Below, in pieces: positions 1 to 64,000 of a stretch of DNA of 64,000 bases. The notes below the pieces were generated by a model. It was not told the origin of the DNA, made no database searches, and was given only the letters and a program-made list of their open reading frames with translations. Each line of letters opens with the position of its first letter. Position 1 is the first letter of the stretch. This DNA is from an uncultured Candidatus Saccharibacteria bacterium (lineage in GTDB: Bacteria > Patescibacteriota > Minisyncoccia > Phycocordibacterales > JAACPR01): positions 18,811 through 82,810 of the forward strand of contig CAZIEY010000001.1 of NCBI GenBank assembly GCA_964538855.1. Reading direction: 5' to 3'. The position numbers were made by a program, and so were the translations under genes.

Positions 1-426
1 CACTATTCCCCTACCAGATTGTTCCGCTGCTTCATGTGCAATTTTCACGAGCCGATCTATGCGCACATTTTGTTTAATGGTGCGTTCCGTCATTATAGGC
101 ACAATCCGAGTAACACCGACTTCGACAGATTTTTGTACGACGGTTTCAAAGTTTTCTTTTTTCAAAACAGCGCAATATAGATTCACTTCGCGCTTTGGCT
201 CATTCTGATTTTTTATCTTGCCAGCAAGAGCAAGTTCAATACCATCATCTGTGATTTTCATTATCACAGCCTCTGATTCAAAACCACTACCGTTGCATAC
301 AACAATCTTCTCAGAAATCTTGAATCGCAAAACATTCACCCATTGATTGATGATTTCGGAGTTTGTGACAACCAAAGTCGATTGATCCAAATTAAAGGAG
401 GGATCGATAAAACGGTGTATTTTCAT
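1..426 (-). CDS. rsmE: 16S rRNA (uracil1498-N3)-methyltransferase RsmE, N-terminal part; the gene continues off the window edge
   Basis: Minus-strand translation from the ATG at 424-426 gives MKIHRFIDPSFNLDQSTLVVTNSEIINQWVNVLRFK...VQKSVEVGVTRIVPIMTERTIKQNVRIDRLVKIAHEAAEQSGRGIV. This matches the RsmE PUA-like N-terminus and the ELGV...SERS...AxEQSGR pattern. It was not in the ORF track because it is truncated by the edge. Confidence 0.7.
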   Translation of the reverse strand, partial: MKIHRFIDPSFNLDQSTLVVTNSEIINQWVNVLRFKISEKIVVCNGSGFESEAVIMKITDDGIELALAGKIKNQNEPKREVNLYCAVLKKENFETVVQKSVEVGVTRIVPIMTERTIKQNVRIDRLVKIAHEAAEQSGRGIV

Positions 427-465
427 GGTTTTTATTGTATCAAAAGATGGTGACCTCACAAGCTA

Positions 466-493
466 TTGACAAGTTCATAAGGGAGCGTATAAT
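466..493 (+). promoter_or_regulatory. Consensus sigma70 promoter TTGACA-16-TATAAT
   Basis: TTGACA at 466-471 and TATAAT at 488-493 are separated by 16 nt. The predicted transcription start is near 500. Confidence 0.55.
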
Positions 494-499
494 TTATAG

Positions 500-712
500 C
501 AGAGAGATATGAATGTTGCAGTTGAAAGGCTTTTGGCAAAGATTGTTTGATAATAGCTCGTTACAAAACGCCCTATTATCACTCATTTCTCTGTCACAAG
601 ACCCTTTCCTCACTTCTATCTCACCCACAGTCGCACCTCCCTGTTCTTTTTTCCCCGCGACTGTACCATTTTCAAACGCCCACCCCACCAGGTGCGCGTT
701 TTTATTTTTGTG
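500..712 (+). promoter_or_regulatory. Long pyrimidine/C-rich 5' leader ending in an intrinsic-terminator-like hairpin 20 nt before the cmk ATG; candidate attenuator or riboswitch-like leader
   Basis: The leader contains C-rich tracts (ccctttcctcacttctatctcacccacagtcgcacctccctgttcttttttcccc). The hairpin acgcccacc/ggtgcgcgt at about 677-699 is followed by a TTTTTATTTTT run. There is no room for another promoter before cmk. Confidence 0.4.
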
Positions 713-731
713 ATACTATTTCATTATCTAA

Positions 732-1325
732 ATGCCTAAAAAGACCATCATCAGCATCGCCGGAAAGCCAGGAAGTGGAAAATCAACCACAGGAAAACTG
801 CTCGCGCAACAACTTGGATACAAACACGAATCAACTGGTGATTTTATACGCATGCTCGCAGAAAAGCGCGGAATAACTTTGGACCAATTAACACACCTCG
901 CGGAAACTGACCCGGCATTTGATGAAGAGTTTGATCGCCACAATACAGAAGTTGGCAAGGGTGAAAAAATCGTAATTGACTCACGTCTCGGCTTTCATTT
1001 CATTCCAGATTCTTTTAAAGTATTTCTCGATATAGATAATACGGTCGCGGCGGAACGAATTCTTTCTAATATAAAAGTAAACCAGGCTCGAAAAAATGAA
1101 TCGCGATACAATTTTGATTCAATCAAAGATGTTGCCAGTTCCATTACCAAACGACTCGCGAGCGAACGGTTGCGATACAAAAAAATGTACAGCATACAAA
1201 ATCACACAGCACCAGAAAACTTTGACTTGGTTATTCACACAGATTCGCCAGAATTTAGCGGAAAAATTGAGGCAGTTGTTGAAAAAATTAAGAAAGAATA
1301 CGAAAATTGGCTCAATCTTCGATAA
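732..1325 (+). CDS. cmk: Cytidylate kinase
   Basis: P-loop GKPGSGKST is present, the length is 197 aa, and NMP-kinase-like blocks match cytidylate kinases. Confidence 0.8.
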   Translation: MPKKTIISIAGKPGSGKSTTGKLLAQQLGYKHESTGDFIRMLAEKRGITLDQLTHLAETDPAFDEEFDRHNTEVGKGEKIVIDSRLGFHFIPDSFKVFLDIDNTVAAERILSNIKVNQARKNESRYNFDSIKDVASSITKRLASERLRYKKMYSIQNHTAPENFDLVIHTDSPEFSGKIEAVVEKIKKEYENWLNLR

Positions 1326-1338
1326 ATTATACATACCT

Positions 1339-1366
1339 TGACATACAGAACCTGTATAGTATAATG
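1339..1366 (+). promoter_or_regulatory. Consensus sigma70 promoter TTGACA-16-TATAAT immediately downstream of cmk
   Basis: TTGACA at 1339-1344 and TATAAT at 1361-1366. Confidence 0.55.
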
Positions 1367-1372
1367 AATAAA

Positions 1373-1606
1373 GGTGCATCGGATCTGCTGATGCAACAAG
1401 GGTAATCCACCAGGAAATACCCTCACTACAGACGACAGATTAGTTGTTGCCTGACAAGAACAACTACTACCTGAGGCCAAATTTCTACGCGTCGAACTTA
1501 CATTCGACTAACGGCGTGCAGAACCGAGGTCTCCTGTCTACAGCCCAAACCAATCAAGAACGCAGCTCTGAGACTGTGTGAGATACGGTCGTGGGCTGTA
1601 TTTTTT
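1373..1606 (+). ncRNA. Unclassified ~230-nt non-coding transcript (candidate structured sRNA) running from the consensus promoter to an intrinsic terminator
   Basis: No credible ORF. Local hairpins include gcatc/gatgc, gggta/taccc, tagttgtt/aacaacta and gtcgaa/ttcgac. A terminal helix cagccca...tgggctg is followed by a T8 run at about 1596-1606. It could not be matched by eye to tmRNA, RNase P, SRP or 6S consensus. Confidence 0.35.
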
Positions 1607-2062
1607 TTATTTTCTCCACTTTCGAAACACCTCGATACGATTCATTTCTTTATCAATCAAGGCTTGGAATTTTGCAAAATCAATATCTGATTCAAATTCT
1701 TTTTCTTTTGCAATTTTAACAGCGCGAGCATGAGCTTCTTCAGCACGCTTTACATCAATGTCACTCGCCAGTTCTGATCGAGTCGCCAGAATAATCACTT
1801 CAGTTACCCGCTGTTTTTTAACCGAGCTTTCACGAACTTCAACAACACCAGATGAAATGGCGAGCGGAATAATTTCGTTGTGATCTGGTTTTTTGATGCG
1901 AATCTCCCCCGTCTGTATCATAGTTACAAGCGGACGATGATTTGGCAAAATGGTAATTTCACCCGTTTGAGTCGGCACACTAATTTCGGTAATGTTGTCC
2001 TCATATACCACGCGTTCCGGCGTTATGATTTTCAATTTAATTATGTGGAGTAATTCAGCCAT
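1607..2062 (-). CDS. atpC: F-type ATP synthase epsilon subunit
   Basis: 151 aa. Its position at the end of the ATP synthase operon and its sequence fit an epsilon-like beta-sandwich. Confidence 0.85.
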   Translation of the reverse strand: MAELLHIIKLKIITPERVVYEDNITEISVPTQTGEITILPNHRPLVTMIQTGEIRIKKPDHNEIIPLAISSGVVEVRESSVKKQRVTEVIILATRSELASDIDVKRAEEAHARAVKIAKEKEFESDIDFAKFQALIDKEMNRIEVFRKWRK

Positions 2063-2065
2063 GGA

Positions 2066-3475
<1,410 letters not shown>

Positions 3476-4387
3476 TTAACTGGTTTGTAATGCCTCTGCC
3501 CCCGCGATGATTTCTGCCACTTCTTGTGTAATGTTTGCCTGACGCGCTCGGTTATACGTCAGCACCAGCGAATCGACAATTTCGGTGGCGTTCTTTGTCG
3601 CATTCTGCATCGCAAACATTCGTGAGCAATGCTCTGATGCGCCAGCCTCGAGCATCATTTGGAACAAAAGTGTGGTGATAAAGTCCGGGATAATAGTGTC
3701 CAAAATGTGCTGCTCACTCGGCTCGAATATATATTCGGCCATACCTTTTTCGGTGGGTGTGAAGTTATCCTTGATACCATCAGAATCAAAAACGATTTCA
3801 CGAGACACCGCGGTTGTAACCGGCAAAATTTGTTTTACACAAGTCACATATGACATTTGGCTTATACATTCTGTGTAAGCCACTATGACGTGTTTGTATT
3901 TTTCACCTGTTCCGAAATTTGCAAGAATATGATTTTGCAACATCGTAATGTGCGCCGAATCAAAATCATCTTTGAACTCATTGAATCGTTCGATCACTGC
4001 AAGACCAAATCGACGTGCAATTTTTTCAGCTTGTTTACCAATAGTGATGCACTCAACAATTTCTCCAGGATGAGACTTGATATATTTATTCACCATCTTT
4101 GAGACATTCACATTGTATGAACCGCACAAACCTTTGTTCGAAGCGATAATCACCATGAGAGTTGCCGTGCCTTTTCCTTCTTCCATGAGCGGATGTGTGA
4201 TGTTTCGCTCGCTCACCAACGTCTTCAGGATTTCAAGTGCATATTTTGCATATTCACGAGATGCAGACGCGCGCGCAGTAGCTTTACGCATTTTGGCAAC
4301 CGACACCATTTCCATAGTGCGTGTAATTTTTCGGATGTTTTGCACCGAAACAATTTTTTGTTTGATTGTTTTAATTTGCGTCGCCAT
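3476..4387 (-). CDS. atpG: F-type ATP synthase gamma subunit
   Basis: 303 aa, located between the alpha and beta genes. The C-terminus AEIIAGAEALQ is gamma-like. Confidence 0.88.
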   Translation of the reverse strand: MATQIKTIKQKIVSVQNIRKITRTMEMVSVAKMRKATARASASREYAKYALEILKTLVSERNITHPLMEEGKGTATLMVIIASNKGLCGSYNVNVSKMVNKYIKSHPGEIVECITIGKQAEKIARRFGLAVIERFNEFKDDFDSAHITMLQNHILANFGTGEKYKHVIVAYTECISQMSYVTCVKQILPVTTAVSREIVFDSDGIKDNFTPTEKGMAEYIFEPSEQHILDTIIPDFITTLLFQMMLEAGASEHCSRMFAMQNATKNATEIVDSLVLTYNRARQANITQEVAEIIAGAEALQTS

Positions 4388-4390
4388 ACA

Positions 4391-5899
4391 TTATTTTACC
4401 GCCTCGTCAGCTCGACTCTTTTTAAATTCAGTGATTGCTTCCTTGAGTTGCGCTTTTACATCATCATTCCAATCTTTTTCGAGCGCGACAATCAAATCAC
4501 TTTTGCTTGTTTCCATAAAATGGTGCAAGTCTTTTTCGAATTTTTTGATGTCCGCCATCGCAACATCATCAGCGAAACCTTCGTTCACCGAGAAAATTGA
4601 AGCAACTTGTTTTGCCACACGAAGCGGTTTGTATTGATCTTGCTTCAAAATTTCAATTGTCTTTCTTCCGCGATCAATAGATTTTTTAGTTGTTGCGTCC
4701 AAATCGGAATCAAATTGCGCAAAGCTTTCCAATTCGCGGAATTGTGCAAGTGACAATTTCATTGGTCCCGCATTTTTCTTCATCGATTTTGTCTGGGCCG
4801 ATCCACCTACACGTGACACCGATAACCCAACGTTAATCGCCGGTCGCACGCCCTTGTAGAACAATGATGATTCGAGGAAAATTTGTCCGTCAGTAATTGA
4901 AATTACGTTTGTCGGAATATATGCGGAAATATCTCCACCCTGTGTTTCAATAATCGGCAAAGCAGTGATAGAACCGCCGCCCACTTCGGCACTTCGGCGA
5001 CACGCTCGTTCAAGCAATCGTGAGTGCAAATAGAACACGTCTCCAGGGTAAGCTTCGCGACCAGGCGGACGTCGAAGCAAAAGTGAAATTTCTCGATATG
5101 CATTCGCATGTTTTGTGAGGTCGTCATAAATAATCAAAACGTCTTCACCTTTTTCCATAAAATATTCGGCGATCGCAACACCGGCATACGGAGCGAGATA
5201 CAGAAGCGACGCATTATCAGAAGCTCCGGCCAAAACGACAGTTGTATACTCCATCGCACCGCGTTTTTCCAGTTCCTGAACTACGCGCATAACTTTTGAT
5301 TTCTTTTGACCGATTGCAACATACACACATTTCACGCCATTACCTTTCTGATTCACGATTGCATCGATTGCAAGCGCAGTTTTTCCTGTCTGACGATCAC
5401 CAATAATCAATTCGCGTTGACCGCGTCCAATCGGCACGAGACAGTCAATCACCTTGATACCGGTTTGCATCGGCACGTTTACAGACTGTCGATCCATCAC
5501 ACCTGGCGCAACTCGTTCAATCGGCATTTCTTTTTTGCCTTTGATCGGTTTACCACCATCAACCGGCGTCATGATCGGATCAACTACACGACCGAGCACA
5601 TCATCAGACACGAGAATAGAGAGCACTTTACCCGTTCGTTTAACACGGTCACCTTCTTTGACAGCGCTCGCATTACCAAGAATCACGGCACCGACGGTGT
5701 CTTCTTCCAAGTTAAGTGCGAGTGCGAAAAGTCCTTCACCAATTTCAAGCATTTCAGATGCCATACATCCAGAAAGCCCTGAAATTTTTGTGATACCGTC
5801 CGAAACAGACACCACATTTCCAAATTCAACCACATCAACGCTATGTTCGAATTTTTCTATTTTCCCTTGTAAGCTTTTGATAATTTCTGAGACGGCCAT
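4391..5899 (-). CDS. atpA: F-type ATP synthase alpha subunit
   Basis: [18 protein letters not shown] and the remaining alpha-subunit blocks are present. Confidence 0.95.
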
Positions 5900-5900
5900 A

Positions 5901-6290
5901 TTAGTGTGTAATTAATTGTGCTTGTAATCGTCGTAATTGATGTTTGATGCTCGCGTCATACTGAAACCCTCTGTATGTTGCAACGAATCCCCCGATAAGT
6001 TCTCTGTCTGTGTGAAGTTCTATATTCACCGCGTCATCGGCCCGCAACATTTTGGCAATGTCTCGTGTTACTGTTTGATCAATTGGTAACCCAGACATCA
6101 CATGAAGCGTCTCGAAACGCGCATCTCGCGACAGTGCATCGAGCGCAAATCGGAGAGCCCGAATTGCGAGCGTCTCTAACTTATGTTCGGCAATGTAATC
6201 AGTAAAGGCAGCAAGCACATGTTCGTGCGGATGCGTATTCTGTCGAAGTAATTGATACAGCGCTTTGCCAAGTTGTTGTGAAGAAATCAT
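5901..6290 (-). CDS. atpH: F-type ATP synthase delta (OSCP) subunit, short form
   Basis: 129 aa. The C-terminal [25 protein letters not shown] resembles the delta C-terminus, and the gene sits between atpF and atpA. Confidence 0.7.
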
Positions 6291-6775
6291 ACTTTTAATT
6301 TTTGAATGTAACTTTTTTGCATGTCTTCCGTCATGCTTTCTTTGAGAACTTTCTCAATACCAGAAATCACCATCGTGGCAGTTTCTTTTTCGAGCTGTTC
6401 TCGCATCGCTACTCGATCTGCCGCAGTTTTTTGTTCTGCCGCAGTTCTGATTTTATCGGCTTCTTGAATTGCCTTGGCTTCAGCAGCAGAGATAATTGTC
6501 TGCCCCTTTTCCGAAGCTTCGCCTACAATTTTGTTTGCTTGCAATTTCGCGTCACCAACTGTTTTATTACGAATTTCTTCGGCCATCATCACGTCAGTCG
6601 CAGCTTTTTCTGCATCAGCTAAACCCTTGGCAATTTTGTCTTGTCGTTCTGCGATGGCTTTTTTGAGCGGACCGAATGCAAACTTTTTCAAAATGAAAAA
6701 GATAATCAAAAAGTTGAACAAGTTCGCAAGTGCAACCTGCCAATCAAAACCAATTTTGCCGAGGATTTCTAACAT
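6287..6775 (-). CDS. atpF: F-type ATP synthase subunit b
   Basis: A single N-terminal transmembrane segment is followed by a long charged helix, and the gene sits in the operon position for subunit b. Confidence 0.8.
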   Translation of the reverse strand: MLEILGKIGFDWQVALANLFNFLIIFFILKKFAFGPLKKAIAERQDKIAKGLADAEKAATDVMMAEEIRNKTVGDAKLQANKIVGEASEKGQTIISAAEAKAIQEADKIRTAAEQKTAADRVAMREQLEKETATMVISGIEKVLKESMTEDMQKSYIQKLKV

Positions 6776-6802
6776 GAAGGTGGGTTAAACGATTTTAATA
6801 AA

Positions 6803-7024
6803 TTACAACATGAAGAACGCAACGAATGCGTAAATCGCTGTTGATTCCGCGAGCGCAGCACCAATAATCATTTTTGGAAAAATTGTTGCAGCTGCGTCTG
6901 GATTTCGACCCATTGCTTCCATCGCTTTTGCGATAATCCAACCTTGTGCAAATGCGGCTCCGGCTTGTGCAATCGTCATTGTGATTGCTTTTGCTATTAA
7001 TCGTACTGATTCTACGTGTTCCAT
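6803..7024 (-). CDS. atpE: F-type ATP synthase subunit c
   Basis: 73 aa. It has a two-helix hairpin with a conserved carboxylate context (GAALAESTAIYAFV). Confidence 0.88.
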   Translation of the reverse strand: MEHVESVRLIAKAITMTIAQAGAAFAQGWIIAKAMEAMGRNPDAAATIFPKMIIGAALAESTAIYAFVAFFML

Positions 7025-7115
7025 ATATTTTAAATTATTTTAATAATGTGCAAATACAATTTTGCAGTCTCGATTCTTCCCTCGCAATCCCTGGAACAAT
7101 CGACACCGCACAATT

Positions 7116-7949
7116 CTATTTGGCGGGTTCTGCTGTAGCAGATAATTCGTGATGATTGCCATGCGAAGCATCATCGCCCTCGCCTTTGGCTGCGAGCATA
7201 TAATACGACGTAATGAGCGAAGTAAACACAATCGCCTGCACCACACCGACCAAAATTGACATCGCTGTCCACGTCACCGGCAATACAAGAGCGAAAGCTC
7301 CCAAAATAAGTGTCGCTAAGACCTCGCCCGCATAAATATTACCAAAAAGACGAAGCGACATCGAAACAACTCGAGCGAGTTCACCGACGATATCCAAAAA
7401 GCCAATCGCAAAGTCGATAAGTGCGATGAAACCGTCGGCGATACTTTTCTTGAAGCCGTGGACGACTTCTTCGACTTTAATGTATTTATTAATGTATTTC
7501 CACACACCAAAATCTTTGATGGCTACAATTTGCAATGCAATCAATGTGGCGAATGCGAGCCCAAATGTAGTGTTAAAGTCAGAAGTTGAAGGTCGGAACA
7601 TGTGCATGTGATCATATTTAAATGACAAAATCCCTGGCACCATACCGAGCAGGTTTGCTGTCGCGATATACAAAAATACTGTTGCGAGTGTTGGCAATAA
7701 ATATGCCGCAGTTTTTTTACTTCCTGTAATTTGAGTGAGAAGTCCTTCAATTGCTTCTAAAATTGATTCAAAACCCGCCTGAATTTTTCCGGGGCGAATT
7801 TTATATGTTCGATACGCAGCCACACAGATGATTCCAAAGATAATTGTGATGAGTACAGAGAACAGGGTCGAGTCAGTAATTTTAAAGCCCGCTATTTCAA
7901 AAATCATATGTGGGTGAACTCCTAAAATTTCTCGGTGAAACTGAAACAT
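7116..7949 (-). CDS. atpB: F-type ATP synthase subunit a
   Basis: The LRLFGNIYAGEVL motif carrying the essential Arg is present in a polytopic membrane protein. Confidence 0.88.
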   Translation of the reverse strand: MFQFHREILGVHPHMIFEIAGFKITDSTLFSVLITIIFGIICVAAYRTYKIRPGKIQAGFESILEAIEGLLTQITGSKKTAAYLLPTLATVFLYIATANLLGMVPGILSFKYDHMHMFRPSTSDFNTTFGLAFATLIALQIVAIKDFGVWKYINKYIKVEEVVHGFKKSIADGFIALIDFAIGFLDIVGELARVVSMSLRLFGNIYAGEVLATLILGAFALVLPVTWTAMSILVGVVQAIVFTSLITSYYMLAAKGEGDDASHGNHHELSATAEPAK

Positions 7950-7953
7950 ACGT

Positions 7954-8319
7954 TTATGTCTGGTTAGATATAGATGTTACCACAGTTTTTGCAGCGAGAC
8001 GAGCTTGCTTTATTTGCTCATCCATTGTGCGCAATGTCACTAATTTTTTACGATATGCACGAATTGTAATGGCCCACGAACCGACAAAAGCAAAAAATAA
8101 AAGCACGAGCTGTATGCCCCGTGTTTCAAAAAATATATTAAGTCTTTTTCCTACAAACACTGCCAGAACTGCCGGGATTCCAAAGATGAAAATCGTATTG
8201 AAAGCTAGCCAGAAAAAGCCAGTTATGAAATCATCCCGTCTTTGTTCTAGTTCCTTAACAAGGTCCATAAAATACAAAAATACCCCGATATTATACACGA
8301 AAATGGTCCTTGTGGACAA
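7954..8319 (-). CDS. Small membrane protein heading the ATP synthase operon (AtpI/AtpZ-like); assignment tentative
   Basis: 121 aa with 3-4 transmembrane segments. It lies immediately upstream of atpB on the same strand. Confidence 0.4.
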   Translation of the reverse strand: MSTRTIFVYNIGVFLYFMDLVKELEQRRDDFITGFFWLAFNTIFIFGIPAVLAVFVGKRLNIFFETRGIQLVLLFFAFVGSWAITIRAYRKKLVTLRTMDEQIKQARLAAKTVVTSISNQT

Positions 8320-8495
8320 TGCTTGACAAAAAATGTGGGTGTGATAACGTATTTTGCAGAATTACTGAGTATCACAATTTATGGTCACACTAAACGCAAT
8401 CAAACTACCGACGTGCGTTGGATGTTTGGTCGCTGCCATTATTGAGTGATATTTGGTAATAGATAGAATCCCCAAACAGGATTCGGAAAGGTCAC

Positions 8496-9038
8496 ATGAA
8501 ACGCATCATCACGACGCTTATGACCATCGCCACGGGCTTGACCGCCTACACCGTGGAACCCCAGATCATCGGCACCATCTCCGACAAGGCGACGGGCATC
8601 CAGGATCTCAAGGGCAATCCCATCGTGGCCACCGCCTCGTCCTCGGCCCAGCTCGTGCTGGCCGGCGACAAGGAATCCTACCTGGTCCACCTGTCCATTC
8701 CCCTCAACAACCTGGGCATGGAGGAGGTCGGCCTGGTCTGCAAGGACACCAAGGACGGTGGCATCGCCATCACCGGCGCCATGAACAAGGAGAAGGGTCC
8801 CACCAAAGTGGAACTCAACTCCTACACCACGGACGGCGGATTGCAGATCGTGCTGATCAAGGGCGACACCAAGCAAACGCTGACCATTCCCGACCAGGGA
8901 GTGCGGCAGCAGATGGTGACGCAGCGCAACAAGGCCAGCGGCGAACTGAAATCCAACTTCGCGATCATGCTCGACATGAAGACGAAGTCAACCGCCAGCC
9001 TCGGCCCCGCACCCGCCGGCAATACCTCCGGCACGTAA
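8496..9038 (+). CDS. Hypothetical secreted protein encoded in a strongly GC-rich (about 62% GC) island
   Basis: A signal-peptide-like N-terminus MKRIITTLMTIATGLTAYT. The SD-like GGAAAGG lies 4 nt before the ATG. Codon usage is high-GC (ATC/GGC/ACC), unlike the neighbouring genes. A terminator follows. Confidence 0.55.
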   Translation: MKRIITTLMTIATGLTAYTVEPQIIGTISDKATGIQDLKGNPIVATASSSAQLVLAGDKESYLVHLSIPLNNLGMEEVGLVCKDTKDGGIAITGAMNKEKGPTKVELNSYTTDGGLQIVLIKGDTKQTLTIPDQGVRQQMVTQRNKASGELKSNFAIMLDMKTKSTASLGPAPAGNTSGT

Positions 9039-9039
9039 A

Positions 9040-9110
9040 GCATGGAAGCTCCCCCTAGAGGAGCTGCCCATCACCCCCAACCCTTAACCGGCGAGGGGGT
9101 CTTTTTTTAT
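9040..9110 (+). terminator. Rho-independent terminator after the GC-rich gene
   Basis: A GC stem (ccccc.../gggggtc) is followed by a T7 run at about 9098-9106. Confidence 0.5.
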
Positions 9111-9129
9111 AAAAACCATGTTTTCGACT

Positions 9130-9732
9130 TTACTTACACTCCCCCTCCTCCACATTCAAAACAACTTTTTCAAATCCAGCCATTGTAAACATTGCGGTTA
9201 ATTGCTTCTCCGCATTAGCACGCGCCACCATCAAAATCCCTGCGTCACACGCGGCTTGTCGAATTGAAATTTCAGCTGCGAGACGAGCTTCGGATTCAAG
9301 TTGAGGATCGCCTTTAGTAAAAATCCCGAGCTTGCGGTCATAGACACGAGTTTTTTCGTTGTCCAAACGGCTTACCAAAATTTCAGGGCTCGGCATGTCG
9401 ATTTCGAGGCTCGTGCCAGACACCTTTACATCGCCCGCCTCCAATTTCGCCAAATCAAAACCCGCAATCACATCCGCATGTGCAATGAGCAAAATCTTGT
9501 CGCCATATAAAATGTTTTGAAACGCGTTACCTTGGACGCCACCTTCAATAATTTTCTCGAGCGTAAATGACGCAGTTTCCAAACGATTGAACGACTTAAT
9601 TTCCTTGACCACGCTCGCCTGATTGAGCAAAATTCGCGATTCAGGTCCCGCAAAAAATGAATACAATTTGTAAGCTCCAAGCAAAAGAACAACGAACACA
9701 ATTATCGAGAGAATGTTTTTAAGAATTTTCAT
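9130..9732 (-). CDS. Membrane-anchored protein, DUF4230-like (tentative)
   Basis: 200 aa with an N-terminal transmembrane segment. The overall pattern is similar to DUF4230 proteins as recalled. No enzymatic motif was seen. Confidence 0.45.
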   Translation of the reverse strand: MKILKNILSIIVFVVLLLGAYKLYSFFAGPESRILLNQASVVKEIKSFNRLETASFTLEKIIEGGVQGNAFQNILYGDKILLIAHADVIAGFDLAKLEAGDVKVSGTSLEIDMPSPEILVSRLDNEKTRVYDRKLGIFTKGDPQLESEARLAAEISIRQAACDAGILMVARANAEKQLTAMFTMAGFEKVVLNVEEGECK

Positions 9733-9825
9733 ACTTTGTATTCTATCACAATTTCTTTGACAAAGACAGTTTATTGTTTTAAGGTGTTTACCAGGCGAAC
9801 AAACTCAACCAAAGGAGAGTCAGGC

Positions 9826-10083
9826 GTGAAAAAACCGAGTCCCAACGAGCGGGCACTGAAAATCGCAGAGAGAGCATGGCTGAAGACGCAAAAAGGAAGC
9901 CCGTCCGAAAGAAGGGCTTGGGCGTGTTGGCTGCGAATCTGCGAGACTGCGGATGAAATTGAAGAGGTAGGCGTCTTTGCATCCACTGTTGAACAGCAAC
10001 AGATGGTACTCAACCGCTTGTTGCAAATCACCAGGAAGCTGATGATTGAGCGAGATCTCCGGCACAATCCCCACAAACCATAG
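9826..10083 (+). CDS. Hypothetical 85-aa protein (GTG start) in a GC-elevated segment
   Basis: A strong SD, AAAGGAGAG, lies 6 nt before the GTG at 9826. It is in frame with track ORF 9736..10083, whose listed start is a TTG. A terminator hairpin follows. Confidence 0.45.
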   Translation: MKKPSPNERALKIAERAWLKTQKGSPSERRAWACWLRICETADEIEEVGVFASTVEQQQMVLNRLLQITRKLMIERDLRHNPHKP

Positions 10084-10105
10084 CCCTTGGAAAAAGGAGG
10101 TATGA

Positions 10106-10183
10106 ATGAACGGCCCCGCACCTGCTCGGCGGGCCGTTTTCTTTACACCACGCCCCACCCGCGTTACACTAATCTGCATATGA
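10106..10183 (+). CDS. Candidate 25-aa leader uORF (MNGPAPARRAVFFTPRPTRVTLICI) overlapping the downstream transporter start by ATGA
   Basis: GGAGG at 10096-10100 lies 5 nt before the ATG at 10106. The uORF spans the terminator hairpin at 10110-10136. Its TGA stop at 10181-10183 overlaps the ATG at 10180. Confidence 0.3.
   Translation: MNGPAPARRAVFFTPRPTRVTLICI
10108..10145 (+). terminator. Intrinsic terminator/attenuator hairpin
   Basis: The stem cggccc...gggccg is followed by TTTTCTTT. Confidence 0.5.
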
Positions 10184-11217
10184 ACAAGCAAAAATTGCAA
10201 GTATATTTTTTATTAGCTGCCCTAGTCGGATCCGCTATTATCTCTTTTTTGATCTTCAAACCCTTTATCTACGCACTCATCCTCGCCGTCGTCGTTGCTA
10301 CAATTTGTGCACCAATTCATGATCGGATTTTAGCCCGCATCAAACAAAGGAACGGAATGGCGGCAATCATTTCCACCCTACTCGTTTTAGTTATTGTCAT
10401 TATCCCTCTCTCGCTTCTCGGCACGCAAATTTTTAAGGAAGCAGGTTCAGTCTACATATACCTCACAAGTGACGAAGGTTCCCACATCATCGCATCTGGC
10501 ACCAATCACACCCTAGACGTATTACGCCAAACATTTCCTGCGCTACGCGACGTCACCATTAACGTCAATCAATACGCGCGAGATTTTTTGAGTTGGCTTT
10601 TACCATATTGGGGTTCACTCTTCTCAAACATTCTAAAGATTTTAATGAGCACATTCATATTCCTCCTCGCACTCTACTATCTATTCAAAGATGGTACAAA
10701 ATTACGTTCAAGTGTTACTTTGATCAGTCCGCTCGAAGACAAATACGACGCACTCATTTTTGCAAAAGTAGGACGAGCTATCAATTCGGTCGTGAAAGGA
10801 AATCTGATTGTTGCCATGATTCAAGGCGCACTCACTTGTATTGGCTTTCTCATTTTTGGAGTCCCGAGCGCCGTGTTATGGGGTAGCGTCGCAGTAGTCA
10901 CCGCAATCATCCCTGGAGTTGGAACAGCTCTTGTCGTCATCCCTGCGCTTGTCTATCTTTTCCTCTCTGGCCACATCATCGCATTTGTCGGTCTTTTGAT
11001 TTGGGGAATTGTGGCAGTCGGATTGGTTGATAATATTCTCGGACCACACCTCGTCGAAAAAGGAATTCAAATTCATCCGTTTCTCATTCTGCTTTCGGTG
11101 CTCGGAGGTCTCGCCCTCTTTGGCCCTCTCGGATTTTTGATGGGTCCGATTATTTTAAGTCTTCTCTTTACTCTTGCACAAATTTATTCTGACATCGTGA
11201 ACAAAGAAAACATATGA
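10180..11217 (+). CDS. AI-2E family transporter (PerM/YhhT-like, UPF0118)
   Basis: Polytopic membrane protein with AI-2E-like blocks. The track ORF begins at 10087 but its first 31 codons overlie the terminator and uORF, so the ATG at 10180 (MNKQKLQVYFLL) is chosen. Confidence 0.75.
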   Translation: MNKQKLQVYFLLAALVGSAIISFLIFKPFIYALILAVVVATICAPIHDRILARIKQRNGMAAIISTLLVLVIVIIPLSLLGTQIFKEAGSVYIYLTSDEGSHIIASGTNHTLDVLRQTFPALRDVTINVNQYARDFLSWLLPYWGSLFSNILKILMSTFIFLLALYYLFKDGTKLRSSVTLISPLEDKYDALIFAKVGRAINSVVKGNLIVAMIQGALTCIGFLIFGVPSAVLWGSVAVVTAIIPGVGTALVVIPALVYLFLSGHIIAFVGLLIWGIVAVGLVDNILGPHLVEKGIQIHPFLILLSVLGGLALFGPLGFLMGPIILSLLFTLAQIYSDIVNKENI

Positions 11218-11684
11218 AAACAAACATCACATGGGTAGTTGCACTTATTGTTATTATTCTCGGATTCTGGGCTTATTCAAAAAATCAACAAACGATCGTG
11301 GTCGAAGCTCCGACTGTGACCGAAACTACTACTGAAACTGCCACATCAACCAAAGATCTTTCCGATTTGATTGTTGTGACGACACCTGTTGCAAACGCCA
11401 CATCGAGCGTCACAAACCCAATGGAAATTACCGGCAAGGCTCGCGGTTTCTGGTTTTTTGAAGCTTCATTCCCTGCAAAAATTGTTGATGCGAACGGGGC
11501 CGAGCTCGCTGTCTTCTCGATCGAAACAACTGACGAATGGATGACGACTGAATTTGTGAATTTTAGCGTGGTAGTTCCGTTTGCGACTTCTACAACAGCG
11601 ACAGGCAGCCTGATTTTACAAAAGAGCAATCCAAGCGATTTGCCGGAAAATGCGGCGGAGTTGGTGATTCCAATTGTGTTTTAA
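11214..11684 (+). CDS. Gmad2 immunoglobulin-like domain protein
   Basis: N-terminal transmembrane segment. ITGKARGFWFFEASFPAKIVDANG matches the Gmad2 Ig-like domain pattern. The start overlaps the upstream gene's stop by ATGA. Confidence 0.55.
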   Translation: MKTNITWVVALIVIILGFWAYSKNQQTIVVEAPTVTETTTETATSTKDLSDLIVVTTPVANATSSVTNPMEITGKARGFWFFEASFPAKIVDANGAELAVFSIETTDEWMTTEFVNFSVVVPFATSTTATGSLILQKSNPSDLPENAAELVIPIVF

Positions 11685-11711
11685 TGAGAGTTTTTTAGTG
11701 TTATAAAATAA

Positions 11712-11897
11712 GTAGAGCGCTGAGGTGGCCGGCGCTAGAACTGACCCAGGCCCTGACTAGGAAAAGATTGTCTCCCACGCTCGCCCAACCAGGCACCGCG
11801 TACCAATCTTTCTTAGTTGCATTGAAGGAGACGACACATCTCCTTCAATGATATAATGCATCAAGGCCCGGCGGAAATTACACCGTCGGGCCTCTTT
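11712..11897 (+). ncRNA. Candidate structured RNA in GC-elevated intergenic DNA (unclassified)
   Basis: No ORF. There is a perfect hairpin cattgaaggaga...tctccttcaatg at 11820-11850. A terminator ggcccggcgg/ccgtcgggcc with a T-run lies at about 11863-11900. A possible -10 TATAAAAT lies upstream. Confidence 0.25.
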
Positions 11898-11903
11898 ATA
11901 TTT

Positions 11904-12620
11904 TTAGATAAACTCTAGAGTTAGATACCTCTTTCTCTCACTACTAGAAAACCTCTCTATTGCGTATCGCAACATTGTACGCGGCATGTTGTGTGCGTGC
12001 AGTTTCAAAAATGTAACGAGTGTTTTTTCTGACTTCTTGCCCACTTCGCGCAACATCCAACCGGTGGCTTTGTGAATTAAGTCGTGCGAATCGCGCAACA
12101 GAATTTTGGCGAGGCGAAGTGTGTCCTGATATTGTCCTTCACGAATTAAAGTTTGCGTCGCAACAATTGCCACGCGACGTTCCCAGATATTTTCAGAACG
12201 TACCAATTTATAGAGAATTTTTCGGTCGGCCAATTTTTTATCTACGAGCCACGCGCCGAGAATGTGTGGCGCAGATGTATCTACCAAATCCCAATTATTA
12301 ACGCGGTGTAAATTTTTTAAATAAAATTTAACGATGTTGCGGCGGCTCGAATCGTGAGGGGCGCGTTTGAATTGGATGGCTAGAATCTCGAGCGCGGTAA
12401 AACGATGCTCATGGATTTTGCTTTTTAAGAGAAGTGAAATATCAGCGAGCGATGCGTCTTGAAATTTTACAGCGATTTTCCGTTGTTCCGGCACCGTCAC
12501 ACCAATAAAAATATCACCCGCACCATATTGGCCTGGAGCGGTTTTGAAAAAGCGAGCACAATTGTGTGCTTTTTGTTTGCTCGATATATTCGATAGAGAT
12601 TTGACTATTTCCCGTACCAT
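11904..12620 (-). CDS. DNA alkylation repair enzyme, AlkD/AlkC-like HEAT-repeat glycosylase
   Basis: FFKTAPGQYGAGDIFIGVTVPEQRKIA and the helical-repeat architecture are typical of the DNA_alkylation (AlkD) family. Confidence 0.75.
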   Translation of the reverse strand: MVREIVKSLSNISSKQKAHNCARFFKTAPGQYGAGDIFIGVTVPEQRKIAVKFQDASLADISLLLKSKIHEHRFTALEILAIQFKRAPHDSSRRNIVKFYLKNLHRVNNWDLVDTSAPHILGAWLVDKKLADRKILYKLVRSENIWERRVAIVATQTLIREGQYQDTLRLAKILLRDSHDLIHKATGWMLREVGKKSEKTLVTFLKLHAHNMPRTMLRYAIERFSSSERKRYLTLEFI

Positions 12621-14110
12621 TATTTCATCAAACTCTCCCCTGTCATTACTTTTGGCTTTTTCAACCCCATCAATTCAAGCACAGTTGGAGCCAAATCTGA
12701 CAACGCACCATCACGCATTGTAATTCCTTCTTTTGTCACAATGCATGGCACAAGACTTAATGTATGCGCCGTATGTTTATCACCTGTCACCGGATCCACA
12801 TTCAATTCGGCGTTTCCATGATCAGCAGTAATCACCGCGACTCCTCCGTGCGCCAGCAGCGCTTCGACAAATCGTTTCAAGTTTACATCCATCACTTCAA
12901 TCGCCTTTTTAATCGCAGGCACATTCGCAGTATGACCGACCATGTCGGGATTTGCGTAATTAATAAAAACAAAATCAACGCCAGCTTCGAGTCGCTTAAT
13001 CGCCTCATCGGTAATTGCTTCGGCGCGCATTTCAGGCGCTTCATCATGAGTCTTCACGTCCTTTCGACTCGCGAGCATCACATGTTCCTCGCCTTTGTGA
13101 GGCTCTTCTTTTCCACCATTCAAAAAGTATGTCGCGTGTGGAAATTTTTCGGTCTCAGCAACGTGCGCCTGTGTTAAACCTGCAAGTGAAATTTCATTCG
13201 CAAGCGTCGTTTCAATCGAATTCGGCGTAAACACCACATGGCAATCAAACTTTTTATCATACTCGGTCAATGTTGCGACGCACAATTTTTTCTCAACTTT
13301 TTGTTCAAGCAATTTTGAAAGCAACATTCGCGCGCGGTCTGCCCGAAAATTCATCACGATGATGCCGTCATTGGCTGCGATTTCACTTCGAGCTATCACG
13401 AACGGTTCAATATGTTCGTCAGTCTTACCAGCTTCGTGCTGCTTTTTAATTTCAACAAGCGCATCAGTAGTCAATGCAGTTGTATCACCCACAGAAATCA
13501 ATTTCATAAACCGTTCCATTCGATCCCAATTATTATCACGATCCATCGCGTAATATCGTCCAGCAATTGTTGAAACGAATACATTACCTGTTGCAATTTT
13601 TTGAATTTCAGCCACCGCATGAAGTGCATCATACGGACCCGAATCGCGACCGTCTGTAAAAAGATGCAAAGCCACGCGAGCAATATTTTGTTCTTGAGCT
13701 AATTTTACCAGCGCCAAAAAGTGTTCCTGATGAGCATGAACACCACCTTGCCCCACCAACCCCATTACATGCAACGTTGAATTGTGTTGTTCGACATGTT
13801 TGAAGACTTTTTCAAATACAGGATTCGTATCAAATTCCCCATTTCGCACCGCTTTTGAAATTCGCACCAAATCCGTATCAATCGTTTTCCCAGCACCAAT
13901 TGTCATGTGACCAATTTCGCTGTTACCAACCTGACCCGCTGGCAAACCAACTGCCTCTTCGCCCGCCTTCAATAAACTGTGTGGATATTTTTTCCAGAGC
14001 GCATCAAAAAAATCCTTTTTCGAGGCAGCAACCGCGTTATGTGTCGTGTCTTCACGATATCCAAATCCGTCGAGAATTATTAAAGCTACTTGTGGTTTTT
14101 TTGCTGTCAT
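12620..14110 (-). CDS. gpmI: 2,3-bisphosphoglycerate-independent phosphoglycerate mutase
   Basis: 496 aa. N-terminal ALIILDGFGYRE... and metal-binding blocks match iPGM. Confidence 0.92.
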   Translation of the reverse strand: MTAKKPQVALIILDGFGYREDTTHNAVAASKKDFFDALWKKYPHSLLKAGEEAVGLPAGQVGNSEIGHMTIGAGKTIDTDLVRISKAVRNGEFDTNPVFEKVFKHVEQHNSTLHVMGLVGQGGVHAHQEHFLALVKLAQEQNIARVALHLFTDGRDSGPYDALHAVAEIQKIATGNVFVSTIAGRYYAMDRDNNWDRMERFMKLISVGDTTALTTDALVEIKKQHEAGKTDEHIEPFVIARSEIAANDGIIVMNFRADRARMLLSKLLEQKVEKKLCVATLTEYDKKFDCHVVFTPNSIETTLANEISLAGLTQAHVAETEKFPHATYFLNGGKEEPHKGEEHVMLASRKDVKTHDEAPEMRAEAITDEAIKRLEAGVDFVFINYANPDMVGHTANVPAIKKAIEVMDVNLKRFVEALLAHGGVAVITADHGNAELNVDPVTGDKHTAHTLSLVPCIVTKEGITMRDGALSDLAPTVLELMGLKKPKVMTGESLMK

Positions 14111-14147
14111 ATGATATGTATCATAGCAAATTCACAAAAATTAAAAA

Positions 14148-14176
14148 ACCGCGGGTGCCCATTCCGCGGTTGAAAC
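14148..14176. terminator. Bidirectional terminator hairpin
   Basis: aaccgcgg...ccgcggtt flanked by A and T runs. Confidence 0.5.
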
Positions 14177-14184
14177 CAGTGCCG

Positions 14185-14724
14185 TCATTTAGCAACGGTG
14201 GTTTGAGGTACTACAACCATCTCCAATTGCTTAACCAATGCTTTGATTGCAAAACGATTGAATGTTTCGTAATATGCCTCATCACCGGAATCTTTTATAG
14301 CATGCCACACATCCATGAAACTGGGCACAATCAAGTACACTTCGGGGTACTTATCTTTCTCTAGAGTGAACTGCGTCAAAGCAAATTGATTCGTGTGACG
14401 CACTTGAGAAAAACAGTACACTATTGGGTACTCGTACACATCTCGGACGCGCCATTCCAAATCTTTGTAGTAATTGGCAATGCCACGTGAATCTTGGCCA
14501 CGCAACCTATGCAAAATCCTTACGAGATGATTTGTGGCGAATTCTCCAATGTCTTCAACCTCATAATCATCACACGTAACCTCGTAATTGAAATTGATTG
14601 TGTGAATCTCGGAGCGTATTTTTTCAATACGATCTTGTGCTTTTTCGCATTTGTGATCCCAGAACGTGAAGGTGCCAAGAATCACGACAGCCGCAAGTAG
14701 CCATTTCGTCATTGACGGGTTCAT
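14185..14724 (-). CDS. Hypothetical membrane-anchored protein
   Basis: 179 aa with an N-terminal transmembrane segment. No recognisable domain. Confidence 0.5.
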   Translation of the reverse strand: MNPSMTKWLLAAVVILGTFTFWDHKCEKAQDRIEKIRSEIHTINFNYEVTCDDYEVEDIGEFATNHLVRILHRLRGQDSRGIANYYKDLEWRVRDVYEYPIVYCFSQVRHTNQFALTQFTLEKDKYPEVYLIVPSFMDVWHAIKDSGDEAYYETFNRFAIKALVKQLEMVVVPQTTVAK

Positions 14725-14817
14725 AAAGCCTTCCTCCTGATGTAAACGGACTTATTATGCTGGACCTCCCAGCATTTCAATTCTTATATTACAACGTATT
14801 TTAATATATGGCAAATA

Positions 14818-14848
14818 CTTGACATATATTCTATATATGATACAGTAT
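14818..14848 (+). promoter_or_regulatory. Promoter TTGACA-N16/17-(TG)ATACAGT
   Basis: TTGACA at 14818. The leader is followed by an SD and a micro-ORF. Confidence 0.35.
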
Positions 14849-14881
14849 CAGGTGAGTGTACCCCCAAAAAGGAGAAATTGG

Positions 14882-14938
14882 ATGAAAATCGTCCGCGACA
14901 AGATGAGTCAACCGCTCGTGCACTTATGTTGCCCGTAG
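14882..14938 (+). CDS. Micro-ORF, 18 aa (MKIVRDKMSQPLVHLCCP)
   Basis: GGAG lies 7 nt upstream of the ATG. The ORF is immediately followed by a bidirectional terminator. It has its own promoter. Confidence 0.3.
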   Translation: MKIVRDKMSQPLVHLCCP

Positions 14939-14944
14939 CGGAAA

Positions 14945-14990
14945 AACACCCCCGTGCATGGCGCAGCGGCAGGGTGTTTTTTTACTTTTT
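14945..14990. terminator. Bidirectional intrinsic terminator shared by the micro-ORF (plus) and eno (minus)
   Basis: acaccc...gggtgt stem with A5 on the 5' side and T7 on the 3' side. Confidence 0.55.
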
Positions 14991-15008
14991 ATAAACTCCA
15001 ACAAAAGA

Positions 15009-16307
<1,299 letters not shown>

Positions 16308-16363
16308 TTAATCCACTTTTTAATAAGTTCACATTATACACGAACGGAGGTATAATTTACAAT

Positions 16364-17131
16364 ATGACACTACTTTTAATTACACTTGCGTTTGCAGTGG
16401 GTTTTAATTTGCTTTTATTCATTCCTGCGTTTGCGTGTAAGACTGACAAACTGACCGACATTTCGTATGGCCTGACGTTTTTTGTAATTGCGCTTGCGTT
16501 ATGTTTCAAAGTCTCTGCTGGTTCTGCACATCAATTACTCGCGCTCATGGTAATGGTGTGGGCGGCGCGGCTCGGCATATTTTTACTCGTCAGAATTTTC
16601 CGTCAGAAAAAAGACAAACGCTTTGATGGTATGCGCGAGGATTTTGTGCGCTTTTTCCGTTTTTGGTTATTGCAAGGCATATCAGTCTGGGTAATTTTGC
16701 TGCCGACAATTTTATTTTTTACTCATATCGGAGAAACTGCAGGTGTTGCAGGACTCCTTTCAATACTTGGATTTGTGGTCTGGGGTGTTGGCTTAATCAT
16801 CGAAACTATTGCTGACATACAAAAATTCCTGTTCAATCGAAATCCAGAAAATCACGGCAAGTGGATTGCGACTGGATTATGGAAGCGTTCTCGTCACCCG
16901 AATTATCTCGGTGAAATTTTAGTCTGGATTGGTGTGTATATTTTTACATTCCCGCTTTTGTCTACATTACAAGCCATCATCGCGCTCGTCTCACCAATCT
17001 TCATATTTGTGCTGTTGCGATTTGTTACGGGCGTACCATTGCTCGAAAAATCTGCTGATGCAAAATGGGGCGCCGATCCTGCGTACATCGAATACAAGTC
17101 AAAATCTGGTATACTGATGTTCAAGCTTTAA
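16364..17131 (+). CDS. DUF1295 / steroid 5-alpha-reductase-like membrane protein
   Basis: The SRHPNYLGE motif is present in a polytopic membrane protein. The gene is leaderless, with TATAAT 7 nt before the ATG. Confidence 0.7.
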   Translation: MTLLLITLAFAVGFNLLLFIPAFACKTDKLTDISYGLTFFVIALALCFKVSAGSAHQLLALMVMVWAARLGIFLLVRIFRQKKDKRFDGMREDFVRFFRFWLLQGISVWVILLPTILFFTHIGETAGVAGLLSILGFVVWGVGLIIETIADIQKFLFNRNPENHGKWIATGLWKRSRHPNYLGEILVWIGVYIFTFPLLSTLQAIIALVSPIFIFVLLRFVTGVPLLEKSADAKWGADPAYIEYKSKSGILMFKL

Positions 17132-17146
17132 TACATTCATACACAT

Positions 17147-18043
17147 ATGACATTCAAAGAACATATTCAAAAACACATGTCGCAAGAAATTCAGGCTGCT
17201 ATCTCACTTGTGATTATTGTTGGATTGATATATGTCTGGTGGGATACGCGTGATATACAAAATACTGCGGCTCATAATGACGCACAGATTGCGTCACTTA
17301 CAGAAAAAGTTACAACTCTTGAAGAAAATTTCAAAGCGCTTTCTGAAGATAACATCAATTTGTCCAATGCGCTCCAAGAAGCCACTGATGTTGCTGACTC
17401 TGTAAAAAGTCAGCTTAAAAAAATCGACAACACTGTTGATGACCTAGAAAAATTATCGAAAATAGATCCACAATTGCTTCAAAAGTATTCTAAAGTGTAT
17501 TTCTTAAATGAACACTTTGTACCATCAGGACTTTCAAACATTGATCCGGAATTCACAGCTGGCGGAAAACAAATTCAAATACATAATAAGGTCGCAAAAC
17601 ACCTTAATAAACTACTCGAGGATGCAAAAGATGATGGTTTATCATTGCGCGTTATATCTGGATATCGGTCTTTTGATACACAAAAAAATCTCAAAACAAC
17701 CTATAGCGTAATATACGGTGCAGGAACAGCAAATACATTTTCTGCTGACCAGGGATATTCAGAACACCAACTAGGAACTACAGTTGATTTCACCACTCCA
17801 TCAATCATGGGCACCGAAACAACTTTTGATCAAACACCTGAATTTGCGTGGCTTCAAAAAAATGCCAATGAGTACGGTTTTACATTATCATATCCAAAAG
17901 GCAACCCGTATTACATGTACGAGCCGTGGCACTGGCGTTTCGTTAGTCGTGATTTAGCAGAAGAATTGTATGATCGCAAGAAAGGTTTTTACGATTTGGA
18001 TCAACGTGAGATTGATACATATTTAGCAGACTTTTTTGATTAA
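17147..18043 (+). CDS. D-alanyl-D-alanine carboxypeptidase, VanY/M15B family
   Basis: SGYRSFDTQ, SEHQLGTTVDF and WHWRF Zn-peptidase blocks are present. It has an N-terminal transmembrane segment and a coiled coil. Confidence 0.8.
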   Translation: MTFKEHIQKHMSQEIQAAISLVIIVGLIYVWWDTRDIQNTAAHNDAQIASLTEKVTTLEENFKALSEDNINLSNALQEATDVADSVKSQLKKIDNTVDDLEKLSKIDPQLLQKYSKVYFLNEHFVPSGLSNIDPEFTAGGKQIQIHNKVAKHLNKLLEDAKDDGLSLRVISGYRSFDTQKNLKTTYSVIYGAGTANTFSADQGYSEHQLGTTVDFTTPSIMGTETTFDQTPEFAWLQKNANEYGFTLSYPKGNPYYMYEPWHWRFVSRDLAEELYDRKKGFYDLDQREIDTYLADFFD

Positions 18044-18485
18044 TATGAAGCCTGAATTTGACCCAGAATTTAAACCGGACCTGACCCCACAACAAATGCT
18101 TGAGTTAGGTATTTTTGGAGGATTGTATATGTCTGATAAACCACAAGAGTTCCCTCGCTCGTGGTTTACAAAAGCAAAATTATCCCCGGACGGAAAACGA
18201 CACGCTGATTTAAACTTCTTTAAGGTGAATGCAAGTCAACCACTGTCAGTATGGCAAGCAAAGGGTTGGATTCATCCAGATGATCCGCGCGGATGGTTTG
18301 AATGGTATTGTAAATATTTTCTAGGACGTCGCCACGCGGATGATACACGACAAATCAAACGATGGAAAGCAATGAAACGACACATCGCACAAATTGCTCA
18401 CAATTGTCGTGTCGGTGACTTAAATTGCCGACGCCGACAGCGACAAGCGCTTTTGCACTGGGCGTACGATAGTAGAAAGTTTTAA
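18036..18485 (+). CDS. Conserved hypothetical protein
   Basis: 149 aa. Trp-rich blocks GWIHPDDPRGWFEWYCKYFLGRR are present. No family is confidently recalled. Confidence 0.5.
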   Translation: MINMKPEFDPEFKPDLTPQQMLELGIFGGLYMSDKPQEFPRSWFTKAKLSPDGKRHADLNFFKVNASQPLSVWQAKGWIHPDDPRGWFEWYCKYFLGRRHADDTRQIKRWKAMKRHIAQIAHNCRVGDLNCRRRQRQALLHWAYDSRKF

Positions 18486-18547
18486 AATTAAGAATCACGC
18501 CCGCCAAGACAATTATTGATAAGGTGTAATTTTATTGGTTGCTGTGT

Positions 18548-18585
18548 AATTAGTGGAAAAGTCGGTCCGGAAAAAACCAGACCGA
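18548..18585. terminator. Bidirectional terminator
   Basis: agtcggtc...gaccgact flanked by A and T runs. Confidence 0.5.
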
Positions 18586-18890
18586 CTTTTGAAGAAAAAA
18601 GGGTGGCTCTGTCGATCAACTTTGGCTTTTCTTGAGCGCCAATCGAAGAGCCCAAACAAAACATGCCAAAATACCAGCACACCCAAAAAGGAATACCTCG
18701 TCCTTCAGTAAGGCCTGGTAATATTTGTTCATGTACAATATTCCACCTGTGCATACCGAGAAAAAAGTACCGCCGATAAAGATCACCTTCACGCGAATCT
18801 CCTGATTTGGCACGAACCTCCATGGTACGTCCGTGTAATAAACTATCTGTTATACATTAGAATGTCAACACCTTACACTCAGATATTGAA

Positions 18891-19691
18891 CTAGCACAAT
18901 GATCCAGGGTGCTCTGCGCTCCATTTATACAACACCACCGCAGCACTCGCCGCCGCATTCAATGATTCACATTTTGGATGCATTGGAATCGATAGTAGTA
19001 CGTCGCACGCTTCTTTTGTTTTTTCGCGCAAACCGCGCCCTTCATTACCGAGCACAAATGCTGTCGCCTTTTCAAATTTTTCGGCGTTGAGACTTTGCTT
19101 TGATTCACCATCCAAACCGTATACCCAAAATCCGCGCTTTTTCAAATCTTCAATTGTGTTATTTACGTTGCCAATAGAGACGAGCGGAATTCGAAATGCC
19201 ATACCGACAGAGACTTTGACCACTGTGCCGTTTACCGGAGCTTGATTATGTTCAGGAATAAGCACCGCTGACACACCAAATGCAGCAGCCGATCGAATAA
19301 CCGCACCGACGTTATGAGGGTCTTCTACTTCGCCTAAGATTAATACCGAAGTGTCCGGTGTCACGGCGAGAGTTCCAATGAATGAATCATATGATACAAC
19401 GAGTTCGCTCGCAAGAATGCGCGCAGCCATACCTTGATGTGTTGCACCTGATGGCAAATTATTCAAAATAGTTTTCGTATCGACTGACACAATTTTGATT
19501 TTGTATTCGTGCGCAATCTTTTTAGCACGGATAATTTCATCCTTTGCATCCACGTCATTTTCAATCAGAAAAATTTCTTTGACTGATTTTGGTCGGTGAA
19601 TTAACGCTTCACTTACCGCATGCTTTCCGTATATAAAAATATTTTTGAGGTCGCGTGCCATACAATAATTATAATTTAAGTTCTTCGTCAA
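18891..19691 (-). CDS. rlmB: 23S rRNA (guanosine-2'-O)-methyltransferase, SpoU/TrmH family (RlmB-like)
   Basis: SpoU motifs are present (EDPHNVGAVIRSA, FVLGNEGRGL, ESLNAA). Confidence 0.8.
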   Translation of the reverse strand: MTKNLNYNYCMARDLKNIFIYGKHAVSEALIHRPKSVKEIFLIENDVDAKDEIIRAKKIAHEYKIKIVSVDTKTILNNLPSGATHQGMAARILASELVVSYDSFIGTLAVTPDTSVLILGEVEDPHNVGAVIRSAAAFGVSAVLIPEHNQAPVNGTVVKVSVGMAFRIPLVSIGNVNNTIEDLKKRGFWVYGLDGESKQSLNAEKFEKATAFVLGNEGRGLREKTKEACDVLLSIPMHPKCESLNAAASAAVVLYKWSAEHPGSLC

Positions 19692-21114
19692 TGCGAATTT
19701 GTTTCAAAAATTCAGGAACGTGGCTGACAATAATCATCGCGCCTTTGTAATCGTGGAGCGCTTTTGCAATCACTGGCAAGTGGCGGAAATTAATGTGGTT
19801 TGTTGGTTCATCCAAAATCAAAAGTCCTGGTTTCAAGAGCACGAGCTGCGCAAATGCAACGAGACCTTTTTGCCCTTCTGACAAATCCCCAATTTTATTA
19901 CTCATCAAATCACGCGTAATCAAAAATCCAGCCGCGGTTGAACGCAACGTGTGTTCATCAGGCTTTTTCATCACTTTTTCAAGTGCATGATATACAGTAT
20001 CTTCGAAATTGAGCGTCGAGAAGTCCTGACGATAATATCCGACAACTACACCAGGAGCGATTTTAGCGCCTTCTGATTTTCCATCAGCGAGAGTTTCGAG
20101 CAACGTTGTCTTGCCGATACCATTTGGACCAGACAACATAAGGTGTTGATTTTTTCTCAAAGAAATTTTTGCTTTCTTTTGAACTACCTTGTGATTCTGC
20201 ATAATTGAATACGAGCTAATATTCATAATCTCGACAGGCAAATTATCTTGAGCAGGAATTTGAAATTCGCGAATCGTATGATCGTCTTTACGTTCATCAA
20301 CTTTATTTTCTTCCATTTCTTCAATTTCGACACGCAATTTTTTCGCAATCAAACGCATCTTACCTCCCTTTGCAGCGAAAAAGTTTACCTTGTCTTTATT
20401 GTCTTGAATCTTTTTATCATATTGCGCGTTTTTACGCTTTTCTTTTTCGATTCGCACCGCAATTTGCTCTACCACATCGAAATAGTTTCCGACGTATTGC
20501 TCGACCTGTTTGTTATACACGTTCAAATATAAAACGCCGTCCGTAAATGTATTCAGAAAGTCCGCATCGTGAGAAATTACAATAACTGTCTTTTTATACC
20601 CAAGCAAAAATTGTGTGAGATGTTCGATACCAGCTTTGTCCAAGTTATTTGTCGGCTCGTCGAGCAACAACAAATCAGGATTTTGAATGAGCGCTGATGC
20701 GAGCAAAAGGCGCGCCTGTTGACCACCTGAAAATGTCTTTATGATTTTATCGTGATCGGCATGCAAATTTACAATTTCAAGAACTTCATCAATTCGCGGA
20801 TCGATGTCATATACTTTTGTATCAAAACATTTTTGAAAGAATTCACGAACCGTGAGTGTCATATCGTCACGCGGAATAACTTGGCGTGCCATCGCAATCG
20901 ATAAATTTGGAGCTCGATGAATCACACCGTCACCGATTTCATATTCGCCTGTAATCATTTTGAAGAGCGTCGATTTACCCGCACCGTTTTGACCCATGAG
21001 CGTAATTTTAGAACCGCGACGTACATTGAAATTCGCCTCCTTTAAAATAGGTCGGCCTTCACCGTGATCGAATGACACGTCTTGAAATTTGAGTATTGAT
21101 TCGTTGCTTGACAT
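19669..21114 (-). CDS. ABC-F family ATPase (two tandem ABC domains, no transmembrane domain)
   Basis: Two Walker A motifs (GQNGAGKST and GPNGIGKTT) and two LSGGQ-type signatures. Confidence 0.8.
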   Translation of the reverse strand: MSSNESILKFQDVSFDHGEGRPILKEANFNVRRGSKITLMGQNGAGKSTLFKMITGEYEIGDGVIHRAPNLSIAMARQVIPRDDMTLTVREFFQKCFDTKVYDIDPRIDEVLEIVNLHADHDKIIKTFSGGQQARLLLASALIQNPDLLLLDEPTNNLDKAGIEHLTQFLLGYKKTVIVISHDADFLNTFTDGVLYLNVYNKQVEQYVGNYFDVVEQIAVRIEKEKRKNAQYDKKIQDNKDKVNFFAAKGGKMRLIAKKLRVEIEEMEENKVDERKDDHTIREFQIPAQDNLPVEIMNISSYSIMQNHKVVQKKAKISLRKNQHLMLSGPNGIGKTTLLETLADGKSEGAKIAPGVVVGYYRQDFSTLNFEDTVYHALEKVMKKPDEHTLRSTAAGFLITRDLMSNKIGDLSEGQKGLVAFAQLVLLKPGLLILDEPTNHINFRHLPVIAKALHDYKGAMIIVSHVPEFLKQIRIDEELKL

Positions 21115-21186
21115 TGACCCTGTATTTTGTCATAATTTGCTCGATTTAGCAAGGGCTTTCGCCACATTGCGACTCTCACAGAAACC

Positions 21187-22449
21187 ATGCAACACAGCGA
21201 ACACTACGATACTATTGTTATTGGAGGCGGAGCATCAGGAATGATGGCTGCTGGCGTTTTGGCTATGCGAGGCAAAAAAGTACTTATTTTGGAGAAGAAT
21301 CGCAAAATTGGAGAAAAACTCGGCATTACTGGCGGAGGACGTTGCAATATCACGAACGCAGAATACGACATCCACGCTATGCTCGATAATTACGGAGCAG
21401 CAAAACCTTTTCTCTATTCCCCATTTTCACAATTTGGCGTCGAAAGCACTTTCAAGTTTTTTGAAGAGCGGAAATTGCCAATTGTTGTAGAAGCTCGCAA
21501 ACGAGCTTTTCCAAAATCTCAAAAGGCTACCGATGTAGTTAAGGTGATGCACAAATTCGCAAGCGGGAAAGAAACCAAACCATTTGGAAATGTCACAATT
21601 AAAACTGGCCATCCCGTCACTAAAATGATGACCGCGGACGGAAAAATCAGCGGAGTCAAATCTCATCGCGAAACTTTTACCGCTGACACATATGTGTTGT
21701 CCGTTGGTGGTGCATCTCGACCTGAAACTGGTTCAACCGGAGATGGATTCAAGTGGCTTGCTGATATTGGGCACACAGTCAAAACTCCTAGTCCAAATAT
21801 TGTCCCACTCCGAGTCAGCGACAGATGGGTTCATAACTTATCTGGAACATCCCTCTCATTTATGAAAATTACTTTCTTTTGCGACGGCAAGCGCGAATTT
21901 TCAAAAGAAGGAAAAATTCTCTTCACACATTTCGGATTATCGAGCCCACTCATTTTGAATTCGGCACGCGAAGTTGGCGAGCTTTTGAAATCTGGCGTCG
22001 TCACCGCAACTATCGACTGTTATCCAGACACTGATATAGGTGCGCTTGATAAAAAGATTTTGAAAATATTTGATGAAAATAAAAATCGAGATTTTAAAAA
22101 TGTGCTCGCAGACATAACTCCTATTGGTTTATCTGAGGTATTAATCGACCTGAAAGTTATCGCAGATCCAAACATCAAGGTTCATAGTATCTCAAAAGAG
22201 GATCGCAAAAGGATTGCGCACATATTGAAAGCACTTCCTCTCACAGTTGATGGGCTTATGGGCATGGATCGTGCGGTCGTTTCTGACGGAGGCGTTATTC
22301 TAGAAGAAGTAGACACTAAAACAATGCGATCGAAAGTTTTTCCTAACCTCTTTTTTACTGGTGATATTTTAAATATTAACCGACCATCGGGCGGTTTTTC
22401 TCTCCAATTATGTTGGACCACTGGTTGGGTGGCGGGACACAACGCTTAA
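21187..22449 (+). CDS. FAD-dependent oxidoreductase, HI0933/YhiN (aminoacetone oxidase-like) family
   Basis: N-terminal GGGASG dinucleotide-binding motif plus HI0933-like blocks. Confidence 0.8.
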   Translation: MQHSEHYDTIVIGGGASGMMAAGVLAMRGKKVLILEKNRKIGEKLGITGGGRCNITNAEYDIHAMLDNYGAAKPFLYSPFSQFGVESTFKFFEERKLPIVVEARKRAFPKSQKATDVVKVMHKFASGKETKPFGNVTIKTGHPVTKMMTADGKISGVKSHRETFTADTYVLSVGGASRPETGSTGDGFKWLADIGHTVKTPSPNIVPLRVSDRWVHNLSGTSLSFMKITFFCDGKREFSKEGKILFTHFGLSSPLILNSAREVGELLKSGVVTATIDCYPDTDIGALDKKILKIFDENKNRDFKNVLADITPIGLSEVLIDLKVIADPNIKVHSISKEDRKRIAHILKALPLTVDGLMGMDRAVVSDGGVILEEVDTKTMRSKVFPNLFFTGDILNINRPSGGFSLQLCWTTGWVAGHNA

Positions 22450-23132
22450 TTGCGCCGTTCTTTCGTAAAGAGTTCTTCGGCCTTAATCAAATCTTCTGGA
22501 GTCGTAATTTGAAACCACGTCCGCGATTCGACAGCTTGAATAGACATTTCATTCCGCGCAGACAAAATAGTTTGAGGTAATCCAAACTCCTTATCTGAAA
22601 TAGGAACCATTTCGTAAGAAAAGATTATTGGTGTAAGTGTATACATTCCTGCGCATACAAACCCAGGACTATTACCAGTATTCTTTTCCTGGATTTCAAG
22701 AATACGACCATCACTATCAGTTACTACCTTGGCCCTACCTAACATCGCCGGTACCGAATACACCAAAATCGAAAAGTCATTTTTGCAACACGCTTCAATA
22801 TCTTCGCGAGTATATATATCGTCCCCCATCATAACAATAAAGCGCTCGTTCAGATGTTGTTGACACAGAAATAAAGCGTGTGCTGTACCTCGCAGTTCAT
22901 CCTGAACCACATAAGTAATTTTTCTACCACGATAATTATTCCCAATTGTATTAATGATTTTTTCCTTAAGATATCCAACAACAATAATTACTTCTGAAAT
23001 CGTATCTGGCAAAGAATCAAGTTTATATTCGAGCAAAGTTTTTCCGAGCACCGTAAGCATAGGCTTTGGCACATCTTCTGACAACAACCCCATACGTGTT
23101 CCACGACCAGCAGCGAGTATAACGGCTTTCAT
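22446..23132 (-). CDS. Sugar-phosphate nucleotidyltransferase (NTP_transferase domain)
   Basis: MKAVILAAGRGTRMG...KPMLTVLGK is the hallmark N-terminus of nucleotidyltransferases. Confidence 0.8.
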   Translation of the reverse strand: MKAVILAAGRGTRMGLLSEDVPKPMLTVLGKTLLEYKLDSLPDTISEVIIVVGYLKEKIINTIGNNYRGRKITYVVQDELRGTAHALFLCQQHLNERFIVMMGDDIYTREDIEACCKNDFSILVYSVPAMLGRAKVVTDSDGRILEIQEKNTGNSPGFVCAGMYTLTPIIFSYEMVPISDKEFGLPQTILSARNEMSIQAVESRTWFQITTPEDLIKAEELFTKERRN

Positions 23133-23223
23133 TTGAAAATCTTATCATACCTGAATAAAACTCCAATATAAGCTTACACATCAATGCGGATGGGCTTTCC
23201 CACATATTACACGTTATTCACGA

Positions 23224-23252
23224 TTGACAAAATGATTCAAATAGTATATACT
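23224..23252 (+). promoter_or_regulatory. Promoter TTGACA-17-TATACT with a ~95-nt 5' UTR of the cold-shock gene
   Basis: TTGACA at 23224-23229 and TATACT at 23247-23252. Confidence 0.5.
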
Positions 23253-23345
23253 CTACAAATCAAATAAACTTGAGTTAAAGTGCTTCACGCGTTTAATCTT
23301 TAGGTTCATATTTGAGATTTATTCACGTAGTATTAAAGCATAAAA

Positions 23346-23549
23346 ATGAAACAAGGAACAATTGTAAGAATTATGGATAAGGGTTACGGTTTTATCAAAA
23401 CTGACGGAATGGAAAAAGATCTTTTCTTCCACTCTAACGAATTACAAAACGCTCGATTCGACGACCTTAAAGAAGGTATGAAAGTTGAATTCGAAGTTGC
23501 TGACGGCCAAAAAGGTCCACAAGCTGTAAAAGTTACTGTCCTTAGCTAA
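23346..23549 (+). CDS. Cold-shock protein (CspA family)
   Basis: 67 aa. GYGFI and FFH RNA-binding motifs are present. Confidence 0.95.
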   Translation: MKQGTIVRIMDKGYGFIKTDGMEKDLFFHSNELQNARFDDLKEGMKVEFEVADGQKGPQAVKVTVLS

Positions 23550-23561
23550 CTCTACAAACAA

Positions 23562-23596
23562 GAAGCCGCTCGAAAGGGCGGTTTTTTGTTTGTCCT
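23562..23596 (+). terminator. Terminator after csp
   Basis: A short GC stem ccgc...gcgg followed by T6. Confidence 0.45.
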
Positions 23597-23673
23597 CATG
23601 AAAATACAAAAGCCCGCTGCGACGAACTTTTGTATTTGTTCGGCGAGGGCGGGCTTAAAGACTGAAATCATCG

Positions 23674-23934
23674 TCAGGGTTGGGTTCCTTCCGATTCCTC
23701 CAGATGTGCGTTGTTTGCTCGGCAAACTGCCGGGACATCAATTCGGGCGACAGTGATAATTTCCGACTGCATTGACGGCATTCGACTCAACCGCTTACCG
23801 TGTTCTTCGGCGAGCCTATCGCACGCTTCCCGGTCTTTCCCTTCGAAGGTTTTCACTTCGTAGAGTTGACTTTGCTCACCATGCCGCCTGTTGTCAAAAC
23901 GGTACTCGTATCTCACATTGTCATCGGTAGGCAT
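23674..23934 (-). CDS. Hypothetical 86-aa protein in a GC-elevated segment
   Basis: SD GGAGAA lies 6 nt before the ATG. A long imperfect terminator hairpin follows at 23600-23650. Confidence 0.45.
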   Translation of the reverse strand: MPTDDNVRYEYRFDNRRHGEQSQLYEVKTFEGKDREACDRLAEEHGKRLSRMPSMQSEIITVARIDVPAVCRANNAHLEESEGTQP

Positions 23935-24064
23935 CTGGACTTCTCCGTGAGGGGTTTAGTCATAACGACAGCCTAAGGTGCTGTTCAAATGTACAATAAC
24001 ACTTTGTGTATCAAATGTAAATAATTCCCATATTTTGACTACTTCAACCAACAAATTTTGTATT

Positions 24065-24754
24065 TTATTTTTTCAACACCTGCTCCCTATCAAACAACCC
24101 ATCCGACAAATGCACGATCCGGTCCGTCTCCAAACCATACTCTTCTTCGTGCGTCACCATGATAATAGTCTGACCTTTTTTATTGAGTTCCTTCAAAACA
24201 TCGATCACTTTCCGAGCAGATTCCGCATCCAAGTTTGCAGTCGGCTCGTCGGAGAAAAGAATTTTTGGATTATGAGCAATTGCACGGACAATAGAAACAC
24301 GTTGTTGTTCACCGCCAGACATTTGGCTCGGTAAATTATATATTTGATGACCAAGACCCAATTCGTGCAATAATTTTTCAACACGGGCATACGCTTCTTT
24401 TTGCGGAACACCTTGCATCAAAAGAGGAATCGAAGCATTCTCAAGCGCGGTCAATTCTGGCATCAACGCATAATCCTGAAACACATACCCCATTTGGCTG
24501 AGGCGGAATTTTGTTTTTTCATCGCTCGATAATTTTAAAACATCACGGCCCTCAATATTAATTTCACCCGCGCTCGGATCATCGAGAAGACTTAATTGGT
24601 ACAAAAGTGTACTCTTACCTGCACCAGATCGACCCATAATAGAAAGAAATTCACCCTCCCGTACATTCAAATCAATACCCTTAAGTACATGTGTAACAAG
24701 CTCCCCATTTTGAAAACTTTTTTTAATATTTTTTGCTTGAATAATGTAGTTCAT
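24065..24754 (-). CDS. ABC transporter ATP-binding protein (MacB/LolD/FtsE-like)
   Basis: Walker A GRSGAGKST and the ABC signature LSGGEQQR. Confidence 0.9.
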   Translation of the reverse strand: MNYIIQAKNIKKSFQNGELVTHVLKGIDLNVREGEFLSIMGRSGAGKSTLLYQLSLLDDPSAGEINIEGRDVLKLSSDEKTKFRLSQMGYVFQDYALMPELTALENASIPLLMQGVPQKEAYARVEKLLHELGLGHQIYNLPSQMSGGEQQRVSIVRAIAHNPKILFSDEPTANLDAESARKVIDVLKELNKKGQTIIMVTHEEEYGLETDRIVHLSDGLFDREQVLKK

Positions 24755-24778
24755 AATTTTGTGTTTATGCCGCGGTTT

Positions 24779-26038
24779 TTATTCTCTTCCCAAAATAGAA
24801 TTGAGGGTATTTTTCTTTACTACGATGCGCGCTGGAATATATCCAGCGATTACTGTCGTCAAAATTAAAAGCGCAATTCGAATCGATGTGCCGATTGCCG
24901 GTGCCACCAGAATTCCATCGCTGAACGGAAAATCTATCGGGTGATTCTGGAAAAAAGGCACAAGTAACCCATACACCAAAAATATTCCTATAGTCGATCC
25001 GAGAAGCGCATAGATGAGTGACTGAAATACATATGACATTTCGATTGCAATTGCACTAACACCAATCCCCTTCATGATGCCGATATATTTTCGACGTGTA
25101 ATCGCGTTAATAAAGATCACGATAAAAATAGTGATAGAAGCCACAACAAGACCAATCGAGCTAATAATATTGCCGAGAAGCGCGAATGTATTTTTAATAT
25201 CAAGTAAAAACTTCGGCTGAGCATCTTCATATGTCTGAATCTTGCCGTCATTTTCAAATCCATTTTCTTGTAAGGTGGCTTTAACCGCAGTCGGACTCAC
25301 GTTTTGATCAAGTGACACTGCGATTTCAGAATAATTCGAATCGCTGCGCGATATCATAGAACGCAATTGGGAATCAACCATAAAAATACGTCGATCGACT
25401 TCATCAACTTTACCCTTTAAGATTCCTTTCACTCGAACTTCACGGGTAGTGTCTCCGATTTTAAGTCGAATGCGCGTACCGATTTCCACGTCATCGAGCA
25501 AAGCAAACCCCGGCGACTCAATCGGCAAATATTTTCGCAACAGAGAGGCTCCGACAAGAACCTCATCGAAATCAGTTCGCTCCAAATACACACCTTCCAC
25601 AATCAATTTTGATAGACCAGTAACAGTGTCTTCTTTAGCTGGATCAATACCGGCGATAATGGTGCCAACCACCTCTGGATCGGTTGTAAAATCAATACGA
25701 TCTTTGTAATTCGATTCGACACTACCGCTCGTCATATAACGCGGGCTCACATTTTTAACACCTTCTATCATCGCCAAATTAGAGACAATATTCTGACTGT
25801 TTTCAATATAAGCCTTATCTTTGTGATTTGAAATAAATAAATCGCCTGTATGATACGTACGAATTGCATACACAGAACCTTCGATCAGACCAACCAAAAG
25901 CCCCGACACCACGACAAGGTTCAGGAATGTGAGCACCATAATTGTGACAATTAATGCATTCGACCAAATCGAAGCACGTTTTAATTGCCTTATCGCCAGA
26001 AACCATCCGATTTTTATGACATTTACATCAAACCACAT
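24779..26038 (-). CDS. ABC transporter permease, FtsX/MacB-like
   Basis: 419 aa. N-terminal transmembrane segment, a large extracytoplasmic domain and C-terminal FtsX-like transmembrane helices. Confidence 0.8.
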   Translation of the reverse strand: MWFDVNVIKIGWFLAIRQLKRASIWSNALIVTIMVLTFLNLVVVSGLLVGLIEGSVYAIRTYHTGDLFISNHKDKAYIENSQNIVSNLAMIEGVKNVSPRYMTSGSVESNYKDRIDFTTDPEVVGTIIAGIDPAKEDTVTGLSKLIVEGVYLERTDFDEVLVGASLLRKYLPIESPGFALLDDVEIGTRIRLKIGDTTREVRVKGILKGKVDEVDRRIFMVDSQLRSMISRSDSNYSEIAVSLDQNVSPTAVKATLQENGFENDGKIQTYEDAQPKFLLDIKNTFALLGNIISSIGLVVASITIFIVIFINAITRRKYIGIMKGIGVSAIAIEMSYVFQSLIYALLGSTIGIFLVYGLLVPFFQNHPIDFPFSDGILVAPAIGTSIRIALLILTTVIAGYIPARIVVKKNTLNSILGRE

Positions 26039-26039
26039 A

Positions 26040-27479
26040 TTATTTTTCTAGCGCAATAATTTCGCCAATTGAAACCCCGGATTCGATGATAATAGACCCT
26101 TTACCATCTTTTTCACCTACAACCACTGCACGCTTTTCCAGACCCTTGCCTTTTTTCACATTCACAAATGTTTCACCGCCCTCCGATAGAACAAATTGAT
26201 TTGGCACAACAATCACATCGCTCATTTTATTTTTCACAATTTCAATATCCGCGGTCATACCAGGTTTCAAATCTTGATTCAGAGATGTAAAGTCAATAAG
26301 TGTTCGGTATGTGGTAATTCCTTCTTTTTCGGTTTCGCGAGGATCGATATGTGAAATAACTACATCAAAAGCACGATCTTCACCGAAAGCATCGAGATTT
26401 GCGGAGCCGTTATTACCAACCCGAATTCCTACAATACGGACCTCTGGAATAAAAGTTTCGATCTCAAGCCCAATTTCTCCCATCACTGAAATCACCTCAT
26501 CGCCAGATGTTGCAATTTCCCCTTTTTCAATATCGACACGTGTGACAATCCCATCAAATGGTGCCCTGATAATGTATTTCTCGTTTCGAGATGCAACCTT
26601 GTAAAGAGTCGATTGAGCATTTTGTACCTTGGCCTGTTGTACGGGAATTTCGGATTCAACACCGCGCACAGATTCAGCAGTTTGATTAATTTCGACAATT
26701 AAACCAGCAATTGTATTTCGAGCCTGGCTAATCATAGAAATGTATGCATCAATTTGAGCTTGGGTTACATCACCACTCGGAGAAAACTTGGCTGTGCCGG
26801 AAGAAATAGTAGCCAATAAACTCTCTACTATTTTTAAATTCTGAATGCTGTAATTCACATCAGCAGAAGTCACAGTTGCGGAAGAAAGTTTATTATTTTT
26901 TTCAAGCCATGCTTCAAAAACACTTTGAAGTGCGTAACGCTGTTTATTTATGTCTTGTCGTAAAAAATAATCACCGAGTGTACTATCTATTTCTGGAAAT
27001 CGATTATTTGGCTTTTCAAAAAAAGTATCAACTTTATTACGAACAACGTCATCGGCTACCACATACGATTTCTTCAAGGTGCTGAGCAATTCTTCGCGGT
27101 TATTATCTAATTTATTATTCAACCCACCAATCAAACTTTCTAAAGTTGATTTTTCGCTATTGAGTGTCGCCGAATATTCACCAATTTCGTTTGAAATTTC
27201 AGACGTGACGAGGCCAGCTAAAATATCCCCTTTTTTAACTTGGTCACCTGGTGCGACAAGTACAGTCGCAACTTCACCTGTTACTTCAAACGACAAGTTG
27301 GTTTCGAGCTTTGGAACAACTTTTCCAGAGATGACAACTGTTTTAGTAAAATCACCTCGATTAATTTCATGAACAACATAATCTGGACCTTTGAACAAAT
27401 TAAAGGCATACAAACAAATTACGACAACTGCAACCGCCCCGAGCACAATTTTCTTTTTTGTATTAAATATTTTTTTCAT
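26040..27479 (-). CDS. HlyD/MacA-family periplasmic adaptor (membrane fusion protein)
   Basis: Biotinyl/lipoyl-like hairpin blocks (GDQVKKGDILAGL) and a coiled coil. The start is moved to the ATG at 27479 (MKKIFNTKKK), which overlaps the upstream small ORF's stop by ATGA. Confidence 0.75.
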   Translation of the reverse strand: MKKIFNTKKKIVLGAVAVVVICLYAFNLFKGPDYVVHEINRGDFTKTVVISGKVVPKLETNLSFEVTGEVATVLVAPGDQVKKGDILAGLVTSEISNEIGEYSATLNSEKSTLESLIGGLNNKLDNNREELLSTLKKSYVVADDVVRNKVDTFFEKPNNRFPEIDSTLGDYFLRQDINKQRYALQSVFEAWLEKNNKLSSATVTSADVNYSIQNLKIVESLLATISSGTAKFSPSGDVTQAQIDAYISMISQARNTIAGLIVEINQTAESVRGVESEIPVQQAKVQNAQSTLYKVASRNEKYIIRAPFDGIVTRVDIEKGEIATSGDEVISVMGEIGLEIETFIPEVRIVGIRVGNNGSANLDAFGEDRAFDVVISHIDPRETEKEGITTYRTLIDFTSLNQDLKPGMTADIEIVKNKMSDVIVVPNQFVLSEGGETFVNVKKGKGLEKRAVVVGEKDGKGSIIIESGVSIGEIIALEK

Positions 27480-27706
27480 TTGTTTATTGTTGTTCCTGTA
27501 CCACTCGTCCAAATAATGCGATTTTTCCATAATTGATAAACCGACAATAGGAAGACGATGGCTATAACTGAGACTGTGATCGTTCCGACCGGACCGAGCA
27601 ATACCGCAATTACCAGCAACTCCTTATTCAAAATTAATAGTAAAGAACCCAAAATTGCGGCAACAACAGCCCATATCACATAAAAAAACTTTTTCATGTG
27701 TGTCAT
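27476..27706 (-). CDS. Small two-transmembrane-segment protein, translationally coupled between ackA and the HlyD gene
   Basis: 76 aa, hydrophobic. Its start overlaps ackA's stop by 1 nt. Its stop overlaps the HlyD start (ATGA). Confidence 0.45.
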   Translation of the reverse strand: MTHMKKFFYVIWAVVAAILGSLLLILNKELLVIAVLLGPVGTITVSVIAIVFLLSVYQLWKNRIIWTSGTGTTINK

Positions 27707-28887
27707 TATAACATTTCAATAGCTCTTCGCGCCATCTCGCCCATTTCGTCAGTTTCGATAATCTCAACGGAAATATCGCTCTTTGGTTCGTTAATGAACG
27801 CAAAACCATTCACATCATTTTGATTTAATTTCGCATCAAGCTTTACTCCGATCGCAGACAGACCCGCGCAAATTTTTGCACGCATTGGATGAGATCGTTC
27901 ACCAATTGTTCCCGTAAAAACAAGCAGATCGAGCCCGCCAAGAAGCATGAAGAAAGCCCCGATGTATTTTTGAATATGGTACGCGTAATTGTCGAGTGCA
28001 AGCGCCGAATCATGATCTCCGTGCGCCACATTATCGAGAAGCACACGCACATCGTCCGAGCTGTTGCTGATACCCTTGATACCACATTCGTAATACACAA
28101 AATCACGGATTTCTTTCACATTGAAATGCTCCAAATCTGTGATAGCGAGAAGTGCACCGGCGTCGATATCACCGACACGTGTCGACATAGTCAATCCTTC
28201 GAGGGGCGAATATCCCATTGTGGTGTCCAAACTTTGGCCGTTTTTGAGAGCAGTAATACTTGAACCGCCACCGAGATGGCACACAATGACACGAGACGGG
28301 ACTTTTCCGACTCGCTCCTTTATTTTATGCACCACCGAAGCGATTGAAATGCCGTGATATCCAAATCGATAGATATCGAATTCTTCGCGTACTTTTTTAG
28401 GAATGGCATAGATGCGCGCATATTCAGGAATCGTCTTGTGGAAACGACTATCAGAAATCGCGACGATACGGACGTCTGGCAAGCGCTTGTGGACTTGGTC
28501 AAATTCAGCCTTCATTTTATCAATGTGAAGTGGAGTTTGTTCATGAGCAATTTCGAGATTTTTCACAAATTCGCGATCAATGACACGATCGAATGTAAAG
28601 TAAGTTCCCGGCGCCACAACACGAAACACCGCAGCTTTAATATCGCTTTCTCGCATGACTTGTTTCTGAGTCACCATCAAATTAACTGCATGATCAAAAG
28701 CGTGCGCGTATTCGTTATCAGAAACTTTTGTTGTGCGTGCAACAGACTCACCCAGCTTTTCGTGAAGTTCGAACCCTTGCTCTGTTTTTTCATAATGAAA
28801 GGTAGCGATTTTTTTATCGCCTTCGTACAGCGCATATTTTTTCGACATACTACCACTGTTGATGATAATTATCTTTTCCATGTCCAT
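27706..28887 (-). CDS. ackA: Acetate (propionate/butyrate-family) kinase
   Basis: N-terminal IIINSGSMSKKYALY and HLGGGSSITA...EGLTMSTRVGDID blocks match ASKHA acetate kinases. Confidence 0.85.
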   Translation of the reverse strand: MDMEKIIIINSGSMSKKYALYEGDKKIATFHYEKTEQGFELHEKLGESVARTTKVSDNEYAHAFDHAVNLMVTQKQVMRESDIKAAVFRVVAPGTYFTFDRVIDREFVKNLEIAHEQTPLHIDKMKAEFDQVHKRLPDVRIVAISDSRFHKTIPEYARIYAIPKKVREEFDIYRFGYHGISIASVVHKIKERVGKVPSRVIVCHLGGGSSITALKNGQSLDTTMGYSPLEGLTMSTRVGDIDAGALLAITDLEHFNVKEIRDFVYYECGIKGISNSSDDVRVLLDNVAHGDHDSALALDNYAYHIQKYIGAFFMLLGGLDLLVFTGTIGERSHPMRAKICAGLSAIGVKLDAKLNQNDVNGFAFINEPKSDISVEIIETDEMGEMARRAIEML

Positions 28888-31241
28888 TCGTCGATTTCTT
28901 CCGGATCGACTCCGTTAACTTTGATAAACTCTCGATGTGCGACTAATTTCTGTTCGTATTTTGCGATGAGTGCAGCTGAAACTTTTTGATCAATCGTTTT
29001 GTGTTCGAGAAGCATTTTTGCAGCTTGAATTAACAAATCGTAACGGCTGGTGTGATTTCGCACATACATATCGAATGGTGTTGTTGTCGAACCGGATTCC
29101 TCGTAACCGTGCACAGAGAAACGAGATGGATGTTCTGCGTAATCAAACAAAATTTGTTTAATAGTTTGAGGATATCCGTGATAATTGATGATCACAGGTT
29201 TATCTTCTGTGAAATAATTTTTGAAATCGTTGTGACCAAGCACATTTCCACCCGAACCAAATCCCGACCATGACAAAGTCGTCACATTTACAAATCGACT
29301 ACGAACTTTTGGTAATTCTGTTTTAAGCAAATCGAGCGCGGCAAGTGCTTCTTTTGTCATATAATCTCCAATACCAACAAATACAATATCTGGTTTATCT
29401 TCGCTCGCAAATTTCCAGATTGCGAGACCTTCGTCAAGAGTTTTTTTGGCGAAATCAGTTGTGACCCAGCGAGGTTCCTGAGTTTTACCGGCGCAAATTA
29501 CATTGATTTGATTGTGTGACGAAAGTGTTTTTTCCAAAATAGCAAGCGTCGTGTTCCCGTCAGAAGGAAAATACACGTTGATGAAGTCACCTTCGCGTTG
29601 CAACATGTCATCCAAAAATCCTGGATTTTGATGAGAAAATCCGTTGTGTTCCTGACGCCAACCAGATGACGTCAAAATGTAGTTAAAAGAAGGCACAATT
29701 CCCCGCCACGAAATTTCCCGGGCCTGCTTCAGAAATTTCGCATATTGATCAGCCATGCTCGCCACAATTTGAATGAAAGCTTCGTACGAAGCAAACACAC
29801 CATGGCGTCCAGTCAATACGTAACCCTGCATTAAACCTTGTAACGAGTGTTCGCTAAGCATCTCCATAGAACGCCCGTTTGTTGCAATATCATTGTCCCA
29901 CTTTTCGAGAGGCCACATGAAAGCGCGCTTTGTCGTCTCGAAAATTTTATCGAGCTTGTTTGAATATGTTTCATCAGGTGAAAAAAATCTGAAGTTTTTA
30001 TTTTTCGCATTCAATTTGAATACGTCGTTCAGATAAGCACCTGCGCGAATCATTGAACTTGAGCCAATAGTACCTGGAACAAGCGCGTTTTCCTCGTGTT
30101 TTTCGAGCGCCGGTAATTCGAGAGGCTTCATAACGTCGGGTCCTCCGCGTGCATGTTTTGTTGCCCCCATCAAGTATCTGTCCTCTGGCAAGACAGACAA
30201 AATTTCCGCGATAAAGCCGTTTTTCCCGTCAAAAAGTTCTTCGAATTTATACGATTGTAGCCATTTCTCGAGAGCACGGCGTTCAATCGCATCAATGCGG
30301 GCTTCTTTGAGAGGGACCTGATGTGAATAATGATTTCCCTCCATTTTTTTACCGGCGACTTCTTTGACACCAGTCCATCCTTTTGGAGTGCGCAATACAA
30401 TCATCGGGAATCGGGGTTTTGTTGGACTACCAGTTTTGCTTTTTCGAGCAGTTGTTTGAATTGCACGAATTTCAGCATAGCAATTTTCGAGCGTCTCTTG
30501 CATTAATTTATAGATTCGGTCTTCGTCTTCTGGAGAACCATCAGTTTCGACAAAATGGGGTCTATATCCATAACCAGTAAAAAGATGAGTCAATTCCGTA
30601 TCATCCATACGAGCAAGCATTGTCGGGTTCGAAATTTTGTAACCATTCAAGTGCAAAATTGGTAAAACCGCGCCGTTTTCTGCCGGATCAACTAATTTAT
30701 TTAAGTGCCATGCCGTTGCGATTGGACCAGTTTCTGCTTCACCATCACCAATCATACAAGCAACAATCAAATCGGGATTATCGAGCACCGCTCCATACGA
30801 TGTAGAGAGAGAGTAGCCGAGTTCACCACCTTCCAAAATCACACCCGGAGCGGCTGGGCTCGAGTGGCTTGGATATCCATAAGGCCAACTGAATTTGTTC
30901 GCGATTTCTCTGATACCAGCATGAGTGCGTTGTGCCTGAGGATAAAATTTACCGAGAGTTCCTTCCAAAAAGAGGTTTGATTGAATAGCCGGAAAACCAT
31001 GACCAGGACCAAGCACAAACATCATATCAATTTTATGCTTCTTGATAAGATAGTTAAGATGTGCGTACACAAAGTTTATACCCGGACAAGTTCCCCAGTG
31101 ACCAAGTAAACGTTTTTTGATGTCATTCGACAATAAAGGTTTCTCTAGTAAGTAATTATCTTGTAAGAAAATTTGAATTGCGCTCAAGTAATTTGTTGCC
31201 CGGACGTACTTTTTAATGTTCTCTATATTTTTATCAATCAT
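28869..31241 (-). CDS. xfp: Xylulose-5-phosphate/fructose-6-phosphate phosphoketolase
   Basis: 790 aa. GHWGTCPG, EGGELGYS and GDGEAETGP thiamine-diphosphate phosphoketolase signature blocks. Confidence 0.93.
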   Translation of the reverse strand: MIDKNIENIKKYVRATNYLSAIQIFLQDNYLLEKPLLSNDIKKRLLGHWGTCPGINFVYAHLNYLIKKHKIDMMFVLGPGHGFPAIQSNLFLEGTLGKFYPQAQRTHAGIREIANKFSWPYGYPSHSSPAAPGVILEGGELGYSLSTSYGAVLDNPDLIVACMIGDGEAETGPIATAWHLNKLVDPAENGAVLPILHLNGYKISNPTMLARMDDTELTHLFTGYGYRPHFVETDGSPEDEDRIYKLMQETLENCYAEIRAIQTTARKSKTGSPTKPRFPMIVLRTPKGWTGVKEVAGKKMEGNHYSHQVPLKEARIDAIERRALEKWLQSYKFEELFDGKNGFIAEILSVLPEDRYLMGATKHARGGPDVMKPLELPALEKHEENALVPGTIGSSSMIRAGAYLNDVFKLNAKNKNFRFFSPDETYSNKLDKIFETTKRAFMWPLEKWDNDIATNGRSMEMLSEHSLQGLMQGYVLTGRHGVFASYEAFIQIVASMADQYAKFLKQAREISWRGIVPSFNYILTSSGWRQEHNGFSHQNPGFLDDMLQREGDFINVYFPSDGNTTLAILEKTLSSHNQINVICAGKTQEPRWVTTDFAKKTLDEGLAIWKFASEDKPDIVFVGIGDYMTKEALAALDLLKTELPKVRSRFVNVTTLSWSGFGSGGNVLGHNDFKNYFTEDKPVIINYHGYPQTIKQILFDYAEHPSRFSVHGYEESGSTTTPFDMYVRNHTSRYDLLIQAAKMLLEHKTIDQKVSAALIAKYEQKLVAHREFIKVNGVDPEEIDEWTWKR

Positions 31242-31590
31242 TTGGTCTTATTCTATCAAATATAAGCGAAACAAAGTCCAGTTTTCCCTACTTAGACAAT
31301 CAATTTGAAACTGTGAGACGTTTTAAAGTACGCCACAATTTTCTGCCAGCGAGATTTCCGAAGACCGAGGCGATTATTTCTATTTTGAAGATCTCTGAAC
31401 ATGTTTTTGTGAATTATTTTATTAATGATGAAATTCGATATTCGTACCCTTATTATATTCACAGGCTTTTCTTTGTCAAGTTTTCTAGTTTTATATGTAT
31501 GTGGATAACTCCTTTACAAATTCTAGAAAAGTACTACTATAAAGCTTAACCAAGGGGGTAGGAATAGAGATTAATTATTAAACACACACT

Positions 31591-32226
31591 ATGCACAAAA
31601 TTCAAGAAAATATTATTGAAATATTACAAAACAAAAATCTTAGCGGAATGACACTGCGCGAAATTGGCGAATTGGTTGGTGAAAAATTCCCTCAAAAAAT
31701 CAAACACCACTTGGATCAGCTAGTAAAACGTGGACTCATCAAAATCGACAAGACCACTAAAACTATTTCACGAGCAGCGGCAGGTGCAGTGAAAAATACA
31801 CAACTCATCTCCATCCCTATCGTCGGTATGGCAAACTGTGGACCCGCGACAATTTTTGCAAACGAAAACATCGAGGGGTATTTGCGCATCTCAAAAAGCA
31901 TTTTAAGAAAATTTAAAAACATCTTTGCTATTCGCGCTCAAGGAATTTCAATGAACCGCGCACAGGTGAACGGTCAAACTATCGAGGACGGCGACTACCT
32001 CCTCGTCGACAGTGAACAAACCGACCCTCGCAACGGCGACATTGTTCTCTCTGTCATTGACGACATGGCCAATATCAAAAAATACGTCTGGGATGAAGCC
32101 AACAATCAAATCGTACTCGTTTCTCAATCAACAAAAGACATTCCACCAATTTACATTCACGAGGACGACAGCTTTATGATTAACGGCAAGGTGATTCAGG
32201 TGATTAAAAAGCCTAAATTTTCATAG
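31591..32226 (+). CDS. lexA: LexA repressor (S24 peptidase)
   Basis: N-terminal winged HTH. AQGISM carries the catalytic Ser in the Ala-Gly cleavage context, and a downstream Lys is present (KVIQVIKK). Confidence 0.88.
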   Translation: MHKIQENIIEILQNKNLSGMTLREIGELVGEKFPQKIKHHLDQLVKRGLIKIDKTTKTISRAAAGAVKNTQLISIPIVGMANCGPATIFANENIEGYLRISKSILRKFKNIFAIRAQGISMNRAQVNGQTIEDGDYLLVDSEQTDPRNGDIVLSVIDDMANIKKYVWDEANNQIVLVSQSTKDIPPIYIHEDDSFMINGKVIQVIKKPKFS

Positions 32227-32252
32227 TTGACTAACCTGTGGAGAAATCTTGA

Positions 32253-32283
32253 CGTTTTTTGTGATTGGTGTATATTAGTCAGG
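32253..32283 (+). promoter_or_regulatory. Promoter TTGACG-16-TATATT driving the YGK micro-gene
   Basis: TTGACG at 32253. It is preceded by TGTGGAGA 4 nt upstream. Confidence 0.4.
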
Positions 32284-32393
32284 TACAGCACCGATGCTGA
32301 GTCGTTCTTTGCAGAGATTGAGCCTTGCTCGACCTCTATTTTGAATGCTTGGCAAAAGTGCGATGTGAAACGAACCCCCACACGGAGATGACG

Positions 32394-32468
32394 ATGAACA
32401 TCCAGTACAGCTACGGCAAGTACGGCAAGTACGGCAAGTACGGTCGCAACACCGCCGCCGGCTACTAA
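32394..32468 (+). CDS. 24-aa Tyr/Gly/Lys-repeat peptide MNIQYSYGKYGKYGKYGRNTAAGY (GC-rich micro-gene)
   Basis: GGAG at 32384-32387 lies 6 nt before the ATG at 32394. It contains three exact TACGGCAAG repeats. A terminator follows at 32506-32545. Confidence 0.4.
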   Translation: MNIQYSYGKYGKYGKYGRNTAAGY

Positions 32469-32505
32469 GCTGGCAAACCGTGAAGGTCGCAAAGACCATC
32501 ACGGT

Positions 32506-32545
32506 CAAGCCTCGGACGCGTACCCACGCGCCCGAGGCTTTTACT
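32506..32545 (+). terminator. Intrinsic terminator after the YGK peptide gene
   Basis: agcctcgg...ccgaggct followed by TTTT. Confidence 0.55.
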
Positions 32546-32585
32546 ATATTTTATTTATACTTTACTTTTTTGTTATACTATCCCT

Positions 32586-32978
32586 ATGAAAAACTTTATA
32601 AATGAATTTAAGTCTTTTGCCATCAAAGGCAACATGATTGATTTAGCAGTCGGTGTGATTATTGGTACGGCGTTTGGAAAAGTCGTCAGCTCGTTGGTGT
32701 CAGACATTATCATGCCACCACTCGGATGGATTACTGGCGGAATTGATTTTTCAGAGAAGGTTTGGAATTTGCCAACAATTTTGGGTGTCGGTTCACCAGT
32801 TGCTGTCAATTACGGATTGTTTTTAAATAGCCTCATAAACTTTATCATCGTGGCGTTTGCAATTTTTATGGTCATCAAACAAATTAATCGCTTTAAGAAA
32901 GTTGAGGAAGCAAAACCAGCAACGACACCAGAGGATATTATGTTGTTGCGAGAAATTCGAGACAGTTTGAAGAAATAG
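32586..32978 (+). CDS. mscL: Large-conductance mechanosensitive channel
   Basis: [40 protein letters not shown] is the canonical MscL N-terminus. Confidence 0.92.
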
Positions 32979-32984
32979 AGTAAA

Positions 32985-33017
32985 TAAAAAACTTCGCACG
33001 ATCGCGAAGTTTTTTAT
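32985..33017. terminator. Bidirectional terminator
   Basis: acttcgcacgatcgcgaagt hairpin flanked by A6 and T6. Confidence 0.55.
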
Positions 33018-33745
33018 TATCTTTTCACAAACTCTGCGCAAACTACAGAATTAGCGTCGGTGAAATTTGGATAATACTTTAAGAAAAAATCTCGATGCTT
33101 ATTTCTCCATTCTTCAATTGATGTGTCATTTTCTCCTTCTAATACAACGTAGTCAAAAGTTACATCTAAAAAAGGCTTTATTTCGACTTTTGTGTATTGA
33201 ATTATACATACACGATCACCTCGCATATCTACTATTTCACCATAATCACCGACGTGCTCTACTTCAGAATCTTGCTGATACAAACCCGTAGTAGCAGTTT
33301 TCCTACCTGAAAGCACTAGCTGATGCAGCTTATTTGCAAAAGTCTTATCATCACCGAAATTCCAGCGGTGCGAGATGAAAATATTCCCCGCCCTCTCGTA
33401 AGCTTCTTTTTCATATTTATTCTCTCTATACCCCCGTCGTAAGCTTTCAATTTCATACACAGCCAAAAATATAAGCGGGATGTGCATAAACTGTTCGACA
33501 TGAACAAGCTCATGTTCTTTGTCTTTCGGTAACGCGCGTGGCCCAAGCATTACAACATTACCTAATGCCATACCACGAACATATTTTGCTCCTGGAATCC
33601 AGGAATACCACCAAAACGACTTTATATGAAAGATGATTGCAAGAGGTGTATAAGAAGATTCAACTTTATGAGGTCTTGAGACGATCACCAGACATAGTGC
33701 AATCAATGTCCAAGGTAGATTCAAAATTAACGCAACAAATTTCAT
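33017..33745 (-). CDS. Fusion protein: N-terminal membrane-anchored HExxH metallopeptidase-like module plus C-terminal ASCH domain
   Basis: HELVHVEQ (HExxH) follows an N-terminal transmembrane segment. The C-terminal LSGRKTATTGL...EGE blocks are typical of the ASCH (PUA-like) fold. Confidence 0.6.
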   Translation of the reverse strand: MKFVALILNLPWTLIALCLVIVSRPHKVESSYTPLAIIFHIKSFWWYSWIPGAKYVRGMALGNVVMLGPRALPKDKEHELVHVEQFMHIPLIFLAVYEIESLRRGYRENKYEKEAYERAGNIFISHRWNFGDDKTFANKLHQLVLSGRKTATTGLYQQDSEVEHVGDYGEIVDMRGDRVCIIQYTKVEIKPFLDVTFDYVVLEGENDTSIEEWRNKHRDFFLKYYPNFTDANSVVCAEFVKR

Positions 33746-34711
33746 TTATTTAATCCGCTTCTTAAACTCTTCAATCATCGGCACCTGCTCGGGTTCAGTT
33801 CCATAAATTTTAGCGAGTTCAAGCGTCGTCCAGTCTGCGAGAATAATTGAGTTAAATATCTTTTCCATTTCGCTGTCACCTTCGAGGAAGAGCGAAGTCA
33901 CACCCATGCCCTTTTCCTGATAGAGTGCCTCTGTCGTTTTCATGCGCAATTCGATGCGCTGCGCATCTTTTGAATCATGAAGAAAAATAAAGTGCGTCGA
34001 TACCGAGAGGGCGCGGGTCGCGTCGACGTAATCAAAACCTTGCATTTCATTGTGATTTAGTTCTGGGAAACAATTGTAGAACGAAGGCACCTTACCAGTT
34101 TCATTCATCTTGATTTTCCAAATGTATGCAAGAGCGCGGTTTTGTAGTGAACTGTAAATGACCGGCATTTTACCCGAGAGTGTTTTTGCGATGTCACGAC
34201 CCAGGTCGTGCAACGCTTCTGGTTGTAATACGGAACGCATACTTTCTAATTCAAGAATTAATTCCGGAGCGCAGAGCGTAGCAAGCGCGAGTGACGCAAA
34301 GCCGAGCGCGGCGCGCGGCTGAATACCAGTGTCAGGAATGACGATGTACGGCAAGCCGTTTTCCTTGGCAAATTCAAGCAACTTTCCACCGGTTGTAATG
34401 ACTGCAACATCGTAACCTTTTGAATATGCGGCGTCGGCGAATTCGAGAGTCTCTTCGGTGTTGCCGGAATAAGAGCTCGCAATCAAAAGTGCATTTTGCA
34501 AAAATACGTCATCGTACGCCGGCAACCCATAGTCGCGATGAATATATAAATTGATGCCTGGCTTAAAAATATGAAAAAGTCCTCCAGCTAAATGCGAGCC
34601 GCCCATACCTCCGAGCACGAATGCTTCGTAATCATCTTTTAATCGGTCCCGATTTTGAATCTCGGGCTTGAAATCGAACTGTTCTGCGAATTTTAATATT
34701 GATTCTTCCAT
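33746..34711 (-). CDS. Bifunctional phosphoglucose/phosphomannose isomerase (SIS-domain PGI/PMI family)
   Basis: GGMGGSHLAG and SYSGNTEET SIS blocks. The start is set at the ATG at 34711 (MEESILKF), preceded by TATAAT-6 nt in a leaderless arrangement. The track start at 34729 is also possible. Confidence 0.8.
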   Translation of the reverse strand: MEESILKFAEQFDFKPEIQNRDRLKDDYEAFVLGGMGGSHLAGGLFHIFKPGINLYIHRDYGLPAYDDVFLQNALLIASSYSGNTEETLEFADAAYSKGYDVAVITTGGKLLEFAKENGLPYIVIPDTGIQPRAALGFASLALATLCAPELILELESMRSVLQPEALHDLGRDIAKTLSGKMPVIYSSLQNRALAYIWKIKMNETGKVPSFYNCFPELNHNEMQGFDYVDATRALSVSTHFIFLHDSKDAQRIELRMKTTEALYQEKGMGVTSLFLEGDSEMEKIFNSIILADWTTLELAKIYGTEPEQVPMIEEFKKRIK

Positions 34712-34741
34712 GAGGATATTATAGCGCATTTCTGCGCGGCG

Positions 34742-35377
34742 TTAGTTATCTTGTAAAAGCACCGCGCGTGCAGGCGCACCGTCAGCGTCGGCGATATTCA
34801 ACGGAAACGCCGCAAGAGTATATGAACCCTCGGCAACATCACGCAAATTAACACCTTCTAAAATTGCGATATTTTTATCGAGCAACGCCGTGTGAGGACG
34901 ATTGTCTTTGCTTCCCTTTTGTTTAATCGAAAGATAATCGATTCCGACGAGCACCACGCCGCGATTCGCCAAAAATTCCGCAGCATCGCCTGACACATAC
35001 ACGAAATCAGAATAGAACGAGTCGTATCCGCGAGCTGAATTTGAAGTCTTGAATAAAATACGATCACCCGCCTGAATATCTTTTGATTCGAGGTCCGCGA
35101 CTTTTACTGCATCACCAGGGGCAAGATGCGACATATCAAAAACTTTTGCAGGACCATAAAAATGCGAGAGCGGAAGCGACGCAACATCACCCGCATCAAG
35201 CATCGCATGTTTCGGAGCATCAACGTGCGTACCTGTGTGCGAACCAAAAGAAATTCGCGAGACGTCAGATGAAGCTCCCTCTGCAATTTTTGAAACTTGT
35301 TCAATCACGACTGCCGGATTGTTCGGATACACTGTCATGCCGGTGCGAACAGGAATTGAAATATCGAGGATTTTCAT
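34742..35377 (-). CDS. Cyclase-family protein (kynurenine formamidase-like)
   Basis: HTGTHVDAPKH motif. Confidence 0.8.
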   Translation of the reverse strand: MKILDISIPVRTGMTVYPNNPAVVIEQVSKIAEGASSDVSRISFGSHTGTHVDAPKHAMLDAGDVASLPLSHFYGPAKVFDMSHLAPGDAVKVADLESKDIQAGDRILFKTSNSARGYDSFYSDFVYVSGDAAEFLANRGVVLVGIDYLSIKQKGSKDNRPHTALLDKNIAILEGVNLRDVAEGSYTLAAFPLNIADADGAPARAVLLQDN

Positions 35378-35412
35378 AGGAATATTATATCAAATTTTTA
35401 TGAAGTTTTTGC

Positions 35413-35442
35413 TTGACTTTATCTTTTTCCAGCTGGTATAAT
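35413..35442 (+). promoter_or_regulatory. Near-consensus promoter TTGACT-18-(TGg)TATAAT
   Basis: TTGACT at 35413-35418. Extended -10 TGGTATAAT at 35434-35442. Confidence 0.5.
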
Positions 35443-35448
35443 CATTGG

Positions 35449-35506
35449 GTAGATTTAGCCACCGAAAAAGCACGGCTCTGGGTTTCGTCCCTTGGCAGTG
35501 TTTTTT
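35449..35506 (+). ncRNA. Candidate ~58-nt sRNA running from the promoter to the terminator
   Basis: No ATG. The hairpin cacggctctggg/cccttggcagtg at 35471-35500 is followed by T6. The same hairpin serves as the terminator of the convergent NYN gene. Confidence 0.35.
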
Positions 35507-35510
35507 CATT

Positions 35511-35999
35511 TTAGGAACGAGATATGTTATCCCTTAATTGTTCCATACTAAATATCTTTTCTTTTGCTTCAAATTTTAATAACCGAGAACATCTTTGTAT
35601 GCTTGGAGTAAAAACTATCTTTAACTTTTTTCGTCTATACAAAAACTTCACAGTCGAATAAAAATCTCCGTCGCTTGTAAGCAATATCGCTCCGTCATAA
35701 TTATGAATTTTAGAGGCAACATATAACACCATGTCAGCATCACAATTACCCTTGATTAGTATTGATGTATCATTCATAACGGGTTTAAAAATAAGAATGT
35801 AACCACACCTCCGGAGAAAATCGTAAAACAAAGTATTCTTTTCGATATAGCCAATAAAGACGAAAACTTTATTGACGGTGTATTTGTCGAGCAAATATAG
35901 CATCAGTTTACGCCAGTCCAAGTCCCACCCCAACCGACGGATACCCATCGTAACATTCTGAGCATCAATAAAAGCGAAATTCTTGGGCTTTTTTAGCAT
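35511..35999 (-). CDS. NYN-domain (LabA-like, PIN-fold) protein
   Basis: FIDAQNV...GNCDADMV...LTSDGDF matches NYN/PIN acidic-residue blocks. Confidence 0.75.
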   Translation of the reverse strand: MLKKPKNFAFIDAQNVTMGIRRLGWDLDWRKLMLYLLDKYTVNKVFVFIGYIEKNTLFYDFLRRCGYILIFKPVMNDTSILIKGNCDADMVLYVASKIHNYDGAILLTSDGDFYSTVKFLYRRKKLKIVFTPSIQRCSRLLKFEAKEKIFSMEQLRDNISRS

Positions 36000-36110
36000 G
36001 TATGCATTATACTGATGCGAGCTAAAATATTTTTAAAGAAAAATTAAAGAAAAAATCAAGAAATTCTAAAAATTGATTGATGTCATGCAACTTGCTATCC
36101 TTATCATCAA

Positions 36111-36947
36111 ATGCCACCAAAGACGCCGATTCCATTCGTCCATAACAAATGCCTCATGCAGGCCTGCAGAAATCTGCGGATTCCGTTCACGATTTTGGAG
36201 GAACATGGGAATTTTTTGAAGCTCGAGATACACAGCAAAATTTTGTTTTTTGTGAATTTCAATGTGCCATGGAATAATTCGGGTGCCGAAAAAATCGCGC
36301 GCGACAAGGGCTACTCGTATCAACTTCTTCACGAACACGTGCGCATGCCGAAATCGATCGCCTATTTTGATCCGCGCTACACCGACGCGAAATACGAAGT
36401 CTATCGAAAATTTAAGAACATTCCGGAAATTGTGCGAGATATTTGCACACAATTCACATTTCCTTTTGTCATTAAAATGAATAGTGGTTCAAAAGCTCGT
36501 AACATGTTCATTTGCCACGACGCAGAAAAAGTCACTCGGGCCTTGCGCTGTATCTTTAATAAAAAAAGCCGCCATTACGATTATGCGGCAACTGCACAGG
36601 AGCTCATCGACATCGCCGACGAATTCCGTGTCATCATGTTTCGAGGCGAAATTATGCTCGTCTACAAGAAAAATCCGGCACGAGTGACGAAAATTAAATC
36701 GAACGCCAAGGCCGAAATTGTAACCGACAAAAAGCTACTCGCGAAATTGCAAAATTTTGTTCGGCCGATTTATGACATATCAAATATTGAATATGTCGCG
36801 CTTGATGTGGCGATGAATAAACAGAGTGAGCTCTGTCTATTTGAATTAAACGTCGCACCCGGTTTCGATTATTTTGTGCGTCATAACGGCGAGCAACCGC
36901 TTGTGAAAATGTTTGAGAGGATTTTGGAGAAAGCGATGGAGAAGTGA
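36111..36947 (+). CDS. ATP-grasp domain protein (RimK-like ligase fold; substrate unknown)
   Basis: FPFVIKMNSGSKARNMF is an ATP-grasp central-domain pattern. Size is about 280 aa. Confidence 0.55.
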   Translation: MPPKTPIPFVHNKCLMQACRNLRIPFTILEEHGNFLKLEIHSKILFFVNFNVPWNNSGAEKIARDKGYSYQLLHEHVRMPKSIAYFDPRYTDAKYEVYRKFKNIPEIVRDICTQFTFPFVIKMNSGSKARNMFICHDAEKVTRALRCIFNKKSRHYDYAATAQELIDIADEFRVIMFRGEIMLVYKKNPARVTKIKSNAKAEIVTDKKLLAKLQNFVRPIYDISNIEYVALDVAMNKQSELCLFELNVAPGFDYFVRHNGEQPLVKMFERILEKAMEK

Positions 36948-36948
36948 A

Positions 36949-37848
36949 TTATTTCTCCCCCACATCATGCCCACCAAACTGATTTCGCAACGCCGAGACG
37001 ACTTTGCCAGTGTAGGTTGGATTGCCGGTTGATTTTTTGCGGAAGTCGAGAGAACCTTTGATGATCGGAGTTTTGACGCCGAACTTACGCGCCGCTTTGA
37101 CGGTCCACTCGCCTTCGCCACTGTGAGAAACTTCGCCAGAAATACCGTTCAATTCAGTTGTATTTTTTGCAAACGCCTGACCGAGCCAACCGACGAGACG
37201 TGATTCGATCACCGACCCGTGATTATAAATTCGCGCCACCTCCGCGAGATCAAAATTAAATTCGGACTTTTTGAGCACTTCGAATCCCTCACCAATCGCC
37301 TGCATCATGCCGTATTCGATGCCGTTGTGCACCATTTTTGCAAAGTGACCCGCGCCCGACGCGCCCATGTACGCAAAGCCCTGCGCAACCGACAAATCCG
37401 CAAAGAGCGGAGTCAATTCGTCGTAGAGAGCCCGTTCGCCACCAATCATGAGACACGCCCCGTTGCGCGCTCCACCCGGACCGCCCGAAGTACCGATGTC
37501 CATAAAGCGAATGCCTTTGCGAGTCAATTTTTTGGCACGCTTGACCGTTTCGGTGTACGGCGAGTTTCCTCCGTCAATCAAAATGTCGCCCTTCGACAAG
37601 AATGGCGCGACCCGTGCAATCATTTCATCGACTGCTTGCCATGGCACCATGAGCCAGACAATTTTGCGCTCGTTGCCGAACTTTTCAAAAATTTCTGCGA
37701 TGCTGTGCGCTGCGATTGCCCCGCGAGTCGCGAGCTGGTCCGCCTTTTCCGGACTGCGATTCCACGCAACCACCTCGTGCCCCTTTTCCAAAAGCCGCTC
37801 CGCCTGCCCCATCCCCATTTTCCCAAGTCCAATGTATGCAATTTTCAT
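36949..37848 (-). CDS. gnd: 6-phosphogluconate dehydrogenase (short, YqeC-like form)
   Basis: MKIAYIGLGKMG Rossmann motif plus 6PGDH-like blocks. The start is moved to the ATG at 37848, which has TATAAT 6 nt upstream. The track start at 37896 adds 16 residues. Confidence 0.8.
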   Translation of the reverse strand: MKIAYIGLGKMGMGQAERLLEKGHEVVAWNRSPEKADQLATRGAIAAHSIAEIFEKFGNERKIVWLMVPWQAVDEMIARVAPFLSKGDILIDGGNSPYTETVKRAKKLTRKGIRFMDIGTSGGPGGARNGACLMIGGERALYDELTPLFADLSVAQGFAYMGASGAGHFAKMVHNGIEYGMMQAIGEGFEVLKKSEFNFDLAEVARIYNHGSVIESRLVGWLGQAFAKNTTELNGISGEVSHSGEGEWTVKAARKFGVKTPIIKGSLDFRKKSTGNPTYTGKVVSALRNQFGGHDVGEK

Positions 37849-37883
37849 GAGGAGATTATAGCATTTTTGGGTTGAGGGATAAG

Positions 37884-37930
37884 GGTTTGTGGACACTTGA
37901 CTATACGTGTATATTATGCTATTATATATT
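37884..37930 (+). repeat. Promoter module R1, GGGTTTGTGGACACTTGACT-N17-TATTAT (copy 1 of 2)
   Basis: TTGACT at 37897-37902. It is nearly identical to the sequence at 39919-39963. Confidence 0.6.
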
Positions 37931-38060
37931 CATAGCCGAATCTTCAAATTCGGTGGACCACCCGAGAATCTGCTCAGGATTCTCATCATGTATCAATCGA
38001 ATATCTCGGTTGTGATGATCCCATTATGGGGAGCGGTAAATCTCTCGAAAGGAGATAAAA

Positions 38061-38408
38061 ATGAGCAACAAGGTAAGAGGAGTCATCGAAAACGCCATCG
38101 GGACAATGCAACTGCGACAAGTTGCATATCAATTCCGAGGAAGGCCCCGTTCGGAACTCCAAGATTTCGTCTTCAACGCAGTCCTTGCGACGACAGTCGC
38201 TCAGATGACTGGAGAAAAAATGGGGGAGCTCTTAGTATACCCTCTATCCCAGTACGAAAAGAGCCCTAGCGTAGGTAAGTTCAATCAGTACGTCACCTAC
38301 GTTGAAGGCGACTACCGTGGCTTCTTGAGGCGCGCGACCGCATTTTATCTCACGTTCAAAATCATGGAAATCATCCGTCCGATGACTGGAGACAATCCCG
38401 AGTCTTAA
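38061..38408 (+). CDS. Hypothetical 115-aa protein driven by promoter module R1
   Basis: GGAG lies 6 nt before the ATG. The 5' leader has two perfect hairpins (ccgaatcttcaaattcgg and gagaatctgctcaggattctc). A terminator lies at 38418-38465. Confidence 0.5.
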   Translation: MSNKVRGVIENAIGTMQLRQVAYQFRGRPRSELQDFVFNAVLATTVAQMTGEKMGELLVYPLSQYEKSPSVGKFNQYVTYVEGDYRGFLRRATAFYLTFKIMEIIRPMTGDNPES

Positions 38409-38417
38409 CTGGCTCAC

Positions 38418-38465
38418 CCACCCGCAAACGGAAAGCACTTTGCTTTCCAGCGGGTGTTTTCTTTT
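38418..38465 (+). terminator. Intrinsic terminator
   Basis: acccgc...gcgggt stem with an internal hairpin, followed by TTTTCTTTT. Confidence 0.5.
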
Positions 38466-38473
38466 GTCTAAAG

Positions 38474-39883
38474 TTACTTGAGTCTTTTCACTGCTTCCAC
38501 CTCACTCCCCCTCTCATACACGCCGAGCTTCACTTTTTTCACGGCTTCCATCACTTTTGAAATCAGGCGCCACTGCAAAGCGACTTCTTCGGTGCTCGTG
38601 AACAATGTTTGATCGCCGAGAATGCAGTCGTAGAGAACTTTTTCATACGCGTCGGACAGCATCGACATGCCGGACTCATATTTGAATGAGAGCGTTTTTT
38701 CTTCGAGCCCAAATGCGAGCCCAGGAGTTTTCTTCCAAAACGAAACGGAGATATTTTCTTCGGGCTGAACGTTGATAGTGATTGTGTTGCCATAGTGACA
38801 AATGTCGTCGACTGGGCAGACGCAACTTTCTTCCTCGCGGAATGTGATTTTTATTTGCACCAGATTTTTAGAAAGCGCCTTGCCATAGGTAATCAAAAAC
38901 GGCACGTTTTTCCAGCGGCGGTTTGCGACGTTCAATTTGAGCTCGAAAAATGTTTCGGTCGTCGAGTCTGGTTTAACGCCGGCTTCGTTCGTGTAGCCTG
39001 CATATTGTGCCACACGAATAAATTCGTCGGGAGTGCGGCTGGCTGGGACAATGTCCGCCAAAACTCGTGCGCGCGCTGTGCGGATTTTGTCGGCGGTGAT
39101 TCCCTGTGGATCTTCCATCGCGATCAAGGCGAGCATTTGCAAAATGTGATTTTGTCCGACGTCACGGAGGGCCCCGATTGGATCATAAAAATTCCCACGC
39201 TCTGACACCGTGTTTGTCTCGAGAAAATTAATTTCGACGCGATCAATCAAATCACGATTCCAAATCGGCCCAAAAATCGGATTCGCAAAACGAAACGCGA
39301 TGATGTTTTGGAGAGCTTCTTTTGCTAAATAATGATCAATGCGGAACACTTGGTTTTCATCGAACAATTTCCCGAGCAATTTATCGAGCCGAAGCGCACC
39401 TTCTGGGTCGCTGCCGAATGGTTTTTCTACGAGCACGCGTGTCCACGTCCCCTCTGCATGTTTGTCGCACGGCGTCACCAAATTCGCCTCGTCGATGTGC
39501 GTGAAGACCGGCTCATACAAATGCGGTGGCACTGCGAGATAGAAGAGTTTGTTCGTGCAGACGCCGATTCGTTCGTCCGTCTTTTTCAAGTACGCACCGA
39601 GATTGTCGTAACTCTCAGTTGTGTTGATGTCGCCTTGGACGTAGCGGAAATTTTCAACAAAAGTTTTCATAAGACTCGCGTCGATGTTTGGTCGCTTTTT
39701 CAAAAGCGAATCAGTCACGAATTTTTGATAGTCGGCGTCCGACAGCGGTTTACGCGAAAATCCAACAATAGTCACTGTGCTCGGCAAAAGATGCTTGGAA
39801 TATAAATCAAAAAGCGCCGAAAAAATCTTGTTCTGCGCGAGGTCGCCTGTGCCGCCGAAGATGACGAATGTGATGGGTTTCAT
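38474..39883 (-). CDS. zwf: Glucose-6-phosphate dehydrogenase
   Basis: N-terminal FVIFGGTGDLA NADP motif, plus the RIDHYLGKE-like block (DHYLAKE). The start is at the ATG at 39883 (MKPITF), with TACAAT 8 nt upstream. The track ORF extends to 39994. Confidence 0.88.
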   Translation of the reverse strand: MKPITFVIFGGTGDLAQNKIFSALFDLYSKHLLPSTVTIVGFSRKPLSDADYQKFVTDSLLKKRPNIDASLMKTFVENFRYVQGDINTTESYDNLGAYLKKTDERIGVCTNKLFYLAVPPHLYEPVFTHIDEANLVTPCDKHAEGTWTRVLVEKPFGSDPEGALRLDKLLGKLFDENQVFRIDHYLAKEALQNIIAFRFANPIFGPIWNRDLIDRVEINFLETNTVSERGNFYDPIGALRDVGQNHILQMLALIAMEDPQGITADKIRTARARVLADIVPASRTPDEFIRVAQYAGYTNEAGVKPDSTTETFFELKLNVANRRWKNVPFLITYGKALSKNLVQIKITFREEESCVCPVDDICHYGNTITINVQPEENISVSFWKKTPGLAFGLEEKTLSFKYESGMSMLSDAYEKVLYDCILGDQTLFTSTEEVALQWRLISKVMEAVKKVKLGVYERGSEVEAVKRLK

Positions 39884-39918
39884 ATGGGAATATTGTAGCA
39901 TTTTGATGCTTATTTTTA

Positions 39919-39963
39919 AGGGTTTATGGACACTTGACTTTATAGATATATATGCTATTATAA
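39919..39963 (+). repeat. Promoter module R2, GGGTTTATGGACACTTGACT-N16-TATTAT (copy 2 of 2)
   Basis: TTGACT at 39934-39939. It is back-to-back with the zwf promoter. Confidence 0.6.
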
Positions 39964-40032
39964 GAACAAGGGAGTTTCGCTTACTCCACAACAAGGTCCA
40001 CAGACCGCAAAAGCGAGAAAGGAGAATAAACC

Positions 40033-40152
40033 ATGAAAAGACTCATCTGCGCTGTTGCTATCATCGCCACAATGGCGAGTTGCAGCGCCCCGCGCGGGGA
40101 GAAAATCCCCGGGATGGTGTGGGAGAAATCCCATGTCCCGTCGATGCCGTAG
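40033..40152 (+). CDS. 39-aa putative secreted or lipo-peptide (MKRLICAVAIIATMASC...) driven by module R2
   Basis: AAAGGAG SD lies 8 nt before the ATG. A signal-peptide-like N-terminus has a Cys after the hydrophobic core. GC-rich. A double-hairpin terminator follows at 40153-40206. Confidence 0.35.
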   Translation: MKRLICAVAIIATMASCSAPRGEKIPGMVWEKSHVPSMP

Positions 40153-40206
40153 AACCCCCACGGGGGTCTTACGTCAGCGCCCTGATCACTCGGGGCGTTT
40201 TTTATT
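40153..40206 (+). terminator. Intrinsic terminator (two GC hairpins plus T6)
   Basis: cccccacggggg and gcgccc...ggggcg followed by TTTTTT. Confidence 0.5.
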
Positions 40207-40223
40207 TAAAATACAAGAATCAA

Positions 40224-40973
40224 TTACTTTTCCTTCCTCGTCTCCAACACCCGCGTCATACAATACGCACAATGTTCGCACGTTTTGCTGCGCGCCGGAA
40301 TTTTTGGAGAGTCCAATAGTTTTTTAATATCGACGATTATTGCTTCAACCCAATCAGGATTACCTGTGTACGGATGAAGTGTCAATTCAAAATCGAGCCG
40401 CTCTGCGAATTCATCTCGATTCACGAGCGCGTTTGCATACACAAAATATCCGGTGTCGGCGACCTTGAAACCTTTTTGTCGCAACAACCATTGATAAATT
40501 TCCATTTGGCGTTTGTAGCCGTCTTTCCAGGTGTCGTCCATATTAACCCCCTCTTCTTTGCTGGTGGCTTTGTAATCCACGATGATGAGCTCGCCCGCGG
40601 GATTCACCCACAAATCATCGACTGCGCCCGACACGACCAAGCCGGTCGGTTTATGCACAATTTGCACGCCTTCGAAATTTTCGCGCCACGTCGCCAATTC
40701 TTTGTGAGCAAATGGTACTGCATCGACACCGTGCTCAACCATTATTGGATGAGGTTTTTGCGCCGCGCGATATGTATCGAATTCTTTTTTCAATAACATG
40801 TCGACAGCATTGTTGATATTAAACGGAGGCATCGACGGACGGCGAATTCCCATTTTATTATCCAAATAGAAACAGCGCGGACATTCCAAAAACATCGCGA
40901 TTTTCGAGCGACTCAATTTCCAATTCGAACCGCCATAATTCCAGCCGGGGTGGCGCTTTTTGTATTCTTGCAT
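40224..40973 (-). CDS. PD-(D/E)XK nuclease superfamily protein, Cas4-like, with a four-Cys cluster
   Basis: N-terminal CPRCFY and C-terminal CEHCAYC Cys pairs, as in Cas4/AddB Fe-S nucleases. IVDYK fits D-x(n)-(D/E)xK. Confidence 0.65.
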   Translation of the reverse strand: MQEYKKRHPGWNYGGSNWKLSRSKIAMFLECPRCFYLDNKMGIRRPSMPPFNINNAVDMLLKKEFDTYRAAQKPHPIMVEHGVDAVPFAHKELATWRENFEGVQIVHKPTGLVVSGAVDDLWVNPAGELIIVDYKATSKEEGVNMDDTWKDGYKRQMEIYQWLLRQKGFKVADTGYFVYANALVNRDEFAERLDFELTLHPYTGNPDWVEAIIVDIKKLLDSPKIPARSKTCEHCAYCMTRVLETRKEK

Positions 40974-40980
40974 GCAGATA

Positions 40981-42126
40981 TTATATCATCAATCTTTTGT
41001 AAATTTGATTGACGAGACGTAGGGCATTCACCGCACTTGCGACCTGTGTACCTGCTCCTCCAATCATCGCGGTATGTGTACCAATTTTTAAGATTGGTAA
41101 TGTTTTGTTAGAAAGCGAATATGGAGCAGACCAACCATACTCAAAATCAATTTCTTGACCGAAAATTTTATCAGCGTATTTCTGAATACTGTGCATATGT
41201 CTTTCTTTGTGTGACATATCATAATTTCTGGAAGTAGTTTTAATGTCTCCAAACCCCATTAATAAACGAAAATCTTTGGTTATTTTTGAATAATAGAAAT
41301 CATGATCTGGATTATTATCGCTCACAAGCATATCCTTATCCGACATGTGGTGAGCTTTCCAGAAATTTTGATGGTATGGTTTTGAAATACAAATTGTTGT
41401 AACGTAATTTTCTAAATTTTTGTCTTTTTGGAAAACTCCGCTCGCGTCGATAATAAAATTACTTGTAACTGAACCAGATTCCGTTACAATCACTTTACCC
41501 TTTTGATTAACAACTGGTGTTTTTTCAAAAATTCGCACACCTTGTTCGCGCAACACATCAGCTAATCCCTGCGCAAAAGCGAGCGGATTCACCGATAATC
41601 CCTTATTTAACAATTCAACTTCTTTTACGTGCTGCAATCGAATTTCATTACGTGCTTGTACAGGAGACAAAATAGCAGATTTGATATGCAATTCTTTCCT
41701 CAATTTATAATCATGCAATTCTGACATCCGCCAATTAAAACCTTCGCCTATTGCCAAAAAATCTTGCCACTCAGGATCACAATCTATTTTATGTTTTTGA
41801 ATAATAGTCGAAATTTGTTGCAACATCTGAACATTCTCTTTCATATATTGCTGTGCCTCCGTAATACCAAGCATATCGATGAGGTTTTGCCATGACGCAG
41901 TTTCGATATCAGAAACCAACATTCCCGCAGAATGTCCGGTAGACCCCGAACCAACAATATTTCTTTCTAGGATTACAATATCTTTAACACCCTTTTCCCA
42001 TAAAAAATATGCGGCAGACAAACCGGATATGCCACCACCAATAATAACCACATTTGCTGATACAGCTTGTTTCAGGACTGGACCGATTTTATAAGATGGA
42101 TTTTTCCAAAAGACTTCGTGCTTCAT
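40981..42126 (-). CDS. FAD-dependent oxidoreductase (DAO family)
   Basis: N-terminal VVIIGGGISGLSAA Rossmann motif. Length 381 aa. Confidence 0.75.
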   Translation of the reverse strand: MKHEVFWKNPSYKIGPVLKQAVSANVVIIGGGISGLSAAYFLWEKGVKDIVILERNIVGSGSTGHSAGMLVSDIETASWQNLIDMLGITEAQQYMKENVQMLQQISTIIQKHKIDCDPEWQDFLAIGEGFNWRMSELHDYKLRKELHIKSAILSPVQARNEIRLQHVKEVELLNKGLSVNPLAFAQGLADVLREQGVRIFEKTPVVNQKGKVIVTESGSVTSNFIIDASGVFQKDKNLENYVTTICISKPYHQNFWKAHHMSDKDMLVSDNNPDHDFYYSKITKDFRLLMGFGDIKTTSRNYDMSHKERHMHSIQKYADKIFGQEIDFEYGWSAPYSLSNKTLPILKIGTHTAMIGGAGTQVASAVNALRLVNQIYKRLMI

Positions 42127-42135
42127 ATTGACATA

Positions 42136-43488
42136 TTATAACCCATTCACCGCATTTTTGAACGCGCGACCTACTTCCTCGAAGTTTTTCATATGAAAGA
42201 CGTGACCGCCACCTGGAGACAACAACACAACGTCGCCATCCGTGGCAATTGCACGAACGCGTTGCATTACATCATAAAAGTTTTGAACACGTGATGTTTC
42301 AATATCGTGTGCATCAGCGACTTTTTTAATACGCTCTAAAGTGGATTCGTAACCTTCTAATAAAATAACGTGTTTGACGTATTGATTGAAATGGTCGGAG
42401 ACTGAATTAAAAGTTCCACCTTTGTCAGAGCCGCCAGCAAGCAATACAATATTTTTATGATCACCGAGAGCTTCGAGAGCCACACGCATTGCATCAGCGC
42501 TTGTTGATTTAGAATCGTTGATGTAACGTACACCATTCAATTCCCTGACAAATTCAAGACGATGTTCGAGTCCTGCATAGGTACGAATCGCTTCTACAAT
42601 CTGACTATCGATCTTGATGTTAAGTTTTTTGAGGACTTCAACCACCATCGCAATGTTATATAAATTATGTTCACCTTTGAGGGCGCGTCGTGTCGGATCA
42701 ATAAATTGCTGTGCCTCGCTGGATAAGTCAGAGAGTGAGATTGCTTGGACCATCTTTTTATTTACTTTCGGAAGAATATATTTCTGCGTACCTGCATCAT
42801 CTGCAACCAAAATCAAGTTCGTTTTATCAGGATGTGCGATCTTTAATTTCGCATCGGCATACAATTGCATCTTGCCCTCGTATCGATCAAGGTGATTTTC
42901 TGTGAGATTTGTGATAACAGCAATACCGACGTAATCATCATTCTTAAAAAGCTCTAACTGATAACTGGAGAGTTCAGAAATAACTATTGTTCCATCCTGA
43001 TGTTCTCTGAGCAAATCAGCGAGCGGAGAATTTCCAATATTACCAACTAAAATATTTGGTTGGCCAATCGTATTTAACACGTGATGAAGGAGTGACACAG
43101 TTGTACTTTTTCCATTTGAACCAGTCACGCCAACAATCGGACCAATTTTGCGCCACTCTTTCAAAAAATAGGTGATGTCGTTATGCACCATAATGTTGTT
43201 TTTCAAAGCGGCCTGAATTGAAGGGTGTGTAATTGGACACCCAGGACTCGCCATGACCATTTCGAAATCAGAAATATTTTCAATTACATCAGATCCGAAA
43301 TGTATAGTAACTCCTGGCAACCTAAAAAAACCCGTCAAAATGTTTTTGGAAAAAGCCTCTTCGGCCTGCCTTTCAAAGACATGAATTTCTTTGACGCCGA
43401 TTTGAGAAAAGTATCGAATTGCCGCTTGTCCCGTAATTCCAAAACCGAGAATCGCGATTTTATTATATTTTATCTGCGTATCTCTCAT
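42136..43488 (-). CDS. murD: UDP-N-acetylmuramoyl-L-alanine--D-glutamate ligase
   Basis: Mur ligase P-loop GSNGKSTT with a MurD-like N-terminus. Confidence 0.88.
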   Translation of the reverse strand: MRDTQIKYNKIAILGFGITGQAAIRYFSQIGVKEIHVFERQAEEAFSKNILTGFFRLPGVTIHFGSDVIENISDFEMVMASPGCPITHPSIQAALKNNIMVHNDITYFLKEWRKIGPIVGVTGSNGKSTTVSLLHHVLNTIGQPNILVGNIGNSPLADLLREHQDGTIVISELSSYQLELFKNDDYVGIAVITNLTENHLDRYEGKMQLYADAKLKIAHPDKTNLILVADDAGTQKYILPKVNKKMVQAISLSDLSSEAQQFIDPTRRALKGEHNLYNIAMVVEVLKKLNIKIDSQIVEAIRTYAGLEHRLEFVRELNGVRYINDSKSTSADAMRVALEALGDHKNIVLLAGGSDKGGTFNSVSDHFNQYVKHVILLEGYESTLERIKKVADAHDIETSRVQNFYDVMQRVRAIATDGDVVLLSPGGGHVFHMKNFEEVGRAFKNAVNGL

Positions 43489-43508
43489 AGTTTATTTATT
43501 ATACACAA

Positions 43509-44249
43509 TTACTTGTCTGAAATCCTGGTCCGTTTTAGTTTATAAAGGCAGGCAGGAATTTTGAGTTTCATTCCTAATTCATGGGCCAAACCGCGAATAT
43601 AAGTACCAGATGAAACATGGAATTGCACACGGGCAATCAAAAAATTATGACCTCTCAAATTATTCAATAGTCGTTCCCATTCGGCTACAATTTCACCTTG
43701 TCTAAAATCACCACGTACCAGCAAAATACTAGATTTGATATAACCAAGCACATCATCCGCCGAAATTGATTCAAGTGCAATTAATTTCACCTTTTTGATT
43801 GCAATTTTTCTTTTAGGCAAAGTGATTTGATCGATTTGACCGGATTTCTTCCATTCAAAAAGCGGACGACCTTGCACGGTCTTTGAGGAAAATTCTGGAT
43901 AGACCTGTGTTTTCTTTTTGAGAAATCCCGTTACAATAGTTTTAATCTTTTTCTGTTGGGCCGCTGTTATCGCACTGTCTTTATGATCAATTACGAGACC
44001 AAGCATATCGTGCGTATCAGTAGCAAAACCCAATAGAATGTCCGCCTCGTATTCTTTATCAAAACCAAGATATTTTTGGCGATTTTTATTTTCTTCTTCA
44101 CCGATCAAGATAAGCATTTCACCCTCAGCCATAGGATCAAGACGTCCGGCGTATGACATTACTTCGCCTTGTAATTTTGGATTATCGCGGCGGATTTCGT
44201 CAATGACGTCGAGCGGTGTTTGTCCGACCTGTTTATACACTTTGAGCAT
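43509..44249 (-). CDS. truB: tRNA pseudouridine(55) synthase
   Basis: GRLDPMAEG carries the catalytic Asp motif. The start is set at the ATG at 44249 (MLKVYKQ), with TACACT 6 nt upstream. The track ORF extends to 44297. Confidence 0.85.
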   Translation of the reverse strand: MLKVYKQVGQTPLDVIDEIRRDNPKLQGEVMSYAGRLDPMAEGEMLILIGEEENKNRQKYLGFDKEYEADILLGFATDTHDMLGLVIDHKDSAITAAQQKKIKTIVTGFLKKKTQVYPEFSSKTVQGRPLFEWKKSGQIDQITLPKRKIAIKKVKLIALESISADDVLGYIKSSILLVRGDFRQGEIVAEWERLLNNLRGHNFLIARVQFHVSSGTYIRGLAHELGMKLKIPACLYKLKRTRISDK

Positions 44250-44375
44250 GAGTCGAGTGTAAACGTAACAGAGCAAAATAGCAAGCCGAATCTTCATGTT
44301 TTCTTTAGGACTTCTTCATTATTTCTTGATACTTTTTTAAATGGTTCTTCATAACGAATCCGTATACTATGTGGC

Positions 44376-45746
44376 ATGTATAAAAAAATATTTTTTGTAG
44401 GGGTTGGTGGAAAGGGCTTAAACGGTATCGCAAAAATTTGTCTTGAGCAAGGTTTCGAAGTCAGTGGTGTTGACACAAATCCAAAACCAGAAACAGTAGA
44501 ATTGGAAAATTCAGGTGCAAAAATATATTACACGCACAGCGCTAACAATATTTCGGCGGATGTTGATTTAGTGGTATATTCGTCAATCACTCACAACGCT
44601 CCTGAAATCAAACGAGCCAAAGAAATAGGAATTCATATCATGAAACGTTCCCGATTTCTCGCATTCATCACGCGCGAAAGTTTCAGAATATGCGTGTGTG
44701 GTAGTCATGGCAAAAGCACCACCACAGCCCTTCTCGGAATTGGTGCAATGCGTGGCGGTGTCGACGCCACTATTTTTGGAGGAGCTTATACCCGCGAATT
44801 TGCTGGGTACAATCACCTCGGAAAATCTTCATACGCCATCATCGAAGCATGTGAGTACGACAGATCTTTTCATGATTTCATCGGCGACACCACTATTGTT
44901 ACTTCAGTTGAAAAAAGTCACCTTGAATATTACAAAAACGAGCGCGAAATGATCGATTCATTCAAACATTTTATTTCGCAACACAAACCAACCGCACTTG
45001 TAATTGCAAATGGCGACAGTCTGAAAGTGCGTGAAGTTACAGGAGTTGCACAATGCCCCGTGCTTTATTTCGGATTCAATCAGGCCAATCACTACGCAAT
45101 TTGTGATGTGCGAAAAAATGAACACGAATCCATATTTTCTATCATATTCAACGGAAAAATAATTATCGAGAATATGCACATTAAAATTCCTGGTGACTAC
45201 AACATATTAAACTATGTCGCGGTGGTAGCAACGCTACATCAACTTGGTATTCCACTCCATGGAATCATCGAAACTGCAGCGGAATTCACTGGAGTCGCGA
45301 GAAGATTTGAAATTAAAACCGCTCCGAGCGGACAAATCTTCATTGACGATTTTGCCCATCATCCAACCCAAGTCAAAAACTTTTTCTACGGCGTTCGGCA
45401 ATTTTATCCAAAAAAACCAGTCTGTGCAGTATTCCAACCTCGGCAGTTTAATCTCATTAAAAATTTCCTGCGAGAATATGGATCAGCATTTGACTTGGCA
45501 GATGAAATAATTTTGACTGATATCTTGCCGGCACTCAATGACACCCCCAAAGATGTTGCGAGTCTCACCACGACCGACGTCGCCAATTCCATAAAAGTCT
45601 ATTCGCGTAAACCCGTAAAAATGATAAATAGTTTTGAGGAAATCAGCGCATATATTCAGAAAAAATATGGTCCGGACTCTATAATTGCTACAATTGGTGC
45701 AGGAAACGTCTATAAAGTGCGGGATATGATGTTACAAAAAAACTAA
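44376..45746 (+). CDS. murC: UDP-N-acetylmuramate--L-alanine ligase
   Basis: FFVGVGGKGLNGIA and GSHGKSTTT. Leaderless, with TATACT 7 nt before the ATG. Confidence 0.9.
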   Translation: MYKKIFFVGVGGKGLNGIAKICLEQGFEVSGVDTNPKPETVELENSGAKIYYTHSANNISADVDLVVYSSITHNAPEIKRAKEIGIHIMKRSRFLAFITRESFRICVCGSHGKSTTTALLGIGAMRGGVDATIFGGAYTREFAGYNHLGKSSYAIIEACEYDRSFHDFIGDTTIVTSVEKSHLEYYKNEREMIDSFKHFISQHKPTALVIANGDSLKVREVTGVAQCPVLYFGFNQANHYAICDVRKNEHESIFSIIFNGKIIIENMHIKIPGDYNILNYVAVVATLHQLGIPLHGIIETAAEFTGVARRFEIKTAPSGQIFIDDFAHHPTQVKNFFYGVRQFYPKKPVCAVFQPRQFNLIKNFLREYGSAFDLADEIILTDILPALNDTPKDVASLTTTDVANSIKVYSRKPVKMINSFEEISAYIQKKYGPDSIIATIGAGNVYKVRDMMLQKN

Positions 45747-45747
45747 T

Positions 45748-46242
45748 ATGTATTATCTACTCAACATTGCAAAATGGCTTCGCAAAATATGGTTGTATAA
45801 AATTCTTAAACGTCACACTCATGGTGTACGTGTAATTCTGCGCGATGGTGAAAAGATTCTTCTTGTAAAACACCCTTACGATAATTTTTGGGTATTCCCA
45901 GGAGGTATGGTGGAAGAAAATGAACAAGCCGACGTGGCCGCGCGGCGCGAAGTTCAGGAAGAAACCCCGTACATCATTTCCGGTGAAATGAAGTTATTCG
46001 GTTATTACGCAAATCATACTGGCGGAAAAAATGATTCCATCACCCTGTATCTCGCAGAAGAGTACAAACCTCAGGACATGAAAAAGCGCAAAAAATCTCA
46101 ACGAATCATCGACAAAATCGAGATCCAAAAATGTCAGTGGTTTCATCTACATCAACTACCAACAATTTCGACTGCAACTCAAAAAAGAGTTGACGAGCTC
46201 TTGCGTCACGAAATTTCATCTATACCGAGAGAATGGGCCTAA
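45748..46242 (+). CDS. NUDIX hydrolase
   Basis: Nudix box GGMVEENEQADVAARREVQEETP. Confidence 0.8.
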   Translation: MYYLLNIAKWLRKIWLYKILKRHTHGVRVILRDGEKILLVKHPYDNFWVFPGGMVEENEQADVAARREVQEETPYIISGEMKLFGYYANHTGGKNDSITLYLAEEYKPQDMKKRKKSQRIIDKIEIQKCQWFHLHQLPTISTATQKRVDELLRHEISSIPREWA

Positions 46243-48029
46243 GCCTTGGCTCCCGCTTTCTTTCGATCGGATTCCTTAAGTAATTTCTTTCGCAAACGAA
46301 CCTGAGTTGGAGTAATTTCCAAATATTCATCTTCGTTCATCATACCCATCGCTCGTTCCAAAGTGAGATCGAAGTGTGGAGTAAGCATAATACATCCATC
46401 AGAACCAGAAGCTCGCATGTTTGTTAACTGCTTACCTTTTGTTGGGTTAACTGTCATGTCGTCACCCTTTACTGTATACCCAATTACCATACCTTCGTAG
46501 ACCTGCGTCGTTGGTGGAATATATAAAACTCCGCGGTTTTGTAAGTTATCGAGTGAGAACGCGAGTGCTTTTCCGTCGGCCATAGAAATCATAGAACCAT
46601 ATTCAGTCTTTTTCACTGGACCAGCGTATGGCATAAAATCATGGAACACAGTTGTCATAATTCCCTCACCTTTTGTATCAACTACGAATTCATTTCGATA
46701 ACCAATGAGACCTCGAGTCGGCACAAGCATCGTGATTTTCTGATTCACGTTTTCTTGCGCCATATTTGTGATAATACCTTTTCGATTACCAAGTTTCGCA
46801 ATGACGCTTCCAGCAAATTCGTCTGGCACAATCAAAGTTACTTCTTCGAAAGGTTCCATTTTCACCCCGTTAACTTCTTTAACGATAACTTCTGGTTGAG
46901 AAACGGCAAGTTCAAATCCTTCACGTCGCATATTTTCAATCAAAATTGCGAGGTGCAATTCACCGCGACCGTACACCTTGAAATACGAACCGGCGCTGAG
47001 ATCGATTTTGAGACCGACGTTAATTTCGAGCTCTTTTTCCAATCGCTCGCGAATTTGTCGAGATGTCAAAAACTTTCCCTCTTTCCCACCAAACGGCGAG
47101 TCGTTTACATACATGTTCAATGACATTGTAGGTTCGTCGACGTGAATCGAAGGTAACGCTTCTGTTGCTTCGTTATCAACCAAAGTTTGACCGATATAAA
47201 TTTCAGGAATTCCAGCGATCAAAACGATGTCACCAGTAAACGCCTCATCAACGTCTTTTCTAGAGAGACCTTCGAATGTAGAAAGTTTCGTCAATTTTCC
47301 AGAGAAAGTTTTTCCATCAGGAGTTTTTACGAATAAATTTTGCCCAGCTTTAATCGAACCAGAATAAATTCGGCAAATACCCATACGACCGAGGAAGTTG
47401 TCGAACGCAAGATTGAATACCTGTGCGGTGAGTGGCATGTTTTTCTTTTTCTCCTCAGACGCCTGTGGAACTTTTTCCAAAACCAAATCCAAGAGTGGTG
47501 ACAAATCTTTGAATTCGTCTTCCATTTTTCGTTTCGCGACACCTTGTCGGCCAATCGCATAAATAGTTTCGAAATTTAATTGTTCGTCATTTGCACCGAG
47601 GTTAAAGAATAATTCGTACACTTCGTCATGTGCGCGTTTGACATCAGCACCCGGCTTGTCGATTTTATTGAGCACAAGAATTGGTTTAAGACCAAGTTCG
47701 AGCGACTTCTTCAAAACGAATTTAGTTTGTGGCATTGGACCCTCAGACGCATCAACAATCAAAAGTACAGAGTCAATCGAACGCAAAACTCGCTCTACTT
47801 CGGAACCGAAATCGGCGTGACCTGGCGTATCCAAAATATTAATTTTAGTGCCTTTGTAAAACACTGAAGTGTTTTTCGCATAAATAGTAATGCCTCGCTC
47901 TTTTTCGAGGTCGTTACTGTCCATTGAGACATCTTCGTGCACCATTCCCGTTTGTTTGAGAATTGCGTCAGTCAAAGTTGTCTTTCCATGGTCAACGTGT
48001 GCAATGATTGCAATATTTCTGATTTCCAT
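46239..48029 (-). CDS. typA: Translational GTPase TypA/BipA
   Basis: AIIAHVDHGKTTL and DTPGHADF GTPase motifs. Length 596 aa. Confidence 0.93.
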   Translation of the reverse strand: MEIRNIAIIAHVDHGKTTLTDAILKQTGMVHEDVSMDSNDLEKERGITIYAKNTSVFYKGTKINILDTPGHADFGSEVERVLRSIDSVLLIVDASEGPMPQTKFVLKKSLELGLKPILVLNKIDKPGADVKRAHDEVYELFFNLGANDEQLNFETIYAIGRQGVAKRKMEDEFKDLSPLLDLVLEKVPQASEEKKKNMPLTAQVFNLAFDNFLGRMGICRIYSGSIKAGQNLFVKTPDGKTFSGKLTKLSTFEGLSRKDVDEAFTGDIVLIAGIPEIYIGQTLVDNEATEALPSIHVDEPTMSLNMYVNDSPFGGKEGKFLTSRQIRERLEKELEINVGLKIDLSAGSYFKVYGRGELHLAILIENMRREGFELAVSQPEVIVKEVNGVKMEPFEEVTLIVPDEFAGSVIAKLGNRKGIITNMAQENVNQKITMLVPTRGLIGYRNEFVVDTKGEGIMTTVFHDFMPYAGPVKKTEYGSMISMADGKALAFSLDNLQNRGVLYIPPTTQVYEGMVIGYTVKGDDMTVNPTKGKQLTNMRASGSDGCIMLTPHFDLTLERAMGMMNEDEYLEITPTQVRLRKKLLKESDRKKAGAKA

Positions 48030-48053
48030 AAATGTCGTGAATTAATTTCTGAA

Positions 48054-49670
48054 TTATTTTTGATTGATAAATGTGAGAGCCTTACCTTTTTTGTTACCGC
48101 GACCTGTTCGACCAATTCGATGAACGTAATCATCGTAACTTTCTGGGATGTCAAAGTTTATCACATGTGAGACGTTTGGAATATCGAGTCCGCGCGCAGC
48201 AACGTCAGTTGCAACTAAAATCTTTGCATTATGCTCTTTGAAAGCTCGCAATGATCGCTGTCGTTGGCTATGTGATTTATCACCGTGAATCGATTCGGCT
48301 TTGAAACCTCGTCGCACCAAATCGCGCGACAAATTTTCCACACCATGCTTTGTACGGCCGAAAATAATGACTTTTTCGAAATCCGGTTGAATGAGCAAGT
48401 TATGAAGCGTGTCGATTTTATCTTCTTTTGTATTAAATCGAACCACGTCCTGATCGACATTTTTAGAAGTGTCTCCTGTTTTTACAGAAATTGAAATTGG
48501 ATTCTTTAAGAAATCTCCAATCAATTTTTGAATTTCTGGAGACATAGTTGCAGAGAAAAACAATGTTTGTCGTTCCTTTGCCATGAGTCCCATGACATAT
48601 CGCATATCATTGATGAATCCCATGTCTAACATGCGGTCAGCTTCGTCAAGAACTACGCTTTTGAATTTCGCGAGATTAATTCGTTTTCGTTCAATCAAGT
48701 CCTTCAAACGACCCGGTGTTCCAATAATAAAATGATGATGCTTTCGTAATTGTGAAATTTGCAAACCAATTCCCATACCACCCACACAAACGACTGAATG
48801 AATGTAGAGGCCTTTTGTAAATCCTCGCAACTCTTCTTCAATTTGAATCGCAAGTTCACGAGTCGGAACAATAATCAAAACTTGTTCGCGGGGATCAAGC
48901 ATGATTTTGTTAATCAGCGGAATCAAAAATGCACCAGTTTTTCCTGTACCAGTGTTTGCGATTCCGACAACATCTGCACCCTTCAAGATGTGCGGGATCG
49001 TCTTGTCTTGAATTGGAGTTGGTGTCTCATAACCTTTTGCAATAATCGCCTCTTTCAGTTTTGGTGTAACCAAAAAATCCGCAAATTTGTGTTCTGGAAC
49101 GAATTTTTCAACAATCAAAGTTTCGACTGCCTTATTAATGAAACGATTGATGTTAATTTTTTCACCTGGATTTGGTCGGCCGTTTTTTCCACCACGTCCA
49201 ATCCCTCCTCGATTACCTCCTCGGCCACGTCCGCCTGAAAATCCGCCACGTGATGCACCGCCACTAAAACCTCCGGCAAAACCGCCACGAGAAAATCGAG
49301 GTGCTGATGCCGGTCGTGCGCTATATGTGCTTGGTGCAGACGATGTGCTTCGTGAATAACTTGAACCACCTACTGAACCAGTTGAAGTTGTCGATGATGA
49401 AGAATTTCTCCATCGGAAAGTTGCGCCGCTCGGACGAGGTGTGCTGTATGATGAACTTCGGGCAGATCCGTATGATGAAGATACCGAAGGAGAATACCCG
49501 CCCGCATAGCTTTTTTTAAATGGTGTTACTCGACCACCTGAAGACCGATGTGGTCGACCAGTTGATGAGCCGAATGTACGTCGTGCGCCGCCTCCGTGCG
49601 AAGGACGTGACGAGTGAGATGAAGCACTTCTATTAAACCCACCTCCATGAGAGGCATTATTTATATTCAT
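48054..49670 (-). CDS. DEAD-box ATP-dependent RNA helicase with a ~180-aa N-terminal Ser/Gly/Arg-rich low-complexity extension
   Basis: TGTGKT (motif I), DEAD, SAT and HRIGRTGR. The N-terminus is rich in RGG, SS and GG repeats. Confidence 0.88.
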   Translation of the reverse strand: MNINNASHGGGFNRSASSHSSRPSHGGGARRTFGSSTGRPHRSSGGRVTPFKKSYAGGYSPSVSSSYGSARSSSYSTPRPSGATFRWRNSSSSTTSTGSVGGSSYSRSTSSAPSTYSARPASAPRFSRGGFAGGFSGGASRGGFSGGRGRGGNRGGIGRGGKNGRPNPGEKININRFINKAVETLIVEKFVPEHKFADFLVTPKLKEAIIAKGYETPTPIQDKTIPHILKGADVVGIANTGTGKTGAFLIPLINKIMLDPREQVLIIVPTRELAIQIEEELRGFTKGLYIHSVVCVGGMGIGLQISQLRKHHHFIIGTPGRLKDLIERKRINLAKFKSVVLDEADRMLDMGFINDMRYVMGLMAKERQTLFFSATMSPEIQKLIGDFLKNPISISVKTGDTSKNVDQDVVRFNTKEDKIDTLHNLLIQPDFEKVIIFGRTKHGVENLSRDLVRRGFKAESIHGDKSHSQRQRSLRAFKEHNAKILVATDVAARGLDIPNVSHVINFDIPESYDDYVHRIGRTGRGNKKGKALTFINQK

Positions 49671-49849
49671 ATGTTTGTATATTTAAAGGCAAGAGCCTTG
49701 ATAACTCGTCCGATCTGTTATTAATGATATGCGTATTTCGCACGATCAGTCGTTTCTCCGAGTTTCAAGATCACCTTCTAAATAAGGGCCAAAACCAATG
49801 AGATTTAGTTATTGCTGGTTATAATAGCGCGAAAGAGGTGGTTTGTCAA

Positions 49850-50809
49850 CTAACCCCGTTTTAAGAACTTCCTATTCAACCACAACGTCCCATACCCTAC
49901 CGCAATCACCACAAAGCCAATAAAAATGAGGGCGACTGGCCAACCAATAGAATCCGCAAAATATTCCACAGTCAATTTTCCGATATGAATCATGAGAAAA
50001 AGTGCCGAAAGTAAAAGCACTCCTCGACTCTTCAAAAAGATACTTCCGTAAAAGCCCGCAAACAGTACGGCAATGTAGAGAACATCAAAAAATCCGCCGA
50101 AAGAAATTCCGGCAAGTAAAATAGAGAATGCACCAACTGCATATAAAATACCGGCCACTGCATTATTCTCTACACTAATAACCTCACTGTCTTTTGTAGC
50201 AAAACCACGTGCCATTAAAATATAGGCGGCGCCAGCAACAATCGCGGCCCATTTCAAAATATCTCCATCGAACAGACTCGATTCAAATGTTTTTGCAAGC
50301 ACTGCATAATATGCCCACGACCCGAATCCAACAGTGATAAGCACTAAAATATTTTTCCGAGTTGCCCAATATGCGACTCCATATACAACCGCCAGTATGA
50401 ATGCGAGCACTACATTAGTAGTTAACGACATTGTCATATCTGCCTCGTCGATTAATACCAAAGATCCAATTGGAGCGAGTACTGCCGAAATGAAAAACAT
50501 AACTTGAGACAATTTATTTTGATGCGGAGCGCACAATACAAAACCGGCAACAAATGTTGCAAGTGAAATTCCAAGTGTCACTGCGATGCGACCGACAAAA
50601 CCAATCTCGTTCCAATTCTGAGCAATCAAAATAATCACACCAACAATGGCAATAATGGCGCCAATTGTATACAGCACACTCACCATTTTATGAGGAGCAC
50701 TGTCGATATCTGCGCTAGACGTCGACGTTAGTGCGACTAACTCCGATTTTGTGATCAAGCCTTCCTGTAATTGCTGTTTCAATTCTGCGAGTAATTGTTG
50801 TTTTTCCAT
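49850..50809 (-). CDS. Polytopic membrane protein, DUF2157-like (tentative)
   Basis: 319 aa, about 9 transmembrane segments, with an N-terminal soluble helix. Confidence 0.5.
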   Translation of the reverse strand: MEKQQLLAELKQQLQEGLITKSELVALTSTSSADIDSAPHKMVSVLYTIGAIIAIVGVIILIAQNWNEIGFVGRIAVTLGISLATFVAGFVLCAPHQNKLSQVMFFISAVLAPIGSLVLIDEADMTMSLTTNVVLAFILAVVYGVAYWATRKNILVLITVGFGSWAYYAVLAKTFESSLFDGDILKWAAIVAGAAYILMARGFATKDSEVISVENNAVAGILYAVGAFSILLAGISFGGFFDVLYIAVLFAGFYGSIFLKSRGVLLLSALFLMIHIGKLTVEYFADSIGWPVALIFIGFVVIAVGYGTLWLNRKFLKRG

Positions 50810-50813
50810 GTTG

Positions 50814-51341
50814 TTATTTTATCCAGCCAATAAACATCATGTCGTCGCTCCAGCGATCAGCTGTTGGAATTGCAATTTTCCTGTCACCGTTGCCTTTTGA
50901 AATTACATAACCACGGCTCGAGTCATCTGAACCAAAAATTTCAAAAATACCGTTGTGTCCATATTCGTAACGTACTACATATCCATCCGGCGAACTTGGA
51001 CCAGCATCAAGTGAGAGTTTAGACGCTTCTTCAAATGAAATTTTACGAGAAGTGTCTTTTTCTACATCGTAGATAAACAAATCTGGATCATATGTAGTTG
51101 CATTCGTGTCAGAGCGAAGTACGGCTTTTTTCAAGGTCAAAGTATCATTCTCTACAATATATTGATTTGGCACCATTTCAATATAGTAGCCATTGTAATG
51201 AGGCTGCGAACGCATTGCGTATACAAAATCGTGTTCTGGTTGAATCGAAGCTCTTGCGGTAAAAATGTAAATTGAAATTGCGATGATGAAAATAACTGGT
51301 AATGCGATGCCGATAATGATTGGTATGTGTTGCTTGTTCAT
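50814..51341 (-). CDS. Membrane-anchored protein, possibly a GDYXXLXY-domain partner of DUF2157 (tentative)
   Basis: The start is set at MNKQHIPIIIG (an N-terminal transmembrane segment). A DGYVVRYEY segment loosely resembles the GDYxxLxY motif. The track ORF extends to 51497. Confidence 0.4.
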   Translation of the reverse strand: MNKQHIPIIIGIALPVIFIIAISIYIFTARASIQPEHDFVYAMRSQPHYNGYYIEMVPNQYIVENDTLTLKKAVLRSDTNATTYDPDLFIYDVEKDTSRKISFEEASKLSLDAGPSSPDGYVVRYEYGHNGIFEIFGSDDSSRGYVISKGNGDRKIAIPTADRWSDDMMFIGWIK

Positions 51342-51451
51342 GCTCTTTATTTTAGCATGTTTTAAGAATTGAAAAGCCCGATGAGACAAAAAAGTTAAAT
51401 CAACAGCACCACACTGAATTTTATGAATATGAAATACAAAAATAAGTGGTA

Positions 51452-51502
51452 TAAAAAAATCCTCGGCATTACTACCGAGGACTCTTCCGCAAACCACGGA
51501 AG
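51452..51502 (-). terminator. Terminator (two hairpins) after the small minus-strand gene
   Basis: cttccg...cggaag and cctcggta...tgccgagg followed by T7 on the minus strand. Confidence 0.5.
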
Positions 51503-51506
51503 ATAT

Positions 51507-51680
51507 TCAGCCGATGGCGATGTCCACCAAGATCATTGCTCCGCACAACGCTCCAAGGGCCATCATCGGCAACGACTTCACCGCTTTCCACAGCGTGACC
51601 TCAGGGTCGACGCGAGGGGCGGCTCGATAGCGCATGAGTCCTAGCGCTATCGCATAAACTCCCAGACAAAGAGCAGTCAT
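51507..51680 (-). CDS. 57-aa hydrophobic peptide (MTALCLGVYAIALGLMRYRAAPRVDPEVTLWKAVKSLPMMALGALCGAMILVDIAIG), GC-rich micro-gene
   Basis: GGAGG lies 5 nt before the ATG. A TTGACA-17-ATAATA promoter is upstream and a terminator downstream. It is absent from the ORF track because it is under 60 aa. Confidence 0.4.
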   Translation of the reverse strand: MTALCLGVYAIALGLMRYRAAPRVDPEVTLWKAVKSLPMMALGALCGAMILVDIAIG

Positions 51681-51780
51681 AAACACCTCCGGTTACCTCT
51701 ACTCCAATAATTTTGAAGTTTATGAGGTTGATAATATTATATATCATATAGCGATATTGTCAAGTATCTCAATGAGTTGC

Positions 51781-51808
51781 AATAAACCTTTATTTATAAA
51801 GGTTTATT
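51781..51808. promoter_or_regulatory. Perfect 12-bp inverted repeat aataaaccttta-N4-taaaggtttatt (candidate operator) in a divergent promoter region
   Basis: Exact palindrome arms, lying between the micro-gene promoter and the PAP2 gene. Confidence 0.35.
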
Positions 51809-51860
51809 GGATATCCTCACAATATACTAAACATACCAAATTTTCTGCTACAATATTTCC

Positions 51861-52343
51861 ATGCACGGCTTTCTCATCACTACTTCATATTGGATTCATG
51901 AATTTTTTACTACCATAGCACTCATTGGTGCAGGTGGTTTAATTGTCTCGCACATGTACATTAAAAAAGAACTACGGCAAATTATTGCACTTATTGGCGG
52001 ACTCATAACGACCGGCGGAGCAGTTTACGTGCTCAAAAACATTTTCCAAGTACCCCGCCCCATCGACGCGTACATTTTGGAAACGGGTTATGCGATGCCG
52101 AGCGGACATGCGAGCTTTAGCTTTTTCTTAGCAACGTTTTTAATTTATTACATCATCAAACAGCCAGACAATCGATTCACAGAATTTCTCAGTTGCATTA
52201 TTATCGGCGCTATTGCAGTCATAATCACCGCGAGCCGCGTTTTTCTGCACGTTCACACCATTACCCAGGTTCTCTGCGGAGCGCTTCTCGGGATACTTAT
52301 CGCATACATTGCAATACTTTACACACGCCATAAAAAATCGTAG
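51861..52343 (+). CDS. PAP2-family phosphatase (undecaprenyl-diphosphatase-like)
   Basis: PSGH and SRVFLHVHT PAP2 motifs in a membrane protein. Leaderless, with TACAAT 6 nt before the ATG. Confidence 0.8.
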   Translation: MHGFLITTSYWIHEFFTTIALIGAGGLIVSHMYIKKELRQIIALIGGLITTGGAVYVLKNIFQVPRPIDAYILETGYAMPSGHASFSFFLATFLIYYIIKQPDNRFTEFLSCIIIGAIAVIITASRVFLHVHTITQVLCGALLGILIAYIAILYTRHKKS

Positions 52344-52355
52344 TATCATTTCCCT

Positions 52356-52937
52356 ATGCATCATCACCACGCAAAATATTTCAAAGCCTTTCTCGTCGTC
52401 TATTTAATCTTTTCTATATATATGTTGTCGGAACACAATTTCGGCAACTTGATGGGAATGCTCGGAATTGGGCTCGGTCTTTTGGTTGCGGTACTTGCCC
52501 ACTCTCGTTATGGATATTTAACAATCGGACTTTTGCTCGTGCACATGTTTATCGAATGGAGCGAACACGGCATGCATTGGGCCGGCTATTCACACGGTGA
52601 AATTGCAATGAATGTGATTCACATTGCGCTCGACTTTATTTTCTTGTATCAAGAATTGCGCGTTCACGCAGCCCGATATTTCAAGCCAATTTTTTCTGGC
52701 GTCATTATCGCACTCTGTCTCACTTTCGCACACGGCGCATATATAGGGCATCACGAACATGACACGCATGAAGCCGAAGCAGTTCATCACGAGGAGGAAC
52801 ATGCGGATAAACACGAGGGAGAAGAACATGCTCATGAAGGCTCACTCATCGAAGCATTCGTTGTTGGCGGTATGTTTGGTTGCATCCTATCGCACCTTTT
52901 CAGACGAAAGGATGAGTGCGGGGAAAGACACGATTAA
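52356..52937 (+). CDS. His-rich membrane protein with a C-terminal His/Glu/Asp-rich metal-binding-like tail
   Basis: MHHHH N-terminus, four transmembrane helices, and the tail HHEHDTHEAEAVHHEEEHADKHEGEEHAHEG. Confidence 0.55.
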   Translation: MHHHHAKYFKAFLVVYLIFSIYMLSEHNFGNLMGMLGIGLGLLVAVLAHSRYGYLTIGLLLVHMFIEWSEHGMHWAGYSHGEIAMNVIHIALDFIFLYQELRVHAARYFKPIFSGVIIALCLTFAHGAYIGHHEHDTHEAEAVHHEEEHADKHEGEEHAHEGSLIEAFVVGGMFGCILSHLFRRKDECGERHD

Positions 52938-53050
52938 AAATAAAAACTCCCAATTTTAAAAGTCTGGTTGAGCATCAACACAAAACGTACATCCATTATC
53001 GAATGTACGTGATGCGACCCGAGGACTTTAAAATTGGGAGTTTTTATTTT
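52938..53050. repeat. Long-hairpin element E1 (copy 1), a bidirectional terminator between convergent genes
   Basis: The outer stem aaaaactcccaattttaaaagtc/gactttaaaattgggagttttt continues into inner stems gcatca/tgatgc and cgtacat/atgtacg, flanked by A and T runs. It has a homologue at 59367-59490. Confidence 0.6.
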
Positions 53051-54463
53051 TTAATCTTTCTTCTGTGCTTTCACACTTAAACCCAAATCGGTTAATTGAT
53101 CAATTGATGCAACAGACGGTGCATTCATCATCAAGTCACGACCTTCACCAGTCTTTGGGAAGGCAATAACTTCACGAATGTTAGGCTCACCCATCATGAG
53201 CATCACAATTCGATCGATTCCAGGCGCAAACCCACCGTGTGGAGGCGCACCATATTTAAAGGCTTCTAACATGTGACCAAATTTTTGTTGTTGTACTTCT
53301 GGACTGATATTCAGCAACTCAAATACTTTTTGTTGCATATCAGATTTATGAATTCGAATACTTCCTGATGACAATTCATATCCGTTCAAAACAAGATCGT
53401 ATGATTTTGCACGAATAGACATCAAATCCTCGCCTTTCATAAATTTATCCATATCCTCGTCATTAATAGAACAGAATGGATGGTGCGCCGCTTGAATTCC
53501 TCCTTCTGGAAGTTTTTCAAACATTGGGAAATCTACAACCCACGCAAATGCAAGTTCGTTTGGATTGTTTTTATCCTTTCGCATATCAGGCTTATCGCTG
53601 CCATATTTTGCCATTGATTCAGCATACGTGATTCGCGGGAAAGGAATTTGAGTGATTGTTTTCTCTGGGAACAATTTTGTCACCATTTCGATAAACATTG
53701 GTTCGGTAAAACTCAAAATGTCTTCTTGATCAACGAATGACATTTCGAAGTCGAGCTGAGTAAATTCTGGTTGTCGATCACCTCGCAAATCTTCATCACG
53801 CATACATCGCGCAATTTGGAAATATCGTTCAAACCCACCAATCATACTGAGTTGTTTAAATTGTTGTGGTGATTGAGGAAGCGCATAAAACTTTCCTTTT
53901 TCAATTCGTGATGGCACTAAATATTCTCGTGAACCTTCTGGAGTTCCCTTCATCAAAATCGGAGTTTCGATTTCGACGAATTTATTTTTGTGCATATAAT
54001 CTCGGAAGAATGAAATGATTGCATCACGTGTACGAATATTTTTCTGCAAACGTGGTCGTCGCAAATCCAAATAACGATATTTGAGGCGAACTTCTTCACC
54101 AATTTCCTTGCCATCACCTCGCACATCGATTGGCGGAGTTTCAGCTTCATTCAAAACTTTAATACCTAAAATTTCAAGTTCAATATCGCCGTTTTGCTTG
54201 TCGGCTTGAACATTTTTTGGAGGACGAGCATTAACTTTTCCAGACACTTCAACAACCCACTCTGGTCGCAAAGTTTCTCCGACAGCTTTTGCTTCTGTCG
54301 CGCCCGGCAATACAACACCTTGTACATATCCTGACATGTCACGAAAATCTAGGAAAATGAGTTTTCCTTGATCTCGACGTACATCAACCCAACCGAGAAT
54401 TGTAACCTCGGTACCAATATGATTCTTTAACTCTTCAATAAAAATTCTTTTTTTCATAAGCAT
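53051..54463 (-). CDS. aspS: Aspartate--tRNA ligase (short form lacking the GAD insertion)
   Basis: FYALPQSPQQFKQLSMIGGFERYFQIARCMRDED (motif 2) and GGFAPGIDRIVML (motif 3). N-terminal OB fold. 470 aa. Confidence 0.9.
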   Translation of the reverse strand: MLMKKRIFIEELKNHIGTEVTILGWVDVRRDQGKLIFLDFRDMSGYVQGVVLPGATEAKAVGETLRPEWVVEVSGKVNARPPKNVQADKQNGDIELEILGIKVLNEAETPPIDVRGDGKEIGEEVRLKYRYLDLRRPRLQKNIRTRDAIISFFRDYMHKNKFVEIETPILMKGTPEGSREYLVPSRIEKGKFYALPQSPQQFKQLSMIGGFERYFQIARCMRDEDLRGDRQPEFTQLDFEMSFVDQEDILSFTEPMFIEMVTKLFPEKTITQIPFPRITYAESMAKYGSDKPDMRKDKNNPNELAFAWVVDFPMFEKLPEGGIQAAHHPFCSINDEDMDKFMKGEDLMSIRAKSYDLVLNGYELSSGSIRIHKSDMQQKVFELLNISPEVQQQKFGHMLEAFKYGAPPHGGFAPGIDRIVMLMMGEPNIREVIAFPKTGEGRDLMMNAPSVASIDQLTDLGLSVKAQKKD

Positions 54464-54499
54464 TCGCGAGTCTCCCCGCGTTTATTTTTTATAGAAGTC

Positions 54500-54690
54500 G
54501 GAGAAACAAAAAGCCCCTCCGAATTCATGTTGATAAATTCGCAGGGGCGATTTTGTCGCGGTGCCACCCTGTTTGTTGCTCATTATGACGTCTTTCGGGC
54601 GTCCAGTTCCGAGGGCTTCTACGTGCGCCGCACATTGCAAACGCATTTCCTGCCCCGTATCTCGCCGGTGTCTGCCGGGTCATTGATATA
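54500..54690 (-). promoter_or_regulatory. T-box riboswitch leader upstream of aspS
   Basis: The minus strand carries AACAGGGTGGCACCGCGA, which matches the T-box core AGGGTGGNACCGCG. The terminator gcccctgcgaat/attcggaggggc plus a T-run lies just upstream of the aspS SD. A candidate specifier GAC sits in the loop ccggcaGACAccgg. A TTGCAT-N16-TATACT promoter is upstream. Confidence 0.65.
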
Positions 54691-54721
54691 TACAGTATAC
54701 GGAAGTGAGAGCGAAATGCAA

Positions 54722-55888
54722 CTAGAATTTATCTGCTGCGTCTTCTGCCAATTCTTGAGCCTCTTCAGCAGCATCAATTGCATCCTCATAATCTTCATCA
54801 TCGAATGCCTCTTCAGCTTCATCAAGAGCATCTCGTGCATCGTCGAGTAATTCTTCTGCTTCATCAATATCATCTTCATCTTCATCATTATCCTTTGCAT
54901 CGTCAATTGCCTCCTCCGCATCATCAATTGCATCTTTTGCATCATCAATTGCATCTTCGGCTTCGTCCGCTTCATCATTTTCACCAATTGCGTCTTCGGC
55001 ATCTTTAGCTAAATCTTCCGCTTCCTCGGCAAGATCGATGGCCTCTTCATAATCTTCATTATCCATTGCCTCTTCAGCTTCTTCTAATTTTTGCTCTGCT
55101 TCATCAAGCAACTCTTCCGCCTGGTCAACATCTTCATCATTATTATCTGCGTCTTCTATTTTTTGCTCCGCAGCATCAATTCTATCTTCGGCTTTATCAA
55201 TTGCATTATCTGCTTCATCTTCATCAGTTTCACCACCTGCGTCTTCGTATGCATCAACTGCATTATCATACGCATCTTCAGCAGATTTCAATGCATCTGC
55301 ATAATCTTTCGAGAAATACGCATCGATTGCATCGAACAAATCAGTTCGCGCATCGTCAAGATTATCATCAGCTACATTTGTATCCTCACCATCGTCTTGG
55401 GCATCATCAATTTGCTCATCTGCATCTTCGACTGCTTTAATTGCCTTTTTAATCATTGCCTCAGCATCTCTTTGTTGAAAAGATATCACAGGAGAAGTGT
55501 TCGATACTGGAGGTGGAGTAACTACAACCGGAGCAGTTGAAGTAACAGGAGAAGCAGTTGCCGTATTCAAACTTGCAAATTTTGCACGAGACAACGGGCC
55601 GAAAGTCCCTGTGGCAGGAGAAATACCTTTCGCAATTTGCCATTTTTGAACCGCAACGCGTGTAAGTGGTCCGAATTTATTTGTCTCTGCTCCAGCAGAT
55701 CCAGGGCCTGTGCTTGTAATCACATATCCATTACTATTCAAATATTTTTGAAGGCAACGAACTTCTTCGCTCACAACCCCCTCTTCTAAATCAAGTGTAA
55801 AAACACAAGACGCCGCTGACGCTGGTGTCGCCACAAATGCCACCATCACCAGTGAACCCGCGATAATAATTTGTTTATATGCTTTCAT
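54722..55888 (-). CDS. Secreted peptidoglycan-binding-domain protein with a ~250-aa poly-acidic (Asp/Glu/Ala) repetitive tail
   Basis: A signal peptide MKAYKQIIIAGSLVMVAFVATPASA is taken as the start; the track ORF extends to 55939. The PG_binding_1-like block is LQKYLNSNGY...FGPLTRVAVQKWQ. The rest is D/E/A repeats such as DEAEEAIDDAKDAIDDAEEAIDDAKD. Confidence 0.65.
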   Translation of the reverse strand: MKAYKQIIIAGSLVMVAFVATPASAASCVFTLDLEEGVVSEEVRCLQKYLNSNGYVITSTGPGSAGAETNKFGPLTRVAVQKWQIAKGISPATGTFGPLSRAKFASLNTATASPVTSTAPVVVTPPPVSNTSPVISFQQRDAEAMIKKAIKAVEDADEQIDDAQDDGEDTNVADDNLDDARTDLFDAIDAYFSKDYADALKSAEDAYDNAVDAYEDAGGETDEDEADNAIDKAEDRIDAAEQKIEDADNNDEDVDQAEELLDEAEQKLEEAEEAMDNEDYEEAIDLAEEAEDLAKDAEDAIGENDEADEAEDAIDDAKDAIDDAEEAIDDAKDNDEDEDDIDEAEELLDDARDALDEAEEAFDDEDYEDAIDAAEEAQELAEDAADKF

Positions 55889-55954
55889 GATAATGCTATT
55901 AATGATTAATGTAGATATTATACCCCGATAAAGATACACGAGTCGTGAGTTTTC

Positions 55955-56896
55955 CTAACTATATAGCACTGCAAAATTAAACAAGACATTGAATTGCTTA
56001 CACCACACGAGTGCGTACGGATATTCACGAGGATCAATGCCGGCAGGAATTTCATAATTCACGTTTCCTTCGGTGGCTTTGACTGGGCCGAGGTTTACAA
56101 AGTCGGTCGCATTGATGTCTTTTGATAGGTACACGAAAATATCTGGGCCGTTTACCGTTTTAAAATTCTCGTAGCGCAAAAAATGTGCGAGGCCAGATTG
56201 TACAACGCGCACAGTACCAGACGCAGGATGCAGCGGAGTATCGATTAATTGTTTCGGTGATGTTTCGTAGTTGATTGCCGCGACATTATCTTCTGCGACA
56301 GTAGAGGTGGCATTCTGTACAGAGGCAACAGGAAGCGCTTCATCCACGCGAATATTGATGAAGAGTGGCGAAATTGTGTAGTACAAGAACCAGGCGATTA
56401 ATAGGACAATGACTCCAGCAATTAATTGTTTTATTTTTCTGATACACATATAACGTTTGAGGTCTTTAAATACAGCGCTCGGTTTCATATATTCATCAGC
56501 AGCCGTTGCAATTAATACATTATCACCGACATCAAATGATTGTGAGCTGATATTCCCAGGATTTGGCGCATGTGGTCCACATTCATCTTGTAACTGCACC
56601 GCGACTGGCACGTGGGAAATATTATGTGCGTGCATTACTTGTATGCGATGATTGCCGGTTTCCAATCGATATTTTTTATTTTTAAGTCCTACTCGTACGA
56701 TAAGCGGCTCAAACATTCCATTAGTGATCAAATCAATCCATAATTTCTCAAAGTCGACCATATCACCATTCATCAAATCAGTATACGGCTCGACATCAGT
56801 GCCACGAATTTTCATAACCCACTCGATCGGAATCAACTCGACAAATCCTTGTTTATAGAGAACGTGTTTTTTCCAATGTGGTTGTATCCTATTCAT
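55955..56896 (-). CDS. Fusion protein: ParB/Srx-like nuclease N-domain, transmembrane helix, and C-terminal DM13 domain
   Basis: The N-terminus has the ParB N-domain pattern (PLIVRVGLKNKKYRLETGNHRIQV). A single transmembrane segment, IAGVIVLLIAWFLYY, follows. The C-terminus GPDIFVYLSKD...YPYALVWCKQFNVLFNFA matches DM13. Confidence 0.55.
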   Translation of the reverse strand: MNRIQPHWKKHVLYKQGFVELIPIEWVMKIRGTDVEPYTDLMNGDMVDFEKLWIDLITNGMFEPLIVRVGLKNKKYRLETGNHRIQVMHAHNISHVPVAVQLQDECGPHAPNPGNISSQSFDVGDNVLIATAADEYMKPSAVFKDLKRYMCIRKIKQLIAGVIVLLIAWFLYYTISPLFINIRVDEALPVASVQNATSTVAEDNVAAINYETSPKQLIDTPLHPASGTVRVVQSGLAHFLRYENFKTVNGPDIFVYLSKDINATDFVNLGPVKATEGNVNYEIPAGIDPREYPYALVWCKQFNVLFNFAVLYS

Positions 56897-57098
56897 GTGA
56901 TTTTTTCCGCTGTGCTTTATTCCATTGTATCAAACTATTGCCTTTGGATTTTTTACCAACATATGTGCCGCCCCGCTTTTTATATAATGTCACCGCGTGT
57001 TGCATCGCGCGTGCAGAAAATTTTCCCATTTTAAATACTGCTTCTTTTTTACAAGCTTCCCATAATTCGGGGTTGGTGCGAGTAGTAGGCGTTGACAT
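56889..57098 (-). CDS. Small conserved hypothetical protein (69 aa)
   Basis: NPELWEACKKEA...GKFSARAMQHAVTLYKKRGG pattern. It overlaps the downstream gene start by 8 nt. Confidence 0.45.
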   Translation of the reverse strand: MSTPTTRTNPELWEACKKEAVFKMGKFSARAMQHAVTLYKKRGGTYVGKKSKGNSLIQWNKAQRKKSHE

Positions 57099-57101
57099 AC
57101 G

Positions 57102-57542
57102 TTAGTTATACAGTACGTATGATTTAGTCAATGAATTTACTGCGTCAGTTGGGCCGTACAACAACGCACCTAAATATTCTAACTCTGCATCACTTTTCGA
57201 TTGAATAGACTGAACCAACTCATCGTCGTGCCGAGTATCCAACATGTCGCGTGGAAAATCGATCAAAGTAAGACCGGCAGTCGAACGAGCTTTTGAAATA
57301 GTTTCGGCGATATGCGACACAGTCCCCTTTTTAATAATAAAACCAAAACGTGCGATGCCTTTGTGGATAACACCGTCTTTATCGAGCAACACATCTCGCC
57401 CCATCAACATGTCGTCCTTGTGTGCCCCAAGCGAAACCGCCATATGTCCAAGCACATTCATAGCTTGCCATGGTTCGAGATTTTCTGAAATAATTGCGAC
57501 GATTTTGTGGGATTTGTAGTCGTATGTCATATTACTGTGCAA
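57102..57542 (-). CDS. DUF2000-like protein (tentative)
   Basis: 146 aa. KIVAIISENLEPWQAMNVLGHMAVSLG pattern. Confidence 0.45.
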   Translation of the reverse strand: MHSNMTYDYKSHKIVAIISENLEPWQAMNVLGHMAVSLGAHKDDMLMGRDVLLDKDGVIHKGIARFGFIIKKGTVSHIAETISKARSTAGLTLIDFPRDMLDTRHDDELVQSIQSKSDAELEYLGALLYGPTDAVNSLTKSYVLYN

Positions 57543-58407
57543 GAATAGTCTTAATCACCGCCTCCAACCCCGCCAAATTTTGCTCGAATTCAACTGTCTC
57601 GTGAGTTTTTAATTCGACACCAATTGATGGAATACCGACAGTTGAAAGCCAATCGCTCGCGTCGCCTGTCACTACATACTGACTAAAGGTGTCGTTCATG
57701 GGATATCCAGACGCAGTCGAGTACGCAGACATGAACGCACGTGTTGAAGCTGCAATTGGCGCATTACAGCCCGCACCAAATACTCCGTTTGAAGCGCTAT
57801 GAGCAAAGATAACAACTCGAGGCATTCGAGCCGTCACCCAATCACGAAACCCCGCCGTTTCAGGTTCGGAAAATGCAGCAGTACCAGCACTAACTTTTTT
57901 GTTTTGCCACACACCTTTGGCTTGCCAATTACAATCGAAATTACGATTCAAATCCACCCCATGTGCATTAAATCGTCCAGGTGCAGTACCCATCACATCG
58001 GGAATCGTTGCAAGATTCACAAAACGATCCGTTGTTCCTGTGATTTTGAAATATCCATCAGGATTCAATGTAGGAATAATTGTTACTTTGAGATGCGCAG
58101 GGATAATGGCCCGATTCACATCAAAATAATCCATCAAACGATACGCGAGTAACACGGTATTCCACTCATATCCGCCATGAATACCTCCAACAAACACAAT
58201 TTCATTCGGTCCACTTCCGTATGTATGAGCTTCGATCGAACGCCCTTCTACCGAAGTCGCCACCGTTGATGTTGTGTAGGTTTCAACAATTGGCAGTGTA
58301 GGAACTTCGACTACAGGCGCGTCGGTGAAAAATTCTCCACGAAACAAGAAAAGCCCGACACCAATCAGGATGATTGCAAAAATGACGAGCAAACTTTTCT
58401 TGTTCAT
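57532..58407 (-). CDS. Secreted M14-family zinc carboxypeptidase-like protein (paralogue 1, ligands intact)
   Basis: N-terminal transmembrane/signal segment. IHGGYEW (His...Glu), the M14 hallmark GVDLNRNF, a later FAHSAS His, and GVELKTHE Glu. Confidence 0.75.
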   Translation of the reverse strand: MNKKSLLVIFAIILIGVGLFLFRGEFFTDAPVVEVPTLPIVETYTTSTVATSVEGRSIEAHTYGSGPNEIVFVGGIHGGYEWNTVLLAYRLMDYFDVNRAIIPAHLKVTIIPTLNPDGYFKITGTTDRFVNLATIPDVMGTAPGRFNAHGVDLNRNFDCNWQAKGVWQNKKVSAGTAAFSEPETAGFRDWVTARMPRVVIFAHSASNGVFGAGCNAPIAASTRAFMSAYSTASGYPMNDTFSQYVVTGDASDWLSTVGIPSIGVELKTHETVEFEQNLAGLEAVIKTILAQ

Positions 58408-58416
58408 AACCGATTT

Positions 58417-59307
58417 TTATTTAGAGAATTCTGCGAGAACTGCCTGAATACCCTTTAGATTTTTATCCCATTCAACTTGGCTGTGTGTTGCGAGAATTAC
58501 TCCGACTGCTGGAATATTCATCTTTGAAAGCCAGTCGCTCATGTCGCCCGTGATTGAATAGTCTTCGAATGAGTCATGACCTGGGTAACCAGATGCTTTG
58601 GCATACGTGCTCACAAGTGCCTTTGTTGCTGCAGAAATACTGCCACATCCAGATGCATACACACCGTTTGCTGCGCTGTACCAAGAAATTACCGCCGCAG
58701 GAGTATTCGCTGTTACATAGTCACGAAATGCAGCTGCTTCTGGTTCTGAAAAAGCAGATGTTCCCGCACTAATAGTTTTGCTCTGCCATGTAGCATCCGC
58801 CTTCCAATTACAATCAAAGTTTCGGTTCAAATCCACATTGTGTGCATTAAATCGTCCTGAAATAGTTGCTGGAGTTTCAGGAATGTTGCTGAGATCGATA
58901 TCTGCAGTCGTAGTACCCATAATTTTATAAAATCCATCCGGGTTCAAAAGAGGAATCACTGTGACTTTCAAATTTTCAGGAACGACAGTTGGATTAGCTT
59001 CCAAATAATCCATCAAACGATACGCAAGAAGCGCTGTGTTCCAAGAATATCCTCCGTGCACACCTCCAACAAAAAGAATTTCTTTGTCGCCGTTTCCGTA
59101 TGAATGCGCCATAATGTCACGACCTTCAACAGATTTTCCAATGACACCAGTTGGAGTTTCCTCTACGACAGGCGCTGTAGTTGTGGAAGTTGTTGTGGTA
59201 GTGGTAGTCGTGGTTATTGTAGGAGCCTCGACTTGGTCTTTGTTAAAAAATGCAAATCCTGCCCACGCAATCAAAACCACTGCAATAATAGTAACGAGAT
59301 ATTTCAT
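58417..59307 (-). CDS. M14 carboxypeptidase-like paralogue 2 with substitutions at the presumptive Zn-ligand and catalytic positions (likely pseudo-enzyme) and a poly-Thr linker
   Basis: It aligns colinearly with paralogue 1. At the aligned positions VHGGYSW has Ser for Glu, SWYSAA has Tyr for His, and GVILATHS has Ile for Glu, while DLNRNF is retained. A T9-S-T3 linker follows the transmembrane segment. Confidence 0.7.
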   Translation of the reverse strand: MKYLVTIIAVVLIAWAGFAFFNKDQVEAPTITTTTTTTTTSTTTAPVVEETPTGVIGKSVEGRDIMAHSYGNGDKEILFVGGVHGGYSWNTALLAYRLMDYLEANPTVVPENLKVTVIPLLNPDGFYKIMGTTTADIDLSNIPETPATISGRFNAHNVDLNRNFDCNWKADATWQSKTISAGTSAFSEPEAAAFRDYVTANTPAAVISWYSAANGVYASGCGSISAATKALVSTYAKASGYPGHDSFEDYSITGDMSDWLSKMNIPAVGVILATHSQVEWDKNLKGIQAVLAEFSK

Positions 59308-59366
59308 GTTTTTATGAATTAAGCTTGTAAAACCTGAATGAGCTATTGCCTATAGTATAGCACGAA

Positions 59367-59490
59367 GCCCCAATTACAAAAACCCTCGATTTTAAAGTCC
59401 TCGGGTCACATCACGTGAGTTCTACAATAGAAATACGTTTATATTGATGCTCAACCAGACTTTTAAAATCGAGGGTTTGTGTAATTGGGG
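59367..59490. repeat. Long-hairpin element E2 (inverted copy of E1)
   Basis: Its reverse complement shares two exact core blocks with E1: TTTTAAAAGTCTGGTTGAGCATCAA (25 nt) and a 28-nt block that differs only at one C/T position. The outer stem shows compensatory changes (ccctcgatt/aatcgaggg here versus ctcccaatt/aattgggag in E1). Confidence 0.6.
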
Positions 59491-59648
59491 TAAGACCCAA
59501 GTTATGCTTTTGCTTTCGGTTTTTTCTTTACTTCTTTTCTACGTGAATTGTTGCCTTTTGCCATGATGTTTGGTTATATTGGTAATGGGGATATTATATA
59601 TCAAAATGATTGTAATTTTAAATACTTATCAAATTTGTAGGCGTAATA

Positions 59649-60365
59649 TTACGAGCGCCAAGCTTCTTTTATTTTTTCTGACATTTTTCTAAAGTACTTA
59701 TCATTCGTGAGCGTGTTATCTAAAAAGGTTTGTTCATCGGCTGTAATTGTGTGGGCGACTGACTTTTTAAGCGCTAGTAATTTAAGCCGTTCAAATCTGT
59801 ATGTCTCGGTATCAGCTTCAAAATGTGGTTTTGAATTCGCATATGGACCGCGCACAACTTTCATAGAAGCCGCGTCAAATCGCGTATCTATTTCGTTAGG
59901 ATATTTTTCCAGCGACGAGAGAAACGTGTAAATATCATCCAGGCTCATTTCAATACCAATTTCACGTAAATCTGAGTCTGACTCTACGTCCATAATATGT
60001 GTCTTCCAAGCCACATACTCATCTGCCAAATCAATTGCGCGTCTCTTTTCTATAAATTCTTGGAGTGCGGGATGTCCGTCCATTTCCTGCTCTATCTTCG
60101 CTTTAGCTTCATCTGAAGCGTTGGGATTTATATATTCAAAATATCGACGCAGAAACAACATACGAACACGTATTGATTCTGTCTGCGCCTCAGTAGCACG
60201 ACGAAGATATTCTTGCAATTCCTGCTTTTCTTCCTCAGAAACGGTGATTTGTAAAATTTGAGGAAACGTCGCCTTGAGAAAAATAAGAGCCAGTTTCTCC
60301 AAGAGTGCTTCATTGAGCGGCTCATTCGATTCAAAATCTGGTTCTCCTGGTTCCGTGAATGGCAT
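59649..60365 (-). CDS. Hypothetical protein
   Basis: 238 aa, acidic and helical. No recognisable motif. Confidence 0.5.
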   Translation of the reverse strand: MPFTEPGEPDFESNEPLNEALLEKLALIFLKATFPQILQITVSEEEKQELQEYLRRATEAQTESIRVRMLFLRRYFEYINPNASDEAKAKIEQEMDGHPALQEFIEKRRAIDLADEYVAWKTHIMDVESDSDLREIGIEMSLDDIYTFLSSLEKYPNEIDTRFDAASMKVVRGPYANSKPHFEADTETYRFERLKLLALKKSVAHTITADEQTFLDNTLTNDKYFRKMSEKIKEAWRS

Positions 60366-60417
60366 GTAATTTATATTAATTAGCTTAGTATTAGTCTTCT
60401 AAATTTTAGTAAATAAA

Positions 60418-61422
60418 TTAAGAAGCCAAGTTAATAAGCATTTTTTCATACTCTCTATCAAGCTCAATATCAGTATCATCGGTCACACCAATTTTCTTTT
60501 CGAGATTTCGATCACCGGGCACCTGGACTCTATCAACTCCCTTCTTTGGTTTTTGTGCACGAATTTCCTCGTTGATAATTTTCACGGAAGTATCATATTT
60601 TTTGCGACTAGTGACTTTATCAATATCAATCGCAATAATAAATCCGCCATGTTCAGTTTCGATGTAGGCGTCACTCATTTCAGAACTGATTCGTGCACCA
60701 ATGAGGGCGCTTGTCATAATCTCAATCAAGTAATTAATATTATAGCCCTTGTAGTTTCCACCCATTGGGAGCAGATTGGAAACTTCCTTTGCATCGAGCG
60801 CCTTGGCCGCATCAGTAGTCAATTCGCCCTCGCCATCAACCGCAGTATTTTCTGGCAAAGGAGTTTGATCTTTTTTAGCGCCTACTATTTTAAAGTATGG
60901 AATTTCTGATGTCGCCATATCAATCACAATGTCGCCCTTGTCGCCTGGGAAAGCATATGTCATGGGATTTGTTCCGAAAATTCCTCTGGTTCCATTAATT
61001 GGTACAACCGCATCTGGTCCACCATTCCAAGCACCAAGCGCGAAAAGTCCGCGTTTTGCTAAGCCCTGTGTCCAAAGATGCATTGTATGCATACCTCCGG
61101 AATTAATAATACTTACCATCGAAATTCCATTTATTTTCGCTTTCTGAACTAATTCATCATGAATTTCTTTAATTTTCAGAGACGGGCCTTTACCCTCGAA
61201 ATCATATTGAGTATAGCCTGGCAAATCAATCGACTTTTTTAGTGTTGGATTTTTACCTTCCCAAGATTTAATATCTTCGATTAGACCTGAGCTATATTTC
61301 TTGCGTGGTGGCTTTCGAATATCGGTTTCAACTATTTCCTCCGCGAAATATTCAGCCTCTTTTGGACTAACATATTTCCCAACAGCTTTAATGAGCAATT
61401 TTTTGATTTCTAATATTTTCAT
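60418..61422 (-). CDS. Ldh_2 family (malate/L-lactate/sulfolactate dehydrogenase type 2) oxidoreductase
   Basis: FGTNPMTYAFPG and IDMATS blocks are characteristic of the Ldh_2 family. Confidence 0.7.
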   Translation of the reverse strand: MKILEIKKLLIKAVGKYVSPKEAEYFAEEIVETDIRKPPRKKYSSGLIEDIKSWEGKNPTLKKSIDLPGYTQYDFEGKGPSLKIKEIHDELVQKAKINGISMVSIINSGGMHTMHLWTQGLAKRGLFALGAWNGGPDAVVPINGTRGIFGTNPMTYAFPGDKGDIVIDMATSEIPYFKIVGAKKDQTPLPENTAVDGEGELTTDAAKALDAKEVSNLLPMGGNYKGYNINYLIEIMTSALIGARISSEMSDAYIETEHGGFIIAIDIDKVTSRKKYDTSVKIINEEIRAQKPKKGVDRVQVPGDRNLEKKIGVTDDTDIELDREYEKMLINLAS

Positions 61423-61425
61423 AAA

Positions 61426-61959
61426 TTAAATTTCTTTAAATGATACGTTAGCCGGCACCGTAAACTTCCCCTCATCCGCAGACCATGCCTCGCAATTATA
61501 ATCGCCGATTTGCTGTGCATTCCATGAATATGAAGCTGACATTGCAGCGCCAGTGTTTACTGCGGCGTTCTCAACGACTTTTGCTTTGAAGCCCGCGGTT
61601 GGCGCCATCGAAGTCCATGTGTACGAATATCCGTCGCGCACGATCAGATTTGTTGCGATGTTCATACCCGCGGTTTGTGTAGCATATTCCCCGCGAATTC
61701 GTCCACCGTCGATGTAGGTGGTGCCGACAGTGTCAGTACCCGCGATGCTTTGATTGACGGTGCATTTGTATGAGCCGCCTTGTTTCAAAAAGTCCGCAAA
61801 TGCCATTTTCTTGCCGGATTCGGTTGGAGCTGAAGCCTGCGGTTGTGGTGCTGCATATTCCTGCACGATATCTGCCGGAGTCTTATTCATTTTCAAATAT
61901 GCAAAGCCTGCGACTGCGGCGAGCACGACGATTATTGAGCCAATTGTTTTGATGTTCAT
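61426..61959 (-). CDS. Hypothetical secreted or membrane-anchored protein
   Basis: An N-terminal transmembrane/signal segment, with two Cys in the mature part. Confidence 0.5.
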   Translation of the reverse strand: MNIKTIGSIIVVLAAVAGFAYLKMNKTPADIVQEYAAPQPQASAPTESGKKMAFADFLKQGGSYKCTVNQSIAGTDTVGTTYIDGGRIRGEYATQTAGMNIATNLIVRDGYSYTWTSMAPTAGFKAKVVENAAVNTGAAMSASYSWNAQQIGDYNCEAWSADEGKFTVPANVSFKEI

Positions 61960-62004
61960 ATAGTAATTTTCGCAGAAATGGAGAGGGTTGGCAAATTATC
62001 CAAC

Positions 62005-62373
62005 TCATCTTCGTATAAATATGCTATAAAAATGCTTCAAACCATTCCCAACTTGTCTGATTACAACCGTAATTTCTTTTCCAGATATAACAACAGTCAA
62101 GCCCCAATATTGAATTTTACTTGTTTCAATTGGTACAATTCTATATTCAATAGAAGCATTTGCTGATTGTATGATGATATCTGCATGTTTTAAAAGCGTG
62201 AGGCGACTCATAATCTCGGAATGTTTTCGAGGCCTCATACCTTTCCAAATCAAATGTTTAAATCCGACATCATTAAAATGAACAATACTATTGCCTATTG
62301 CGGGACAAATAACGTCCTCCAACTTTTTATATCTTTCATGATGGTATCTAAGTATTCTTTTGTAATTATGCAC
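62005..62373 (-). CDS. Hypothetical protein
   Basis: 122 aa. No motif recognised. Confidence 0.4.
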   Translation of the reverse strand: MHNYKRILRYHHERYKKLEDVICPAIGNSIVHFNDVGFKHLIWKGMRPRKHSEIMSRLTLLKHADIIIQSANASIEYRIVPIETSKIQYWGLTVVISGKEITVVIRQVGNGLKHFYSIFIRR

Positions 62374-62526
62374 ATTAAAACCATAGCAAAACAGGTATGA
62401 AGAACACTTAAAGAAAACCTCAAGAAATTCTAAAGTTTCTGCTTGACTTTTTTATGCAAAACACTAATATAAATATATAGCTTGTGGGGCTCACGCTCCG
62501 ATCGGCTCAAGCTGATAGCAAGCCTA

Positions 62527-62556
62527 CAAAAACCCCTCGCGGGGTTTTTGTTTTTA
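62527..62556. terminator. Bidirectional terminator
   Basis: aaaaacccctcgcggggtttttgttttt. Confidence 0.55.
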
Positions 62557-62566
62557 TATACCTCTC

Positions 62567-63121
62567 CTAAAGTTTCTTAAACCCCATCGTAAACATCCCC
62601 GGCGACTCAACTATTTCGGATTTGTCGAGGATTTCTCGCAAAAACTCGGCAATGAGTTCCTTTGTTGCGACGACTTGGCTTTTATCTTCGACCGGAATTT
62701 CGACCTCGAGAAAATATCGCATCTCTGGAGAGTGATCGAATTTCACGCTGTCGATAGTGAGACTGATCGGCGTCCCCTGATATGACCCACTAAACCACTC
62801 GCGGTCTTTTTTGATGGCAAGAGCGTGTGAAAATTCGGCGACTGCAGATTCAAATTGCTCTTTTGAAACTTCGTGCTGATCTTCTTTACGGAAAGGTCGG
62901 CCTTCAATCAACTCCCACACTTTTTCGGTATAGATATATTCGTCGCCCTCATGTCGATATCGCTTCAAATCAAAACCTCCGTGCGGAGATTCTTTGGCTT
63001 CAATATAAAAATCATTTTGAGGAGTCATCCCGCGGAACGCGAAATTCTGCACTTTGAAAACTTCGAGCAATTTTTGCTTTTCTGAGAAAGTGAGCTCGAC
63101 TTTTGTTTCGATTTCGTACAT
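62567..63121 (-). CDS. CYTH-domain protein (triphosphate tunnel metalloenzyme / class IV adenylyl cyclase-like)
   Basis: The N-terminus MYEIETKVEL gives the ExExK signature. The start is set at the ATG at 63121. The track start at 63163 is a TTG. Confidence 0.65.
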   Translation of the reverse strand: MYEIETKVELTFSEKQKLLEVFKVQNFAFRGMTPQNDFYIEAKESPHGGFDLKRYRHEGDEYIYTEKVWELIEGRPFRKEDQHEVSKEQFESAVAEFSHALAIKKDREWFSGSYQGTPISLTIDSVKFDHSPEMRYFLEVEIPVEDKSQVVATKELIAEFLREILDKSEIVESPGMFTMGFKKL

Positions 63122-63180
63122 GGGTGTAAAATAGACCACTGAACAAATCTTTACATTTTTCAAATTAAACTACAGACATA

Positions 63181-63468
63181 CTATACGATTTTCAAATTGC
63201 TCCATGTTCGACCGGCTGACTCAGTAACTAAAATTTCAGCAGTTTTTCCACGCACAACTTTAACTGCATCTTTAGCAAAACCAAGTACCTGATCTCTGGT
63301 ATAGCTTCCTACTATATTATATTCAGCAGACGGAAGCTGATAAATGATTCCATCGTTGGATTCAATAGTTCTGCTAAACCCCAACTGCTCCATCTTCAAA
63401 TGTAGATTATCATAATCTGATTCAGATGAACTTCCTCTTAATAAAATTCTTGTTGTAAATGATGCCAT
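63181..63468 (-). CDS. Conserved hypothetical small protein (95 aa)
   Basis: SDYDNLHLKMEQLGFSRTIESNDGIIYQLPSAEYN resembles a widespread small-protein family (possibly DUF2622 from memory; uncertain). Confidence 0.45.
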   Translation of the reverse strand: MASFTTRILLRGSSSESDYDNLHLKMEQLGFSRTIESNDGIIYQLPSAEYNIVGSYTRDQVLGFAKDAVKVVRGKTAEILVTESAGRTWSNLKIV

Positions 63469-63493
63469 ATATTTTTATATTTAATAGATTATA

Positions 63494-63838
63494 TCACTTC
63501 AAATAAGAATTCTTAGCTCTCAAAAGGTCTATTTGTTTCTGCACATTAGACGCCTTATCATCGACTTCCATAAGTTTATCATACAAACCACCGTAAACTG
63601 AATCTTCGTGTCGAGTTGATAAAATAACTTCAACTGCCACAGTTACCACTATCAAAACAAAGGCAAAAATAACCGCATAAAAAGCGTTCTGATTTTTAGA
63701 TTCTTGCCTATCATTATTATGTTCCTGTCTTTCAACTATTTTTTCGACTTTGACAACTCTTTCAGAAAGGTCCTGTGTAGTTTGAGACTGTGCCACAACC
63801 AAATCAAGAACTTTTTGATCTTTTGGAGCTTTACTCAT
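63494..63838 (-). CDS. Hypothetical membrane-anchored coiled-coil protein
   Basis: One transmembrane segment (AFYAVIFAFVLIVVTVAV). The start is moved to MSKAPKD to avoid overlapping the upstream gene. Confidence 0.4.
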   Translation of the reverse strand: MSKAPKDQKVLDLVVAQSQTTQDLSERVVKVEKIVERQEHNNDRQESKNQNAFYAVIFAFVLIVVTVAVEVILSTRHEDSVYGGLYDKLMEVDDKASNVQKQIDLLRAKNSYLK

Positions 63839-63848
63839 ATCAGTCAGA

Positions 63849-64000
63849 ATAAAAACCTGCAATTTTTAATGGACCTTCACTGTTATTTTGAAGATCAATT
63901 GCTATTGCTCGACTCTTATATAAATGAAAATCTATACCGCCATAGACAACCCCTTTTTGAAATTTGAAACCTGCATCATAAATCGTTGAACCTACTTCAA
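63849..64000 (-). CDS. Hypothetical protein, C-terminal fragment; the gene continues off the window
   Basis: An open minus-strand frame ending ...GPLKIAGFYSD with a TGA at 63849-63851. It is not in the ORF track. Confidence 0.35.

What the first reader, a model, noticed from the sequence alone, without database searches (positions are those of the whole stretch)
55955..56896. Unusual domain fusion: ParB/Srx-like nuclease domain, transmembrane helix, and DM13 domain
ParB N-terminal-like domains (GNHR motif) are usually cytoplasmic DNA/NTP-binding modules. DM13 is typically an extracytoplasmic, redox-associated beta-sandwich. Their combination across a membrane helix is not a commonly described architecture. 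The gene is overlapped (8 nt) by a small conserved gene and followed by a DUF2000-like gene and two M14 peptidase paralogues, suggesting a cell-envelope module.
Basis: partly seen in the sequence, partly recalled or inferred. Interest (0 to 1): 0.55.

Follow-up and report, generated by a model that had tools for sequence, protein, structure and literature searches.

The report
Membrane-tethered ParB-like/DM13 gene fusion
In one narrow lineage of tiny Patescibacteria-type bacteria, two genes that are normally separate and unlinked have merged into one membrane-spanning protein, with a small nucleotide-pocket ParB/Srx-fold domain inside the cell and a DM13 domain outside; it is real and very rare, but nothing shows that the two halves work together.

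Summary
Residues 1-143 form a ParB/Srx-fold domain. Pfam ParB_N scores below threshold, but all 50 listed PDB fold matches are ParB/Srx proteins and the Box I and GxxR (GNHR) motifs are invariant. One TM helix (about 157-180, N-in/C-out) and a linker follow, then a DM13 beta-sandwich (Pfam E=5e-17).

The new result is its origin. Each half belongs to its own widespread family of standalone proteins: at least 303 clusters of soluble ~150-aa ParB-like proteins across Paceibacteria, and ~173-aa signal-anchored DM13 proteins. The junction lies where one family ends and the other starts (KRY|M150). None of about two dozen unfused ParB-like loci has DM13 within 4 kb. An exhaustive scan of 1.84 billion representative proteins listed none with both halves.

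The fusion occurs in the window and in two other assemblies (86-88% identity). Both domains are under strong purifying selection (dN/dS 0.007-0.15). A fourth relative has deleted the DM13 part.

Verdict: a genuine, lineage-restricted fusion and a new architecture built from known domains. "Nuclease" and "cell-envelope module" are not supported. Moderate interest.

The parts
55955..56896 (-). Complete fused ORF, 313 aa: ParB/Srx-like domain, TM helix, linker, DM13
   Evidence: ORF listing. Full-length AF2 model has mean pLDDT 92.4. Full-length orthologues exist in L027 (86% identity) and L031 (88%). dN/dS is 0.05-0.15 on both domains.
56468..56896 (-). ParB/Srx-fold domain, residues 1-143; member of a Paceibacteria-wide family of standalone ~150-aa soluble proteins
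   Evidence: About 50% identity end-to-end to at least 303 protein clusters of 146-170 aa. AF2 pLDDT 91. All 50 listed Foldseek PDB hits are ParB/Srx superfamily. PHROG 723 'ParB-like partition protein' E=8.4e-7. 33 of 39 family members hit PF02195 weakly.
56705..56752 (-). Box I-like element: helix (residues 49-59) plus loop G60-M-F-E-P64
   Evidence: Aligns to Spo0J '..HGILQP..' in the profile match to 6sdk_A. G60 and P64 are invariant in the family. Motif definition from PMC12704722.
56645..56656 (-). Box II 'GxxR' phosphate motif: G81-N82-H83-R84
   Evidence: Invariant in 39 family members. Aligns to ParB GERR and, in a non-significant alignment, to sulfiredoxin GCHR with Asn in place of the catalytic Cys.
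56447..56449 (-). Met150: the fusion junction and the ancestral start codon of the DM13 gene
   Evidence: Standalone ParB-like proteins end at query residues about 146-152, and standalone DM13 proteins begin with a Met followed by the basic stretch that precedes the helix. The Met is conserved in all four related sequences.
56357..56428 (-). Single transmembrane helix (about residues 157-180), the former signal anchor of the DM13 protein
   Evidence: Hydropathy maximum 2.24. Flanking charges are +6/-1 on the N side and +1/-2 on the C side, giving N-in/C-out. The AF2 model has a continuous helix at 144-179.
56246..56356 (-). Variable extracytoplasmic linker (residues 181-217)
   Evidence: Lowest pLDDT blocks (67-76). 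Highest dN/dS (0.14-0.35). Length varies among DM13 homologues.
55967..56245 (-). DM13 beta-sandwich (residues 218-310), with invariant His223 (56228-56230) and Trp298-Cys299 (56000-56005)
   Evidence: PF10517 E=5.1e-17. Strands 218-310 at pLDDT 95-98. Invariant columns in 40 homologues.
56889..57098 (-). 69-aa ORF overlapping the fusion start by 8 nt; associated with the fusion in this lineage only and dispensable
   Evidence: 91% identical copy in L028 and a copy in L031. Precisely absent from L027 (L031 1146-1345 missing). Only a sub-threshold DUF5872 hit.

Best explanation
The ORF encodes a bitopic membrane protein created by a recent in-frame merger of two genes in one narrow Paceibacteria-type (Patescibacteria) lineage. 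The upstream gene was a member of a strongly conserved family of soluble ~150-aa ParB/Srx-fold proteins. The downstream gene was a typical ~173-aa signal-anchored DM13 protein. The two were brought together, the stop codon of the first was lost, and the DM13 gene's own start Met (M150), basic stretch and signal-anchor helix became the link. The result holds the ParB/Srx-like domain on the cytoplasmic face of the membrane and displays DM13 outside the cell. Shown: the architecture, the topology signals, the two-family origin, the exact junction, the rarity, and purifying selection on both halves. Inferred: (a) the N-terminal domain binds a nucleoside triphosphate through its Box I and GxxR pocket, acting as a small enzyme or switch rather than as a partition protein, sulfiredoxin or proven nuclease; (b) the DM13 ectodomain does the same extracytoplasmic job as its free-standing relatives, most likely a redox or ligand-binding role using the invariant His223 and Cys299, because sister proteins carry DM13 fused directly to MsrA-MsrB; (c) the two halves keep their separate functions and the fusion is tolerated or mildly useful membrane tethering, not an obligate transmembrane coupling device.
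For: Origin: the C half matches about 120 listed standalone TM+DM13 proteins at 40-59% identity, and the N half matches ~150-aa standalone proteins at 45-55%. The alignment shows one family ending where the other begins. Rarity: no protein listed from 1.84 billion representatives has both halves; the best score is 185 bits from a single-domain protein. No DM13 lies within +-4 kb of any of 26 unfused ParB-like loci held, about two dozen of them distinct. Of 139 family members held, only the window's close relatives have a hydrophobic segment. Reality: uninterrupted fused ORFs occur in three independent assemblies (window, L027, L031). dN/dS is 0.06 (ParB-like) and 0.05-0.10 (DM13) at dS 0.6-1.5 in the window comparisons, and 0.15 and 0.007 between L027 and L031. 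Fold: AF2 pLDDT is 91-92, all 50 listed PDB fold hits are ParB/Srx, and PHROG 723 gives E=8.4e-7. Pocket: G60, P64 and G81-N82-H83-R84 are invariant and align to the Box I loop and GERR of Spo0J, motifs described as the nucleotide-contacting elements of this fold (PMC12704722). Topology. [quoted passage not shown] Dispensability or decoupling: relative L028 deleted about 415 bp covering the DM13 ectodomain.
Against: ParB_N is below Pfam's gathering score (15.7-17.5 against 26.3 bits). Fold matches are moderate (best E=1.7e-3, query-normalised TM about 0.4, about 90 of 149 residues). Nucleotide binding was not tested, and Box III is not evident. Lack of gene linkage elsewhere does not prove lack of functional coupling here. 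The very strong constraint on both halves and on the junction Met in three lineages could mean the fused state itself is advantageous. A redox role for DM13 is itself only a prediction. L028 comes from a 1.4-kb metagenome contig and also carries a 1-nt deletion, so it could be a decaying allele or partly an assembly or sequencing error. A separate start at Met150 cannot be excluded, because this genome rarely uses Shine-Dalgarno sites (6 of 55 genes).
Confidence: 0.6

Rival explanations
1. Rosetta-stone fusion. The ParB/Srx-like protein and the DM13 protein act in one pathway in all Paceibacteria, and the fusion reveals it. For example, NTP-driven closure or dimerisation of the cytoplasmic domain could control, or respond to, the state of the extracytoplasmic DM13 redox module that serves envelope repair enzymes such as MsrA/MsrB.
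For: Both families are widespread in the same clade. The fusion is kept under strong purifying selection in three lineages. The ParB/Srx fold includes a redox-repair enzyme (sulfiredoxin) and membrane-regulated CTP switches such as Noc, which are among the top fold hits (PMC12704722). DM13 is fused to methionine sulfoxide reductases in sister proteins.
Against: There is no adjacency in any of about two dozen distinct unfused loci, and the neighbourhoods vary. No other fusion was found in 1.84 billion representatives. A single TM helix without cofactor-binding residues is a poor conduit for electrons. Asn replaces the Srx catalytic Cys. One relative has lost DM13 while keeping the ParB-like part and the helix.
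Confidence: 0.15
2. Two proteins from one ORF. The DM13 part is still made on its own from the conserved internal Met150, or is released by cleavage after the helix, so the fusion is mostly a transcriptional or translational accident with little full-length product of consequence.
For: Met150 is the ancestral DM13 start and is conserved in all four related sequences. The genome rarely uses Shine-Dalgarno sites, so the absence of one proves nothing.
Against: There is no stop codon between the halves, so every ribosome translating the strongly constrained N half (dN/dS 0.06) must read into the helix and DM13. No promoter-like -10 box lies at leaderless distance from Met150, and promoter-like sites in the region are no more frequent than in shuffled sequence. 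No AxA-type signal-peptidase motif is apparent after the helix; this was judged by eye only.
Confidence: 0.15
3. Artefact or pseudogene. A sequencing or assembly error, or a recent inactivating mutation, joined two adjacent genes, and the fused reading frame is not functional.
For: Relative L028 carries a 1-nt deletion in the ParB-like part and lacks DM13. All supporting sequences are metagenomic.
Against: The same uninterrupted fusion occurs in three independent assemblies separated by dS of about 0.1-1.5, with dN/dS well below 1 on both halves. No genome shows the supposed unfused adjacent arrangement.
Confidence: 0.03

Closest known systems
Standalone ~150-aa 'ParB N-terminal domain-containing' or hypothetical proteins of Paceibacteria (e.g. 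P0132 Ca. Harrisonbacteria, P0392 Ca. Paceibacterota, P0332 Ca. Azambacteria)
   Same: The N-terminal 149 residues are a full-length member. Identity is about 50% end to end, with the same invariant residues (D34, W53, G60, P64, R68, R77-L-E79, G81-N-H-R84, C106, F121, P139, F143).
   Different: All other members held are soluble and end at the position equivalent to residue ~147-152. Only this lineage continues into a TM helix and an ectodomain.
Signal-anchored DM13 domain-containing proteins of Patescibacteria (~172-200 aa; e.g. P0016, P0032)
   Same: Residues 150-313 match from the start Met through the basic stretch, the helix, the 'YY.ISPLF' juxtamembrane motif, the variable linker and the DM13 domain, at 40-59% identity.
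   Different: Here the N-terminal signal anchor has become an internal TM helix preceded by a 149-residue cytoplasmic domain.
TM-DM13-MsrA-MsrB fusion proteins of Patescibacteria (~515-546 aa; e.g. P0092 Ca. Kaiserbacteria, P0015)
   Same: Same anchored DM13 module at 43-57% identity. They are another example of DM13 gaining a fusion partner in this clade.
   Different: Their partner domains follow DM13 on the same (extracytoplasmic) side and have a known redox-repair activity. Here the partner precedes the helix, lies on the opposite side of the membrane and has no known activity.
ParB-family CTPases: ParB/Spo0J, Noc, KorB, PadC (PDB 6sdk, 7nfu, 8qa8, 6ryk)
   Same: Same core fold (about 90 aligned residues), with the Box I loop and the Box II GxxR motif in the same register. 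Noc also works at the membrane (PMC12704722).
   Different: No HTH or C-terminal dimerisation domain, GNHR instead of GERR, no evident Box III, and no parA among the immediate neighbours scanned. Noc binds the membrane reversibly rather than through an integral TM helix.
Sulfiredoxin (PDB 1xw3, 3cyi, 6ky4)
   Same: A small, essentially single-domain ParB/Srx-fold protein with an H-R pair in the box (GCHR against GNHR). It appears among the fold hits at ranks 22-50.
   Different: The catalytic Cys position holds an invariant Asn. The profile comparison is not significant (E=0.36).
Animal DM13 proteins (Knickkopf, two DM13 domains plus DOMON)
   Same: Same Pfam domain, also extracellular and membrane-anchored (PMC4140639).
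   Different: Eukaryotic, with tandem DM13 plus DOMON and a GPI or C-terminal anchor, and no cytoplasmic domain.

Membership tests
Pfam DM13 (PF10517) | Profile score at or above the curated gathering score | tested here: met
   62.9 bits against 25, E=5.1e-17, residues 223-309 covering profile positions 7-103 of 105.
Pfam DM13 (PF10517) | Conserved cysteine near the C-terminal strand (recalled from the original domain description, so a lead only) | tested here: met
   W298-C299 is invariant in 40 aligned homologues, as is His223.
ParB/Srx fold (Pfam ParB_N PF02195 and relatives) | Pfam profile score at or above the gathering score | tested here: not met
   15.7 bits for the full protein and 17.5 for the N half, against 26.3. 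33 of 39 family members give weak hits in the same region, best E=3.6e-5.
ParB/Srx fold (Pfam ParB_N PF02195 and relatives) | Three-dimensional fold matches solved ParB/Srx structures | tested here: met
   AF2 model pLDDT 91, pTM 0.86. All 50 listed Foldseek PDB matches are ParB, Noc, PadC, KorB, SbnI, SerK, sulfiredoxin, 1vk1 or Atu1540. Best E=1.7e-3, probability 1.00, about 90 aligned residues.
ParB/Srx fold (Pfam ParB_N PF02195 and relatives) | Box I loop and Box II GxxR nucleotide-pocket motifs (as defined in PMC12704722) | tested here: met
   G60...P64 and G81-N-H-R84 are invariant and align to HGILQP and GERR of Spo0J.
ParB/Srx fold (Pfam ParB_N PF02195 and relatives) | Actual NTP binding or hydrolysis | not testable with these tools
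   Needs a binding assay such as DRaCALA, as used in PMC12704722.
Canonical partition ParB | HTH DNA-binding domain, C-terminal dimerisation domain, and the GERRxRA box | tested here: not met
   The domain is about 143 residues and is followed directly by a TM helix. The box is GNHR. No Pfam HTH or ParB C-terminal hit.
Canonical partition ParB | Adjacent parA gene | tested here: not met
   Genes scanned on both sides are a PG-binding protein on one side and, on the other, the 69-aa ORF, DUF2000, M14 x2, a 238-aa protein, Ldh_2 and a 177-aa protein. None is ParA-like.
Sulfiredoxin | Catalytic cysteine in the GCHR motif | tested here: not met
   The aligned position is an invariant Asn82.
ParB-like nuclease | Nuclease activity or an associated nuclease domain (e.g. 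HNH) | not tested
   No nuclease domain was detected by Pfam, NCBIfam or PADLOC. Activity cannot be assessed in silico.
Paceibacteria ~150-aa ParB-like family (unnamed) | End-to-end similarity with conservation of the family's invariant residues | tested here: met
   E about 1e-45 to 1e-48, 93-99% coverage of residues 1-150, 45-55% identity. All 20 invariant columns are present in the query.
Anti-phage defence or phage proteins | Match to PADLOC models or phage genome records | tested here: not met
   PADLOC gave 0 families for either half or the neighbours. tblastn against 50,697 phage records found no match.

The most novel reading that the evidence does not exclude
The fusion is a true Rosetta stone. 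The strongly conserved ~150-aa ParB/Srx-fold protein of Paceibacteria would be the cytoplasmic, NTP-dependent partner of the extracytoplasmic DM13 module. Together they would form a previously unknown transmembrane system that links cytoplasmic nucleotide state to repair or redox chemistry at the cell surface (DM13 feeding MsrA/MsrB). This lineage would then show the first ParB-fold NTP switch wired through an integral membrane helix.
Probability: 0.12. Interest if true: 0.7.

Novelty: new variant of a known kind. Interest (0 to 1): 0.38.

Why it matters
There are three reasons it matters. First, it adds an integral-membrane, two-compartment architecture to the known fusions of the ParB-CTPase/Srx fold. 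The partners highlighted in the 2025 survey's text (HTH, HNH, methyltransferases, CBS, RNA-related domains) include no membrane-spanning or DM13 partner. Second, it draws attention to an uncharacterised, strongly conserved family of genuinely single-domain bacterial ParB-fold proteins across Paceibacteria. Most members score below Pfam's threshold, so Pfam-based surveys are likely to miss them. Third, it highlights anchored DM13 and DM13-MsrA-MsrB proteins as a possible envelope redox system in organisms with minimal metabolism. If the two halves prove to be functionally coupled, the fusion would give a first handle on the function of both families. If not, it is a clean, datable example of gene fusion by stop-codon loss that re-uses a signal anchor as a transmembrane linker.

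Tried and rejected
- **NHL repeat reading.** The best PDB profile hit (6d69, E=1.1e-5) comes from the short motif GNHRIQV matching each of six NHL blades below threshold. Only 1 of 39 members touches Pfam NHL, and the confident model is an alpha/beta ParB fold. Rejected.
- **Sulfiredoxin membership.** hhalign gave E=0.36, and Asn sits at the catalytic Cys position. Rejected.
- **Defence system or phage origin.** PADLOC found nothing and there was no phage genome match. The only plasmid hit is a distant 163-aa hypothetical protein on a Vibrio megaplasmid. Uninformative.
- **Conserved operon.** Window neighbours were searched against all loci. Only the 69-aa gene (L028) and generic PG-binding domains matched.
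- **GDSL-lipase/AI-2E coincidence between L001 and L029.** The lipases are 37% identical, but the pattern occurs in one pair only and the AI-2E genes are barely related. Treated as coincidence.
- **Promoter and terminator scan.** Counts equal the shuffled expectation.
- **Shine-Dalgarno test for an internal start at Met150.** Uninformative, because only 6 of 55 genes have such a site.
- **Sequence searches of PDB with the whole protein or the DM13 profile.** Nothing significant.
- **Rfam and tRNA scans of the window.** Nothing found.

Full report
**Observation**

The window carries an ATG-to-stop ORF at 55955..56896 on the minus strand, 313 aa.
- GNHR is encoded at 56645-56656.
- There is a single hydrophobic segment at about residues 157-180.
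- The DM13 match is well above Pfam's gathering score: PF10517, 62.9 bits against 25, E=5.1e-17, residues 223-309.
- The ORF start overlaps a 69-aa ORF by 8 nt (ATGAATAG).
- Upstream lie DUF2000 (E=3e-34) and two tandem M14 peptidase paralogues.
- The ParB_N hit itself is sub-threshold: 15.7 bits against 26.3, E=0.016. NCBIfam gives only a faint Noc hit.

**The protein is two families joined end to end**

A search of 5.8 billion proteins found only one other full-length match, P0001 (86% identity). All other hits covered only the C-terminal half. They were ~172-200-aa proteins made of an N-terminal hydrophobic helix plus DM13, mostly from Patescibacteria, and ~515-546-aa proteins in which the same helix and DM13 are followed by MsrA and MsrB.

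Searching residues 1-150 alone recovered a different family of standalone proteins of ~146-170 aa at 45-55% identity over 93-99% of the query. Some carry a precomputed PF02195 hit, and one is named [quoted passage not shown]. A profile search raised this to at least 303 clusters from Azam-, Giovannoni-, Harrison- and other Paceibacteria-type genomes, all of similar length (locus titles add Lloyd-, Vogel- and Kaiserbacteria).

In the alignment the standalone ParB-like proteins end at query residues ~146-152. The standalone DM13 proteins begin with a Met and a basic stretch corresponding to query M150-CIRKIK. So the junction is ...KDLKRY|MCIRKIK..., which means the stop codon of one gene has been lost directly in front of the start codon of the other.

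**The fusion is real, rare and narrow**
- The fusion was found uninterrupted in two other assemblies: L027 (GCA_020047435.1, 316 aa) and L031 (JACCDM011658989.1, 316 aa, 88% identity).
- Nei-Gojobori estimates for window against L027 give dN/dS 0.062 for the ParB-like part and 0.095 for DM13, at dS about 0.6-0.8.
- Window against L031 gives 0.057 and 0.052. L027 against L031 gives 0.15 and 0.007.
- Because no stop separates the halves, translation of the strongly constrained N half must continue into the helix and DM13. The fused polypeptide is therefore made and maintained.
- Unfused ParB-like genes were examined at 26 loci (about two dozen distinct, since a few loci are the same contig fetched twice). 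None has a DM13 gene within +-4 kb, and their neighbourhoods differ.
- The two DM13 loci examined likewise lack a ParB-like gene.
- An exhaustive phmmer scan of 1.84 billion representative proteins listed no protein matching both halves. The best score was 185 bits, from a single-domain protein. Longer DM13 proteins turned out to be tandem DM13 or fn3 fusions.
- Among 139 ParB-like family members held, only the window's close relatives have any hydrophobic segment.

**Micro-evolution within the lineage**
- L031 shares the window's upstream order: M14, DUF2000, the 69-aa gene, then the fusion. Downstream it differs.
- L027 lacks exactly the 69-aa gene (L031 1146-1345).
- L028, the contig of P0121, keeps the 69-aa gene (91% identity), the ParB-like part (with a 1-nt deletion) and the helix. 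It has lost about 415 bp corresponding to residues ~175-313, so the reading frame stops just after 'LYYTI'. The downstream genes of L031 follow directly.
- The fusion therefore pre-dates these four sequences. The 69-aa gene is dispensable, and DM13 can be lost.

**What the N half is**

An AlphaFold2 model built on 39 family members is confident (mean pLDDT 91.1, pTM 0.86). All 50 listed Foldseek matches in the PDB are ParB/Srx-superfamily proteins: Noc, ParB, pNOB8 ParB, PadC, KorB, SbnI, free serine kinase, sulfiredoxin, 1vk1 and Atu1540. The scores are moderate (best E=1.7e-3, probability 1.00, about 90 aligned residues, query-normalised TM about 0.4). Support at sequence level comes from three results:
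- PHROG 723 'ParB-like partition protein', E=8.4e-7.
- Weak PF02195 hits in 33 of 39 members, always over the same segment.
- Profile matches to Spo0J, ParB and Noc chains at E=0.15-0.9.

The profile alignment to Spo0J places the family's invariant G60...P64 on the Box I loop (HGILQP) and the invariant G81-N82-H83-R84 on GERR. A 2025 survey describes these as the base-contacting C motif and the nearly invariant GxxR phosphate motif of the fold. It also reports that orphan homologues often lack Box III, bind ATP, CTP or GTP unpredictably, and that short single-domain versions were seen mainly in phages and some archaea (PMC12704722).

On membership: it is not a partition ParB, because it has no HTH or dimerisation domain, has GNHR rather than GERR, and has no parA neighbour. 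It is not a sulfiredoxin, because Asn sits at the catalytic Cys position and the comparison is non-significant. Nothing supports "nuclease". The best-supported inference is a small NTP-binding enzyme or switch of unknown substrate.

**What the C half is**

The full-length model (pLDDT 92.4) shows one continuous helix at 144-179, a lower-confidence linker, and a beta-sandwich at 218-310 with pLDDT 95-98. Charge distribution (+6/-1 before the helix, +1/-2 after) predicts N-in/C-out. That is the topology the standalone DM13 proteins must already have.

DM13 has no solved relative by sequence. Fold hits give only generic Greek-key resemblance to Cu,Zn-SOD. His223, Trp298-Cys299 and several Tyr and Asn residues are invariant across 40 homologues. 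DM13 function is unknown but predicted to be redox or electron transfer (PMC4140639). The frequent TM-DM13-MsrA-MsrB proteins in the same clade are consistent with an extracytoplasmic redox-repair context.

**Most likely mechanism**

Two genes were juxtaposed in one lineage and the intervening stop was lost. The DM13 signal anchor was re-used as a transmembrane linker. The product holds a normally soluble ParB/Srx-fold NTP-pocket domain at the inner face of the membrane and displays DM13 outside. Both domains remain under selection.

Given the complete lack of linkage elsewhere, and the loss of DM13 in one relative, I judge it more likely that each half keeps its own function than that they form a coupled transmembrane device. 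Coupling cannot be excluded (probability about 0.12-0.15). Separate translation of DM13 from Met150 also cannot be excluded, because this genome rarely uses Shine-Dalgarno sites.

**Comparison and novelty**

Both domains, and both standalone families, exist in databases, although they are uncharacterised. The combination across a membrane is not in the main text or the held supplementary files of the ParB-fold fusion survey, and it was not found elsewhere in the searches above. I classify it as a new variant (a new architecture) of known kinds, confined to a few closely related metagenomic sequences. Interest is moderate.

Noticed in passing
Related proteins P0015, P0025, P0033, P0040, P0050, P0092, P0094 and others (not in the window): Many Patescibacteria encode proteins of ~515-546 aa made of a signal-anchor helix, DM13, MsrA and MsrB. 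DM13 sits where a thioredoxin-like electron-donor domain sits in some other extracytoplasmic Msr proteins (that comparison is from memory). This may be the best lead to DM13 function in bacteria.
   Followed up: partly
Family of P0122-P0160 and P0304-P0395; loci L001-L026: There is a strongly conserved family (about 50% identity across Paceibacteria-type lineages) of at least 303 clusters of soluble single-domain ParB/Srx-fold proteins of about 150 aa. They have invariant GNHR, an invariant Cys106 and a conserved C-terminal EYMKPS.VF motif. Most score below the Pfam PF02195 threshold and sit in variable genomic contexts. Function is unknown.
   Followed up: partly
window, whole 64 kb (e.g. upstream of 55 ORFs of at least 150 aa): Only 6 of 55 long ORFs have a Shine-Dalgarno-like motif. 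Many have a TATAAT-like box within about 5-12 nt of the ATG, which suggests widespread leaderless or very short-leader mRNAs.
   Followed up: no
window 1-64000: No tRNA gene (ARAGORN) and no Rfam family at gathering threshold anywhere in 64 kb.
   Followed up: no
window 54722-55939 (-): The gene directly downstream encodes a 405-aa protein with an N-terminal helix, a PG_binding_1 domain and DUF4398. Its C-terminal ~250 residues are extremely rich in Asp, Glu and Ala and are repetitive. This neighbour is not shared with L031.
   Followed up: no
window 52356-52937 (+): A 193-aa predicted membrane protein starts MHHHH and has a His- and Glu-rich C-terminal tail (HEHDTHEAEAVHHEEEHADKHEGEEHAHEG). 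It could bind or transport metal.
   Followed up: no
window 57532-59307 (-): Two tandem M14 carboxypeptidase paralogues (291 and 296 aa) each have an N-terminal helix. The second has a poly-Thr linker (TITTTTTTTTTSTTT). L031 preserves at least the first one upstream of DUF2000.
   Followed up: partly
window 57102-57542 (-) against L031 714-1142: The mechanical ORF for DUF2000 starts at a TTG and would overlap the M14 gene by 11 nt. The L031 orthologue starts at the ATG equivalent to window 57530 (MTYDYKSHK), which is probably the true start.
   Followed up: no
L028 209-1408 against L031 1141-2766; L027 1-1030 against L031 1084-2309: Two clean presence/absence polymorphisms occur among close relatives. 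L028 has a ~415-bp deletion removing the DM13 ectodomain, with about 10 nt of overlap between the flanking blocks (possible microhomology). L027 has a ~200-bp absence of exactly the 69-aa gene.
   Followed up: yes
L001 534-2992 and L029 4224-6575: An unfused ParB-like gene and an unfused DM13 gene, from different genomes, each lie between a GDSL lipase (37% identical to each other) and an AI-2E-family transporter (barely related). The pattern was seen once only and is probably coincidence.
   Followed up: yes
window 55994-56050 (-), residues 283-301: The DM13 C-terminal strand motif (NYEIPAGIDPREYPYALVW) repeatedly gives weak, non-significant sequence matches to AA11 lytic polysaccharide monooxygenases (4mah, 9exj; E about 1.5). 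The model also weakly resembles Cu,Zn-SOD beta-barrels.
   Followed up: no
L032 4001-4492 (Vibrio breoganii plasmid NZ_CP016179.1): A 163-aa hypothetical protein on a 341-kb mobilizable megaplasmid is a distant homologue of the N half (36% identity over residues 4-100). It lies next to IS200/IS605 tnpA and tnpB genes. It was the only hit outside Patescibacteria-type sequences.
   Followed up: partly
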